From assembly GCA_030295235.1 (NCBI GenBank), contig AP026176.1:124001-188000 (forward strand): a stretch of 64,000 nucleotides of DNA, written 5' to 3'. Both the position numbers and the translations under genes were made by a program. The stretch's first letter is position 1, and each line of letters starts with the position of its first letter. The notes beneath the pieces are model-generated. The model was not told the DNA's origin and did not search any database. It was given only the letters and a program-made list of their open reading frames with translations. This DNA comes from Fistulifera solaris. Taxonomy: Eukaryota. This document shows positions 1-64,000 of this stretch, in pieces.

Positions 1-2202
1 ACGATGCCTCTTTATAGATAACGTTTTTCTCAAAAATGAAATGGAGGGCTCTTGAAGTACAATGTTAACCCTCGGCGCGACTTGGTGGTAGAACTCGTGG
101 CCCCGCAGATCGCCAATGCATGTAGATAATTTATCATACAGAACGAACTCGAAATAAATTTATACGGTGCTTAGCTTGGGTGCGGATCTCGCAGATGACG
201 TGCCACTTTTTTGTGCTGCTTTGCATTCTTGTCATGGTCTAGGAGGCTCAGGTCGTCGTGTAACACACATTATTTCTTGGATATTTGAAACGATTCTCGT
301 GCTTTCCAGCATTCCGCGGCTACAATACGCTCTCTGCGACCGAAACAGGAAAGCTCGTCCTCAGCAGACAATGATAATTTTTCCCATCAAGGCGAGCAAT
401 AGCGACATTAACTTCCTTAAGCAGCTTTAATGTTCTACTTGGTCACTCCATGCAGTGCCGTTCACCAAATTTTATCATCCCTTGAGCAAGCCAGTTAAAC
501 ACATATTATGTGTTATAATTCTCGTATCTTTGACAGTAGCTAAAAACAAACACGTATATGCCCCCAACGAAAGAGCTGCACATGCAGTGTAGCCGATGCT
601 TGTCACAGCAAAGCGCTTGATTTTTCATCAGGGCAATATTTTAAACCATAGCCTTCACGAAGCTTTGTTCGGCTAACAGGAACCCGCCGAAACTAAATCT
701 GCATCCTGCCTTGTCTTTGGTTCCACCGGCTTCTGGCATCCCGACAAAAAAACTGTTATCTCAATAAATCCAATTTAGAGCTCACGCGGGGCAGTTGTTT
801 GGGCAAGCAGCATATGCCCACCCATCGTTCCGATCACTTAGCCAAAATGCAAAGATTCATCTTCGTCCCTCCTATTTAGCTATGTTTTTCGCCTCAAAAA
901 GATGCTTGACTTTTCGGTCAGGAGCAGCGACAACGTTGAATTCAATTTGATGTTTTAGAATTACTGGTGTCGTCGAGAGTGGTCCCTTTAGCGATAGGTC
1001 GGATCCAACCTCTTCGGAGCATCGCACAGTAATCTTTCCCTTTTGTTTATCGTAGACGACGAGATGATGACTTTGTCTCCTCCTACTCACATTCGAGTTG
1101 GCAAGGATGCGTGTTGAGTCTTTATTGAGTGGTGTGTCGTCTTCTTGCGTCTCCATTTGCAATGCTGACGACAGACGACGCTGACCATTTTTCAGGCAGA
1201 TCACCTCGCCAGACCTTTATGATGCTTTTTATTCTATCACGCCTATGCATGTCGTCTCCCTCTCGTCGTGCTCATGGATTTCGTTGAAATAAAGGCATCA
1301 TTATTTAGAGGTAATGACTAGACTATCTCAATTCTCAATCCCCTTGCTCCTTGCTGTTTGTTTGCCTGTAGCTTGCAGCCTGCCGCATGTCCGCATTCTG
1401 CATGTCCGCATGTCGAATGTTGAATGTTGATTCTTCTAGAGCTCGAACAACAAACAACGAACAAGATGACTTAAATCATAAATACTCCGAGCTCCGAAAC
1501 TCCGAATTCGTAAGCTGTTAGCTGTTCCTATTCACTATTCTACATAGTAAAATGAAGAAGATGCTGAGATGATTGTTCTTTATGGTTTCGTCGGGTAGAA
1601 AGTAGGCCATTACTTTCAGTCACACTTTTAATAGAACCGGAAACGAGCATTCTTTTGCATCTTCTTTCCACCTACTTAATAAACATAGAGTGCCCGATGT
1701 CCTACGCGGCAGCAACATGAAGAAGTAGCGACGGCGAACAATACGAGGATGTAGAATGTAGAATAATGACACATGAGACATGACGTGGGCAATAAAGTGT
1801 ACAGGTTCCACAAAATATAGTAGAGAACATGTAGAATGAATAAAGAACAATACGGAGTAACAATAAATAATAGATACGTAAATTTGGTGACGTCGCTGTA
1901 TAGGCTGCCCATTGAAAGTTGCACATAATTCACAATTATCGCATTCATTATTTTCCGCACGCTCTCTACCACCCACCAGATCGTATGTTGTGGTAGACGA
2001 TTATCGTAAAATGGCCTTGTCCTTGTCGGGACAAAACCTAAAGTGTATAGTAGTATAGAGCGTTCTTATTTGTGCCATTCCTTCTCTTCCCTTCTATATT
2101 CCTCATAGACAAAAAGCTATCATCAATCGTCCGAGTCTCGTTCCAATTCTAATAAGCACCCGCCCCTTCATTATTTTCTCCTCTCTATGCAAACGAACAG
2201 CA

Positions 2203-2523
2203 ATGAGCAAAGATCAGCTAAACATAAAACGTTCCGATCTACCTACTGCAAATAACTTGGTTCTGGAAGGTTGGAGTCGCGACACACGTTCCCTTGCTCG
2301 GGGATACGGTCCCGACAGAGAGCGCCTCCTACAAATCCTCAATGAGGCACTCGCGTTATTGGAACAGTCGGCTGGCTCTTGGGACCATCGACGTGGAAGA
2401 GCTCCTCCTTCGCCAGAAGACTCTTCCTCCGATAAGAGTGGTCAAGAAAAGAGGAGCAACAGAAGTGACACGCTACTCTTTTGTTTCGGAGCCCCTTCTT
2501 GGACAATAATGACTATAGCTTGA
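2203..2523 (+). CDS. Small hypothetical protein
   Basis: 106-aa ATG ORF after a CT-rich leader, with an amphipathic helix 'RERLLQILNEALALLE'. No family recognised. Confidence 0.45.
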   Translation: MSKDQLNIKRSDLPTANNLVLEGWSRDTRSLARGYGPDRERLLQILNEALALLEQSAGSWDHRRGRAPPSPEDSSSDKSGQEKRSNRSDTLLFCFGAPSWTIMTIA

Positions 2524-2577
2524 ACGATGTTCTTTCACCGTTTTTCTTCTCGTCCTCTCTAGGCTTCATCATTACTT

Positions 2578-4100
2578 TTATTCCTCCATATCTCGTTGGC
2601 GACGTAACTCGGTGGACGAAATGTCAACACGAAAGTCGGGCAACAAAGTGAACTTGGCAGCAACGTGCGCAGGTAGTTCGGCTACGGCTTCTACTCCGGT
2701 CACAAATACATCCGGTCGTTTCGGATCAACACGGCCCCCGGCGACAAAGTGACACGGTAATGCCTCCAGTGTCGTCAGCATGCGTTCACGTGAGTTTTCA
2801 TAGTACTTGGGATCGAGTAATCGGACCAATGTATCGGTACCGACGCAAAATGTCAAGGCGTCGTCGTTGTCGTCGTTGCTACTCGTCGGCCGAGGCCGCC
2901 GCTGGCTGTTTCCGGTCATGGGATACAGTAGATCAATTTTCTGCGCAAACAGTGGTGCATTCGTCAATAAAACACCCCACTGATAGTCTTGCAACTCGGG
3001 CAGCAATTTCCAAAACTGCTGGATACGCTCCACGGCCACGGACGGTGCCAACGCCGGCTTATCCGCATTTGTCAGAGACAATTCGAACCAAATCACCGGA
3101 TTGGGTGTTTTTGATAATAAGCGCCTATAAGCTGCCACCGCCAGTTGCACATGCCCCGTATGTGGTGGATTGAAACTTCCCGGTACAATGAGAGAATGTG
3201 GTGGCAAGGTCGCCACGCTGCCTTGAATGACTCGATATTGCTCATGTTGCGGCACCAACAGCACCACCGACTCTTGGCCTGTGACAATCGATTCGGCCGC
3301 CTGAATGACAGGACACTTTGACTGGGTGTGAATTTGCACACGTCCTTCTTCTCCATGTCCCAACGTTTCCGTCCATTCCTTGCCGGAGGATTCCATTTTG
3401 GTAACCATTAAACGCATAGCGAGTCGGTCTTCCCAAATCGTGTTCGAAATAGTGTCTTGATAATCATCTTCCCGTAATTGCATGGCATATTCCAGGCACG
3501 TCAACATGGCATGTGCTACTTGCAAATCTTGGTGACGACGACTCAAATACGTTGGAATTGAAAACGTGATTTGTACGGAGGATCCGTGCGGCAAGTGCGC
3601 CACAATGTTTGCTGTACATTTGCCTTCAGATCGCAACTGAGACGCACACGCCAAACCCACCGTAAAGGGCATTTGTGACAACGCACGGTACGTGGGTCGT
3701 TGACTGGTGGTCGATCCTACCGTGAATTGCAGTGCGCGTTGCACCGCCGCCGTCGCGGCACGTTGGGCGGCGTGCATGGATGCATATTGTAGTTTGGGTT
3801 CTTGTTGTTGTGATGTTTGGGCCGTAAATGTTCGAAAACTTTCTCGATCGTACAATGTCACGGCTTCCATCAATATCGAAGACGCTCCTGGGGTGGCCGC
3901 CAACGTCGATGCAAAAAGGTTCCTCCACCCGCCACGGCAACGACCAGTCGACAGTTCGCACTTTCTCTCAAATGCCGTTCCATGCGATCAAACAAATGCT
4001 CGTGGTCCGAATCGAAGGATATCGACGAAGAGAGTGCCGTCGTCATTCTTGGCCGTTGCGGTAATCTGCGAAAGGAACGCCAAAGAATGGAAGTCTTCAT
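2578..4100 (-). CDS. Nucleotidylyltransferase (cytidylyltransferase/NMNAT-like C-terminal domain with CinA-like N-terminal region); one frameshift at ~3912-3917
   Basis: HxGH motif 'PGSFNPPHTGH', 'VGTDT' and C-terminal 'DISSTELR'. The N-terminal 'VAVAGGGT(F)..LAATPGASSILMEAV' is split across ORFs 3870..4262 and 2578..3903 at an A/T homopolymer. Start codon uncertain. Confidence 0.8.
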
Positions 4101-4822
4101 CCAGCCGTGCGCAGGAAGGATGCAGAAAAAATGCAAGATGGAAACGACGCAAAGAAGGGAACCGTTGAAAGGCTTTTGCCGAACAGGCATGATAAACGTA
4201 GACGATGATATTGTTGTGATCTTTGCGGTGCAATAAAACATCTCGCAGTGCGAGAAAATCACGTGCGGCGCGGTCGATAATCAACTGCGGGACTGCTATG
4301 GAAATGGAGTCACGAGCCAAACGACACTACATTGGACGCTACCAGGTACACTAAATAAAAAATAAAAATTGAGAGTTTAGACTTAATTATAATGCAAGGA
4401 ATGCTTCTTATTGCTGCAACCGCATCAACAAAAAAGTCTTCAAAACTGAATTGCGTCTAATATATGGTCTTTAAAGGCTTGTCTAGCTAGTTTTTGTGTC
4501 AAAGTAATTTTGTACTAAGACTGGAAAACGATGTGATGCGTGATCCATCCTATCGGAGTACCGCAAGCGACACGGTACGACATTCTAATCCCATCCGTCG
4601 GACCACGTCATTCATGACGTCTTTCTTCAAACCGTCTGTCATTCGCCCCGTCTTCACTACATATCGTTCTCGCATCCTTTTTGTTTTTTTATCGCATCCC
4701 ATTGTCTCACACTTTACCGTTATTGCCCTTTCCATCAATCGTATACGTTGCCTACAAACAAGTTGACGCGTTGATATTCTTATTTTTTTGTATTCACTAA
4801 ACAAAGCCCGGTTTACTATACA

Positions 4823-6235
4823 ATGATGCGAAGAGCACTTTTCACCGCTTCACGCCGTTGTCTTCCTACGACTAGATCCGCTCGCCTCCAGAATACGATT
4901 CGTACGATGAGCGTCGAAGTCGCGGCGCTTTCGAATACGGAACCACTCAATATTAACAATGATGTTTCCAAATTCAATTTACGCGGTCAATTTCGATCGG
5001 GCAAAGCCGCCTATTTGGATACCAGCAGTACAACGCCCCTCGATCCGCGCGTCCTCGATGCCATGTTACCGTACATGATTGGAAGTTACGGCAATCCGCA
5101 CAGTCGCACGCACGTCTACGGCTGGGAAGCCGAACATGTCGTAGAACAGGCGCGACAATCGATTGCCTCTTTGATCCATGCCGATGACGCGAAAGAAATT
5201 ATCTTCACGAGTGGAGCGACCGAATCGAACAATTTGGCCATTAAGGGCGCCGCGCACTTTTATCAAAAACGCGGCAAACATCTCATTACGACACAGACCG
5301 AACACAAGTGTGTCTTGGATTCCTTTCGAAATTTGGAACAAAAAGAAGGATACGAAGTGACGTATTTGCCCGTCCAAGCTTCGACGGGGCGGATTGATAT
5401 GAATCAATTGCAAGACGCCATTCGACCGGATACCATTCTGTGCAGTGTCATGGCCGTCAACAATGAAATTGGAACCTTACAGCCACTCCAAGAAATTGGT
5501 GCATTGTGTCGACAAAACAAAATTGTCTTTCATTGCGATGCGGCACAAATGTTGGGAAAATTGCCCATTCATGTCAATGATTTACAGATTGATTTGATGA
5601 GTATGAGTTCGCACAAAGTGTACGGTCCGAAAGGGATTGGAGCCCTCTATGTGCGTCGGCGTCCCCGCGTGCGGTTGGAGCCGTTGTTGAGTGGAGGAGG
5701 ACAAGAACGAGGATTGCGCAGTGGAACCTTGCCGCACTTTTTGTGTGCCGGATTTGGACACGCGTGTGCATTGGCGCAACAAGAAATGGAGTACGACACA
5801 CAGTGGATCACGTACTTGAGTAACAAGTTGCAAAAAGGGATTGAAAGCACCATTCCGGCCGTCGTCCGCAATGGCGATCCGGAACACAATTACAACGGGT
5901 GTCTCAATTACTCCTTTGCGTATGTGGAGGGAGAAAGTTTGCTCATGGCGCTCAAAAATATTGCCGTCAGTTCGGGATCGGCGTGTACGTCCGCGTCACT
6001 GGAACCCAGTTACGTGTTGCGGGCCCTCGGGGTCGATGACGAATTGGCGCACAGCAGTTTGCGATTCGGCATTGGACGTTTCACGACGGAAGAAGAGATT
6101 GATTTTTGTTTGGAATTGTTGCAGAGACACGTCGAACGATTGCGGGAAATGTCGCCCCTGTGGGAAATGGTACAAGAAGGAATCGATTTGAAAACGATTC
6201 AGTGGACGCAGGACGCGACAGATGGACATCACTAA
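4823..6235 (+). CDS. NFS1: Mitochondrial cysteine desulfurase (IscS/Nfs1)
   Basis: Motifs '[14 protein letters not shown]', 'GNPHSRTH', '[10 protein letters not shown]', PLP Lys '[10 protein letters not shown]' and catalytic 'SSGSACTS'. Arg-rich mitochondrial presequence. Confidence 0.97.
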
Positions 6236-6634
6236 GTTTATTTGAATCTATGCAATGCATGAATGCATTATGAATTTGTAGTACCAGGTATGTGGCGGTA
6301 CGAGTCGATGGGTCAACGACTAAAAGTAAGAAAAGTGAACATTATTTAATTGCAAATTCGTAGATGGTACTTTTGAATCGTTAGGATGTGTGGGTAAAGC
6401 GATCGCATCGCGCAGATTGCATGTAATTGCGCTTTAGTGACGAGAAGACGACTTCTTGTAGCAGCACCTAAAAAGAGAATTCCTTCAAGAATAAGAATAA
6501 CTTAACTGTTAAACGCAGCAAGGCAACATCCTCATACGGTGGGAAAAGTTGATTATAGGCAATGGTTTTTACTTCTATGATATAGTGATTGTGCGGTACA
6601 ATGTGTGCAAGAACAGTGTGCGGAGAACTATCGA

Positions 6635-7036
6635 TCAATGCCCCAGTAGCGCGAACGATTGTCCTGTCATGATTTCGGTAACCAGTAATAAGACAGCCAC
6701 GACCATGGCAGCTCGACCGAATTGCAATTCGAGATCGAAGGCGAGGGATTTGGTGCCATCACTGTGACGAGGCAGATCCATCCACGTTACCTGTTGTGGC
6801 GATAACGACTGTCGTTGTGCTAGCGAGAGTTTCTTGGCGTGCTGCTGCTCCGCGGGGACGCAGTATTCGGCTTCTAGCAAACATTCGGGATGATCCAAGA
6901 GGAAATGCGTCGTCGTCGATACCGACAGAAGCGTTTTCGGTGTCTTCGAGCGAACGTCGACAAAGGAGGAAAAGGCGCACACAAATGTCGCTGTCGAAAG
7001 GAAAAGCGACAAGCAAAGAAGTAGGTTGCGATGCAT
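6635..7036 (-). CDS. Plastid-targeted one-helix LHC-like (HLIP/OHP/SEP-type) protein
   Basis: Signal peptide ending 'VCA|F' followed by a transit peptide. The C-terminal helix 'ELQFGRAAMVVAVLLLVTEIMTGQS' matches the ExxNGRxAM LHC motif. Confidence 0.7.
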   Translation of the reverse strand: MHRNLLLCLSLFLSTATFVCAFSSFVDVRSKTPKTLLSVSTTTHFLLDHPECLLEAEYCVPAEQQHAKKLSLAQRQSLSPQQVTWMDLPRHSDGTKSLAFDLELQFGRAAMVVAVLLLVTEIMTGQSFALLGH

Positions 7037-7548
7037 TTTGTATAGTTCGTATCACAAAAGATTATGCGAAGAAAGAAGAAGAATAGAAATGCCAATGATG
7101 TGCGTTGTGAGAAAAAAGATTTTGCGTGGCTTCTGTTTTTATTGACACCTGGGGGCATTTTCCGGATGGGGTTAATCGCGGTTTCTGGTTTCTGTTCGCT
7201 CGTCGCGCCCAAAATGACCGCGGAACGCGAAACGTCTGCTTCTACAGAACAGGCTATGCGGAAGTTATTGAACTTCAAGTCGTAGTGGTGCACGAATTCA
7301 ACTGTTATTGTACTTATTAAGCGACATTCTTCGAGACTAAATTTAAGTCCCGTCACTGGATTTGACGGCGCCGTCATTTTGCGATGTGCGTGCGTGCGTG
7401 CGGTTTTGTTGCACTTCTTTTTGTTCCTTCGTTTCATGAAAATCAGAGCCAAAGAAACGTACTGTTGATGCATTTACCTTATAACATTATCCAAAACCAT
7501 CGATTACACGCGCCGTTTTGAAGTTTTCATTCAACGGTCGCAGTAAAA

Positions 7549-9001
7549 ATGGCAACTAGTGACAAAAATGGGCCCTTACTGGAACTCATTCCAGAAGCTC
7601 AGCTGAAACCACCAGTGCCGAAAGTTTATGGAAGTGAACCTATATCCACGTACAAATTTCGAAGTGCTCCTACGCTGAATGATCTTCATCAAATGACAGA
7701 AGAGACACGGACTTGGTCGATCTGGCAAGAAAACGATACATTAATAGTGACGGACGGGGTCGTCGAGGAACTTCACGGTCATCTGCGCTGTAGCGATCAT
7801 CATTTGATTCGCCTGACGGACGGTGACAAATGCCTTTCCTTCTTTCCGGCTCGCTGTTTTGTTCGGTCGTTGGGAAATCTGACGAAGCGATTGCGGAAAC
7901 AGCGGCCTTTCTGTGGAGTTTAGATGTCGAGAATGAATTCGCCTGTATCCGTACCTTTGGTGAGACGTTCGACTTTAGCGTGGTTTCGCTGGATCAGCTG
8001 CGTCTTCTGTTTCAGCCGCCCCCGAGAACGCGACCACTCATTATGACACTTTCGAACATAAGTCCGGCACAGTCGGTGTTTTTGGCTCGATATGAGTGTC
8101 CGATGTATCTCGAGTTCATGCACAATTCCTTTCCAGCAACTTCTCGGATGGCGGTGAAGCCTTTGTTGAATCGCTTCTGGAAAGACGCTCATGGTTTGGT
8201 AATCTATTCTTGGAAGGTGAGGAGTCCGATGTGTTTTATCGTCTTTTACAGGTCAAAGCCATCAACACGATGGAAGTCAAATTCTCACAGGAAACATCGC
8301 AAGATGTACCTCTGATTTTGTCAGCATCCGCCAAGCGTTTGAAGTTCCGGTTTCATGCAATACCGGTGCTGGACGTGGACTGGTCGACTGTCGATATTGT
8401 TCCGAAAGATCTAGCAATATGGTTGCCGTGTTCCAAGCCGGTACAATGTGATTTTACTGTTTCGTTGTTGCGCCGCATTGCCGAAGTGGGGAGTCTTGTG
8501 AAGCTGGACTTCGAACTTTATTATTCCAATTGTGTGCCGGCAATTATTACAGAGGCTTTGAAACAAGCCGTGGATGGAAACCAAAGCTTGATGGAATTGC
8601 AAGTGCGTCAAAACGTGTTCGAATGTACCGAAGAATGGGAGGCACTGTTGAAGACTATGGAGCATCACGAGAGTTTACGCCGATTTGTGGTGAACACGTA
8701 CCCAAAAGATATAGATCCGGACTACTCGATGTTGAAACAGTTGCTAAAGCGGAATCAATACATCGAAGTGATTGCTTGTATCGGAGGCAGACCTACCGAT
8801 GGTGGTGAGGTTGATCGGCTTTATGCTTTCAACCACTTCTTTCGAAATCTTCGGCATCTCAAGCGCCTGCCACTGTCTTTCTTGTCGACACTTGTAGGGA
8901 CGATCTTGATCAACAGTGCCGGCAATGATTTTCCACGGTCTGCGCTAGTGATTGGGAATCATACAGACGCGCTGTGCGAGCTAATTCAATATGCGTCGTA
9001 G
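7549..9001 (+). CDS. Uncharacterised lineage-expanded protein (LRR/RNI-like C-terminal half), tandem paralog 1; frameshifts at ~7845 and ~8130
   Basis: Three consecutive ORFs (7549, 7830, 8096) align colinearly with the intact paralog at 9507..10985, e.g. 'LLELIPEAQLKP', 'AIAETAAFLW', 'FSDGG', 'RLYAFN'. Confidence 0.75.
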
Positions 9002-9506
9002 TTTCCTCCGCATAACAAATCTAACATGTAAAAAGGCTCGCCAATGGACCTTAATGTTTCTACAAGTATCTACCCGTGAGCTTATTTTCCACGCCGTGAT
9101 AGTTTTATCATAAAAGTGATAGCTACATAACCTAACCTGCTCTAGGTATCCCGTTGTAGGTTTTGATGAAAGTGTTGGACGCTCAATTTTGAAAGTGAGG
9201 AGTCAAGTCCGTTATATTCTTTTTATACGGTTTGATGTAGACAACCACGACTTCTCTATTGCTTCCAGTCACGGGACGTTATGGGTCGCGGTGCGTCTTT
9301 TTTGTATTGTGCGTTATGCTGCGAGAAAAGACGCGGCGAGACTATGCGAGGATTGCGACTTGCGACACGCGAGGAGATGTTATTGTGCAAGATGATGAGG
9401 CTGTTATTGTCATTAACGAAGCGTTATCAATCTTTACATCTAATAACAATACTTTTTCGAAGACAGAACCGCTCACTCTAGCCCCATCGAAAGACGGAAA
9501 GCAATC

Positions 9507-10985
9507 ATGTCAGCGAATAATGAGTCATTACTCGAATTGATTCCAGAAGAGCAGCTGAAGCCGCAAGTGCCGAACGTTATGTACGAAGGGAAAGACAAGT
9601 TACCCACGTACAAATTTCGAAGACCTCCCAGGCTACACAATCTACATCAATTAACGAACGTGTTTCCGCTGTGGTCGATTTGGGAAGAACGTAATGAGAC
9701 GTTAATTTTGACAGTGCCGGCAATCGGTCTTATGCATCAGCATCTGTGTTGTTTTGGGGGTACCCACATGATTCGCGTGGCTGAAGATGACAAATGCCTT
9801 TCTTTCGGCTCTGGTTCTCTGGATTATACAGTCATTGGGAAATCGGAGCATGCGATAGCCGAAACAGCGGCTGCACTTTGGCGTTTGGATACCCACGAAG
9901 AGTTCAGGTCCCTGCGGTCTCTGGGCAAGAATTTCGATTTCGGTGTTGTTTCTCTAGAGCAACTACGTATCCTCTTTCGACCACCTCCCACCACGTCTTT
10001 CCTTTTCACTGTTTCGAATATCAGCCCTGTGCAATCAAAGTTCTTGGCCGGGTTGCCGTATCCTATTTCCATCTATTTGACGGAGGATCCCCTCGGCTCA
10101 TTTTCCGATGGCGGTCATACGTTCGTAGAAACACTTCTTCAACGAAAGGCTCCATTTGGTGAACTGCGACTAGGTGAGGTTCAAGATATACAGGGGGACG
10201 TATTTCAGCGTCTTTTACGGGCCAAAGCCATCGATACGCTGGAGCTAACACGCACATGGGCGACCGTGCGAGAAATACCGCAACTGCTGTCGGCGTCTGT
10301 CAAAGGCGTCAAGTTCTATGTTAGCGTCATGGACTCGTTAGAGCTGGACTGGTCGACGATTGAAATTACTCCGAGAGAGCTTGCACTGCAGTTTTCTTGT
10401 TACGAGCCGACACACTTTGACTTTGTTATTTCCTATTTGCGTCGCATCGCCCACATGGCGGACATTGTGAAGCTAGGATTCGGTGTGAATCACGTCGGGC
10501 AGGTGCCTGACAGTCTTACATGGGAGCTCATTCGAGCTGTAGGTGCAAATCAAAGCTTGGTAGGCTTGCATGTACATCAAGGTATACTATATTCGGCAGG
10601 ATTAATGGAAGAGATGCTGCAAACATTGAAGCATCTCAAAGGATTGCGCCTTCTGACATTGGATGATTACTCAGAGAAAATGGATCCCACCCATTTGTTG
10701 TTGAAAGAACTTCTTAAGCAGAACCGCTACATTGACGTGGTTAAATGGAATGGAGACCGCGTCACTGACGATGACGAAATCGCCCGGCTCTACGCATTCA
10801 ACTATTTTTTTCGGGACTGCCAAACTTTGGCACAGGAGCCACTTTCGCGGCTACCGTCACTTGTATATGAGATCCTATTGCACAGCGCCAGCATGGATTA
10901 TCGACGTTCTGCGCTAGTGATGGCGAACCATGTGGACGCTGTCTGTGCGCTGGTGCAAGATTCTTTCGACCTTTCTGAGCCCTAG
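9507..10985 (+). CDS. Uncharacterised lineage-expanded protein, tandem paralog 2
   Basis: Intact 492-aa ORF with end-to-end similarity to 7549..9001. Confidence 0.85.
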   Translation: MSANNESLLELIPEEQLKPQVPNVMYEGKDKLPTYKFRRPPRLHNLHQLTNVFPLWSIWEERNETLILTVPAIGLMHQHLCCFGGTHMIRVAEDDKCLSFGSGSLDYTVIGKSEHAIAETAAALWRLDTHEEFRSLRSLGKNFDFGVVSLEQLRILFRPPPTTSFLFTVSNISPVQSKFLAGLPYPISIYLTEDPLGSFSDGGHTFVETLLQRKAPFGELRLGEVQDIQGDVFQRLLRAKAIDTLELTRTWATVREIPQLLSASVKGVKFYVSVMDSLELDWSTIEITPRELALQFSCYEPTHFDFVISYLRRIAHMADIVKLGFGVNHVGQVPDSLTWELIRAVGANQSLVGLHVHQGILYSAGLMEEMLQTLKHLKGLRLLTLDDYSEKMDPTHLLLKELLKQNRYIDVVKWNGDRVTDDDEIARLYAFNYFFRDCQTLAQEPLSRLPSLVYEILLHSASMDYRRSALVMANHVDAVCALVQDSFDLSEP

Positions 10986-11215
10986 CAAGGTCCCCGCGAT
11001 ATCGCTTGTAAAGAGAGTGTCTGTCTCTGTCATTTGTGAACTCCTATCATCATTGAAATACTTACTTATTGCTTAATGCGGAAAATCTTTCTATATCGTC
11101 TAACAATTACAGCCTCTGTCTATCCTTAACGCCCCCATCCAAGACTAGCGCAAATGACCAGAGCATCACAAAACAGACTCCAATTGCTCTACGGTCGTCA
11201 TCCTCCCGGTCACTT

Positions 11216-12211
11216 TTACTTTGTATCGCCTTTCCGAACCAGGTAAACCGGATGCGATAACCGCGGGTTGGTGGTCCGGTCCGTTGCGGTTTGAGCAATC
11301 ACCACCAACGAATGCTCGACACGAAGTATAGTTCCCGAAGGATACGATTCACAAGTATTATTATCGTCGGGAATGGTCAAAAGCACTTTCGTAGGAGGAG
11401 CCATGACCGCACCGGGATTCTCGGACAACCATTCTCGTCGTCCATTGACTTCCAAAGTGGCATCCGCAACTGTCCGTTCCGTTTTGTGTTCAATTTTGTC
11501 GCTTCTCGCCGACTTCCAAACCAGAGTTTCCATCAAACGCACCACAAAATCTTTCAAATCGACTTGGCTGCGATTCTCGCCTTCAATGGTAATCTCAATG
11601 GTCGATTCGGTCGTTACAACATCCGAAGGCGTACTCCAGCCCCAATGGAGGATACCGCGGGGGAACACGACATTGGTAAGAATGTTAACTTTCTGGGGTG
11701 TCAAGGCAATGCTCTGCCCGGGTGGAATGCAAGGGGCGGCTTGTAGATGGACCGGAACCGTATCGTGAAACAGCACTTGGCCTCGTGGGGAGATAGCACG
11801 GGCCATGATTTGATAAGCAATTTCGAAGGTTTGATGTGTCGTGGTAAAATGAAAGCTACTGGGTAGACAAGACGGCAATTCCCAGGCAAAGGGATATTCG
11901 TACGACGACTCCTCACTCTCTGGATCCTTTTCTTCGCTGGGTTGTAAGCTCGAATTGTTAGTAAAAGAATGAAGCGTGTAGGGAAACTTGACCAGAATCT
12001 CTTTTTCGATACGTTGCCGCGTTATGGGATGCAAATTGCCTTCCGTAACGGTTTCTGTCTCATTCGACGTAACTTGTTCATATCCTAACAATTCGAGTTC
12101 GAGACGACTTGGGCGTTCGGACCCTTTCTCTGGCGTCCAACTCACACATCCTTGAATCAATTGACCTGCCGTGCAGTAAGGAGTGTCGACTTGTAAATGC
12201 ATCGATGACAT
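11216..12211 (-). CDS. Arrestin-domain (alpha-arrestin-like) protein
   Basis: 'AGQLIQGCV', 'LELELLGYE' and 'YEYPFAWELPSCLPSSF' form the arrestin-N signature, followed by a second beta-sandwich region. Confidence 0.75.
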   Translation of the reverse strand: MSSMHLQVDTPYCTAGQLIQGCVSWTPEKGSERPSRLELELLGYEQVTSNETETVTEGNLHPITRQRIEKEILVKFPYTLHSFTNNSSLQPSEEKDPESEESSYEYPFAWELPSCLPSSFHFTTTHQTFEIAYQIMARAISPRGQVLFHDTVPVHLQAAPCIPPGQSIALTPQKVNILTNVVFPRGILHWGWSTPSDVVTTESTIEITIEGENRSQVDLKDFVVRLMETLVWKSARSDKIEHKTERTVADATLEVNGRREWLSENPGAVMAPPTKVLLTIPDDNNTCESYPSGTILRVEHSLVVIAQTATDRTTNPRLSHPVYLVRKGDTK

Positions 12212-12978
12212 TTCTACGTGTGGGCTAAAAATGAATAGCTTTTAGTTACGCATGAATGAGAAAAGCAAGGTGCGTTGCGCATTACTTGTTTTATTGCACG
12301 AATACGATAGAATGCGCTTTGCATGCGCAAAATTGCTACGTGAAACAGATTTTCATGTAAAGTTAAACCAGAGAGACGAGATCACGGATCCAGTATCAGT
12401 TGTACAGTTGGTTTAGAGTCATCGAGTGACGGAAGGATGCGAATGTCAATCGTGACTGGAAACGAATTTTTGTGTATTTTGTCTTTTTCCTCGTAACTTG
12501 TAACAAGTTGGTTAGAAATGACTGATTACAGCCAATTATTACTTTCCAAATGTCCAGTCTTTGGATAAAGTAGCTTTTTTCCGTCACGTTTTCGTATTTA
12601 TCAAAGGAAACGATGATTCGATTGACGGCAATAACGGCCGTGTCACGCTACATAGATTTGTTCCCCATTCCCCAAGTATTCCCCTTCCAATCACGCGACA
12701 AAGAAATAATAACACAAGATCTAGGTAGAATTGAAGTATAACTTACAACCGTGGCACGAAGGATCTCCTATGTCGCAACATTATGAGGCGGATTTCGGGA
12801 CTTACCAGTAGGTCTAGGAATTACTATGTAGGTAATACATCAATTACTGCACGCAAAAGTTGAAAATTAATACCCACGTGATCAAGCCAAGAGCTTACGA
12901 CATTTGTTTCTTCTTGCTTCGCTTCGCACAGTGCACACAATTTTCTCGCACATCGTTTTGCTTTGCGCTTACTCGAAG

Positions 12979-14597
12979 ATGAAAAACCTCTTGAGGATTC
13001 TGATCATTTTGACATGTCGAATGGGCAGCGCTGTCGCCACGGATGTCGCCAATTTAGATCGCTTTAACTACGATACAACCGTCCAAGCGAACGGCTTGAA
13101 AGACTATGGCCCCCAGGATTGGGGGCGCGTTCAATGCCTCGACAAGGACGTCTGCTTGGGCTACCCGGATTCTTTTGATGAAGCTATCGGCTGGTCCTAC
13201 CGCGAAAATTCGTGCCGTTGGTGCCCTCCCGGAAGTCGCGGCTGTGGTGTACATCATCAAAGTCCCATAAACCTTTATCGTCAAGTCACGCAAACCAGTG
13301 ATCCTTTGTACAACAAATGCATTGATGGACACAAGATGATCTTCTTCTATGGAACGTGCAGCTGGGATGATTTGGTACGACAAAATGCGTTCTCGATCGA
13401 ACGCCATGCATTAAAAATCATCCAACCCACAGAGCTCATGCCAGATGGGAGATATCGCATTGCGTGTCGAAATCCAGCCATTGGACGTCGTTTTCCTCGA
13501 TTGGATTATGCCAAAGGCTTTTCGCATTGGTGGCATTTAAGTCACACTGATTTGCACGTGCCTTCGGAACACACGCAAAATGGAAAGCGATACGATGGTG
13601 AATTGCAAATGTATCAGTTTTACTCCGTGTCTGGCCTGGAAGCGGGCGTCAACAATGAGGTAAGTTTGATGAAATCAGTACGTTTTGTTTGTATGCTTCC
13701 TACCACCCGACTAACAAGCCTTATGCTTTCCCACATCAAAATAGATGGGAACTGTCTCAGTCTTTTGCAAGCCTATGACGATAGCCCTGATTACGCCATG
13801 TTAAATCGTGTCATTTGTCAATGGCGAGAGGTTGAACAACAAACGCGCAGTGGCTGTGGATTGCCTAGCGTCAGTGCTCCATATGACGGTTGCCACTCCT
13901 CCAGACGACAACTCCGTCCAATTTCCTCCAGCGCTAACACAACGTTGCCGTCCAACCCAATGTCGGTACACGATATTATGTTGCATAATTATCTAAATCC
14001 CGACGAGTCTAAGATCTTGGTGATAGAAGACGACGAAGTTGCCGAGCCGAGCGATCAAGATGAGATGGACTGGGCCGCCTTTGTCCAGCAACAAGAAGAA
14101 TACCAGAATCATCGTCGTCAATTGACGAATCAACAAGTCAGTCCGTGGCACAACTACTGGCCTCTCATTGGCGTCCAAACGGAGTATTATTACCGATACA
14201 GTGGGACACAAACGGTCCCTCCCTGCTACGGTCGATTCGCGCGGGGCAACAATCGCGCACAAACCAACAATTGGCGTGTCATGAAAGATCCCATTCGTAT
14301 TTCCAGCCGACAGTTGAATGAATTGCATCGCTTACTGCGCGAGCGGATTGCTCCCCCGATGATCCTTTGGTGGCCTGTCAGGCCGATACCGCCGCCAAAA
14401 TAGACTCCAACACCGGTTTTGCTGATGTAGCACGGCCTTTACAAGGCAATCAAAAAGCGCATCACATGGTATATTGTGAATGTGAGAACTGGGGCAGTCA
14501 GTGGCAAGCCGATCAGGATTGGTGTCGTACGTATCGCAACGACAAGGATGCTCGTTTGTTTCAGCATCCTTACAACTTTTATACCGATGGGTTTTAG
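12979..14597 (+). CDS. Secreted alpha-carbonic anhydrase-like protein; intron 13660-13744; frameshifts at ~13765 and ~14355
   Basis: Signal peptide 'MKNLLRILIILTCRMGSAVA', motifs 'YGPQDW', 'HQSPINL', 'HVPSEHTQNGKRYDGEL' and 'YYRYSGTQTVPPC'. GTAAGT...TAG intron with a CTAAC branch point. Confidence 0.85.
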
Positions 14598-15426
14598 ATG
14601 CCTCCCTCGCTAAAACAGGCGAGTATTAAAGTACCGAATATGATTTGAATTTTGTCCAGTAAAATCGCATAGACTTTGTAGTAATACAATTTCCTTTCCC
14701 ATCGTTGGTTGTGCGTGAAAGTGTAGTCGCGATATTCCGCAATTCATCATCGCCCCGTCGCCCATTTCTGCGCCGAATGCCCGAGACCGATCAACCAATC
14801 CGCTGTTTAGCAACGAATACACCTCCCATGATCCGTTTTCCAACGTTCCGTTGCGCCGATTGCCCGACCTTTGGTCGAGAACCGGTGGTACCTTTGCTTT
14901 TCTCTCGGCTTTGCTGTAGATTATTGCAAGGCTGCTGGCGTTCTTGAAGAAGAAGCAGAAAACGCATAATAATCTTCTTCTTGTGATATAATATTTATTA
15001 TCTTCTTGTTATATATAACACGGAGTATATTATGTAAATGCAATTCATTCGACATCGCATTATCGACAACAAAAATAACGCGGCTATGATTCTACTTATA
15101 GTCATGACTGAAATCAAGTCGTGTTAATGTCTCGCTGCACTTGCGGGTGCGGCGGTAGCGATCGGAATAGAAGGTCCGCAATGCAGCTAGGGCTATTATA
15201 ATAATAACAAACAAGCCTATAGTAAGTAAGCAGATACGACAATCATTAGTTAGTGAGCATGGACTCGTACTTATGATTCATAACTGCGTTTCAACACTTC
15301 CGATCAAGAAAAAATAAATAATAAAAACCTCGACAACAACTTTCGATATAAACCTCTTCATAAAACAAGAGAAAGACGATACCTCGAATTTTATTTTACC
15401 ATATTCAGTTTTCAAACGGAAACAAG

Positions 15427-16614
15427 TTATCTTCTGGTTCCCTTTCCCTTTCCAGACACTCCTCCTTTTCCCGGCCGTGAACTTCCCTTTCCTGACACGG
15501 AACCCCCTTTGCCATAACTTGCACTACCTTTTCCCAAACCACCACCTTTTCCACTGCCTTTTCCCGAACTTCCTTTGCCGGAAGAATTACCTTTTCCTGA
15601 ACTCCATGTGCCTGAATTGCTACCCTTTCCCGCACTACCCTTGCCGGACGGTTTGCTCTTTTTGGATTTCTTACTGTACTCGTACGAGGAGGAGGAGGAT
15701 GGATAGTCCGACATGGAGGGCGCATAGGTCGTCGGTACAATCGTGGAGGTAGTCACCAAGGTAATGGTGGGTTCTATCGTCAGAACATCGGATGGCATTT
15801 CGGATAAGAGGGTGGGCAACGATGATGGCATCGCGGTGGGTATTGTTGTGACCGCGGGAACGGTCGTGATCAGTTTTGTGGGTGCTTCGGAAGACATAAC
15901 GGTGGGTGCCATTGTAGTAGCCATTTGAGTTGGAAGAATCGTCTCCGTTGCTTCCAAGAGGGTTGGCGAATTCGTGGGTCGTGACGATTGTGGTGATACG
16001 GTGGGCACGGTCGTCACCGGTTCCGTCGTTGTCGGTTCCATCGTCATCGACGGTATCGTCGCATTACTGATGACTTCTTGGAAACACAAATCATGAAACG
16101 TCCATCCCATGGAAAGTGACCGAATCAACACTGTGACTGTATCATTGGTGGCATTTGCGAGATTGAAGGACACGGTGACGGGACTGAAACTATTCCAGTC
16201 GTCGGTGACCGCCATCGCATCGACCGTCGCATAAACTTCTTGCGTTTCATAATCTTCGACGCGAAAACTTCCCTCTCCCAGTGGACTGGTGACACTGAGG
16301 GTCATATTGTAGATTGTTGTAGTATTACTGACAGGAACCGAATACGCCAACCAATCGCCTTCATCCAACCATCCGATATGGTTGCAGTCGACGGCAATGC
16401 CTTCGGCTTGCATGAAATCACTGGCATTCATAAAGACTTGACATTGGCTGTAATTATTTGCAGGCAAATCATCGACGGCATCGGCTTGAAACATATCCGG
16501 CGTGACAAGTTGGAGTGTCACACCATTCTTTTCATGATATTCGAGATTCCGACGGACTTGCGCCCGAATCGGAGACAGGAGGAATAGGAACCAGGGCAGT
16601 GATCTCGTCGTCAT
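15427..16614 (-). CDS. Secreted CBM6-like protein with Pro/Thr-rich stalk and Gly/Lys/Ser-rich C-terminal tail
   Basis: Signal peptide followed by RRNL, CBM6-like 'HIGWLDEGDWLAYSV...SPLGEGSF...TDDWNSF', PT repeats, and a tail of GKG repeats. Confidence 0.8.
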   Translation of the reverse strand: MTTRSLPWFLFLLSPIRAQVRRNLEYHEKNGVTLQLVTPDMFQADAVDDLPANNYSQCQVFMNASDFMQAEGIAVDCNHIGWLDEGDWLAYSVPVSNTTTIYNMTLSVTSPLGEGSFRVEDYETQEVYATVDAMAVTDDWNSFSPVTVSFNLANATNDTVTVLIRSLSMGWTFHDLCFQEVISNATIPSMTMEPTTTEPVTTVPTVSPQSSRPTNSPTLLEATETILPTQMATTMAPTVMSSEAPTKLITTVPAVTTIPTAMPSSLPTLLSEMPSDVLTIEPTITLVTTSTIVPTTYAPSMSDYPSSSSSYEYSKKSKKSKPSGKGSAGKGSNSGTWSSGKGNSSGKGSSGKGSGKGGGLGKGSASYGKGGSVSGKGSSRPGKGGVSGKGKGTRR

Positions 16615-17062
16615 CGTCGTTCATGTGCATTTGTTTTGAGACTAGTCAATAGAAGGTCTCCGCGACGACTATGATGTGTTGGGCTCCCTATGTCGCTTGG
16701 TTCTGTTGGTGGTGATTTTCGTTCGCAAGAAAAAGTCCCGAAAAATTCAAATTTTGGATAAGAAACGGTGTGACACATAAGGAACATCACTTGCCGGGCG
16801 ACGGACATACGATACACTCCGCGCCCAAGAAAAAAGTGAACATCGCAAGAAGGAAGAACGACCAACGACAATGATTCAAAGAGAATAAGCCCTTCATCTT
16901 TCTCATTTAACGATTTGCTTTCTATTTGTGTATTATAAAGCGCATTCCGTGTGCTAGTCATGCAAGATGCGATGACTGCGAGGGAGGAAAACTGGGCACG
17001 AAAGCCTGAGGAGAAGAAGGGAAAGGAAGCGACGACACGAGCGTTCTTCCTCTTTTGTAATC

Positions 17063-18588
<1,526 letters not shown>

Positions 18589-18684
18589 ATAGAAAACATT
18601 TGATTTATATAATGAATTATAAACGATTACATTGCATGATAATGAAACAAGGCGGTGGTTTTTGAAACAATATGCTGGTTCGAA

Positions 18685-20046
18685 CTAAGTCCAAATCCAC
18701 GTGTCGGGATTCGAATCGGATCGAACGGGTGACGCTAGTGTCAAATCGTTCTCTTCTTGCTGCTCTGTCGGCTCTCCTTCTTCTTCTGGTTGCGGAACCG
18801 GAGCCACGACTTCGGAGCGAGACACGACCGGCGCGGCTTGTTCTCGGGGCGCCCATGTGGGTGGCACGACGGGAGTACGTGTCGGTTGAGTCAAGCGAAT
18901 GGTGGTCGGTGACAGCGTCGGTGGCAACGTCGGCGGCAACGTCGGCGGGAACGTTGGTCGGGGGATTGGATTGGACAAAGGTGATCGCGTTGGTGTTCCG
19001 GTGGGGGCTGCTGTTGCCTGTGCAACAGGTCGATCGCTCGGTGCTTGTGACGGACTGGTACTGGCCTTGATTTCGAGTAACTCGAAGGATAACCACTGCA
19101 TGTTCCAACCTGTTTGCACGGGTACAAGCCGCAACGTCAAGGCACCGCCGGGAAATTGCACGACATTACTGATAGTTTCCCAAATTTGCCAGTCTCCGGT
19201 GCGGGGAAATGACGAAATTTCCGCATAGACTTGCATGGTTTCGTTGTTGATGATTTGAAAGGCACCCTGTCCTTCGGGACTCGCTATCCGTGCTTTGAAA
19301 TTATACGTTCCCGCATGCGGCAATTCAATGCTGTATATCACATAATCGGATGGATCCAACCACCCTATGTTCTCCAGTCCCTCGGACGATGTTTGCAATT
19401 CAGCTCCGTGGAGACGTACAAAATTATCGGCGGCAATCATGGTAAAGAAAGTCGGAGGAATCGTAGTCTCTGTTTGAGTGACGGGTGCGAACGTTGGTGC
19501 AGTGACTGTGGTTTCCCCAAATTCGCTTTGCGATCGTGTCGAATCGAGTGGTTGCAACGAAAAATCTTTTAAATTCCAGCCCCCTTGCAACGATCGAATT
19601 TCGAGAGGTACATCACCAGAGGGTAATTCCACCGTCACGCGGATGGCATGCCAGCGAGCATTCCCTGCCGAGGGTATACTGGAAACGGTCGCATATTTGG
19701 CGCGGGTTTCTGCATTCCCCACGACAAAGGACCCTGTACCAATCGGACTGGAAACACGCAATTCCATCACATACACTCCGGCCATGGGTATATTCACATC
19801 GTATCGCAACCAATCGTCTGCATCCAACGAACCAACATAATCGGCTCCTTCTACCGTATCGACGCCGTACATGGAGATATAATTGGTTCCGTGAATCAAG
19901 ATGTTGCTCGAATTGTGGCTATTCATGAGATACCACAGATTTGATCCATGCGTTTGCACGGACGTGACATGGTCTGACAACGATAGTATTAGAAAGAGAG
20001 GCAACGCCAGGATTCGGCTCCACGGTCGGATAGAGCGTTTCATCAT
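18685..20046 (-). CDS. Secreted protein with two CBM6-like modules and a Pro/Thr-rich C-terminus
   Basis: Signal peptide, 'VGSLDADDWLRYDV...RVSSPIGTGSF' and 'NIGWLDPSDYVIY...ARIASPEGQGAF...TGDWQIWET', then PTLP repeats. Confidence 0.85.
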   Translation of the reverse strand: MMKRSIRPWSRILALPLFLILSLSDHVTSVQTHGSNLWYLMNSHNSSNILIHGTNYISMYGVDTVEGADYVGSLDADDWLRYDVNIPMAGVYVMELRVSSPIGTGSFVVGNAETRAKYATVSSIPSAGNARWHAIRVTVELPSGDVPLEIRSLQGGWNLKDFSLQPLDSTRSQSEFGETTVTAPTFAPVTQTETTIPPTFFTMIAADNFVRLHGAELQTSSEGLENIGWLDPSDYVIYSIELPHAGTYNFKARIASPEGQGAFQIINNETMQVYAEISSFPRTGDWQIWETISNVVQFPGGALTLRLVPVQTGWNMQWLSFELLEIKASTSPSQAPSDRPVAQATAAPTGTPTRSPLSNPIPRPTFPPTLPPTLPPTLSPTTIRLTQPTRTPVVPPTWAPREQAAPVVSRSEVVAPVPQPEEEGEPTEQQEENDLTLASPVRSDSNPDTWIWT

Positions 20047-20683
20047 CTTTGACGTTGGGAGTTCATACTCAATGAAATCGAATGATTACGCAGTTTCTTG
20101 TCAAAAGAAACGGCATCAAGACGATCTCTTGGCGGAATCATGGTGTTCTCCACTCACTTTCGGCTTTCGGCGTCTTTTACCCTACGGATTACAGTAATTG
20201 CTCTACATACAATCTGCGCCAGACTCAAAAGTAGGCTTTAGTTCACTACTATAGTGACATTTTGCGAAGAGCGAAGAAGGATACTCTACAGTATAATGTG
20301 CCGATGCTGTGAACAGTTTCGTAAATGGTTCAGTAGTTAATTGTAGGCGTTCACGACTACAGACTCTAGTACAGACGTACAGACTACAGAATAAGAGCTC
20401 GCTCGTATTTCGTATTCGGTAGACTAGACTATTCGCTATTCGCCATTCGCCTTCGCATTTTCTGACGCCATGATGTCATTCGTCACTCGCAGGCTCGCAG
20501 GCACCGGAGATTGGGAGGGGGCGAAAAATCGGAAAATTGGCCAAGGTCGCCAAAACTAGAAAAGGTAAACTAATGATCTCTATTAGCTCAGCTTCTATGC
20601 AAGTTGGGTAAACTCTAGTAGTCAATAGTTATGTCCATTACGGAGTATTATTTTACAGCTGAACCAATCGAAAAGAATGTAGA

Positions 20684-21736
20684 TTAGTTCGCCTCGTTGA
20701 CCAAAACAACGGGCGAAGTAACATCAATCAACGGCTCAGGTTGTAGCTCGAGCACGATCCACAACAAATTCCAGCCATGCGACAAAGCTCGTATTTCCAA
20801 TGATAAGTCGCCAGCTGGTAATTCAACGCTCGTTGTGATGGTTGCCCAAGTTTGGAAGCTGCCGGTAGACGGTAGCTCGGTCACGGTAGCGTAGACTTCA
20901 CCGCTGACTTGGTTGCGAATTTGAAAGGCCCCAATTCCTTCCGGACTTGCGATTCGAGCTTTGAACAAAAAGTTGCCGCGTACGGGCAAATTTAGTTGAT
21001 AAGTGACATGATCACCACGATCAATCCAATAAAGATTTTTGAGGCCTTCAATCGAGTCTTGTATCAGCATGCCTTCCATTTCGCTGTAGGTAGCTGACGC
21101 AATCATGGCACGATAGGGTTGATTCGTCAGGTCTCCTTGTCGAGCAGCATTCGTTCGGGTTATATTAACAGGGGGGATTGACAGGAGGGGCAGCGCTTGT
21201 GGGACTGTCCAAACCAGGAGGTAGGCCTGGTGTAGCATCATCAACTTGTGCAACAGAAAACCATTGGAGGCCCCAGCCTTCTGTAACAACTTGCAATGTT
21301 AATGGTACAAGACCTTTTGGCAAGGTGAGGCCAACTTCTACCGTTTTGAATTCTTCCCAAGCCGTCGTCATCGGCACTGTATTCAGACTCGCGTAAACTT
21401 CATTCGTTTCGCGGTTGATCACTTGGAAAGCGCCTTCTCCCAATGGACTCGAAAGACGAACCTCCAGCCAGTACTGCCCGGCTTCTGGTAAATCAAGCTC
21501 ATACGTAACCCAGTCGCCCTTATTAAACCAGAATAGACCATTCGTAGCATCCTTCACGGTCGCCCCATTCGTTTCGACGAAATTCGACGCTGGTATTCTC
21601 TTTTCGAATTTCTTGACGCTACTCTCCACTTGCAAACTTCGTCCGCCACGCAGTGCGGAGCGACTTATTCTGTCTGCTTTCGTGAAAAGAGATAATAAGC
21701 GAAAAGCAACAGAGCCCTTGTCTTGAAAGATCTCAT
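20684..21736 (-). CDS. Secreted protein with two CBM6-like modules; frameshifts at ~21702 and ~21172
   Basis: 'WFNKGDWVTYEL...RLSSPLGEGAF' and 'YWIDRGDHVTY...ARIASPEGIGAF...TGSFQTW'. Signal peptide starts MRSFKTRALLLF, followed by an 'LRGGRSLQ' propeptide. Paralog of 18685..20046. Confidence 0.75.
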
Positions 21737-22523
21737 GATACTTTGTTATTGTTGTTGTTAGTGTTATTTTCAAACATTTCAAACGCTTTTATTGACATCC
21801 CGATTGTTCAAACGTTGCACCGCGCGATTAGTTGGCCCAAAACCTTTTTCACTATCCAGGATTGTGTACGAAATCGATTAATTTAATACTGTAAAAAGAA
21901 GCAGGTGAAACACGCACAAGACAAATTTGCCTATTTGAAGGGCAGTAGTAAGTATAAACAAAGTGTCTAGGGTAATTACCTATAAGTTTACCACGCCATA
22001 AAGTACAAGTACACGATGAAATTGCAAGTTGCAAGTTGCAAGGGATAGCCTTTTATCGTACTTGGAACTTGGAACTGGTCGAACAAACTAGTGCGACGAA
22101 AAACTCATAAAGTTGTGCATAGTGTATACTTATCTCAATTTGATGGATTGAAGCCACCACATGAAATCATTGCGCACCCATTCACTTTTCTCGTTTAATT
22201 CAAAGAAACAAACTTTGGATTAAACCCATTGCCGGTTTCTTTAATTCCGTGATAAAGTAGAATAATCTATTTCCGTATTCTCAAACTTTAAAAAAATTAG
22301 TAGCGTCGAAAAGGGTTTCAAACTAAAATGTTGCATTAATTAAAAACCGAGTTGCGCATTACCCTGGCAAATCAGTTGTCTCGAGTCAAATAGCACTGGC
22401 CCTTCACTTGCCTTGATCAGCCGTGCAGCAAAAACCCAATTCAATCAAAATATAGCAACTGTCAACAGGCTATTTCATTCCTAATACCAGCAGGCTGCTT
22501 TGCTGTGTTGCGACATCAGCTAA

Positions 22524-23667
22524 TTATCGAGTTCCTTCCAGTAATTCCAATTTCGCCGCTCGCACGTGGTGCAATTGACGCACTTCCAAAAATTTCGCCA
22601 GAAAATCATCCACATCCCCTTGCTGATCAATCCAGTTATCCGCGAAATGTTCCGATTGATCAAAGGCCTCTTTCTTGGCTTTACTCAAATCTTTGATGAC
22701 TTTCTTCGGATCCACCGGATGGCACAAATGGTCCTGTTGTTGCTCCAACGTTCGGAAGGTGGCTACTTTGTCTCTCAATTGTTGCTGCAGTTCGGTTGCT
22801 CGTTCGTGCAAGTTCTGCAATTCACTTTTGTGTTCCCAGTTTTGTTGCGCCAATTTCGCATTCTCCTCCACGACGGAGGTAACCATGGTCACGAGCGTTT
22901 TCACCGAATCCAGTTTATTACAAAAGGCTTGAAAATCCAATTCATCCGACAACAATGCGTCCAACTGTTCCCGATCCAACTGTTCAAGTTCCGGAAATTC
23001 CGTCGGTACGGAAGGCATTTCGACGCGGGTTGTTTCACGGAGCAAAGACGAATACGTGGGTGGTTCGTCTTCCATGGGTTGTGTCGTCGTCGTCGTTGTT
23101 GAAGACGAGGTCGAACTGCGCACCCGATTGTGTTGTCGTTCCAACGCCGGATCAGTGATCCGATGCAAGACCGGCGGATGCATTTGCAATTCTTGTATGA
23201 CGTGATGGACGGCTTGTCCCAACAACAGACGCGACTCACGCCAGGCCGTCGCCGATTGGAGGGGTGGAAATCCCACAATTAGGCCCTGTCGATCCACCCA
23301 CGGGTGCGTTGCTTCCACGCCATGCAAAATCATTTGCGGAACACGACTTTCATTGAAATGAACGCGCAACAAAAAGGTATCCCCGTTGACGCTTTGAAAG
23401 ACCGTTTGGAAGGTTTCATTGCCTGTTCAAGAAAAAGTGAGTCTTTCTTGATTGTATGTTCGTTTGCCTGCCGCGCACACACTTACCCGGACCCACCACG
23501 CGTGTACTGGGTTTTAAGGTGGCGTCTTCTAAATACGAATCAAGGTGTTGTGCGTGCGTGTATTCCGGAGGTCGGATCGTCCCTTGAATCGATTGTGCTG
23601 TAACGATGCGAGAATTCCGCATCCGATTGGTCGTTGCCGCGCTTTGGTTGCTGTTCCATTGAAACAT
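22524..23667 (-). CDS. VPS37: ESCRT-I subunit VPS37 (UEV-like N-terminus plus Mod(r) domain); intron 23423-23486
   Basis: 'HPWVD', 'W..SRLLLGQAVHHV' and C-terminal 'SEHFADNW...VDDFLAKFLEVRQLHHVRAAKLE'. The GTAAGT..CAG intron joins the exons in frame. Confidence 0.85.
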
Positions 23668-24052
23668 ATTGTTGTAAGCGTTTAAGAAATAGAAAGAGAG
23701 CTTCCTATGTTGCAGAAATGAATCACAATCACAACAAGAATGGCAAGTGTTTTACTGCAGTTGTTTGTTGATTGCATCACTTCGAACCAAGCTTCGAACT
23801 ACTATTCATTCGAACCGCCGGAACATTCGGTTCGTGGAACGGCCGAAGTGCAGGCCGCTAACGACTGACTTCGTTGAGTCACGAATGAGAATTGTCAAAT
23901 GTCAAATCATCATCATCAACGTTCCTTCGGCAATGTCTAGACCTGCTAAGATTGTTTGATATGCATGAGTATCTTTTTTCAGCAGCCTTTACCATGACAT
24001 TTATTTCAGAACGACGCGCCGATCATTCTATATTCTCGATAATATTGCATGG

Positions 24053-24543
24053 TCCAGAAATTCTGGAATCGAAATTTCGCATCAAACAGAAATCCTGCGT
24101 GACTACCAGAAATTCTGGTACTGGCGTTTTCGGACGTACAGAAAGCCTGTGATTTTTTTTAGAGATGTTGCAAACGGTGCTTCGCGTCACATGGAGAATT
24201 TGTTCTGGAGCCGGTTTTTGAGTTAAACAGAAATCCGGTGCGAGTTCCAGAAATTTTGGCATCAAGCAAAGATTTTGCGCATGTTCCAGAAATTCTGGAA
24301 TTTGTTTTTAGGGATCAGACAGAAATCCTGTGGATGTTCCAGAAATTCTGGATTCGGTGTTTTTCGGTCGAACAGAAATTTTGTGGGGTTCCAGAATTTC
24401 TAAAATCGGTGTCTCGGGTCATACAAACATCCCGTCTAAGCTCCAGAAATTCTGGAATCGTCGTTTCGCATCACATAAAGATTCGGTGCAAAATCCAGAA
24501 ATTCTGGAATAGATGTCGTGTGTAAATTCCAGAAATTCTGGAA
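24053..24543. repeat. Degenerate ~52-bp tandem array with conserved quasi-palindromic core TCCAGAAATTCTGGA
   Basis: Cores (CCAGAA...) start at 24054, 24106, 24247, 24286, 24339, 24391, 24443, 24495 and 24529, with degenerate copies near 24159 and 24195. Most spacings are 52-53 bp. Confidence 0.9.
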
Positions 24544-24956
24544 TTCGTTTGTTTCTCGTTAGAAAGAGATTTCGAGCTCTTTCCAAAAAATTATGTGAAC
24601 GTGGAACCGATGTTTTCGATCGGTTCTGTGGACGATGAGGAGGAGGTAGACTAGACTAGAGACTACTCTAGTCTGTTTTTTTTTCATTTCTTTTAAGCGT
24701 AATGGATTAGGGGTCGGGATCAACGCCAGCCGATACAGTGCCGCGAAAACTGAACCTGTCATAACAAAATGTCATTTCGTTGCTTGAGTAGGGTTACAAA
24801 GTATATTACTTTTTCAGAAGAGTTTCTACAGATAGTAACGTCTCATTTATGCCGCAACTGACACGCGGTCACAACATCAGAATGATTTCGTTTGCTGTTG
24901 ATATTCTTTCTTTCATTCATTCGCAAAGCAACATCAACAACAGCCTTTTTTTATCC

Positions 24957-26358
24957 ATGAGTCTTCCAGAACAGCTCAATATTCATTCCTTGTTTCAATC
25001 GATGACCCTATTTGAGGGTACTGACTGCGAAGAACCCCTGGATGGTGCCGACAACGAAGATGCGAGTTGTGGCGAACATGTCCCTGATCTAGTTTGGTCC
25101 AATCTCACTGAAAGTAATAGTGGCTTGGATGATCACTCGCATATAAATGACGGTGAGGGAGGATAGTATCGTATCCGTCAACACCTCGTTCGACGGCTCA
25201 TGCTCGGAATCACATTATGAAACACGTCTCAAGGCAACGCAGAAATTGATCAACGATTGCGTGATCACTGGAAAAGGCGAAGAAACGCTCGAAAATCGCT
25301 CACCATCGGTGGAAGAAGAGACGTTCTTTCCGATCAACGTCCCGGCCAGAGATCCTGTTCCAAACCCAATGGTCCGAACGTGTTTCGATTCTGTACACCT
25401 CCTATCGCCCACCTATTTTGCTTCTCCGGAACAACAACAAAAGCCACCCGCTACGACGTTATCACCTGTCAAACAAGAAAAACCTTCCACATTGTGTTCC
25501 ATGATACATCCCATGAGTTTGGCAAGTTTGGCCCTTGTCACTCCCAGTGGTCCAGCTGAATCCGTGACCACAAGTGACGCACCTCGCACGGTGAAAACCA
25601 TTCGTAGTTCTATTCGTAAGGAAGACAGTGGCATTCGACAATACCCTCGACTCCAATCGGCGTTCAAGTCCTCAGTGCTCAACGAAAGTATCGAGTATTG
25701 TTTATCGACGGGAAAACAGGGAATGAGTCCGCATCTTCGGAGACAGAGCCGGAAACTGCTTCCGGAAGATCTGACGAAGCGAATGAGTGACGAAGGATCA
25801 TCGACTACGACAAAAGAGAATTGCCAGTCGCGTTTGTTCGATAACAACAACGAACCGACACGCTCGCTCCATCTTGCACCAGACTTTCAAAGTACTCTCA
25901 GCATTCTACTACTCGAATGTCATCAAAAGGTATTCGAAATAGTAGCGGTAGATCACGTTACAGCGGAAACGTCCGTGGGGGATGTACTCAGTCGGGCTCG
26001 ATCTCAGGCAACAGATCCTAGGCTGTCGCGTCAAACCTACACCAGTCTTTGCAATTCGGTCAATGAAATGGCGGCGATGATGCTGCCGGTCCATCTCATG
26101 ATGGACCTGGAACAATCTACAGAGAAGAGAGAACGAAAACAGAGAGAACCGACGTTAAAGAAATATGACCGTTTGGAAGCCGCTCGTAAAACTTGTGACG
26201 ACCTGGGTCGACTGCTGGTGGCTGTTCCAGAGGGATCCAGTGCGGAAGCGGTTCGTGAAATACAGAAGACACTATGGTGTCATCCACGAGTGCAACGATG
26301 GTGGCGGAAAGAAAATCGATACTCGGGAAAGAGGTCGCATAGAAAGATAGACTTTTGA
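24957..26358 (+). CDS. Uncharacterised protein: disordered N-terminus plus C-terminal ubiquitin-like/beta-grasp-type domain; frameshift at ~25145
   Basis: ORFs 24849..25166 and 25147..26358 abut. Folded-looking C-terminal segment 'ILLLECHQKVFEIVAV...TSVGDVLSRAR...ATDPRL...LLVAVPEG'. Confidence 0.6.
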
Positions 26359-26551
26359 AAGAAGAAGTGCCCGTTGGATCGACATTTATTTCCCGCTGCT
26401 ACGCCGTACAGTAATACGCTTGTTTGTTAAGAGTATAGATGTATTATGAAATGCTACAAAGCTAATATATAAAAGTAGTCACATTGGTGTAATGTCAAAA
26501 TCATGCGGTGCAAAAGGTCCATCCAAATGCACTCGAGCTGCTGCAACTTAC

Positions 26552-27475
26552 TTAGCAAAAGTAATGCGGACTCTCCTTGGGCGAAAATGCGGAAGAACTC
26601 TGACCCAATTGAATGGTCTTGACCGGAGAAAAGAAAGGATTCTCGACCATGACACGTTCGATGCGCGATATGGGAGGGAGTTGGGGCGGGACGGCCATTT
26701 TCTGACGCGGAGTAATCGGGATGGTCATGTTGGCACCGGGATTGAAGCGGACGCGCTTTCCAGCGGGTGAGTTCAACGGCGTCCCCGACATGTAATTCTT
26801 TGTATCATCGTCACCGTGCTTGCAAGTTTTCGAAGAATCCGGCCCGTCTAGATCCATCGAGAGTAGAAAGTCGATCGTTGACTCGATCAATCCTGCGCAC
26901 GACTCACTCTCCGTCCAGGGAATAGGATCAAAATCGGAAGGCTGCTGCTCCGCGACATGAGGCAGAGGACTATGTTTCTTCAAAGAGCAGGCAACCGGGG
27001 CAGCAGCTCCCATAAGCGTCGGAGACGGTGTGATCGAGTTGACGTGACCCTGTTGCTGACGTGGGATCGTCTGGATGCCCTGATCGAGTGCCAAGGAATT
27101 CAACTCTTCCTCAATATCCTCTTCTTCTTCCTCAAGACGAATAGTGGGCTTCATGAGCTCAACAATGGCGGGAGGCTTCGTCGTGCTACGGGAAGAGTCA
27201 TCGATTGACTTGAAGTCCGACACGTTCGTGTTTGCTTCCGCGGCCGAATAAAAGTCCTCGTAGCTGTACGGTCCTGGCTTGGAAACTCCCGTCGCGGAAT
27301 CCTCCCAGAACGTCGCGACTTGACGCACCAACTCAATCGGCTGCGGAGTCGTTTCTTTGGATTCATTGATAAGGACACGGCGTTTCTTGATCGGTTTACG
27401 ATCCTCCGCGATGACAGCCGGCGGGAGCGTCTCGTCCTCCTTGGTCGGCGTTTTCGGGGCTGGTTCGATGTTCAT
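26552..27475 (-). CDS. Hypothetical low-complexity protein
   Basis: 307-aa ORF with coherent codon usage, basic NLS-like 'KPIKKRR' and an RVxF-like 'KRVRF'. No family recognised. Confidence 0.65.
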   Translation of the reverse strand: MNIEPAPKTPTKEDETLPPAVIAEDRKPIKKRRVLINESKETTPQPIELVRQVATFWEDSATGVSKPGPYSYEDFYSAAEANTNVSDFKSIDDSSRSTTKPPAIVELMKPTIRLEEEEEDIEEELNSLALDQGIQTIPRQQQGHVNSITPSPTLMGAAAPVACSLKKHSPLPHVAEQQPSDFDPIPWTESESCAGLIESTIDFLLSMDLDGPDSSKTCKHGDDDTKNYMSGTPLNSPAGKRVRFNPGANMTIPITPRQKMAVPPQLPPISRIERVMVENPFFSPVKTIQLGQSSSAFSPKESPHYFC

Positions 27476-28146
27476 CGTGTGATGCGAGTGCGCGATATAT
27501 AGAAGCGAATGAAAGCGTGATAGTGTGCAATGAACGGTATGATGGCAATGAGCTTCTCGTTACAGGAAAAGCAATTGTGTGCGCTTTGATGGGAAATGGG
27601 AAATGATGTGTTGTTGTTGTTGATGGGTTCTCGCGAAAAAAAAGGCGCGAGACGTTAGTTTTCTTCGGAACAAGGAAAGTGGGAACCTTGTGAGATGGAC
27701 TATGAAACAATAAGTAGACGACGAACGCCAGAAACGGAAGCGTGACTCATCCTGTGTACCGTATCACGTCTGACCGGTATGTTGTTCAATGTCGCAGTTC
27801 GTTGCGTTAGACGTGTTTCAAGTTTTACACTCCGTTCGTAAGTACATTCGAAGCTCAACATTATTGGCGTTCCGACATAGATAGTGACAGTACTATGGGA
27901 CACAAAGACTATGATCGCAACTGTACACGGGACCGAACCATTCGATCGGCGACAATCCACGATTTTTCGCGATCATTCTTGTGTTGACCCAAAATTGAGT
28001 CGCGGAAGACTTGCCCAACAGTTGCTTCCCAACTGTGCTTCTCGGGTTTTCCGGCAAGGCGAAGGCCCCACTTTTGGCGCTTCTCATCATCATCATTTTC
28101 CTTCAAAGCGAGCGTTCTCTGCTCCAGAACCTTTCATAAGCTAAAC

Positions 28147-29003
28147 ATGTATTCGACACCAGCAACAGTGAATCGAACTAGCATGCAACAAGTCATCGAC
28201 ACGATCCATGCGCTGCGTCGACAAGAGGAGCACTACTTTGTGACGAGTTCCTATCACTATCCCGCACGTGGCGTCGATTGGGATTGTCGCCAGAAAATGG
28301 CCGCGTGGTGCTCTCAAGTGATTCAATTTTGTGATCTATCGCATGAAACTGCCGAGACGGCCATGGTCTTGTTGGATTGTTTTTTAGCGTCGAGTGGGGC
28401 GAATCGGCGCGGACATGTCGCGATCGGTATCGTTTGGCGTGTATGGCGTGTTTGTATGCGGCTATTAAAAGTACGGAAACACAAGCGTTGCACTCGAATA
28501 CATTCAGCGAGCTTAGTCAAGGGGCCTATTCTGTCAAAGATCTGGAGCAAATGGAATTGTCAATACTGACATGTTTGAATTGGAGAGTCAATCCACCCAC
28601 GTCGATGGCGTTTGTGAGAGAAATGATGCATTTACTACCTCCAGCATTTGGTCGAGAAAAGAAACGAGACATTTACGACTTGGCGGTTTTACAAACCGAA
28701 CGCGGGTTTGGTGCGGTGGTCGCATCGCCTTCAGTGGCAGCGTATGCGGCTTTGATGAACTCGGTCCAAATTGTTTCCAAAGACACTCACTGTTGGGCTT
28801 ATATTGCGAAAACGATGGCTGATCTACTGAAACTGGACGGTACTTCGGATGAAATGCGAGGCATACAAGCGAGCTTCTTTCACTTTCTTCCCAAGCGTAT
28901 CACATTCGTCTCGTCGGGCCGATACATCGAAGGTGACGACCGACTCAGCAATAAGTCTGCAAGTCTATCTGGCTTTCACTCGCCTCGTTCTGTTTCCGAA
29001 TAA
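28147..29003 (+). CDS. Cyclin (diatom-specific cyclin type); frameshift at ~28381-28400
   Basis: Cyclin box 'CRQKMAAWCSQVIQFCDLSHETAETAMVLLD' and, in the next frame, 'YRLACMACLYAAIK...EQMELSILTCLNWRVNPPT'. Confidence 0.88.
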
Positions 29004-29232
29004 CCATTCAAGACGTGACTGGGCACCCGCATCTTATTGTTCGAGTCAACAATTTCCGCTCACGTACAAATGAAACTGCGACACCTCGCTATGACCATAT
29101 CTCGCGACTCTATCACCTTTTTCGAAGCTATTTAGTTACCGCTATGAAAGCGCTAATTGTTAGATATTGTTGATAACGATAAATATTATAAGTAGAGTCT
29201 TTCTAGAAAGTTTCTTCAGATGCAGTGCTCTT

Positions 29233-29670
29233 TTACATGATGCAACATCCTTTCTTCAATTGTTCTTTTTCTTCGTCCGTCAATTCGGGCCAACTTTCGT
29301 AATCTTCATCCCATTTGTCGAGTCGACCGCACACCGGATACTTGGTATCATAGTACTCGGACCAATTCTTGGCCGAATTGTGCATCTTCTCGTCCAACTT
29401 GACAAACTTATCGAGCCACTTGTCGCCGGTGACGTGCGCTCCGATGGTCAACGTCATATCGTGACCCGCGTATTCCTTGTAGGCACCTTCGGGGCCGTAA
29501 CTGTTGACGGCAGCCGTGACATCGTAGATTTTTCCAAACAAACAGAGACAGCGACGGTCGGGATTGTTGCAGTGATATTGATTCAATTCTTCCAACGAAA
29601 TTGTACCGAGTTGTTCGACTTCCGGCAATTCGCCTTTGCCGGAAATCAGAGAAAGTGGATTGGGCATCAT
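29233..29670 (-). CDS. Cytochrome b5-like heme/steroid-binding (MAPR/PGRMC-type) protein with C-terminal CaaX
   Basis: 'ISLEELNQY', 'GKIYDVT', 'YGPEGAYKEYAGHD' and 'KYPVCGRL'. Ends KKGCCIM*. Confidence 0.88.
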   Translation of the reverse strand: MMPNPLSLISGKGELPEVEQLGTISLEELNQYHCNNPDRRCLCLFGKIYDVTAAVNSYGPEGAYKEYAGHDMTLTIGAHVTGDKWLDKFVKLDEKMHNSAKNWSEYYDTKYPVCGRLDKWDEDYESWPELTDEEKEQLKKGCCIM

Positions 29671-30296
29671 CTTGACAAGAAAAAAGGGGGGGCTGCAATT
29701 AATAACTATTTTGAGAGAAGAGAATGCAACAACTAGATACTTGTATCTTTGCAAAAAGGTTCTGTGCTTTCGGTGATTCGAGGTTTGAGGTGATTTTCGT
29801 TGGGTCATCAGTCATCATGTCATCATCTATGTTCTTTGTTCTTTCCGTCGTCGTCGAGGCGATGATCAGTCTACTGTCTACTGTAGTTGCCCGGTCATTC
29901 TAGTTCTAGGTTCGCGGCCAGCTGTCGTGATTCGTGACTAATTCTAAGACTCATGTCGTCAAAAGGTAACTTAACGATTACCGATAGTTAGTGAATACAT
30001 TCTCATTATCGAACGACACAATGAGGAAAATATGAACTTAGACTTCGAACAGGACACAGCCGGACCAACTATTTAGATTGTGCGGTGTGGCTACGGAGTC
30101 GTCGACATGACACATGACATGGTAATGCTGCATTGAAACAAAACTAGTAGTCGGTCGCTGAACGCTCCGTAGCAATAAGACTACCGTAAAACCGTTGAGC
30201 AAATTCTTATGTGATTGAGAATGTGGAAGCTAGCATCTCCTAGATCATTCTAAGATTAAGGTATGAATAGATCAATTTGTTCGGGGTGGTGAGCTT

Positions 30297-32371
30297 TCAG
30301 GAAGCAACCGTATCATTTTGGCCTGCTCGAGGATTCGTCATCGTAAGGAAATCAGATAGACTGGTGTTACTATCAATTCTGTGAAGATCACTTTCATTTC
30401 TTTTTTGGTTGCAATTCGCCTTAGAATAATCACGCCTATAATCATCCAGGTCGGCTAGCTCAACATTGCTCTGGCTCCTTCTAGCGACCGGCATTTTGCT
30501 CTTCTCGTTCACATCATCTGCACCAGTCCCATCGACCATTAATACGTCCGTGCTAATGGTTTTCCGGATTTTACTATCGCCATAATCTTGGTCGCTTATC
30601 GTCCTTTGAAAGTAGTCGCAATCGCTCAAGTCTTTGTCCCCGGTAAGATGTGGATTACTGTGACTCCTTCGAAAAGTAGGCTTCGTATCCGAATCGCCAT
30701 TGCAAACGTATCTTCTATTTCGTGCTTGCATCTTTGCATCTGCATCATCTATGAGTAAAACCTTCGCATTGCTGCTTTGTCTGTATTGATGAAATTCTGT
30801 GTCGAATAATAGTCTCGATTTACTGTGACTCCTTCGATGAGCAGGCTTCCTATCGGGATCGTCGTCAAAGCCGTTCCTTCTGCCATGCCGCTGTCTCGTG
30901 ACTTTCTCATCGTCGTGTAGTAAAGCATTCGTACTCTTAGTTTTTCGAATGGTTTTACCATCTGCTATCTTGTCTGAACTTCGTCGAAAATCATCGTTGC
31001 GGCTCAAGTCCGCATTGGATAGCCTAGAATTGCTGTGTATCCTTCGATAAGCAGGCTTCACATCCCCATCGTCTACAGAACCTTTCCTTCTGCTTCGCCG
31101 CTGTCTCTTTGCTTCCTCATCGTCAAGCAGTAAAGCATTTGCACATTTACTTTTTCGAATGGTTCCACCGTCTGCATTCTTGTCTTTGTTTTGTCGCAAC
31201 TCATCGCCCGCATTGGATAATCTTGGATTACTGTTCATCCTTCGGAGAGCAGGCTTCGCATCGGAACTGTCGTTAGAACCGTTCCATTGGCTTCGACGCT
31301 GTCTCCTTTCTTCCTCATCACCCACAAGTAAAGCATTCAAACTGTGGCTTTTTCGGATTTTAATTTTGTTTTGCAGCTCTGGATGTCGAGGACTAGTTTC
31401 TTTAACTTCTTTAGGATGTCTTTCACAACGTGCCAAGTCACCATCATACCATTTTTCCGTGGACAAAACGTTTGACCGCCGGTTGTCGTGGTGTTTCTTG
31501 TTCTGTGCGCTTCCGTGGTCCATCCATGTCATGGACACCTGTGAGAGTTCTTTCTCATGGTCATCACCCAGTGACCAAGCATGCAAAAACAAAGACTGTG
31601 ATGATCGATTTAAGGTTTGGACTTTGTGCCACAGAAGTGGTGACAACTCGTTGCGTTGAGGTGGGCATTCAACGACAACATGGGTTGTGGTAGGTGCAGC
31701 AACTTGCACTTTTTCCGACTTGTTCCAGGATGGATCCGCGCGAAGTAATTCATCATTCGGCCCCAAGCTTCCTCGGCGTTGTGCAGCTCCCGAGCGTCCT
31801 CCAGGGACGAGCTCCTTCATCGGAGAAGGATGTCCAAGGCTTTGCCGGCCTTGACAAGCATCGGAAATATATGCGTCAGCATAGTCATTCGCTAAAGAAT
31901 CAAAAAGGCACTTTCAAGGCTACCACGGCGTTTGCGATAATGAATTTCAGGGACTATGTCACAGGTGGAATGCGTACTTCCCAAACTTGCCCGGCGTTTG
32001 GCGGCTCCCGATAGTACAAATTGCTGCTTTGGGCTTTTCAAATCACTGAAATCGTTTTGCTTGTTACTGGCATACTTTTCTCTGGTCCTGTGTGATCGGG
32101 TATTCCGGTGTGCACGTGGATTATTGTTTCTACGTCTTTGTTTGGGACGGAGTGATAATTTTGATGATAAGGCGTTTCTAAGGTCTTCTTTCTCGTTGTT
32201 TTCTATGAATCCATGATTATCATCGTAGTCTACCGACAAGGAGGATGTTGAGGCAGTGAGTAAGGACGTGTCGTCGCTTTTGCAGTTTGCACGCTCGACG
32301 TCTCGCATTATTTCTTTCTGTTGGTGAAACGGTGTCGCCGTCTCATCAACTTCGCTTCCTCTTTCATTCAT
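30297..32371 (-). CDS. Disordered Arg/Ser/Asp-rich protein with ~5 internal repeats; intron 31850-31923
   Basis: A GT..AG intron with a CTGAC branch point joins ORF 31892..32371 to 30297..31820 in frame. Repeats 'IRKSxSxNALL...KPAxRRSHSN'. Confidence 0.7.
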
Positions 32372-33356
32372 TGCAGATTATTTTTTTAAAAAAATCAAAG
32401 ACTTTAATCGACATCCGGTGTCCAAAATGATGCACGCGGCTTCTTTTTGACGAGAGAAAAAAGATAGTTCATATCGTCGAGTTCCTCCGCGGTTCTTCGC
32501 AGTAGTAGTATCGGATTGACTGTAGGGAGACGGCGGAAATTCAGATCACAAAGAACAGTCCCCTGTCCCCTTTCGTCGGAATTAAAAGGGTTAACTGTTA
32601 ACTCAGCCTCATCTCTACTAGAAATGTTGATTCGTTTCGGTTGAATTCTTCATTTTTTCGTCTTTATCCCTCAACGGTGCTCTCACTCTCTTAACATAGA
32701 TGGCCTCTAAAAAGAACGTTTCGAAGAAATGAAGCGAAATCTTTCGAGGCAACGAAGCGATCGGAAGGAGTCGTCGTCATCTTTGTACTCCGTGTTTTCC
32801 TTCAACGACAACAAAATCCCTTCACTCAATTGAAATTCCCAATCGAAGAATCAGGCATTCGTTCGCGCTATTTCAAGCATTCTGACAGGAAAAGACATTG
32901 GAAGGACTTCAAGCAGGGCATGTTTTTCGAAGATAAGGTGCGGTAGTCCAGCAACAGTATGGCGCTGATACTATGAAATGAGCCTCGTCTGCAAGAGCAT
33001 CTTCCATAAACCACTTCTCTATTTGAGGTTATGTCCACTAATCGCATAATGGTTATTGTCGATGTCGAGACATGAATAAAAAAAGAGGTTGGGTATTTTT
33101 ATTATCCTTGGCCGTCAACTGATGTTTCGTCCACGTCGCAGCGAAAGAAGTCGTCTCGTTCTCAGTTCTCAGCCGTACTTAAACCCTAATTCTACACAAT
33201 GCATTTCGGGTCTTCAATTATTATTACTCGCAATATAACCGCAACCGCAACATATAGCTGCAAATCATTCCATTACTTCTTGTCGTTTGTTGTAGTCGAC
33301 AAGTTGTTTTCCTTACTCTATTTCAAAGTTGAAACGACACTTTTCAATACTGAGAA

Positions 33357-33733
33357 ATGCCCGACACCGCCGACGAAGAATACGCAGCGGCCTTGACTCG
33401 CGAATTGCAAGACCTGCAGGAACAACTGGCGGCGCTTCGCCAGGAACGCGATCAAGGCAAACAAACCGTGCGGCAATTACGGACGGAACAAATCTTTTGC
33501 TGCGGCAAAAGAGCAGCGAGAAAAAGTATCGTGATTTGTGTCAACAACAAGATGATTTGGTGCAACAATTGGAAGAAAAGAAACGACAAAAGAAAAAGGC
33601 GTTGCAACAGCTGGTGCGCGAGAAATCGGGTCTCGAAGACCAGCAACAGGATGTTTCGGAAATCACGTTTCAGTGTGGTGTGGATGACACCGATATTGAT
33701 GTGGAAGAATTCATGAAAGAGATTGATAAATGA
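33357..33733 (+). CDS. Small coiled-coil protein (frameshift at ~33495-33510)
   Basis: Heptad-rich 'ELQDLQEQLAALRQE' continues in another frame as 'DLVQQLEEKKRQ...DIDVEEFMKEIDK'. Confidence 0.55.
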
Positions 33734-34745
33734 AGAGTGAAAGTTGCAAGGGGCAGTATGGTGTTTGCTCATGTCGCAATAAGCACGGAACGAATCGAAT
33801 CTCGTCCCCATGGCACAAAACACCTATCTAGTCGGTTCATACGAAGTAACAGTTTTGATGAAAGGTGTTTGGGTCCGTTTTGATTCAGCGCGCCCCTTTG
33901 CAAAGAGATACGGCTACTTTCTCCGATACTCGCGTGCCTCGAGTCAAAATGAGAGCAACGGAGTGCCTGGCAGCTACTTCTGGACTGATTTCGAAGAACA
34001 GATAGAACAGGATACAGCTACGACAATGTTCAGGGACAAGAACTGAATTTAGAATAGAGAGAACCTAGAATGTTCGGGTTGTTTCGTCGCATCCGCTCGC
34101 CTCTTCACGCCGAACGAAATGTTATTGCAGCTAATGTATCCCTCGCTTCAAACTGAATCCGTAGTCAGTATTCGTTCAATTCATTGATCAAGTCGTATTC
34201 CCACTCCATAGTTTTGGAAGTAAACCAAAGAATAAAATCCAGAGCTCATGACTGAAATCCAGTCTTGGCGGGAAAACGGACAACGGACAACACTTTCGGA
34301 CTATAGTGAAAATTGGACGTTACAGATCTGTGAATCTTTGACGACAGTACCACCGGTGTAATTCTATCGCGTATTGCTCATTGCTCATTATTGGAACCGA
34401 AAAAGATAGTACAGTAATAAAGATGATTACAAGTAATAATTTGGTAGAAGGATCGACCATCGTGCATACTGAATCCAGTCGTGTCGAAAACGGCATACAC
34501 TTAGGGACTATAGTAAAATCTGACGTCGTGAAAATCGTCCGGCGCGTAAAAAAGCAGCACAAAAATCGCGACGAGGTGCAAAAACAAAAAGAGGAGCATC
34601 AATCAACATTATTTATGATGATTCATATAGATACTTATGTATGCAACGTTTTCTCGGACCTGAACTTAAGAAAGATCTTTGGTTCGACTTGAAGGTGCGG
34701 TAAAAACTCAAGCGAAAAAGCTATCAAAAAGAAAGAGTCGTCGAC

Positions 34746-35594
34746 ATGTCGTCGTTGGATGACATGCCATCCGACGAATCATCCAGTGTTCAGGAAGTTG
34801 CCGCGTTATGGGAATTGAGTGAACAAGAACAGGAAGAACTTGTTGATTTGCGACAACGACTGCTCGATGTACAAAGTCCTTTGAATCAATGGCGCGATTT
34901 AGTGCGATTCCTACGAGCCCGACCAGGAAATGTGACCGCCGCCGAAACCATGTTTCGTCAAATGGTGCAGTGGCGGACCGTCCACCAAGTCGATGCTACT
35001 TTAAAAACATACACACCGCCTTCGGAAATGCTTCGCTACTATCCCGGTGCCTTGTTGGAAGGTTTCGATCGGGAGGGTGATCCTGTCTTTGTGTCTCGTT
35101 TGGGTGTCACCGATGGGGTCGGTTTGTTGCACCGTTACGGCAAAGATGAAATGATTCGACACGCCATTTGGATACGAGAACTGGTGGTACAGAAAGTAAA
35201 AGAAGTAGAAGAGAAACGGGGACGGCCCGTGCGGAGAATTTGTTTGATCGAAGATTTGCACGGTTTGAGTTTGAAAACGCACGGCCATCGGGGTTTGCTT
35301 TCCGCGTATGGAGAAATCATGCGTCTTGATCAAGACAATTATCCCGAAACTGCGAAAAAGTTACTAATTGTCCGGGCCCCTACATTGTTTCGTATGATTT
35401 GGTCGATGGCCAAGCATTTTTTCGATCCAGGAGTCGTCCGGAAAATGGTCTTTTGTGGTGTCAGTGATTACCAAACTGTACTGGATCAGTATGTGGAATT
35501 AGAGGTGTTACCGGAAGAAATTGTTCCGGGAATAGGACGTGGGAAAGCTGTGGAAGGTATGCCATCCGATTTTTTGGGAGGTCGACTGCCTTGA
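34746..35594 (+). CDS. CRAL-TRIO / Sec14-like lipid-binding protein
   Basis: 'LVRFLRAR', 'GFDREGDPV', 'IEDLHGL' and 'QDNYPETAKKLLIVRAP..F..IWSMAKHFFDP'. Confidence 0.92.
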   Translation: MSSLDDMPSDESSSVQEVAALWELSEQEQEELVDLRQRLLDVQSPLNQWRDLVRFLRARPGNVTAAETMFRQMVQWRTVHQVDATLKTYTPPSEMLRYYPGALLEGFDREGDPVFVSRLGVTDGVGLLHRYGKDEMIRHAIWIRELVVQKVKEVEEKRGRPVRRICLIEDLHGLSLKTHGHRGLLSAYGEIMRLDQDNYPETAKKLLIVRAPTLFRMIWSMAKHFFDPGVVRKMVFCGVSDYQTVLDQYVELEVLPEEIVPGIGRGKAVEGMPSDFLGGRLP

Positions 35595-36392
35595 AATAGA
35601 GAAAAATTCGGCATGAAGTTAGTTGGGAATAGTGATAACGTTAGCTGTGGAGCTTTCGTTACTTTCTTGTTGTTGTAGGTTTCATCATGTCGTCGAGCGC
35701 GGAACGTCGTCTTGTCCGTGTTGTCCTCACGTTCGTGGTGTGTGGGATCTTGACTCAAGATACGCGCTCAAAGACCAGATGGAGTTTAGAAGTCTGCGAA
35801 AGATCCATTCTTGGATCTTCATAGGAATACTGGAAGGAATTTATTATACTTTACTGATTTAAATCCTCGACATTCCCAGGTGCCTCCAGGCTGTGGGCGC
35901 TCGTTTGTTAGGTTCGCCTTAGCGCGGGGGATGTTTTCACGTCTCCAGAAAATCTGGAGACCGAGAACCGCTGGGTATATAGTGAATACGGAACTCAACG
36001 GTTCGCAAGGCACTTCGACGTAAACTTCCATGACAGATAAAGATTATTTCATTTCAACAACAGCACATAATGTTTGCGGAACATATTACATTCAAGCTCG
36101 AAAGACAATAACTCATGACTGAAGTACAGTCGTGGAAAAGTTGCTCTACTACAGTTTCGACTATAGTGCAAGCTGTTTTCTTTATTTGTATACAGACGGA
36201 AATTCTGAAATGCTGCGCCACGCTTTTTTGTTGCGACGATGGTTGATGGCGGTTGACGGCAAAATCTTTTTGGTTGTCATGGCATTTTTATCATCCTTGT
36301 TTCTCATCCTATTATCTATTTCGACAAGTCGATCGATTCGCCGACAGAATACAAGCCACGATAGTTCATTTAACAAGCCAAAGAATGCACAG

Positions 36393-39300
36393 ATGACAGG
36401 AAGGACGGCCTTTTGTATTACCTTCCTATGGATATCGTTGCTTTCCTGGCAATTGATGGCGTTTGCTCCTCGTCCTCATCCGCCTCGTACAACACCCACA
36501 ACGTCCATGGCACCCAATTTCCTCGAAAGTATCCGTCAAGCTTTCTTCAAAACCGAAAAAGAGATTCTCTTGAGGGACTTTCCCGTGCCGGATTCGGAAG
36601 CCGTACGAAAAACGCTGTCTCTCATTGCCGTCCATCCGCAACAAAAAGAGAACAAGAAGAAGAAAAAGAACAATATTTTCCACAGCATACAGCAATGGTG
36701 GAACCAACAGGCTTTTGCACGCAATGATGATGATTTCGTTTTGCAAAAGGATGTGGAGATTCTCAGTGCCGAGGAATACCTTTCCTTACGTCGGGAACTG
36801 CGACCCGATTTTCAAATTCCGATCAATAGCAATCCACCCATTACTGTCGATGTCGAAGAAGCTATTCAAAAATCAGAGATAAGCAAAGATAGAGTCCGAC
36901 CAAGACCGGACTTCACACCATCTACCAGTTTCGATTCAGTTAACAATGATCCACAGGTGATTCTTATCGTTCCACAGACGACTCCCGCTAATGTGGATGC
37001 ATTGCGTCCGCAACGCGATTCGGTACGTCCAATCTCCACAACTCGGGAAACACAACCGAATCAGCCCGCACGGACATCGTACCTGGAATCTTTGGAGGCT
37101 GTTGACCGAGTCGCTCGTTCGGAGGGAACTTTGCGAGAGTCGTCGTCGTATTTAGAAAGCTTGGATGCATCGGAATCTTTTGCCAGTCGCGTATCCCAGA
37201 TACCTCGTCAACAAGAGTTGGAAGCGCTGTCAAATCGACGGGAATGGGGAACGGAAGAAACGTTAATGCCACCGTTGGAAGATCCAGGGATCGCATCCAG
37301 TGATTCGAACTATTTGGACGTTGCAGTGATGAAAGAGGAGTCGCTCAAAACGCTTTCAGCGCAACAAGTGTTGGAAAATGATCGAAGTCAAGTTCCATTT
37401 GTTGATATACCAAAGCCATCCGGTCCAACGGGAGTTATAGCATCGGTGTCGTACTTGGAATCGTTGGAGGCTGTCGACCGAGTCGTTCGACCGGAGGCAA
37501 CTTCGCGGCAGTCGTCATATTTAGAAAGCTTGGATTCGGATGCATCGGAATCGTTTGCCGGCCGCATGTCCCTAATACCTCGTCAACAAGAAACGACGGC
37601 TACAGCAATGTTGAACCAACAGGGTTGGGGGACCAAAAGGAGACCACACTACCGTTGAAAGAACAACGGGTCACTTTCAGTGATTCAAGCTATTTGGACG
37701 GGGCAATTATGAGAGAGGAGTCGCTGAAATCACTTCCAACACAACAAGTACAAGAAAGTAGGCAATACTCATCGCTACAAGAGATGGAAGATTTAAAAGG
37801 TGCAATCAATACTTTCACTGATAATAATGTCCGAAACCAACTCGATCAAGGAGGCACATCTGAGGTGACGAAAGACGATACACCCGCAGAAATAGACCCA
37901 ACAGCCTATAGAGTTTCATTACAGCAAGAATCACTGTTCACGATGGGCGAATCTGCTGCCGATTCTGACGATTTACAAAGCTCAACAATCAGCTCGGAGG
38001 AAACTGCCAATAAATCCCGTGTCGGGTATAAAAGAGAGTCTACCCGTCCAGTTATACCACAAAGAGCTTCTTTCTCGCCCGTTCGGTCAACTGTAAAAGA
38101 TTACAACTCAACCGGTTCCAGCCCGTATCTCGCGTCGATGAGAGGATTGAAAAGCAGCCCATTCAACGATGAAAAGGAACCAATTATTGATACAAGGAAA
38201 CCTCGCAAGTCGTTTGAAGCGACAGGAATCGGAACATTTTCACCCGTTCGTGCTTCTATCAAAAATGTGAATTCCACAAGCTCCAGTCCATATCTTACTA
38301 ATTTGCGTGGGCAAGCAATTGCGCCATTTGATTTTAACGCAGCAACGTTTGCTGCATCAGCGAAAAGATGAATCCGTAACGCCCAATGAAGATACCACTC
38401 CGCTGGAGGCTGACACTCCGGATCATTCTGCGACACAACGAACATTTGCCGATGACTTGTTCTGGTCCCCGCAAAGAGCGCAACCCACAAAATCTTCCTT
38501 TGCCCCCGTACTCTCAGGAATTAAATACGTCAATGCTACAAGTTCAAGTCCCTATCTCACTGCTTTGCGAGGAACAACGACGACGCAGCCTCGCATGAAT
38601 TTGTTGAGACCGAAAGTGACAACCGATATGCAAGCCAATCAGTTACCTGTGGGGTTAAAAGACGTGAATGAACCGGTAGGACCCGTAGGTGCATCCCTCT
38701 CTCCGGTTCGCCCTTCTATCAAAAACATGAATTCGGCAAGTTCCAGCCCGTATCTCGACGCACTGAGAGGACGTACAATGCAGTCCTTCGAAGCGATGCA
38801 TGTCAGCTTCGTTCCAACAAATAATACCGTCGCAAAGACCCTAACGCGTCCTCCGGGTGCTTCCTTCTCACCCGTTCGCTCGACAATAAAGAATGTTGAC
38901 TCGACCGGATCTAGTCCGTATCTTGCCACGCTCAAAGGACGCACGATGGCAACATTCGAATCCATGTATAGTGCTAGCCGAACTTCGGACCGAACAATAG
39001 CGTTATCGGCGACAGAAACAAAAACAGCTCGACCAATGGGTGCATCCTTTTCGCCAGTGCGCTCTTCAATCAAAAACATGGACTCGAAAAGTTCCAGTCC
39101 GTATCTCGACGCACTGCGAGGACGTACAATGCAGTCCTTCGAAGCGATGCATGTCAGCTTCGTTCCAACAAATAATACCGTCGCAAAGACCCTAACGCGT
39201 CCTCCGGGTGCTTCCTTCTCACCCGTTCGCTCGACAATAAAGAATGTTGACTCGACCGGTTCCAGTCCGTATCTTGCCACGCTCAAAGGACGCACGATGG

Positions 39301-42300
39301 CAACATTCGAATCCATGTATAGTGCTAGCCGAACTTCGGACCGAACAATAGCGTTATCGGCGACAGAAACAAAAACAGCTCGACCAATGGGTGCATCCTT
39401 TTCGCCAGTGCGCTCTTCCATCAAAAACATGGACTCGAAAAGTTCAAGTCCGTATCTCGACGCACTGAGAGGAAGTACCATGAAGTCTTTTGAAGCGACG
39501 CCTGTCAGCTTTGGTCCTTCAAACACGGTCGCAAAAACCCCGACGCATCCTCCCGGTGCTTCCTTCTCACCCGTTCGCTCGACAATAAAGAATGTTGACT
39601 CGACCGGTTCCAGTCCGTATCTTGCCACGCTCAAAGGACGCACGATGGCAACATTCGAATCCATGTATAGTGCTAGCCGAACTTCGGACCGAACAATAGC
39701 GTTATCGGCGACAGAAACTAAAACAGCTCGAGCCATGGGCGCATCCTTCTCTCCGGTTCGCCCTTCTATCAAAAACATGGACTCGAAAAGTTCCAGTCCG
39801 TATCTCGACGCACTGAGAGGACGTACAATGCAGTCCTTCGAAGCGATGCATGTCAGCTTCGTTCCAACAAATAATACCGTCGCAAAGACCCTAACGCGTC
39901 CTCCGGGTGCTTCCTTCTCACCCGTTCGCTCGACAATAAAGAATGTTGACTCGACCGGATCTAGTCCGTATCTTACCACGCTCAAAGGACGCACGATGGC
40001 AACATTCGAATCCATGTATAGTGCTAGCCGAACTTCGGACCGAACAATAGCGTTATCGGCGACAGAAACAAAAACAGCTCGAGCCATGGGTGCATCCTTC
40101 TCTCCGGTTCGCCCTTCTATCAAAAACATGGACTCGAAAAGTTCCAGCCCGTATCTCGACGCACTGAGAGGACGTACAATGCAGTCCTTCGAAGCGATGC
40201 ATGTCAGCTTCGTTCCAACAAATAATACCGTCGCAAAGACCCTAACGCGTCCTCCGGGTGCTTCCTTCTCACCCGTTCGCTCGACAATAAAGAATGTTGA
40301 CTCGACCGGATCTAGTCCGTATCTTGCCACGCTCAAAGGACGCACGATGGCAACATTCGAATCCATGTATAGTGCTAGCCGAACTTCGGACCGAACAATA
40401 GCGTTATCGGCGACAGAAACAAAAACAGCTCGACCAATGGGTGCATCCTTCTCTCCGGTTCGCCCTTCCATCAAAAACATGGACTCGAAAAGTTCAAGTC
40501 CGTATCTCGACGCACTGAGAGGAAGTACCATGAAGTCTTTTGAAGCGACGCCTGTCAGCTTTGGTCCTTCAAACACGGTCGCAAAAACCCCGACGCGTCC
40601 TCCCGGTGCTTCCTTCTCACCCGTTCGCTCGACAATAAAGAATGTTGACTCGACCGGATCTAGTCCGTATCTTGCCACGCTCAAAGGACGCACGATGGCA
40701 ACATTCGAATCCATGTATAGTGCTAGCCGAACTTCGGACCGAACAATAGCGTTATCGGCGACAGAAACTAAAACAGCTCGAGCCATGGGCGCATCCTTCT
40801 CTCCGGTTCGCCCTTCTATCAAAAACATGAATTCGGCAAGTTCCAGCCCGTATCTCGACGCACTGCGAGGACGTACAATGCAGTCCTTCGAAGCGATGCA
40901 TGTCAGCTTCGTTCCAACAAATAATACCGTCGCAAAGACCCCGACGCATCCTCCCGGTGCTTCCTTCTCGCCCGTTCGCTCGACAATAAAGAATGTTGAC
41001 TCGACCGGATCTAGTCCGTATCTTACCACGCTCAAAGGACGCACGATGGCAACATTCGAATCCATGTATAGTGCTAGCCGAACTTCGGACCGAACAATAG
41101 CGTTATCGGCGACAGAAACAAAAACAGCTCGACCAATGGGTGCATCCTTTTCGCCAGTGCGCTCTTCAATCAAAAACATGGACTCGAAAAGTTCCAGACC
41201 GTATCTCGACGCACTGAGAGGACATACAATGCAGTCTTTGGAAGCGACGCCTGTCAGCTTTGGTCCTTCAAACACGGTCGCAAAAACCCCGACGCATCCT
41301 CCCGGTGCTTCCTTGTCACCCGTTCGCTCGACAATAAAGAATGTTGACTCGACCAGTTCCAGTCCGTATCTTGCCACGCTCAAAGGACGCACGATGGCAA
41401 CATTCGAATCCATGTATAGTGCTAGCCGAACTTCGGACCGAACAATAGCGTTATCGGCGACAGAAACAAAAACAGCTCGACCAATGGGTGCATCCTTTTC
41501 GCCAGTGCGCTCTTCAATCAAAAACATGGACTCGAAAAGTTCCAGTCCGTATCTCGACGCACTGAGAGGACGTACAATGCAGTCCTTCGAAGCGACGCCT
41601 GTCAGCTTTGGTCCTTCAAACACGGTCGCAAAAACCCCGACGCGTCCTCCGGGTGCTTCCTTCTCACCCGTTCGCTCGACAATAAAGAATGTTGACTCGA
41701 CCGGCTCTACTTCGTACCTCGATTCGCTGAAGGGACATACTATGTTATTGACTGACTTAAAAATCGAGAATCTTGTGTCCGAAAACACAACGGATTCTTT
41801 TGCTTCGCTGTCGACAAGCCAAGAGCTGCCACGACCTTCTGGTGTATCCTTCGCGCCAGTTCGCGCTTCGATCGAATACATGAACCCAAAAAGTCCCAGC
41901 CCATATCTCGAATCGCCCGATTCGACGCCTGTTACTTCGGTTCCTGCAGATGAATCAACAACAACAACACAAGCGAAAGCCATACATACTCATGCTTCCT
42001 TCTCGCCAGTCCGTTCATCGATAAAAATGTTGATTCGACCGCCTCCACTCCCTACCTTGATGCGTTGAAAGGGCATACCATGCCGCCCGATGGTCGTGAA
42101 GGATCATTTGTGTCACTACCAAGCCGAACAATCAATACGTTTGATTCAAATCTTTTGTCTCAACAGTCGGCTGATTTGCACCAGCACTGCTTAAACGAAA
42201 AACAAGAACGTCGCAGAACAGATCATTCATCTACGATCAATGAGACTAGCGTACCCCGTTTTGTGGTTTCGTCGAATCTGTCAGGCTTTCGCCCCACACC

Positions 42301-42673
42301 AGCGAGTGAAGATTTCCGCGAGTCGTCCATTCTAGATAATAAGGAGAATAATCAACCCGCTTCCCAGGACTTGCAAATTTGGCTTAATGAAGCTCGCAAG
42401 CACGCACCATTGCTTCAAGCAGGTCCTGATAAACCAGATTTGAAAAATAGTGTTCGAATGATGTCGTCGCCTATAGCGAGTCCGTACCTCGACAAGCTTA
42501 TCTCGTCACCTCGTCAAGAGTCTCCCAAGCCGCAGGGTAGCTCTATTGTTCACAAAACGAGCCGATGGTCACCTAGAAACGGTGGCGGCCCCGACGCAGC
42601 GGACTTGAAACATAAAGTACTCATGTCTTCATCTTCATCGAACCCCTACTTGGATAGCTTACGGCAAGAATGA
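36393..42673 (+). CDS. Giant plastid-targeted disordered tandem-repeat protein (FSPVR / YLxxL modules); frameshifts at ~37630, ~38365 and ~42025
   Basis: Signal peptide 'MTGRTAFCITFLWISLLSWQLMA|FAP' followed by a transit peptide. Four abutting ORFs share the SYLxxL/SPYLxxL motifs. Confidence 0.8.
38688..41740 (+). repeat. Coding tandem repeat, 348-351 bp unit (two related half-units), ~8.5 copies
   Basis: Near-identical units start at about 38691, 39042, 39393, 39741, 40092, 40443, 40791, 41142 and 41490. Confidence 0.95.
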
Positions 42674-42779
42674 ATGTGACCGACGAAGGCTACAATAGGG
42701 TTGTTGAAAAGACGACCACTTCGCGAAACGATCATGCACCAAACGAAATTCGATCTATATCACCACTATTTACTCTAGT

Positions 42780-45700
42780 TTATGACCTCTGTTTTGTAAG
42801 CATTTGTTTTGTATACTCCCATATCGTGATTGCACCGGTGACGTGGACGTTCAGACTGCGAATTATACCGAATTGCGGTATTTCGACACATTCGTCCACA
42901 GCGTGGAGGTATTGAATTGGAATGCCTTCTTTTTCCTTGCCTAGTAAAAGGACTGTCGGTCGATCGGGGAAGGAAAAATCGGATAGTTGGACGCTCGTTG
43001 AAGTCTGTTCAATGCCAAGAATGAAAAATCCTTCTTCTCGTTTCTTCGTCAACCACTTTAGAAGATTCTGTCAATGTTCACGTGCAAATAAAATTAGACT
43101 GCTGCACGATAGAATCGCGAGAAGACATATATTTCAGCAAAAGACATCTCATCGTTTGATCAATTTTCCATCAAATGGCAATCGGAACAGATCTTGGTAA
43201 TTTATCAAATAATCACGGATGTAGCGACGATAGCAACAAAGAATACCTTTGACTCACCTTCTCTTTACATTCTTCGACGGTAATCCAGTCTCCAGCTCCA
43301 ACACTAATACTCTTAAAATTATCCATTTTGGCAACTTTCTTGTCAGGGGATGACTAGGGAATCTACCCCAAATATTTCCGACGTTCGAGCTAATCCTCCT
43401 AGATTGGGCACTTTGTCGATAAGACTAGCGCACACAATCAAGTTTTGTTTCGTCCGGCCTGCAGCTGTTCGAAGCCGGCGCTCAGATATGCTTTCGAGAG
43501 CCAAATTCAACGCGTCCAAAGGAATGATTTTTCGCTGAAAATTCACGACGTCACAGACAACGGTAGCGCTATTTTGCGAATCATTTGTTTCGTCTTCGCC
43601 TTCCTGCAATAGCTTCCATGTCGGTGCGTCACCGCCACGAGACTCCTCATAAACCATTTGAAGCCCATCTTTGATTACTTCAACTAAGTGACTGGGAAAA
43701 GCTTCACCGCCTTCATCCACGGAAATGTCCAATATACCTCTGACAGTGCATACTTCATTTACTTGGTATTGGTTGAAAAAATCAACCTGCTTTGACCGTA
43801 AACGCTTCATTTCGGCGTTCTCATCCAAATGTTTGAATATGGTCCTGAGATACCAAATGCTGTCGAATTTGTCTTCCACGCATGTCACGTCGATTTTCAG
43901 CGGAACTAGTTCGTAAACAAGTAATTGAGCTATTGCCCGGCTGAAGCCTTGTGTGCTGCTGAGCCATGGGATGACCCCTGAAATGAGTGCATCCAATGTA
44001 TTATTGTTGGAGTCTGATGTTATAGCAGGCAAAAACTCTTCCTTGTGCCTTCCAACAACCAAGTTTCCAGTAATTATCATTAATGAAGAAATAGTTTGCA
44101 GAGATAGAGCATGCCTTGTAATGTTGTTCACCAAAGAGTCTACGAAAAGCTGAGGGAAACGTCTCGCGCATTGAATGGCCAGAATTTCTATGAAGTAGCG
44201 GATTTGTCCGTGAAGGGTCTCTTCAAGAGCCTCAAAGATTCGATCACGCACAAGTTCCACCAGAGGCGGCGTCAAAAACTTAGACAGAACACACAGTGCC
44301 TGCCATCCCCTCATTTTTGTGCAATATTCTGGACTGCCGATCATCACCATACTTGTAGTTTTCTTTGATCCTTTCTTCGCAGAAGGGCGCACTGCATCAA
44401 GCAATCGTTTGACCATGGGACTAATTAATGAAGTTGACACATGCTCGGGTAGCTCTGGGTTCTCAGCCAACTCCGCAAAGAATGTAAGAAGGATCCCTCT
44501 GGTGACACTCTGATCGTGAGCAGTCACCGAAACTCCAATACCCGTTTCTTCGGGAAATAACGGATTCTTCGTGGTATGGGATACAGCATCTTCGACAGCA
44601 TCGTCTTTTTGTAGAAGCAGCTTTTCGAGATCATCCAAGTAAGGAATAGCAGCAAGCCCTTGGTTACTTGCACTTTCTGTCCGCAGCCAGCCAACGACCG
44701 CGTAGGCCAAAACAGTCCTGCTTATAAAAGACTTCTTTGTACCAGCCAATTCAATCATTTGACGAAACGTGGAGCGGATAGGTGTGGCAGTATTTTTGTT
44801 GTCCAACAGCCTGGTGTACTCGTCCAGCATTAAATCCGATCTGAAAACAAGACGGCAAATCCCATCCAACATATGTAGATTTTCTTTAGCAGTCTTACAT
44901 TCGGCCACGACCTTAAGCAGAGTCTTTATCACCGAGCTCAAGCAGTTTACATGCTGTTCTAAACCCGTACCAAGAGTCAAAAGATATTTGCCGGCAGTAA
45001 TAACACAGTCAAAAAGAAGGGTGATTGCCTCAGCAGGAGTAGCTTCAATGTCTTCGGCGGCAACAGAGAATAGCTTCTCCGAGGCGATTCGAATTTCGTC
45101 GTCATTCGTCGAAGCAGAGGCAAGGATAGAAAACAAGCACGACAAAGCACCCCACCGTGCAAAGTGAAACAAAGACCTGCAAGCTTGCTTGTCGTCTCTC
45201 GAAGATATTCCAATTGGACTGAAATCCATTACCAGCAAAGCGTTCACCGCAGAGAGAGCTTGGGGTGTGTTTATTTCTACGCCAGCAAATAGGGCGCCAT
45301 ACAATAGACAGAGCCCTTGCAGTATTTTCACGTCGGCCTTTCTGACACCGACCAGAAGTGGCAAGTTTTTGTCAACGATTGACGCGTTACCGCTCGAGAG
45401 AGCCATGCTGGACGGAAACGCTTTATGAACTATGCGAAATTGACAGATCAGCCCCGAGTAGGTCTGGGAAAGAATACGTGCGTTCCCTGACCGAAAGCTT
45501 CCTTCTCGGGTAGCATCCTGGCCATTCTGCGCAATAAGCCCAATAATGTGGTGGTGAATAAAGTCGAATCCATTGGTGAGAACGCGCTCAACATTTGAAG
45601 GGGGTGGCATCATTTGATTGGTAGAGTCGACAACCAAGTCTCCGTTTCCCATTCCCGAAAGTAATTGTGCTTGGCAACCATATTCTAGCAACAGTAAAGC

Positions 45701-47724
45701 TCGAGCGACTCTATCAGCCATTGACCACGACGGAGTTGCTATTGCGACAGGTGCGTGATTTATTCCTTTGTTAATGGCTGGCCATAACAACTCACTTGAC
45801 GTACTAGTCGATTCAGTTGCAGCCGAGGTTGCCAGAAAGCAAAATGAAACGACCGCTTTAGCAGTCACTTTGTCCAATGCCGAAACACCAATCTTCGGAT
45901 TCCATGATTCCTGCTGTGTTGATGAAACGAGTATTCCATCTACAAAAGCGGTTGCAATAGGACCACCGGCACCGGCAGCCCATCCAGGTTTCTCAGAATT
46001 CAATCCTGTTTGAATCCATTCTCGCAATGCCGGATTAACTTTGTCCACGAGAGGATAGAGACCAAGTACCGCCAAAATACTTGGAGGTGAAAGTGCTTCT
46101 TCCGCCACGGTATGCTGCAGCACAACTGCGAGGTTTTGTAAAAGAGAGTCTTTGTACTTTTGCACCACCGAGCCCGAAGAGAAAAAGACTCTCAAAAGCA
46201 GTAGCAACGTTCGTCAAAACTTGTTGCCCCACAGGAAACTTAGCACCGCTCTTTGCCATGGCCGACGCCGAACATTCCAACAACTGAACTACCGTCTTGT
46301 GGTGCATCTGACACACCACCGCGTTGGACAATAATCGAGACAGGAATCGCCCGCGAATGTCAGAATTGTCTAGCGTCAAAATGTAGTCGTACAAAAAGTC
46401 GTACATCATCTCCGCCATATCTTCGGCAGAATGCTTCTTTTGCCAACCTCTTCCATGTGCATGGTCAGGCCTACCGAATCCGATAAAGAATCGTACGACG
46501 GAAGGATAACATCAAATAGAAAATCCGGAGTAATACTGGCCAAGGGCGCACCCTTTTGTGACGATTGTCGGATGATCCCCGCTTCCCCGCGAAACAAGCG
46601 GTACAAGGTGAGTTTGCGGACGACGGGTAAATCCGGCGAGACCAGAATGCGGGCCAACAAAAGAAACGTCCAACGAAACGAAACGCCGGGGGCATAGTTT
46701 CTGCCTCATTGTTTTGACTCGCTTCCGCGAGCAATTCTTGCACCGAGCCCCATATCTGATCCATCAAATGCGGTTCTTGTTCCATTTCCGCCGTTTCGAA
46801 GCATGCTACATACTTGTACCACGATTTGTGGGAATGTTGTTCTTCCATGACACGCAGTAAATACAAACCCCGTCGTCGCAACAACTGCGAGTGTGATTCT
46901 TGTAGTGTTGTTTCCGTTCCACGTCGTGTCTGTTTCATCGGTGTGACGTTGTGACATCCTTGTTGTAAGCATTGATAAACGAGTTCCCATACTCTGGGTT
47001 GTGTCCAGGGCGATGCACTCTCTAGGAGGACCGGAAATAGGATACAGAGAACCGACGTGATCACCAAGAGTGATCGCGGAGATGAATCGGCCTCGTACAG
47101 CTCCCACATCCACTGTTCTACATGTTCGCAATGATTCGGCAACAATAAAGGAAGTAAGGAATGAATGATGGGACCCATCAATGCCGCTCGTTCGGCATCA
47201 TCGGTCAATCGAACGGCTTGTTGGATACCCCCCTTCAAAAGATCGAGACCCATGGTCGGACGTTCGAGTCGTTGCACCACGAGACACAAATTCTTCCATG
47301 GCTGATGAGAGTCTATAATCCGAATCATTTCGTCGGTTTGCGCAATTTGCGGGGGCAAGGGAATCGTCTCGTCGTGCGCAACCACAACAACATCGAGAAA
47401 TGCATCCAGTAATTCGGAAGATTCCTTCCAACAAACCGACAAGATCATCGATAAAGCATTGTTTTGGCTGTTATTGTGTTGATGCCAAAAGACAAGTAAC
47501 AGAAACAGTTTGTGCGAATTCGTTTTCTTCTTCCAAATGGAATCCACCCAAGACCGATCTTCTTCCTCAAAACCTTCGAAAAACGACGCAATGTTGGTCG
47601 TCGTCAAGACGGTGAGTGACGAGGAAGCCTGCAACAAACATTGCAACGCGGGTACGAGGGCTTTGAGTGACAGACTCTGCAACAGCGGTTCCACCGATTG
47701 AAACAGTGACTGCAATTTCGTCAT
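42780..47724 (-). CDS. TRM3: tRNA (guanosine-18 2'-O)-methyltransferase, TARBP1/Trm3 family (SpoU domain); intron 43068-43257; several frameshifts
   Basis: C-terminal SPOUT motifs 'ASLIDKVPNLGGLARTSEIFG', 'LLGKEKEGIP' and 'VEIPQFGIIRSLNVHV', preceded by 'NFQRKIIP' and a long ARM-like N-terminus split over 5 ORFs. Confidence 0.88.
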
Positions 47725-48188
47725 TCTCGACAATTATTCCCTGTATTTGTGTGTCAACAAATGAATGCTTTACACTTGCATGTTTGTCGTCACATTTTTT
47801 CATGTTGCATGGTTATGGCGCTACTATCCGTACATAAGGCCAGACGAATGAGTCCCAGTATAGTCTTCAAATGTACCACATTTACTATAGGCATTGAGTG
47901 TTACCACGACTGCATTCCAGTCATGAAGCAACTCGCGGACGTCCTGCTAGCTACGCGGTTTGCTTTTCTCAAAAAATCAAAACAAAGTGAAATAATGGAA
48001 GTCCTTAGTCTAATGCAATCACCCTTACTAAGCAACCTGACACGGTAGCTTTACAGACAATGCCGCGCTCTAGTCAATATTTCAATGCGAAACAACACAT
48101 CCTAAAATCGCCATTCCAACTTTTTACCCATTATACATACGTAGCACTACTACTACTACTTTGGACTCCCGTCAACATCGACAAGACG

Positions 48189-48864
48189 TTATGACGCATC
48201 ATGGCCATGGCCCCTTGTTGGGCCCCTTGTTGCATCATGCGTTCGAACCGCGCTTTTGATCGGTACTGCATTTATAGTAGCCGTACACATTCGCACCGGC
48301 CAATGCCAAGGCCAATCCATCCACCAACAACCATTCCCAATGAAACGACACCAAGGCCATGACAAAAAAGACACCCCACGTGAAAGGTGTCGCATACAGA
48401 ACCGTCCAAAAGACATTCTTATCAAACGGGTTGACTTGATAGCGTGGTCGTCCTCCTTGTTGTTGATATTGTTCGGCACTTTCAAAGATCCATGTCGTGG
48501 TATCATTTTCGACTTTATTCCACCATCGCAATCCTACTAACAATCGTCCCGTGACATTTTTGACGACCCAAAAATCGGCCGCCAATAGTAGGATGCAAAC
48601 GACGGACCACGTAATGAAAGCGCCTTCACTGTGACCAATGAACCAATTGGCAAACAAATACAGCAAGACAGCGGCCGCCTTGAAGAGAATGTGAAACACA
48701 ATGACGACAGGATGGGACGATTGTGACAGTTGATTCAAGACAGAATCGACCATGTTGTTGGGTTGGGCGGTGGTTGTTACCGGTAGAGGAGCATCGTGAC
48801 CGGCGGGAGAAAAAGTACCGTCGGAATTTTGGACTTGAAATTGCAAATCGTGGGTATTGTTCAT
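48189..48864 (-). CDS. TVP23: Golgi apparatus membrane protein TVP23 (DUF846); probable frameshift near the C-terminus (~48255)
   Basis: 'HPVVIVFHILFK', 'LLAADFWVVKNVTGRLLVGLRWWN', 'WIFES' and 'ANVYGYYKC'. Confidence 0.93.
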
Positions 48865-49385
48865 CTCTCTTGCTTTTTTCTGTATATATATTATTCACTA
48901 TTTCTTGTTGAAATAATTAGAACGAAGGAAAGAGATTGAAAATAAGGAAATGGGCATTGCGAATGAATAGAATAGAACGGCAACCATAACAGCACACGCG
49001 CCTTATGGCGGCTGAGGGTCGTATGTACTTTTGTGTACTACAATTTCGGACTCATTAGTCACGAGTAGGATGACTTTTGCGCGAGCCAGTCTTCCGTTGG
49101 GGTCATTTCTTCAACTTTTTGTCATTAGTGTGACATTCACCTCCATCTACTCCGCATGAAACTGTAGGCGTCCATTCAACGGACTCCGCCCTCCGCAGTC
49201 ACTCGTTTCGTTTTGTTGCAATAAACGATCCTCTCTGTCATTTCGGCCCTGTTTTATTGCAGGAGAAAAGGAGAGAGAGGTCATTGATCTCCTTTCGAAT
49301 AGAAATAGATACCGTTGACATCAGAATCAAAGTATTATTCTTCGATTCCTTCTACTACTAAGACAGAAAGAACTGTTCAAATAAA

Positions 49386-52300
49386 ATGCCCTCCGCATTC
49401 CCCGCTACCGTCGCCGAACGGGAAGCCGAATTGATTGCGTTGCAATCGGCGTTTGATGAATACATTGCGAGTAGTCGGGAATTGGAAGAAGAACTCGATG
49501 CCGAACTCGCCAAGATGCGTAAGTAAAAAAAGAGGCGAAGAGTGTGAAGGAAGAGTCGTAGAGTCAGGTTTCTTTCTCTGTATATTGTTCATCATTCATT
49601 CCTATCGTATCTTCTTACTGTACTTTTATTTGCGTTTTTCACAACTCACACATCCTATCGTTCCCACCCACCCACCGCAGAAGAAAAATTGGCCGAATCG
49701 ACCGCCGCCAATGCCGCCTTATCGGCGCAACTCGAAAACATTTCGCCGCAATTGGCCAGCTTGGAACAAGCGTTGACCGAAAGTCGTTCGAAACTGCGCG
49801 AAGAACAAAAATTGCGCCGGGCCGCCGAGAATGCTCAAGACGAAGCCGATCAACGCGTTCGCGAATTGGAACAAAGTTTGCAACAGGCACGGGAAGAATG
49901 TGATGATGTGCATGAAGAATTGGCCTTTCGAGAAAATGAATTGGAAGAAATGAAATTGGAGCTCGAAGTGGAAAAGCAACAACTGCTCAATGAATTGGCG
50001 GCCGCGCGGTCGTCCGCACCGACCGAAGTGACCGAGGCCGCGGATGAGGGGTACACCAAGAAATTAGAAGAAGAATTGGAATTGGTGACGGAACAATTGA
50101 TTGATATGGAAAAACGTCTTTCCGAGGCGGAAGCCGATGTCGCCAACAAGCAGGCACAGTTGGAGCGTCTGCAAACAGAAGGTCGTCGGGAAGAAGATGA
50201 AGATTTGATTCGGACCTTGCAGACGGAAAATGCGGATCGACTGGAAACGGAAGAACGACTCCGGAACGAAATTTCCGTCCTCAAAGAAGAACTCGCTCTT
50301 TCGAAAGAAGAAGTGGCCTTGCAACAAGAGGAACTGCATGCTGCGGAAGAAGATTACAAGGCCACGACCATGGCTTTAGAAGAGGAACGCATGAAACACA
50401 AGGAAGAAGTAACACGATTGGGTATGCGCATCAAAGAAGCCGAAATGGCCACCACCAGTACTTTGGGAGAAGCCGCCATGGTGGCGACGACGGTCCAATC
50501 AGCCAATGAAGAGAACGCACAGCTCAAGGATGAGCTTATTTCGTTAGAAGCTGCCTTGGCCAACGCCAAAAAAAGATTACGAGACGGTCATGGAAGAATT
50601 AGAAGCGGTCAATGCACGCTTCGATGAAGCTCGGGAGGAGGCGCGTCGTGAGGGAGAAGAAATGGCACGAGAAAATCTCCGCAACGAGCAAAAGAGTGAT
50701 TCTTCACATGAACTGCAGGAAGCGAGAGCGCAATTGGATAAATTGATACAGGAAAATAAACTACTTCAAGAAAAGGTGGATGCGGCCGAAGTGGCATTGG
50801 CGGCTGCCAGTGATCGGGAAGGCGGTGATGCTGCGGGCGGTAGCAGTGAAGTTGTAAAACAATTGCAGGCTCAGTTGGCGCGTTCAAAAGACGAATTGGT
50901 GCGGAAAAACAAGGAAATTTCCGAATTGTCTGAAATGACAGAGCAGCGCCTCAGCAAGGCTGAGGAAAATGTTGTTCAGTTGGAGAGTCAATTGAGAGCC
51001 ACCAAGGCTAGTTTGGCTGAAGCGGAAGCTCGGATCATTGTTCTCAAGCGCGAGAAGGAACGAGCCGAAAACGTCATTCCTCCTCAATCGCCTCGTAGAG
51101 CAAAGGAGGTGATAGAGGGTGGTCCGTCACCGCCGACACTCAGCGCGGCGAGGTCTCGTTCGCGCAGCCCTTCGGCTCCAGTCCGAGAGGAATTGGAGGA
51201 TATGGAGGATGCCCCAACTCCCAGCAAAGGACGCCACCGGGCTCGTTTCGAGCTCGCCCTCGTCTGTGATGCGCTTGGAATTTCAGCTGGCAGAACAGAA
51301 AACAAAATATGCCGAATTGGAAAAGGCTCACAATGAGCTGCTGGATCAAAAGCGCATGAGTGAAGTCAGACTCAAGCGCATGGAAGAAGACTTACGGTTC
51401 CTTCGCAAACAAGTGTTTGAAAAGGATGGCGCGACCGTCACGCAGATGACACGTTTGAGTTCCCTCGCGAGTAGTCAGAAGGACACAGGACTCGGCGATG
51501 ACAATGAGATGGGTCGTGTGAACGAGATCATCGAATCTCGTGATGTCAAGGCCATGGCGGCTGAGTTGATCAACCTAGAAAAGAAATGCAATAGTCAGCG
51601 TCTTTACAATGCCGAGCTGCTCAGCAAGATGCTTCATCTACAAGGAAATATCCAGGTTTATTGTCGTGTCCGTCCCATGTCGTTGGCCGAAATTGAAAAA
51701 GGATACAAGAGTGCCGTCGAGGCTCTGAGCGAAAACGAAGTGGGATGCTTTGACAGCCGTACCAACAAATGGAAAAGCTTCGCGTTTGATAGGGTTTGGG
51801 GACCGGATCAATCACAACAAAGCGTCTTCCAGGATGTTGAACCATTGGCATTGAGTGTGGTGGATGGTTTTAATGCTTGTATCTTCGCGTAAGTGAACGA
51901 TTCGCGAGCGGTTGTTGTCGAAGATGCATCTAACTTTATTGATTTCGACTAATAGCTATGGTCAGACTGGTAGTGGCAAGACCTTTACCATGGAAGGTGT
52001 AAGGGAGAACGGCCAATTCGGTATTAGCTACCGAACTATCCAGAAAATCTTTCACCTTTTGAATCTCCGTGCTCAGCAGCAACGGGCAGCTGAAATGTTT
52101 GTTGGACAAGAAGCAGAAGACGACCCGGCAAAGGAAGTTTCGTTTCAATTTACAATCGAAGTCGGCATGTTGGAAATATACAACGATGAAATTTACGACT
52201 TGTTGGGGACTGCGGGGGCTTCGATGGCAGAGAAAAAGGAAGGCGCAATGAAAGCTGGTGGAAAAAGTTCGTTGGATATTCGACGCACTCCAGAAGGACG

Positions 52301-53613
52301 TATCGAAGTGCCGAACTTGACAAAGGAGAAAGTAAACTCCATCGAGGAGGTTATGGATCTGTTAAAGAGAGGTAACTCCAATCGCGCCACAGCAGCCACC
52401 GACATGAACACACACAGTAGTCGATCGCACATGGTGTTGATGGTAGACGTAAAATCTGGTCTTGACGATGCTCAGAGCAATAATGGTACTTTGTACTTGG
52501 TCGATCTTGCCGGATCAGAGCGTGTGCGCAAATCTAATGTTGAAGGCGACCAACTGAAGGAAGCTGGGTTTATCAACAAGAGTCTTTCCGCTCTCGGAAA
52601 TGTGATGGAAGCTTTGGACAGGAAAGCTTCACATGTGCCGTATCGCGACAGCAAGCTTACGTACATGCTGCAAGATTCTCTTGGAGGTAACTCTCGAACC
52701 ATGATGGTTGTCGCCATCAATCCAGTTGATAATTCGTTTGATGAATCTATCCACGCACTCCAGTTTGCGACTCGAGTAAGACGTATTCAAATCGGATCGG
52801 CACAGCGCAATGTCACTTCGAAGAATCTTGAAGAGACAGTCAAGTCTCTCACCGAGGAAATGCGAGCACTCACACGCGCGAAAGAGCGATCCGAAAGTCA
52901 GCTTCTTTCACTGAAGCGCGATAACACGCGCGTGCAAGAGAAGCTGCAGAACCTCAACAAATCCAAGCAACAGAGCCGCTCTGACAGTAAGACGCTCGAA
53001 GTGCTACGTAAGAACAACGACGACATGGCCCAGCGATGGCAGAAAGAAAAAAGCAGCTCGAGAAGAGATGGCAGAAGAATTGGAAAATGCTCGAAAGGAA
53101 ATGAGGGCATTGAAGCAAAAGCTCAGCAAAGCTGAAATGAAAGTGGATAACTTTGAAAAGACCCTTGAGGTTAAAGAGCACGAGCTTGAAGTGGCGAGTA
53201 AGCAACTAAGGGAGCAGCGAAACAATACCTCTGCAGCAACTGCTCGTGCGCGTCGCGATATGGTCCTTCGAAAGCCTGCCGGTACTGTATCGAAAACATC
53301 TGTTGCATCAGCCTTGTCGTCCAAACCAACAACTCCGTCTCACACGAGCACCGCATCAAGCGGCGCAACCGACGTCCGAACAAAAGTTTTGACTCTCCTC
53401 CAGAAGCACGATCCAGTCAAGGCCGATCGCATTGATATAATTATGGAGAAATTTGCTGGCAAAGAGGACTTATTGCTCGAGAAAATGACTCAAAGGTATG
53501 AGGGTAGTGCAGCGTCGAGCGTCCTTGATCGAAACAAGCTCTCCGTGCAGCGGCATCAGGAACGGATGCAACGCATTAGGGAAAAGCAAAACGCAAATAA
53601 TTCTGGATCCTAG
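49386..53613 (+). CDS. Kinesin-14 family motor with long N-terminal coiled coil; introns 49519-49680 and 51889-51955; frameshifts at ~50570, ~51235 and ~53050
   Basis: Kinesin-14 neck 'LQGNIQVYCRVRP', P-loop 'AYGQTGSGKT' (formed by splicing), 'NTHSSRSH', 'LVDLAGSER' and 'HVPYRDSKLT'. Confidence 0.92.
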
Positions 53614-53893
53614 TTTAGCCTTAACAACAGAAAGCCTGTCGTATTTCATATGTCATATTCAACCTGGCACTTTAATCCTTGTTGTTGTTGTATTTTTTTT
53701 TGAAACTTTTTGTTGTTGATATACTTTATTTGATGACTACTACTTTTAGTCAAAGTTCGACAAAGAATCACGCAATTGCAGTCGAACAAGAGCCTTACGC
53801 GGCTCATTGATTGGTAGAACATAATATAATTAGGACAACGCGTAATAATGCAATTATATGTAACTTAAGTCTCCACAACCCTTTTTGAGTAGG

Positions 53894-55267
53894 TTACCCA
53901 CTAGCCTGCTTCAATTGTTGCTTAAAGGTTTTTACTGCTGAGATTTGGCTGGCCATCGGTACGCGGACAAAATCACCATAATGGGCTTGCCAATTCTGGT
54001 TTTTCTTGAGCTGGTCAGCTTTGTTTTTGGGGCGTCCGTATTCATCACGCTCCACAACGCGAGCATGCTGGGCTTTCACAAAGTGGTCAAAGTAGTGTCT
54101 GTACAAAGCATCATCGTGATTCACTCCCAACAAATTGTCCAACGTGGTTTTAGAGAAGGGGACACTCTCATTGATAGCATCCAAATCTTCTGGGTTGGAA
54201 GCCGCTATCAATGAGCAAATCAGCCAGAAGCCCTTAGTAAAGGGCAAGGCCATTCCCTGATCACGCAAGACTTCCGCAGCCTCGTTAGCAAAGTCATCAC
54301 ACGCAGAGCAATACGGAACCACCTCTTCGATGTCCTTCATCCATACTACTTCGTCGCCGGTGTTAGAACAGATCAAAAATGTCATTGGGTTCTGCGCTGG
54401 ATTCTGGCGATTGATCAAGAGTCCAGTAATCCCTTCCTTAGCGAGAAGACCCCCGTTGGGAGTACCGTCACAGAAGAGATAACGCGCAATGTTTCGATTC
54501 ACACCCGATGCGAAAGACTCTTGCAGTTTTTCAAACACCGGCGTGCCTCCCATGGGCATTCTATGAAAGGCGGCATCAATTCGACGATGCGCGTCAACCA
54601 AAAACGACTTTGGATCCCGACCTTGTCTCTTCAACACGACCCGATCTTGGCGATTCAGAAAACAAACTTGAATTTCCTGAAATGGTACGTACGCCAAGAT
54701 GTCCAGCATCTCCATCAACCGAGCTTGTGCTTCTTCCCAGCGTGTTTGCGTCTGTTTCGTGGCCGTCAATGTATCCGATAAAAGCGTCATCGAGCCGCTA
54801 TCGTCAACCATGAATTCCAACACCTCAAATTCACTCAACATCATGAGTTTATTCATCAATCCCATCGGGACTTCGTATTTATACAATACACGTCCAAGTT
54901 CATCGACCATTGTATCCGGTTGCATTCCAGCTTCCATGCATATTTCCGGTTCTTGCATCATTTCAACCGTAGCGTTCACGCTTTCACTAGAAGCAAACTC
55001 CTGTCCGCCCCACGCGACACTTGCTTCATTGAGAGCTTCATGATCTTCCAAGTTTGTTACAACAGGCAAAGCAACGTTAGCGTACACCAGCGTGGTCGCC
55101 GGCTTTCCCTCCGTGGCTTCTTTCCAGTAGGTGAACGTAGGGTTCAACTTCATGACACCATCCTGACGAATGTACTTTTTCGGAGACGATTCGGGAGGAT
55201 TGCTGGTCGCCCACGGAGAAGGAAAGCGAAAAGCTTGCGGAGCTTGCGAGAAGGAATTGCATATCAT
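53894..55267 (-). CDS. von Willebrand factor A (vWA) domain protein
   Basis: MIDAS 'FMVDDSGSM', 'TRWEEA', 'GGTP' and 'FCDGTPN'. Confidence 0.8.
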   Translation of the reverse strand: MICNSFSQAPQAFRFPSPWATSNPPESSPKKYIRQDGVMKLNPTFTYWKEATEGKPATTLVYANVALPVVTNLEDHEALNEASVAWGGQEFASSESVNATVEMMQEPEICMEAGMQPDTMVDELGRVLYKYEVPMGLMNKLMMLSEFEVLEFMVDDSGSMTLLSDTLTATKQTQTRWEEAQARLMEMLDILAYVPFQEIQVCFLNRQDRVVLKRQGRDPKSFLVDAHRRIDAAFHRMPMGGTPVFEKLQESFASGVNRNIARYLFCDGTPNGGLLAKEGITGLLINRQNPAQNPMTFLICSNTGDEVVWMKDIEEVVPYCSACDDFANEAAEVLRDQGMALPFTKGFWLICSLIAASNPEDLDAINESVPFSKTTLDNLLGVNHDDALYRHYFDHFVKAQHARVVERDEYGRPKNKADQLKKNQNWQAHYGDFVRVPMASQISAVKTFKQQLKQASG

Positions 55268-55889
55268 CTTTTCGTTGCTTTTGCATATGTTATTGTGCGG
55301 GGGGAACGAAAAAGTGTTGTTCTCGTGAAAAACGGATGAGGTTTGGTGTCATGATTTCATGTAGACTGCCAGTACAGTATCTCAGAGTGTCGTGTGGTTC
55401 CGAATTCCGAATGGGCTGCCGGGGACCTGGACGCAGGTATGGGAAAAGTGTACATTCACGAGGCCCCCGTAGAAAAATGTGTCAAGCAGAAGTGCATTCC
55501 CGTGTCTCCGGCTGGTAAAGATCCAAGGCTTGTCCATTTTCCGTACACCATAGACCATACTGATAAAAGAACATCGTTTGGGTTCTCATTTACCGTAGTA
55601 TTCTGGATTCTGGTGCTACAAGTACCTGGTACGGTACCGTTACTAGTACCAAATTCCACCGCGTCATGTACCATCGGACACCAATCGGTACTGTAGAGTG
55701 AAACGTTTTCGCCTAAGATCTAAGGTCTTGTTTCCTTCGGCTGTTGACGTCGCCTAGTTTCCTTCTCTGAAACACACTGGCCGGCCTCCTCATTTATTTC
55801 ACCATCATCAACCGTATTGGAAAAACAAAAGGCACATAATTCTGGATCCTAATCGAGATTTATAACAACAAATGCCATGCTTATCCCAC

Positions 55890-57605
55890 GATGACGTCGT
55901 TTGACCAGCTTGCACTGGTGGAGATTGCGACCATCAAACGTATGTTGCTTCAATTCCAATACATGGACTTGACGTCGTTGTCGTACTTATCCGAATCATT
56001 ACTGCGTATCTCTACAAAACAAGCCAGCAAAACGTTTTCGTAAGATGAATCCTCTTTTCATCTCCGAATCCAGCAGCAGCGGCTCATTACGGGCATTTCG
56101 ATCCGCCGCCGAAATATAACTCTCCGCGGGTGGCTCCCATTCAGAAAGGTATGTTTGCCAGGCTTTCTCCCATTCATCGCCATAGTCAAGAAAAAGCTCT
56201 TCACCAGCTTCAATATCCCGTGTGGCCACAATCTCCATAATCAAGCCCGCATACTTTTCCTGTTCTAAATCGGCCGGCCTTCGGTCGAGCCAGTCTTTAC
56301 GGTGACGTGGGTGATTCGACCACCTCAATTCGGCGTTCTTCAAAGTTTGGTTGTGATTGAGATAGTTGACAACTGGCGAATACGGGTAGAGGAGCAGCGA
56401 ACTTTGTGGATGCCCGAAGCAGTAATCGAGTAACAGTTGAGATCCTATGCGGACAATCTCATTCTCTTCATCGCCCGTGTCGGATTTAGCAACCGCACGA
56501 AGTTCGTAGACTTCCATTTGGTAGCGACGAAGCTGCACGACCGGCAATGGCGCAATGACGGATCCCTTGGCGAGACGACGCGTCGCAAATGCCCCACGCC
56601 CCGCCTGTCGAATTGTGGACATGCCCGGACTAATGTTATCGAGACACATTCCGTGTTCTTCCAACCACTGTTTTGTCTTCATCAGTCCAGGTAAAAGTGC
56701 CTTGGCCGCTCCTTCATTGAGCGCTTTGGGGACGCCACTGATATCATCTGGAAGAGCATTTTTCATGCGGGGCTCTACTTTCACAGCAAATTGTAGTAGC
56801 TTGTACATGTCGCGTCCTCGTTTCGTTTCATAATTGCCATCAACAATCTCTGAAAACTTCTTTAGCACATCATCGGCGTGTTTCCAGTGACGAGACAAAG
56901 GTACATTACCGATGTTTTGGTGGCGTTCCTCAAACCAACTTTCCCCGTAATCCAAAAAAATCTCGGCTCCGGCCTCAATCGCTTTTGTAGCGATAAATTG
57001 GGCGTCATGAAAGTGGGTGGACGCTCCAGCACCCGGATCATAGGCTCGATTCAAATCGGCATATCGTTTGGGATTCCGTGGGAGTGCATTGAACAAAGCC
57101 GGATGGCCATTGGCGAGTGTTCCAACACCAGGAATGATACTGGTAACATTCACGGCTTCAAAAACAGCTAGCGTAACCCACGACGCCCAAATATAATTAT
57201 CCAGTAGCCATGTGGGATCGTCTTTATTTGATACTGAAAGAAATCGCCTTGTCCGCTTCATGTTTTCTTCATAATCCTCAATATTGCACACAAGATCTCC
57301 CTCCAAAATTCGTTCCCCCCTTTGGAATAAATACCCCAACCAGCGTCCGGGATGGATGATTCTGCTAATTACAGACTACATGAGGTACTTTCTTCTGAAA
57401 CTTGTTCTTCTTCTTCTTCTTCTTCTTCTTCTTCATCCGGAGCGTCTTCTTGTTGAAAGTAATAAGTGTCCTTTGCTCGAAGGAATGATTATTCCGTGTG
57501 GTTGACCAAACGTTCGAAAGGCTCGTCGCCGCTGTCGCAAGTTTCGTTTTCCGCGGCCTGCACTGAAATGAGATAGATGCATACTAAGAGCGTGTTGTAT
57601 CTCAT
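55890..57605 (-). pseudogene. Degenerate copy of secreted SET-domain protein
   Basis: Signal peptide 'MRYNTLLVCIYLISVQA' and SET motifs 'YLNH...ATRDIEAGEELFLDYG'. There is an in-frame TAA where the paralog has Tyr ('CSL*LAESSIP' vs 'CGLYLAESAIP'), plus several frameshifts and a truncated C-terminus. Confidence 0.65.
57405..57434. repeat. (CTT)n / (GAA)n microsatellite encoding poly-Glu
   Basis: About 9-10 consecutive CTT/TTC triplets. Confidence 0.85.
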
Positions 57606-58155
57606 ATGTCATGTTTCACGCTAGCACTTTCTGTGATTATTATTTGTTGTTGTAGGTGCGATCATTTCGATATTTTGTGTGCGCCTAATAATATATAAGT
57701 CGTCTACGCCATGACGATACCTCCGACTCAACTTATATTCAGTCCCGGAACGGTCACTATATACGGAGAATTCGTGGTGCTGTATTTGCGCAGCAAGAAA
57801 AAAGTGTTACGGACAACGAGTACCAGGTACCGTACTGTGGGGAGTAATAGTATTGTTGTTGTTGTTGTTGCGTTGATACAAGATACAAAGGATGAAGAAT
57901 GAGTCGTCGTCTGAAGTCCGAAAAGATGAAACACATAACGGAGGTCTTCTTTCCGCAATCGACAAGTAAGACTCCGACAAGCAAATGGCGCAATAAAAAA
58001 CGCAGCGGACAAAAGTAGATTTGGTCGTAGCAGCAGGGGCGCCGCGTCCACCCAACTTTCTCATAACTTATGCGAATCAGACTCCAAAGCACAAACGGCC
58101 GACGACTACCGCAAACTACAAAGACGTTTGTAAACTTTTTCTTATCCTATAGTTG

Positions 58156-58636
58156 TTACTCACAGGCATAGCACTCTGTAAGCGAACCATTTTCGCTACT
58201 CTCTTGTATGGGACCTTTTCCCAACAACAGAGTGCTCGTCGGATTGAAATTCGCTGGACAGTTGAAGGCCTTGGTCGCATCATAGAGAATCAAACATTCG
58301 CCATCGGTATATTCCAACCCGATCGCGTCGATGGCGTTCGAAGCCGCTTTCTGACAGGCTTCCAAAGAAAGGAAATCGGCGTTCGAGCAATACGGGTATT
58401 CTTCCTGACTCGCATCGAGGCAAAGTCCAGGACCAATCAAGCTGGTACAGCGGTTGATGGTTGGCTCATTCTTGTCGCAGAAAAGGACTCGGCGTGACAA
58501 AATTGGTGGAGCCGTCCCGATGATCGCCATCGATCCTGCTGGAACGAGATGATTCAGAAATGAAATTTGCGGAACGATAAGAATTCAACTGACCAAAAGT
58601 GAAAGAAACATAAAAGCAAGTAAGACACAACATCAT
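58156..58636 (-). CDS. Small Cys-rich, probably secreted protein; frameshift at ~58482
   Basis: Hydrophobic N-terminus, with 9 Cys in about 110 aa ('GPGLCLD...YPYC...EACQ...GECLILY...GKGPI...ECYACE'). Confidence 0.55.
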
Positions 58637-58949
58637 GGGAAAACAGACCGTCGAAGTCAAAAAATAATTGGATGCGGAGTAAAGGATGTAAAAAAGAATG
58701 AAATGAAATGTAAAAATGGACTAATAATACTCGCGTGGCGCTGGGCTGTTAGTGCTTCCGGCGTGTAATTTTTCAGATGCTCTGAGCAGTACTTGCATTT
58801 ATTTAGCAATATTTGACACGAAATAATAAAAAAGCTATTCTAGAGTTTTTAACCCCACAATTTCGACAACCCATGACCAACCGCGGGTCTACATCCCTCT
58901 CCTGTTCGTTACGAAAAGAAAACTGTTGATAACGAAATCGGTGAGACTA

Positions 58950-60801
58950 TTATTTGCGGATAAAAATATCGCGCCAAGCGTCTGGAACCATGCTGTCCGG
59001 CAAAGCCATCTCGTGTCGGAATGCCGATCGAAGGAACATATCGGATGTGTACATGACATCAAAATACTGAATCGCTTCCCGTCGAATATTCATCACACGC
59101 CATGTTTGGCGTTCTTCTTTAATAACGACATCATACAGGTCATTGTTGTGTTTCTTCACCACGAAACACTCGTGAAGGTCATTCACATCAAATACTTCCT
59201 CCGTCGCAGGTGCCCAGGTGATTGTGGTGGTAGAGCCATCTTCACCCGCATCGTCGAAAGGTAATTCTACGAAGCAGCCCATCAAAACATTTTCGTAAGA
59301 TGGATCTTTTCCATCTCCGAATCCAGCAGCAACGGCTCATTGCGAGCGTTTCGATCCGCCGCCGAAATATAAGGTTCCGCGGGGGCTGCCACTCCGCAAC
59401 ATACGTTTGCCAAGCTTTTTCCCAGTCATCACCATAGTCCAAAAACACTTCTTCCCCCGCTTCAATATCCCGCGTCGCTACAATTTCCATAATCAAGCCT
59501 GCATACTTTTCCACGTCCAAATCGGCCGGGCTTCGGTCGAGCCAATCCTTGCGATGATTGGCGTGGTTCGACCATCGTAACTCGGCATTTTTCAATGTTT
59601 GATTGTGATTTAAATAATTGACAACTGGCGAATACGGGTAGAGGAGCAGCGAGCTTTGTGGGTGTCCGAAACAATAATTGAGTAAAAGTTGCGAACCGAT
59701 GCGAAAGACTTGATCCTCTTCTTCGTCGTCGTCCGAGTCGGCTTTCGCAACAGCACGAAGTTCGTAGACTTCCATCTGGTAGCGACGCAGCTGCACGACC
59801 GGCAACGGCGCAATCACGGATCCCTTGGCGAGACGACGCGTCGCAAACGCGCCACGACCGGCCCCTGCAATCGTCGACAGGCCCGGACGAATGTGATCCA
59901 GACACATTCCGTTTTCTTCCAACCATTCTTTCGTCTTGACTCGTCCCGGCAAGAGAGTCTTGGCGGCCCCCTTCCTCGAGTGCTTTCGGTACGTCACTGA
60001 CATCCTCGGGGAGAGCATTCTTCATGCGGGGCTCTAATTTCACAGCAAATTGCAGTAACTCGTACATTTCGCGTCCAATTTTCGACTGATAGTCACTATC
60101 CATGATCTCGGAATACTTCTGGAGTACGGCATTCGCGTGTTTCCAGTGACGAGACAACGGAATATCGCCTAGATATTTCCGACGATCCCGAAACCATGTA
60201 TCCCCGTACTCGACAAAAGTTCTGCACCCGCTTCAATATCCCCATCGGCCACAAAGTGCACATCGTGAAAATGCGTCGACGCCCCGGCCCCGGGATGTTG
60301 GGTGCGATGCAAGTCGGCGACGCGCTGCGGGGGTCGTTGAATGGCATTGACCAACCCGGGATGACTGTTGGCCAACATACCCAAGCCCGGAATGACACTA
60401 CTCACTTCTTCCGCTTCAAATTCGGCCAAGGCGTTGCTGGGGGACCAGTAATAACTATCGAGGAGCCAGGAAGGAGTGTTTTTGTTGGATCTTGACAAGA
60501 ACTGTCGACGGAGTCTCATATTTTCTTCGAAATCTTCGATGTTACAAACAATCTCGCCGTAGAAAATTCGTTCGTTGTGGGCAATGGATTTCGCCGTAAA
60601 CATTCCCAAACCCGAATTGGGAATGGCGGATTCGGCTAAATAGAGACCGCACGAGTCATCATCTGTGGATGATGATTCGGTGACGGAGACCGTCCCATCG
60701 ACATTGACGTTGTATTCCTCCGACGAGAACGCTCCCGACAAACTGATCAACAACAACACGGAGGTGGTGAAACGACTAGTCGTCAGCCGCATGGTAGCCA
60801 T
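58950..60801 (-). CDS. Secreted/ER SET-domain protein (diatom signal-peptide SET family); frameshifts at ~60217, ~59968, ~59382 and ~59308
   Basis: Signal peptide. First SET-like unit 'YLAESAIPNSGLGMFT...MLANSHP...DIEAGAEL'; second unit 'STIAGAGRGAFATR...YLNH...ATRDIEAGEEVFLDYG'. Confidence 0.85.
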
Positions 60802-61226
60802 CTAAAAAGAATACTCTTGTTGGTTTATTAGCTCGTTATAACGAATGGCTTAATTGTGCGATGAGAAGAGCATCCATGCGATTATTATTTTTGAGATTAT
60901 GCGAGAGAGCCGTTTAGCGATTCCATCTACAAAATGATAGAAGGCAAGATGTCATAGCATGATTGACCTTTCGTAGCAAAAAATATCATTTACTAAGGAC
61001 TCAGATGTACAGACAAACTGGTTTCATTAAAGTCGTACCGGTTCCATTTCGCTTTAAGTCTGTATCTGGATGCTTCTATTCATTGCATTCTCGTCGTCAC
61101 AAGAATGAGTGCCGCCATTTTCCGCCGTGCACGGGACTCACCTCGCCACAATTTGTCGCATCCTGCTTCCTTTATTGATGGCATTCGTTTCCCAACCACA
61201 CAAATCCGACAACACAACATACCATC

Positions 61227-62078
61227 ATGAGTCATCTTCTTGTATCATCCTTATTGATCAGCAGCTCGGCTGCCGCCCAATTCACAACCTCAAAAGCAAA
61301 TCAGCAATTGGCGCTTGGGACGACGACTCCACCAAGCTCTGGTACCAACCAGACGACAACTTCAACAAGATGCTTGTACGTTTGAAAAACTCATGAACCA
61401 AACGTGTCATTTATGGGAATTTTGTGTGGATTTGACGTTTGATGCTTCCAACGTCGAAGTTCGGTGTGGTGGGAACATGGATGCCGATTGGTACATTTTT
61501 ATGGATGCGGAGGAAGCTTGCTACCACACGGGCGAGGAAGCTCGATCGACCGGATCATTCTTCCGCTATTGTTCGCACGAGCAGGGTTACTTGAATTTCA
61601 CGAAAAGTGCATTGGTGTACGCGGATGTGACGGAGATCATCACGGCTCCCGTCCAAGGGACACTTCACGAAGTTTACCGAATTTCGGAATGCGACATCAG
61701 TCCTCCCGATTACTACTTCGGACGGGGGTTCTGCAATGATCCTTGTCCTTATCAAATGAATGTTGGAGGGATGAGTTGTAACGGAGTTTGTCAAGAATGT
61801 TCCGATGGAAGGATGGTTCTCAATTGTGCCGATATTAGCCCAGGTCTCGTCGAACGATGCGATGCTACCGACAACATGTACATCTATCAAGAATACTTCA
61901 ATTTTTTCGAAGAAAAGAATCGGCTGGAAGAAAAAGAATTTCCGAAGAAGAGAATGCCTCGGAAGGAACGGAATCAAGCGAAGTGGTCGACGATGTTCCA
62001 GTATCAACAGCCGAAACGAGAGCAACAACGTGGACGATGATTTCGACGATCATCGCTGTGTTTGCTTTTTCTTGCTGA
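61227..62078 (+). CDS. Cys-rich surface protein with signal peptide, RXL motifs and hydrophobic (GPI-signal-like) C-terminus; frameshifts at ~61318 and ~61932
   Basis: 'MSHLLVSSLLISSSAAAQ', 'RRLHQ' and 'RRQLQQ', a Cys-rich domain ending 'CNGVCQECSDG...NCADI', and C-terminus 'TWTMISTIIAVFAFSC*'. Confidence 0.65.
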
Positions 62079-62391
62079 AAGGTGATAAGTGATACCCTGT
62101 TTCAATTCCGATGTATTACAATTACATTATTTATACCTAAGCCCCTCTAAGATCACCACTTGTCTGGTCCTTAATCCGTTAAAATTAAACTTGTAGAGGG
62201 CACAAGGTGACATTCTGTGCAAAACTACTGCAAAACGGCTTCTCCATACTTAGAGCTTAGATCGACGGTTCTTGAAGCAACGCTTGAAAGATTTTAGAGA
62301 TTAATCGCCATCGCACCATTCTTGGACGACGTAGGTCACAACACAACCTCGCACACCGCGAAATCGAAGATATCAAAAGTCTGTTATCAAA

Positions 62392-62769
62392 ATGAAGACT
62401 TTATACTTGGCCATGCTAATCTCCTTGTCGACAGGTGCCTTAATTCGGCACCATAACAGCAAAGAGCAGACTCGTAAACTGGAAGAAGACTTGCCGACAA
62501 TCTTGCCCGGTACTCCAGTGCCTACGACTGCGCCGACAACGGAATTACCAACGATCTTGCCTGCTATTGTGGATACTGGACTACCAACAGTTGTTCCTGT
62601 CATAGATGATACCGGTTTGCCTACGATTTTCCCTGCCATAGTAGACACAGGAGCCCCAACGACGGAAGATGATTTCCAAACCGAGGGTCCTACGCCGCCT
62701 GTAACGTCAGGGTCCTTTATTTCCGACAGTACCATAGCTGCCATTGCTATTGTCGCCGCTCTGCTTTGA
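62392..62769 (+). CDS. Small Pro/Thr-rich surface glycoprotein (signal peptide, RKL, GPI-like tail)
   Basis: 'MKTLYLAMLISLSTGA', 'RKLEE', LPTIxPAIVDTG repeats and C-terminal 'SGS...IAAIAIVAALL'. Confidence 0.8.
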   Translation: MKTLYLAMLISLSTGALIRHHNSKEQTRKLEEDLPTILPGTPVPTTAPTTELPTILPAIVDTGLPTVVPVIDDTGLPTIFPAIVDTGAPTTEDDFQTEGPTPPVTSGSFISDSTIAAIAIVAALL

Positions 62770-63490
62770 GCTAAATAGTATGGAGTCAGCATATCGTTGG
62801 ATAAACTAGAGGCCCATGATTATAGTAAATGCGTTTTCCATATCCAAGGCAAGAACTCGGCTCTATGCTCGTCGTCTTCGCGTTTGAAGAAGCAAATCGT
62901 TGCATATAGAATATGATGGCGATCGAACAGCGCTGCTTATACAAACTTTCGAACCTTTCATCATTTTCGCAGCCGCCCAATCGTTGTTCAATTGCACCTC
63001 GACAAGTCGCACCTACTCGGACGACGAAGGAGAGACGAATCTTGACCCTCCAAAATAATCAGGCACATGTTCACTTCCCATCAAATGACGAACTCATTTC
63101 GGCTGCCTGTATCATTGAGGATGTATCATCTTTCGTTTCGGAACATCGTTGCCTTGTAATTCCGATGTGCCCTCCACCCGTTATCATACCATAATATGAG
63201 ATCGCCCCAACCGATCAAGTCACGTTCCACGTAAATGCACCCGATGCATTTCTTCGTCTTGTTGTGGCTAGACAGAACATGAACATTAGATGAAAACCAT
63301 AAAACGAGAAGTTTGGTGATTTCCGGTACTCCGAGTCGATGTATGTCACTTCTTGATTTTTGGAACGGGGTATTCTCATCTTACATGAAAGAGGACGACA
63401 AAAGACTCCTTTTGTTTCTCTCACAAAGGAATCCATTTCATAATCGCGATTTTTGCACATACTTTTGATCATTGAAACTAAGACACCACG

Positions 63491-63934
63491 ATGAAGACAG
63501 CACTCGCATCGATTCTGTTTCTCGCCATGAGCGCACAAGGCCATTTCATCGGCGACGATTCACGTGATTTACAAGACAACATCACCGATTCCACCCCTAC
63601 CATCGTTCCAGCGATTGTCGACACGGCGGAGCCTACCGTCTCTCCCACGGTCGCCCCCGATCCGACCGCCGCGCCCACGGCACAAGATACGCCGGCTCCC
63701 ACGGTCGCACCCACCGTTCCGCCCACGGTGGCACCCACCATTGCGCCCACGACCGTGGCACCGACCGTAGCTCCGACCGTGGCACCGACCGTAGCTCCGA
63801 CGGCCATTGAAGTGACGATTGAAGTCAATGGAACCGAAGTACCGGCGCCGGCTCCGACGTCGGGGTCGGCCTATGTTGAGGGAGGAGTCAAGTCATTTTT
63901 GGTTCTCTTGGTTGTGACGGCCTTGTTACTCTAA
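63491..63934 (+). CDS. Small Pro/Thr/Ala-rich surface glycoprotein (signal peptide, RDL, GPI-like tail)
   Basis: 'MKTALASILFLAMSAQG', 'RDLQ', 'PTIVPAIVDT', PTVA repeats and C-terminal 'SGSA...FLVLLVVTALLL'. Confidence 0.85.
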   Translation: MKTALASILFLAMSAQGHFIGDDSRDLQDNITDSTPTIVPAIVDTAEPTVSPTVAPDPTAAPTAQDTPAPTVAPTVPPTVAPTIAPTTVAPTVAPTVAPTVAPTAIEVTIEVNGTEVPAPAPTSGSAYVEGGVKSFLVLLVVTALLL

Positions 63935-64000
63935 AGAAATCATTGGTGAATTGTGCGGAACGAGACGTCCGCGTAAAGGCATTTTCTGCAAGGAAACGCC

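Follow-up and report, generated by a model that had tools for sequence, protein, structure and literature searches.

A giant repeat gene of Fistulifera solaris encodes a putative plastid-imported scaffold protein built from a previously unrecorded two-motif module

The Rubisco linker PYCO1 (Phatr3_J49957) of the diatom Phaeodactylum tricornutum is described as having six repeats, each about 80 aa long and containing KWSPR/Q(GGS); five of them also contain GTGYNP. EWxSMN helices lie at the C-terminus, and the isoelectric point (pI) is 10.03 (PMC10288592). The sticker KWSPRGGS, present in six copies with an essential tryptophan, binds the small subunit of Rubisco, while the EWxSMN helix near the C-terminus binds the large subunit (PMC10288592). 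The authors' BLAST searches returned no PYCO1 homologues in other algae (PMC10288592). T. pseudonana has no known linker, and large-scale tagging in this species did not turn up a repeat protein such as would be expected (10.1101/2023.10.26.564148). The FLIPPer criteria ask for a largely disordered chain with repeating structured elements at a spacing of 20-120 residues; in Chlorella they selected 13 proteins, one of which was the linker (10.1101/2024.04.09.588658).

How Rubisco is packed in the pyrenoids of diatoms beyond Phaeodactylum is a standing question, for which the protein described here, from the genetically transformable F. solaris, is a concrete candidate. Its candidacy rests on a plastid-type leader, a basic chain predicted to be disordered and two conserved motifs that recur together at intervals of 55-61 residues. 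The gene lies in a 64,000-nucleotide stretch of F. solaris DNA (the window), where a sequence-only reading had proposed a plastid-targeted repeat protein. The explanation that we consider probable is one intact gene for a plastid-imported, disordered protein that serves as a putative high-valency scaffold or tether. Among possible partners, Rubisco or the pyrenoid ranks first, although with a low probability.

One gene interrupted by three homopolymer errors

At positions 36393-42673 of the forward strand, four open reading frames (ORFs) fuse into a single frame of 2,093 aa whose sole stop is terminal, given three 1-bp changes (Table 1). The sequence-only reading had joined the same four ORFs into about 2,090 aa by three corrections of 1-2 bp; the number of corrections holds, but their size does not, as every one is 1 bp and falls in an A-run. 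It had also recommended polishing the locus, and public contigs correct the first two breaks. At break 1 they insert an A behind 37634 (16.6/16.6 depth in run X1 and 8.5/8.5 in run X2). At break 2 one base is omitted at 38363 (8.5/8.5 in X2 and 35.1/68.7 in X1, where the support is one 48-letter contig and the remaining contigs end at this point). The partial F. solaris model FisN_33Hh001 (P0012) reads GWGTKKETTL across break 1 and AASAKDESVTP across break 2, and is identical to the corrected prefix of the window protein at 769 of 769 residues. Break 3 divides a module between ASFSPVRSSIK and NVDSTASTPYLDAL, and is spanned in frame by P0006, a 310-aa database protein reading SSIKNVDSTASTPYLDAL here, which agrees with the window at 91/94 and 212/216 residues on the two sides of the break and with the tail of the window protein at 303 of its 310 residues.

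Because breaks 1 and 2 are absent from the public contigs and from FisN_33Hh001, and break 3 is bridged by P0006, all three are homopolymer errors of the window assembly, which thus carries 1-bp errors that split genes. The locus is one intron-free gene, the same as that of the partial GenBank model FisN_33Hh001, and the window sequence is the first to show its whole length. Three interrupted frames, and an array that could be misassembled, might instead suggest a pseudogene in decay or a chimeric assembly, with the four ORFs not belonging to one gene. This reading is highly improbable and already largely refuted by the missing breaks in independent contigs of two runs and in a GenBank protein, by the in-frame bridge that P0006 forms, by the location of every break in an A-run, and by the orthologue P0002 (1,487 aa), in which a single frame encodes the corresponding head, modules and tail.

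Within the array, a 1,114-aa ORF on the reverse strand was rejected as a gene: it is an artefact that mirrors the repeat, which is free of stops, and the homologues all match the forward strand. Variable columns in the array number 11, 7 and 25 at codon positions 1, 2 and 3, an excess that we dropped as proof of the coding strand because the antisense ORF and the forward frame share their third positions. A guessed RNA run (X6) matches only 35400-35661 of the window and has no bearing on expression.

Table 1. Positions of the gene and its features in the window
Feature	Position	Strand	Remark
Open piece, frame 0	36201-37655	+	
Open piece, frame 2	37406-38368	+	
Open piece, frame 0	38271-42065	+	
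Open piece, frame 2	41954-42670	+	
Signal peptide, residues 1-23 (MTGRTAFCITFLWISLLSWQLMA)	36393-36461	+	Read from the translation; cleavage before F24
Transit-peptide-like stretch (FAPRPHPPRTTPTTSMAPNFL)	36462-36524	+	By composition: rich in P, T and R, no acidic residue
N-terminal region of highest conservation, residues 38-150 (KDFPVPDSEAVR.TLSLIAVHP ... LQKDVEILSAEEYLSLRRELRPDFQIP)	36504-36842	+	Near-invariant in four sequences
Acidic region	37068-37541	+	Four SYLESL motifs in two copies of an internal duplication of about 125 aa
Frame break 1	37635-37638	+	AAAA run, one A short in the window
Three diverged modules	38069-38567	+	Precede the array
Frame break 2	38363-38366	+	AAAA run, one A surplus in the window
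WSPQ (W691)	38463-38474	+	Context DDLFWSPQRAQP
Antisense ORF, 1,114 aa	38639-41983	-	Restricted to the array; rejected as a gene
Tandem array, 351 bp x 8.7 copies	38688-41716	+	Units of 116-117 aa with two modules each (SFSPVR.SIKNMDSKSSSPYLDAL and SFSPVRSTIKNVDSTGSSPYLATL)
Modules 22 and 23 (last two)	41847-42067	+	Module 23 (41997-42067) crosses break 3
Frame break 3	42023-42027	+	AAAAA run, one A short; inferred from P0006
Conserved C-terminal region	42329-42670	+	Two variant modules (GPDKPDLKNSVRMMSSPIASPYLDKL and GPDAADLKHKVLMSSSSSNPYLDSL)
RWSPR, followed by NGGG (W2059)	42563-42577	+	
Stop codon	42671-42673	+	

A two-motif module and its small family

As read in this one assembly, the protein contains 23 modules (22 intact and one across break 3), which bears out the earlier count of about 23. 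Tandem Repeats Finder assigns the array a period of 351 with 8.7 copies (again in one assembly), 93% matches and a score of 5064, far above chance. Its units are 90-99% identical, and successive module starts lie 55-61 aa apart. The first motif of each module is an extended, basic S-[FY]-[SA]-P-[VT]-[RK]-x-x-[IV]-K, and the second consists of a stretch rich in Ser that closes with YL[DE]xL, where a short helix is predicted to start at low confidence. The aromatic position is occupied by F, Y or L, and W occurs in none of the family modules listed.

On either side of the module body the protein has other recognizable parts. The acidic region holds the extra N-terminal SYLESL repeats that had been noticed before, and its duplicated halves share 59% identity over 108 aa in an internal BLASTP comparison. 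The C-terminal region, with 59 of 114 columns invariant among the window protein, P0006, P0002 and P0001, carries SPYLDKL and NPYLDSL, the latter including the PYLDSL reported near the C-terminus. The calculated pI is 4.86 for residues 25-560, 10.55 for the array and 9.61 for the whole protein. Serine, threonine and proline make up 15.8, 10.4 and 8.1% of the 2,093 residues (34% together), in line with the Ser/Thr/Pro-rich, low-complexity character described earlier, and the 23 modules and the pI of the array likewise support the low-complexity, basic, periodic build likened there to stickers and spacers. The mature protein is arranged as a short, highly conserved N-terminal region, an acidic SYLESL stretch, a basic body of 23 modules and a conserved C-terminus.

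A search for further repeat proteins had been suggested, and a profile of 37 positions, built from 14 window modules and run against 1,835,955,588 representative proteins, supplied seven with the same module among eight matches at E<=0.001. The eighth, P0008 (E 9.6e-05), is an unrelated bacterial-type protein and not a family member. A broader profile (A3) matched eight of 7,999 scored candidates. The seven relatives are all unnamed or annotated as hypothetical. Counted by regular expression, module copies number 14 in P0001, 11 in P0002, 18 in P0003, three in P0004, 21 in P0005 and four in P0007, compared with 23 in the window protein. P0004 is FisN_33Lh001 (GAX23114.1; hypothetical, partial), a second F. 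solaris copy with 63% identity over the head. The entries FisN_33Hh001 and FisN_33Lh001 end at or before the tandem array, so that public gene models of the family are truncated at the repeat, and the window adds to them about 1,320 residues, which take in the array together with the final modules and the tail with its conserved sequence.

In Pfam, no family scored above the cut-off for any piece of the protein or for the seven relatives, and the sub-threshold matches were to low-complexity and coiled-coil entries only. A word-index homology search with the 421-aa head at near lengths gave no homologue; the relatives came from the later profile search. In the ESM Atlas the head had no usable match and the array fell into one unnamed cluster at 0.75, below the level of a lead. 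Two metagenome scans for further C-termini, the first queried with the protein and the second with alignment A6, produced 325 and 497 pattern matches, none of which was confirmed. Neither the tail nor an array piece matched a PDB chain at E<=10, and profile A3 retrieved just two chance nanobody CDR2-like chains (E 0.14 and 1.3); these PDB searches showed no sequence link to PYCO1. Literature searches by module words, locus tags, accession and Fistulifera pyrenoid linkers found nothing on the window protein. The two-motif module S[FY][SA]P[VT][RK]xx[IV]K - Ser-rich - YL[DE]xL defines a tiny family that was unrecorded before.

Plastid-type leader and predicted disorder

Diatom stromal proteins with a bipartite, ASAFAP-type presequence have an N-terminal signal peptide and, at position +1 of its cleavage site, an aromatic residue (F). 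The window protein begins with a hydrophobic segment (residues 1-23) and an A|F junction, in agreement with the bipartite leader cut at MA|FAP that had been proposed, and P0002, P0004 and P0012 share both the start and the A|F site. By eye, cleavage would fall at LMA|FAP for the window protein, VVA|FAP for P0002, LVA|FTT for P0004 and TQA|FLL for P0005, with the +1 F kept in all four members that have a complete-looking N-terminus (window protein/P0012, P0002, P0004 and P0005). The first 20 residues after cleavage include six P, four T and two R and no D or E, the first acidic residue appearing some 21-22 residues on. Such a diatom-type bipartite presequence of signal peptide, A|F and S/T/P/R-rich transit stretch points to import into the plastid stroma, and by this rule and its conservation the window protein is most likely a stromal protein.

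A signal peptide would equally serve a secreted or cell-surface protein of mucin-like, adhesion or frustule type, for which A|F would be an ordinary signal-peptidase site. Raphid diatoms produce many extracellular Ser/Thr/Pro-rich proteins, and the S+T+P content and the giant, fast-evolving tandem array would suit such a role. We consider secretion improbable, however, given that the +1 F is kept in four of four complete-looking N-termini, including the otherwise dissimilar P0005, that the following 20 or so residues are acid-free and resemble a transit peptide, that the mature chain has a single Cys, and that conservation sits in short linear motifs and not in bulk composition. Stromal import of the window protein remains the preferred reading. 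The distant relatives P0005, P0010, P0011 and P0007 have hydrophobic, membrane-like segments that the window protein lacks, and for this reason the family may not share one location.

With AlphaFold2 (AF2) pLDDT as a proxy, the mature protein is probably disordered almost throughout. The N-terminal 421 aa have a mean pLDDT of 40.1, with 368 of 421 residues below 50, and even the conserved residues 38-150 reach only 35-57 per 10-residue block, which is low confidence. A four-module piece has a mean of 43.6, with 214 of 234 residues below 50. Four helices are predicted in this piece (H22-33, H78-96, H139-149 and H195-215), each starting at P-Y-L, all with pLDDT < 70 and from a shallow alignment of 11 rows.

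Candidate roles and comparison with described linkers

Each module may bind weakly to a stromal partner that is abundant and multimeric, and the window protein would then work as a high-valency scaffold or tether. In one version of this proposal it would condense Rubisco as a linker, or act as a tether in the pyrenoid matrix, and so be the functional counterpart in Fistulifera of PYCO1, EPYC1 or CsLinker; the YLxxL helices and/or [FY][SA]P would be the Rubisco stickers and the variable stretches of 30-35 aa the spacers. We regard this linker reading, and with it a candidate role of the window protein in pyrenoid or Rubisco scaffolding, as unlikely on present evidence. Several properties argue for it. 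The AF2 proxy places most residues of both modelled pieces below pLDDT 50, all four YLxxL motifs of the model have a predicted helix, though at low confidence, and the distance between module starts lies within the FLIPPer spacing. The body is basic, with a pI close to that of PYCO1, the leader is of stromal type, and the family is lineage-restricted, as linkers typically are. The linker position also appears vacant in other diatoms, as BLAST gave no PYCO1 homologue elsewhere and T. pseudonana has no known linker. Against the linker reading, a linker-like build counts for little, since just one of the 13 proteins that had it in Chlorella was the linker. The 2,093 aa, 23-29 motifs and 500-aa acidic head also contrast with the five or six stickers of described linkers, and the distant relatives look membrane-anchored.

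The sequence-only reading had argued from PYCO1 itself, taking RWSPR and the repeated aromatic-SP words, in alternation with amphipathic YLxxL helices, for two classes of sticker. RWSPR lies where it had been reported, and at least two WSP[RQ] words, the number found, arose in 0 of 20,000 composition-preserving shuffles, a point in favour of a linker. The two words, at residues 691 and 2059 of the 2,093, are the only ones and both stand outside the repeats. The counterpart of RWSPRNGGG is RRSPRNGGG in P0002 and SRRNGVG in P0001, replacing W2059, and that of FWSPQR is FSSTQR in P0002 and LWS-AQ in P0004, so the motif is not kept. In the C-terminal alignment the tryptophan column (W80) varies while S81, R83, N84, G85, G87, P88 and D89 are invariant. 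KWSP, GTGYNP, GYNP, EWxSMN and W[RK]xxL have no match in the 2,093-aa window protein. With the PYCO1 words absent, the tryptophan of both words replaced in orthologues and the listed modules devoid of W, the argument fails, and judged by its motifs the window protein does not support a PYCO1-type KWSP mechanism.

A more specific proposal, which we hold to be more doubtful still, is that pennates of the Fistulifera type owe to this family the scaffold or tether that their Rubisco matrix lacks so far: a stromal protein with 23-29 sites whose YLxxL and/or [FY][SA]P would bind form ID Rubisco, with RWSPR-N-GGG adding a PYCO1-like small-subunit contact in F. solaris. If true, no red-lineage linker would have been described before it except in Phaeodactylum, and its sticker type would be new. 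Should the protein prove not to be a linker, it would remain the founding example of an unrecorded family of putative diatom plastid proteins with short linear motifs.

With EPYC1, CsLinker and SUPA1-type linkers the window protein has in common a disordered chain with one short helix per repeat (both predicted here), Rubisco-bridging spacing, a high pI and a distribution limited to a single lineage. Those green-lineage linkers are small, with five or six stickers and proven binding to form IB Rubisco, whereas the window protein combines at least 23 motifs with a long acidic head and a tail that is conserved, and its organism has form ID Rubisco. In comparison with PYCO1, its 23 modules of 55-61 aa carry other motifs, the PYCO1 words are missing, and its two WSP words stand apart from the repeats and lack conservation. 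Both proteins are plastid-targeted (for the window protein, judged by its leader), mostly disordered (as predicted here), basic tandem-repeat proteins of raphid pennate diatoms; both place conserved aromatic residues in short repeated motifs, and the single RWSPR-N-GGG word of the window protein is similar to the KWSPRGGS of PYCO1.

Reading frame of the repeat gene

The repeat gene (36393-42673, + strand) lies in four open pieces that alternate between two frames. Three 1-bp corrections (+A, -A, +A) give a 2,093-aa frame with its sole stop at the end, which bears out the sequence-only reading that four ORFs join into a protein of about 2,090 aa. An intron at break 1 was ruled out, because the other frame, past the break, repeats a segment seen earlier (GWGT..ETL.P..E......SDS.YLD.A.M.EESLK). 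Break 3 splits one repeat module (ASFSPVRSSIK / NVDSTASTPYLDAL).

Features of the repeat gene, its corrected product (the window protein), its surroundings and its relatives (P numbers, database proteins found by searches)
Feature	Position or length	Strand	Description
Neighbour	34746-35594	+	CRAL/TRIO (Sec14-like) protein, Pfam E 9.9e-29
Open piece 1	36201-37655	+	frame reading
Open piece 2	37406-38368	+	frame reading
Break 1	37635-37638	+	A-run, frame change; one A added in correction
Open piece 3	38271-42065	+	frame reading
Break 2	38363-38366	+	A-run, frame change; one A removed in correction
Tandem array	38688-41716	+	351 bp x 8.7 copies, 93 % matches
Open piece 4	41954-42670	+	frame reading
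Break 3	42023-42027	+	A-run, frame change; one A added in correction
Neighbour	43343-45721	-	792-aa ORF, no Pfam family at E<=0.01
Signal peptide-like leader	residues 1-23		hydrophobic, ends LMA, then F24
Acidic region	residues 25-560		pI 4.86; four SYLESL motifs inside internal duplication
Conserved N-terminal region	residues 38-150		near-invariant in window protein, P0012, P0004, P0002
P0001			C-terminal piece, 14 modules
P0002	1,487 aa		full orthologue: same head, 11 modules, same tail
P0003			more distant, 18 modules
P0004			GAX23114.1, FisN_33Lh001, partial; second F. solaris copy, 63 % identity over head
P0005			more distant, 21 modules
P0006	310 aa		tail match to window protein
P0007			more distant, 4 modules

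Contigs of two public sequencing runs, X1 and the wetland metagenome X2, were compared with the window over 35400-38680, which covers breaks 1 and 2. A 3,013-letter X1 contig matches 35400-38098 with no other letters and one gap, and X1 therefore represents the same organism as the window. Both runs carry an additional A after 37634 at break 1 (depth 16.6/16.6 in X1, 8.5/8.5 in X2) and one base less at 38363 at break 2 (35.1/68.7 and 8.5/8.5), where the X1 support is one 48-letter contig and the remaining X1 contigs end. The NCBI entry P0012 ('hypothetical protein FisN_33Hh001, partial [Fistulifera solaris]') equals the corrected reading at 769/769 residues and stops at the exact start of the tandem array; P0006 spans break 3 in frame, with 303/310 residues identical overall (91/94 and 212/216 in the flanks). 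From these comparisons we conclude that the gene is unbroken in the organism and the breaks are 1-bp homopolymer errors of this assembly. Because X1 depth is equal over intergenic DNA and the gene, X1 was treated as DNA rather than RNA and provides no evidence of transcription.

A-runs in this assembly were miscounted by one base three times in 6.3 kb, within one gene; the same fault may split more genes in the window, and seeming pseudogenes here are suspect. At 38071-38365, X1 has two 298-letter contigs with 0 and 32 differences and no gaps; the latter fits P0004, indicating two homeologous copies in the organism. X2 holds near-identical contigs over the compared span (3 of 1,421 letters differ), together with others of the same gene that are about 4-8 % different, and close relatives of this diatom are therefore present in that wetland. 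Short bits of otherwise unrelated X1 and X2 contigs, loose at either end and with a higher summed depth, fall at 35924-35957, 36109-36143 and 36182-36215, and look like dispersed short repeats directly upstream of the gene. Within 35500-36500 a search for local repeats, direct or inverted, came back empty. Neither neighbouring gene shows signs of being functionally linked to the repeat gene.

Leader, modules and family

Stromal import in diatoms is marked by F (or W, Y, L) at +1 behind the signal peptide. The A/F site is retained in all family members with a complete-looking N-terminus (window protein/P0012, P0002, P0004 and P0005), including P0005, which is otherwise dissimilar. In the window protein the roughly 20 residues that follow the site are enriched in P, T and R and lack acidic ones. 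By this rule, applied by eye, the plastid leader with MA-F cleavage proposed earlier is supported. Starting from an in-frame ATG 61 codons upstream (36210-36392), the protein would gain another hydrophobic stretch, IFLVVMAFLSSLFLILLSI; the ATG at 36393 is favoured because the orthologues begin at the same MTG[RK]TA, and the GenBank model also begins there.

The window protein has 23 modules (22 intact, one across break 3) with starts spaced 55-61 residues apart; seventeen and a half lie in the tandem array, whose units are 90-99 % identical. Two blocks are conserved across the aligned modules: the first reads S-[FY]-[SA]-P-[VT]-[RK]-x-x-[IV]-K, the second is Ser-rich and closes with Y-L-[DE]-x-L. 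The pI is 10.55 for the array and 9.61 for the whole protein. The C-terminal 114 residues are strongly conserved (59/114 columns invariant among four sequences) and carry two variant modules, ending SPYLDKL and NPYLDSL. A 1,114-aa ORF on the opposite strand was rejected as a gene: it is confined to the array, has its third codon positions in common with the + frame, and is a by-product of the stop-free repeat.

AF2 modeling of a four-module piece (11-row alignment) gave a mean pLDDT of 43.6, with 214/234 residues below 50; DSSP assigns exactly four helices, each starting at a P-Y-L motif, where the few residues above 50 gather. The head (421 aa, 4 rows) reached a mean of 40.1 with short scattered helices. 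These low-confidence models suggest a disordered chain with one short helix per module.

A 37-position profile from 14 of the 23 modules, searched exhaustively against 1,835,955,588 representative proteins, returned eight proteins at E<=0.001. Seven of them are repeat proteins built on this module; the eighth, P0008 (E 9.6e-05), was discarded as an unrelated bacterial-type protein. P0010, P0011 and P0012 came from two additional searches. Modules of P0003, P0005 and P0007 are of the SYAPTKPGVK...YLDDL or SFAPTKPSVK...YLxxL type. The only name of any member is 'hypothetical protein', no Pfam family scores above cut-off in any of them, sequence searches found no related solved structure, and the literal motif words and locus tags are absent from the literature searched. 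No model-diatom name occurs among the matches, and the family is likely missing from Phaeodactylum and Thalassiosira.

P0005 and P0010 (about 2,150-2,225 aa, 18-21 modules) have APKMTTVPMG before each module and a longer amphipathic stretch (..AV.GLSSF) after it, Gly/Ala-rich hydrophobic segments by the N-terminus, a C-terminal coiled-coil-like region, and sub-threshold Pfam matches to NPV_P10 and BLOC1_2. They may be membrane-anchored variants of the same scaffold idea.

A full-length model is now available for a gene cut off in public annotation, and the sequences point to a new two-motif module family of plastid-addressed, disordered diatom proteins.

Comparison with Rubisco linkers

As excerpted from PMC10288592, PYCO1, the Phaeodactylum Rubisco linker, carries six repeats, each about 80 aa long, and its pI is 10.03. 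Its KWSPRGGS sticker, with an essential W, binds as tetrads on small subunits, GTGYNP tyrosine motifs serve self-association, and AAEWGSMNQ and ASEWASMNT are weak large-subunit helices; the excerpt places KWSPR/Q elsewhere in Phaeodactylum in a short isoform only and records no homologue in other algae by BLAST. A motif scan of the 2,093-aa window protein found zero KWSP, GTGYNP, EWxSMN or W[RK]xxL. WSP[RQ] occurs twice, as FWSPQR (residue 691) and as RWSPRNGGG (residue 2059). None of 20,000 shuffles held at least two WSP[RQ] and 1,740 held at least one WSP, in a post hoc test that disregards the real SP-dipeptide excess; two is an unusual count for this composition. P0002 reads FSSTQR and RRSPRNGGG at these sites, P0004 LWS-AQ and P0001 SRRNGVG. 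In the tail alignment W80 varies while S81, R83, N84, G85, G87, P88 and D89 are invariant, so that the conserved element, as aligned, is SPRNGGGPD and not tryptophan; no W occupies the module aromatic position in any listed module of any member. Since the W varies in orthologues and both words lie outside the repeats, the earlier KWSP-based argument for RWSPR stickers fails, and F. solaris would have gained one PYCO1-like word at most.

The FLIPPer criteria for picking Rubisco linkers, in the excerpt of 10.1101/2024.04.09.588658, are a largely disordered chain and repeating structured elements at 20-120-residue spacing. The window protein is largely disordered as modelled, and its module spacing falls in this range; its repeating structured elements are predicted at low confidence. 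The same excerpt counts 13 such proteins in Chlorella, one of them the linker; a linker-like build by itself would lend the role a low probability. Its basic body, its stromal-type leader, its family's restricted spread and a linker slot that, as far as the excerpted sources go, is vacant in diatoms besides Phaeodactylum speak for a linker role; its size and valency, its long acidic head and the hydrophobic, membrane-like segments of its distant relatives argue against this. On balance we regard the protein as a possible, if unlikely, pyrenoid or Rubisco scaffold. The sequence-only reading was accurate in nearly every observation and mistaken in its PYCO1 motif argument, the sole specific one it makes, which the orthologues contradict, and its scaffold proposal is a fair hypothesis: the protein would be a candidate stromal or pyrenoid scaffold, testable and unproven. 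Its size and its 23 modules far exceed the five to six stickers of PYCO1 and the green-lineage linkers EPYC1 and CsLinker, and in contrast to PYCO1, with its KWSPRGGS sticker and six repeats, it has no KWSP and carries its two WSP words outside the repeats.
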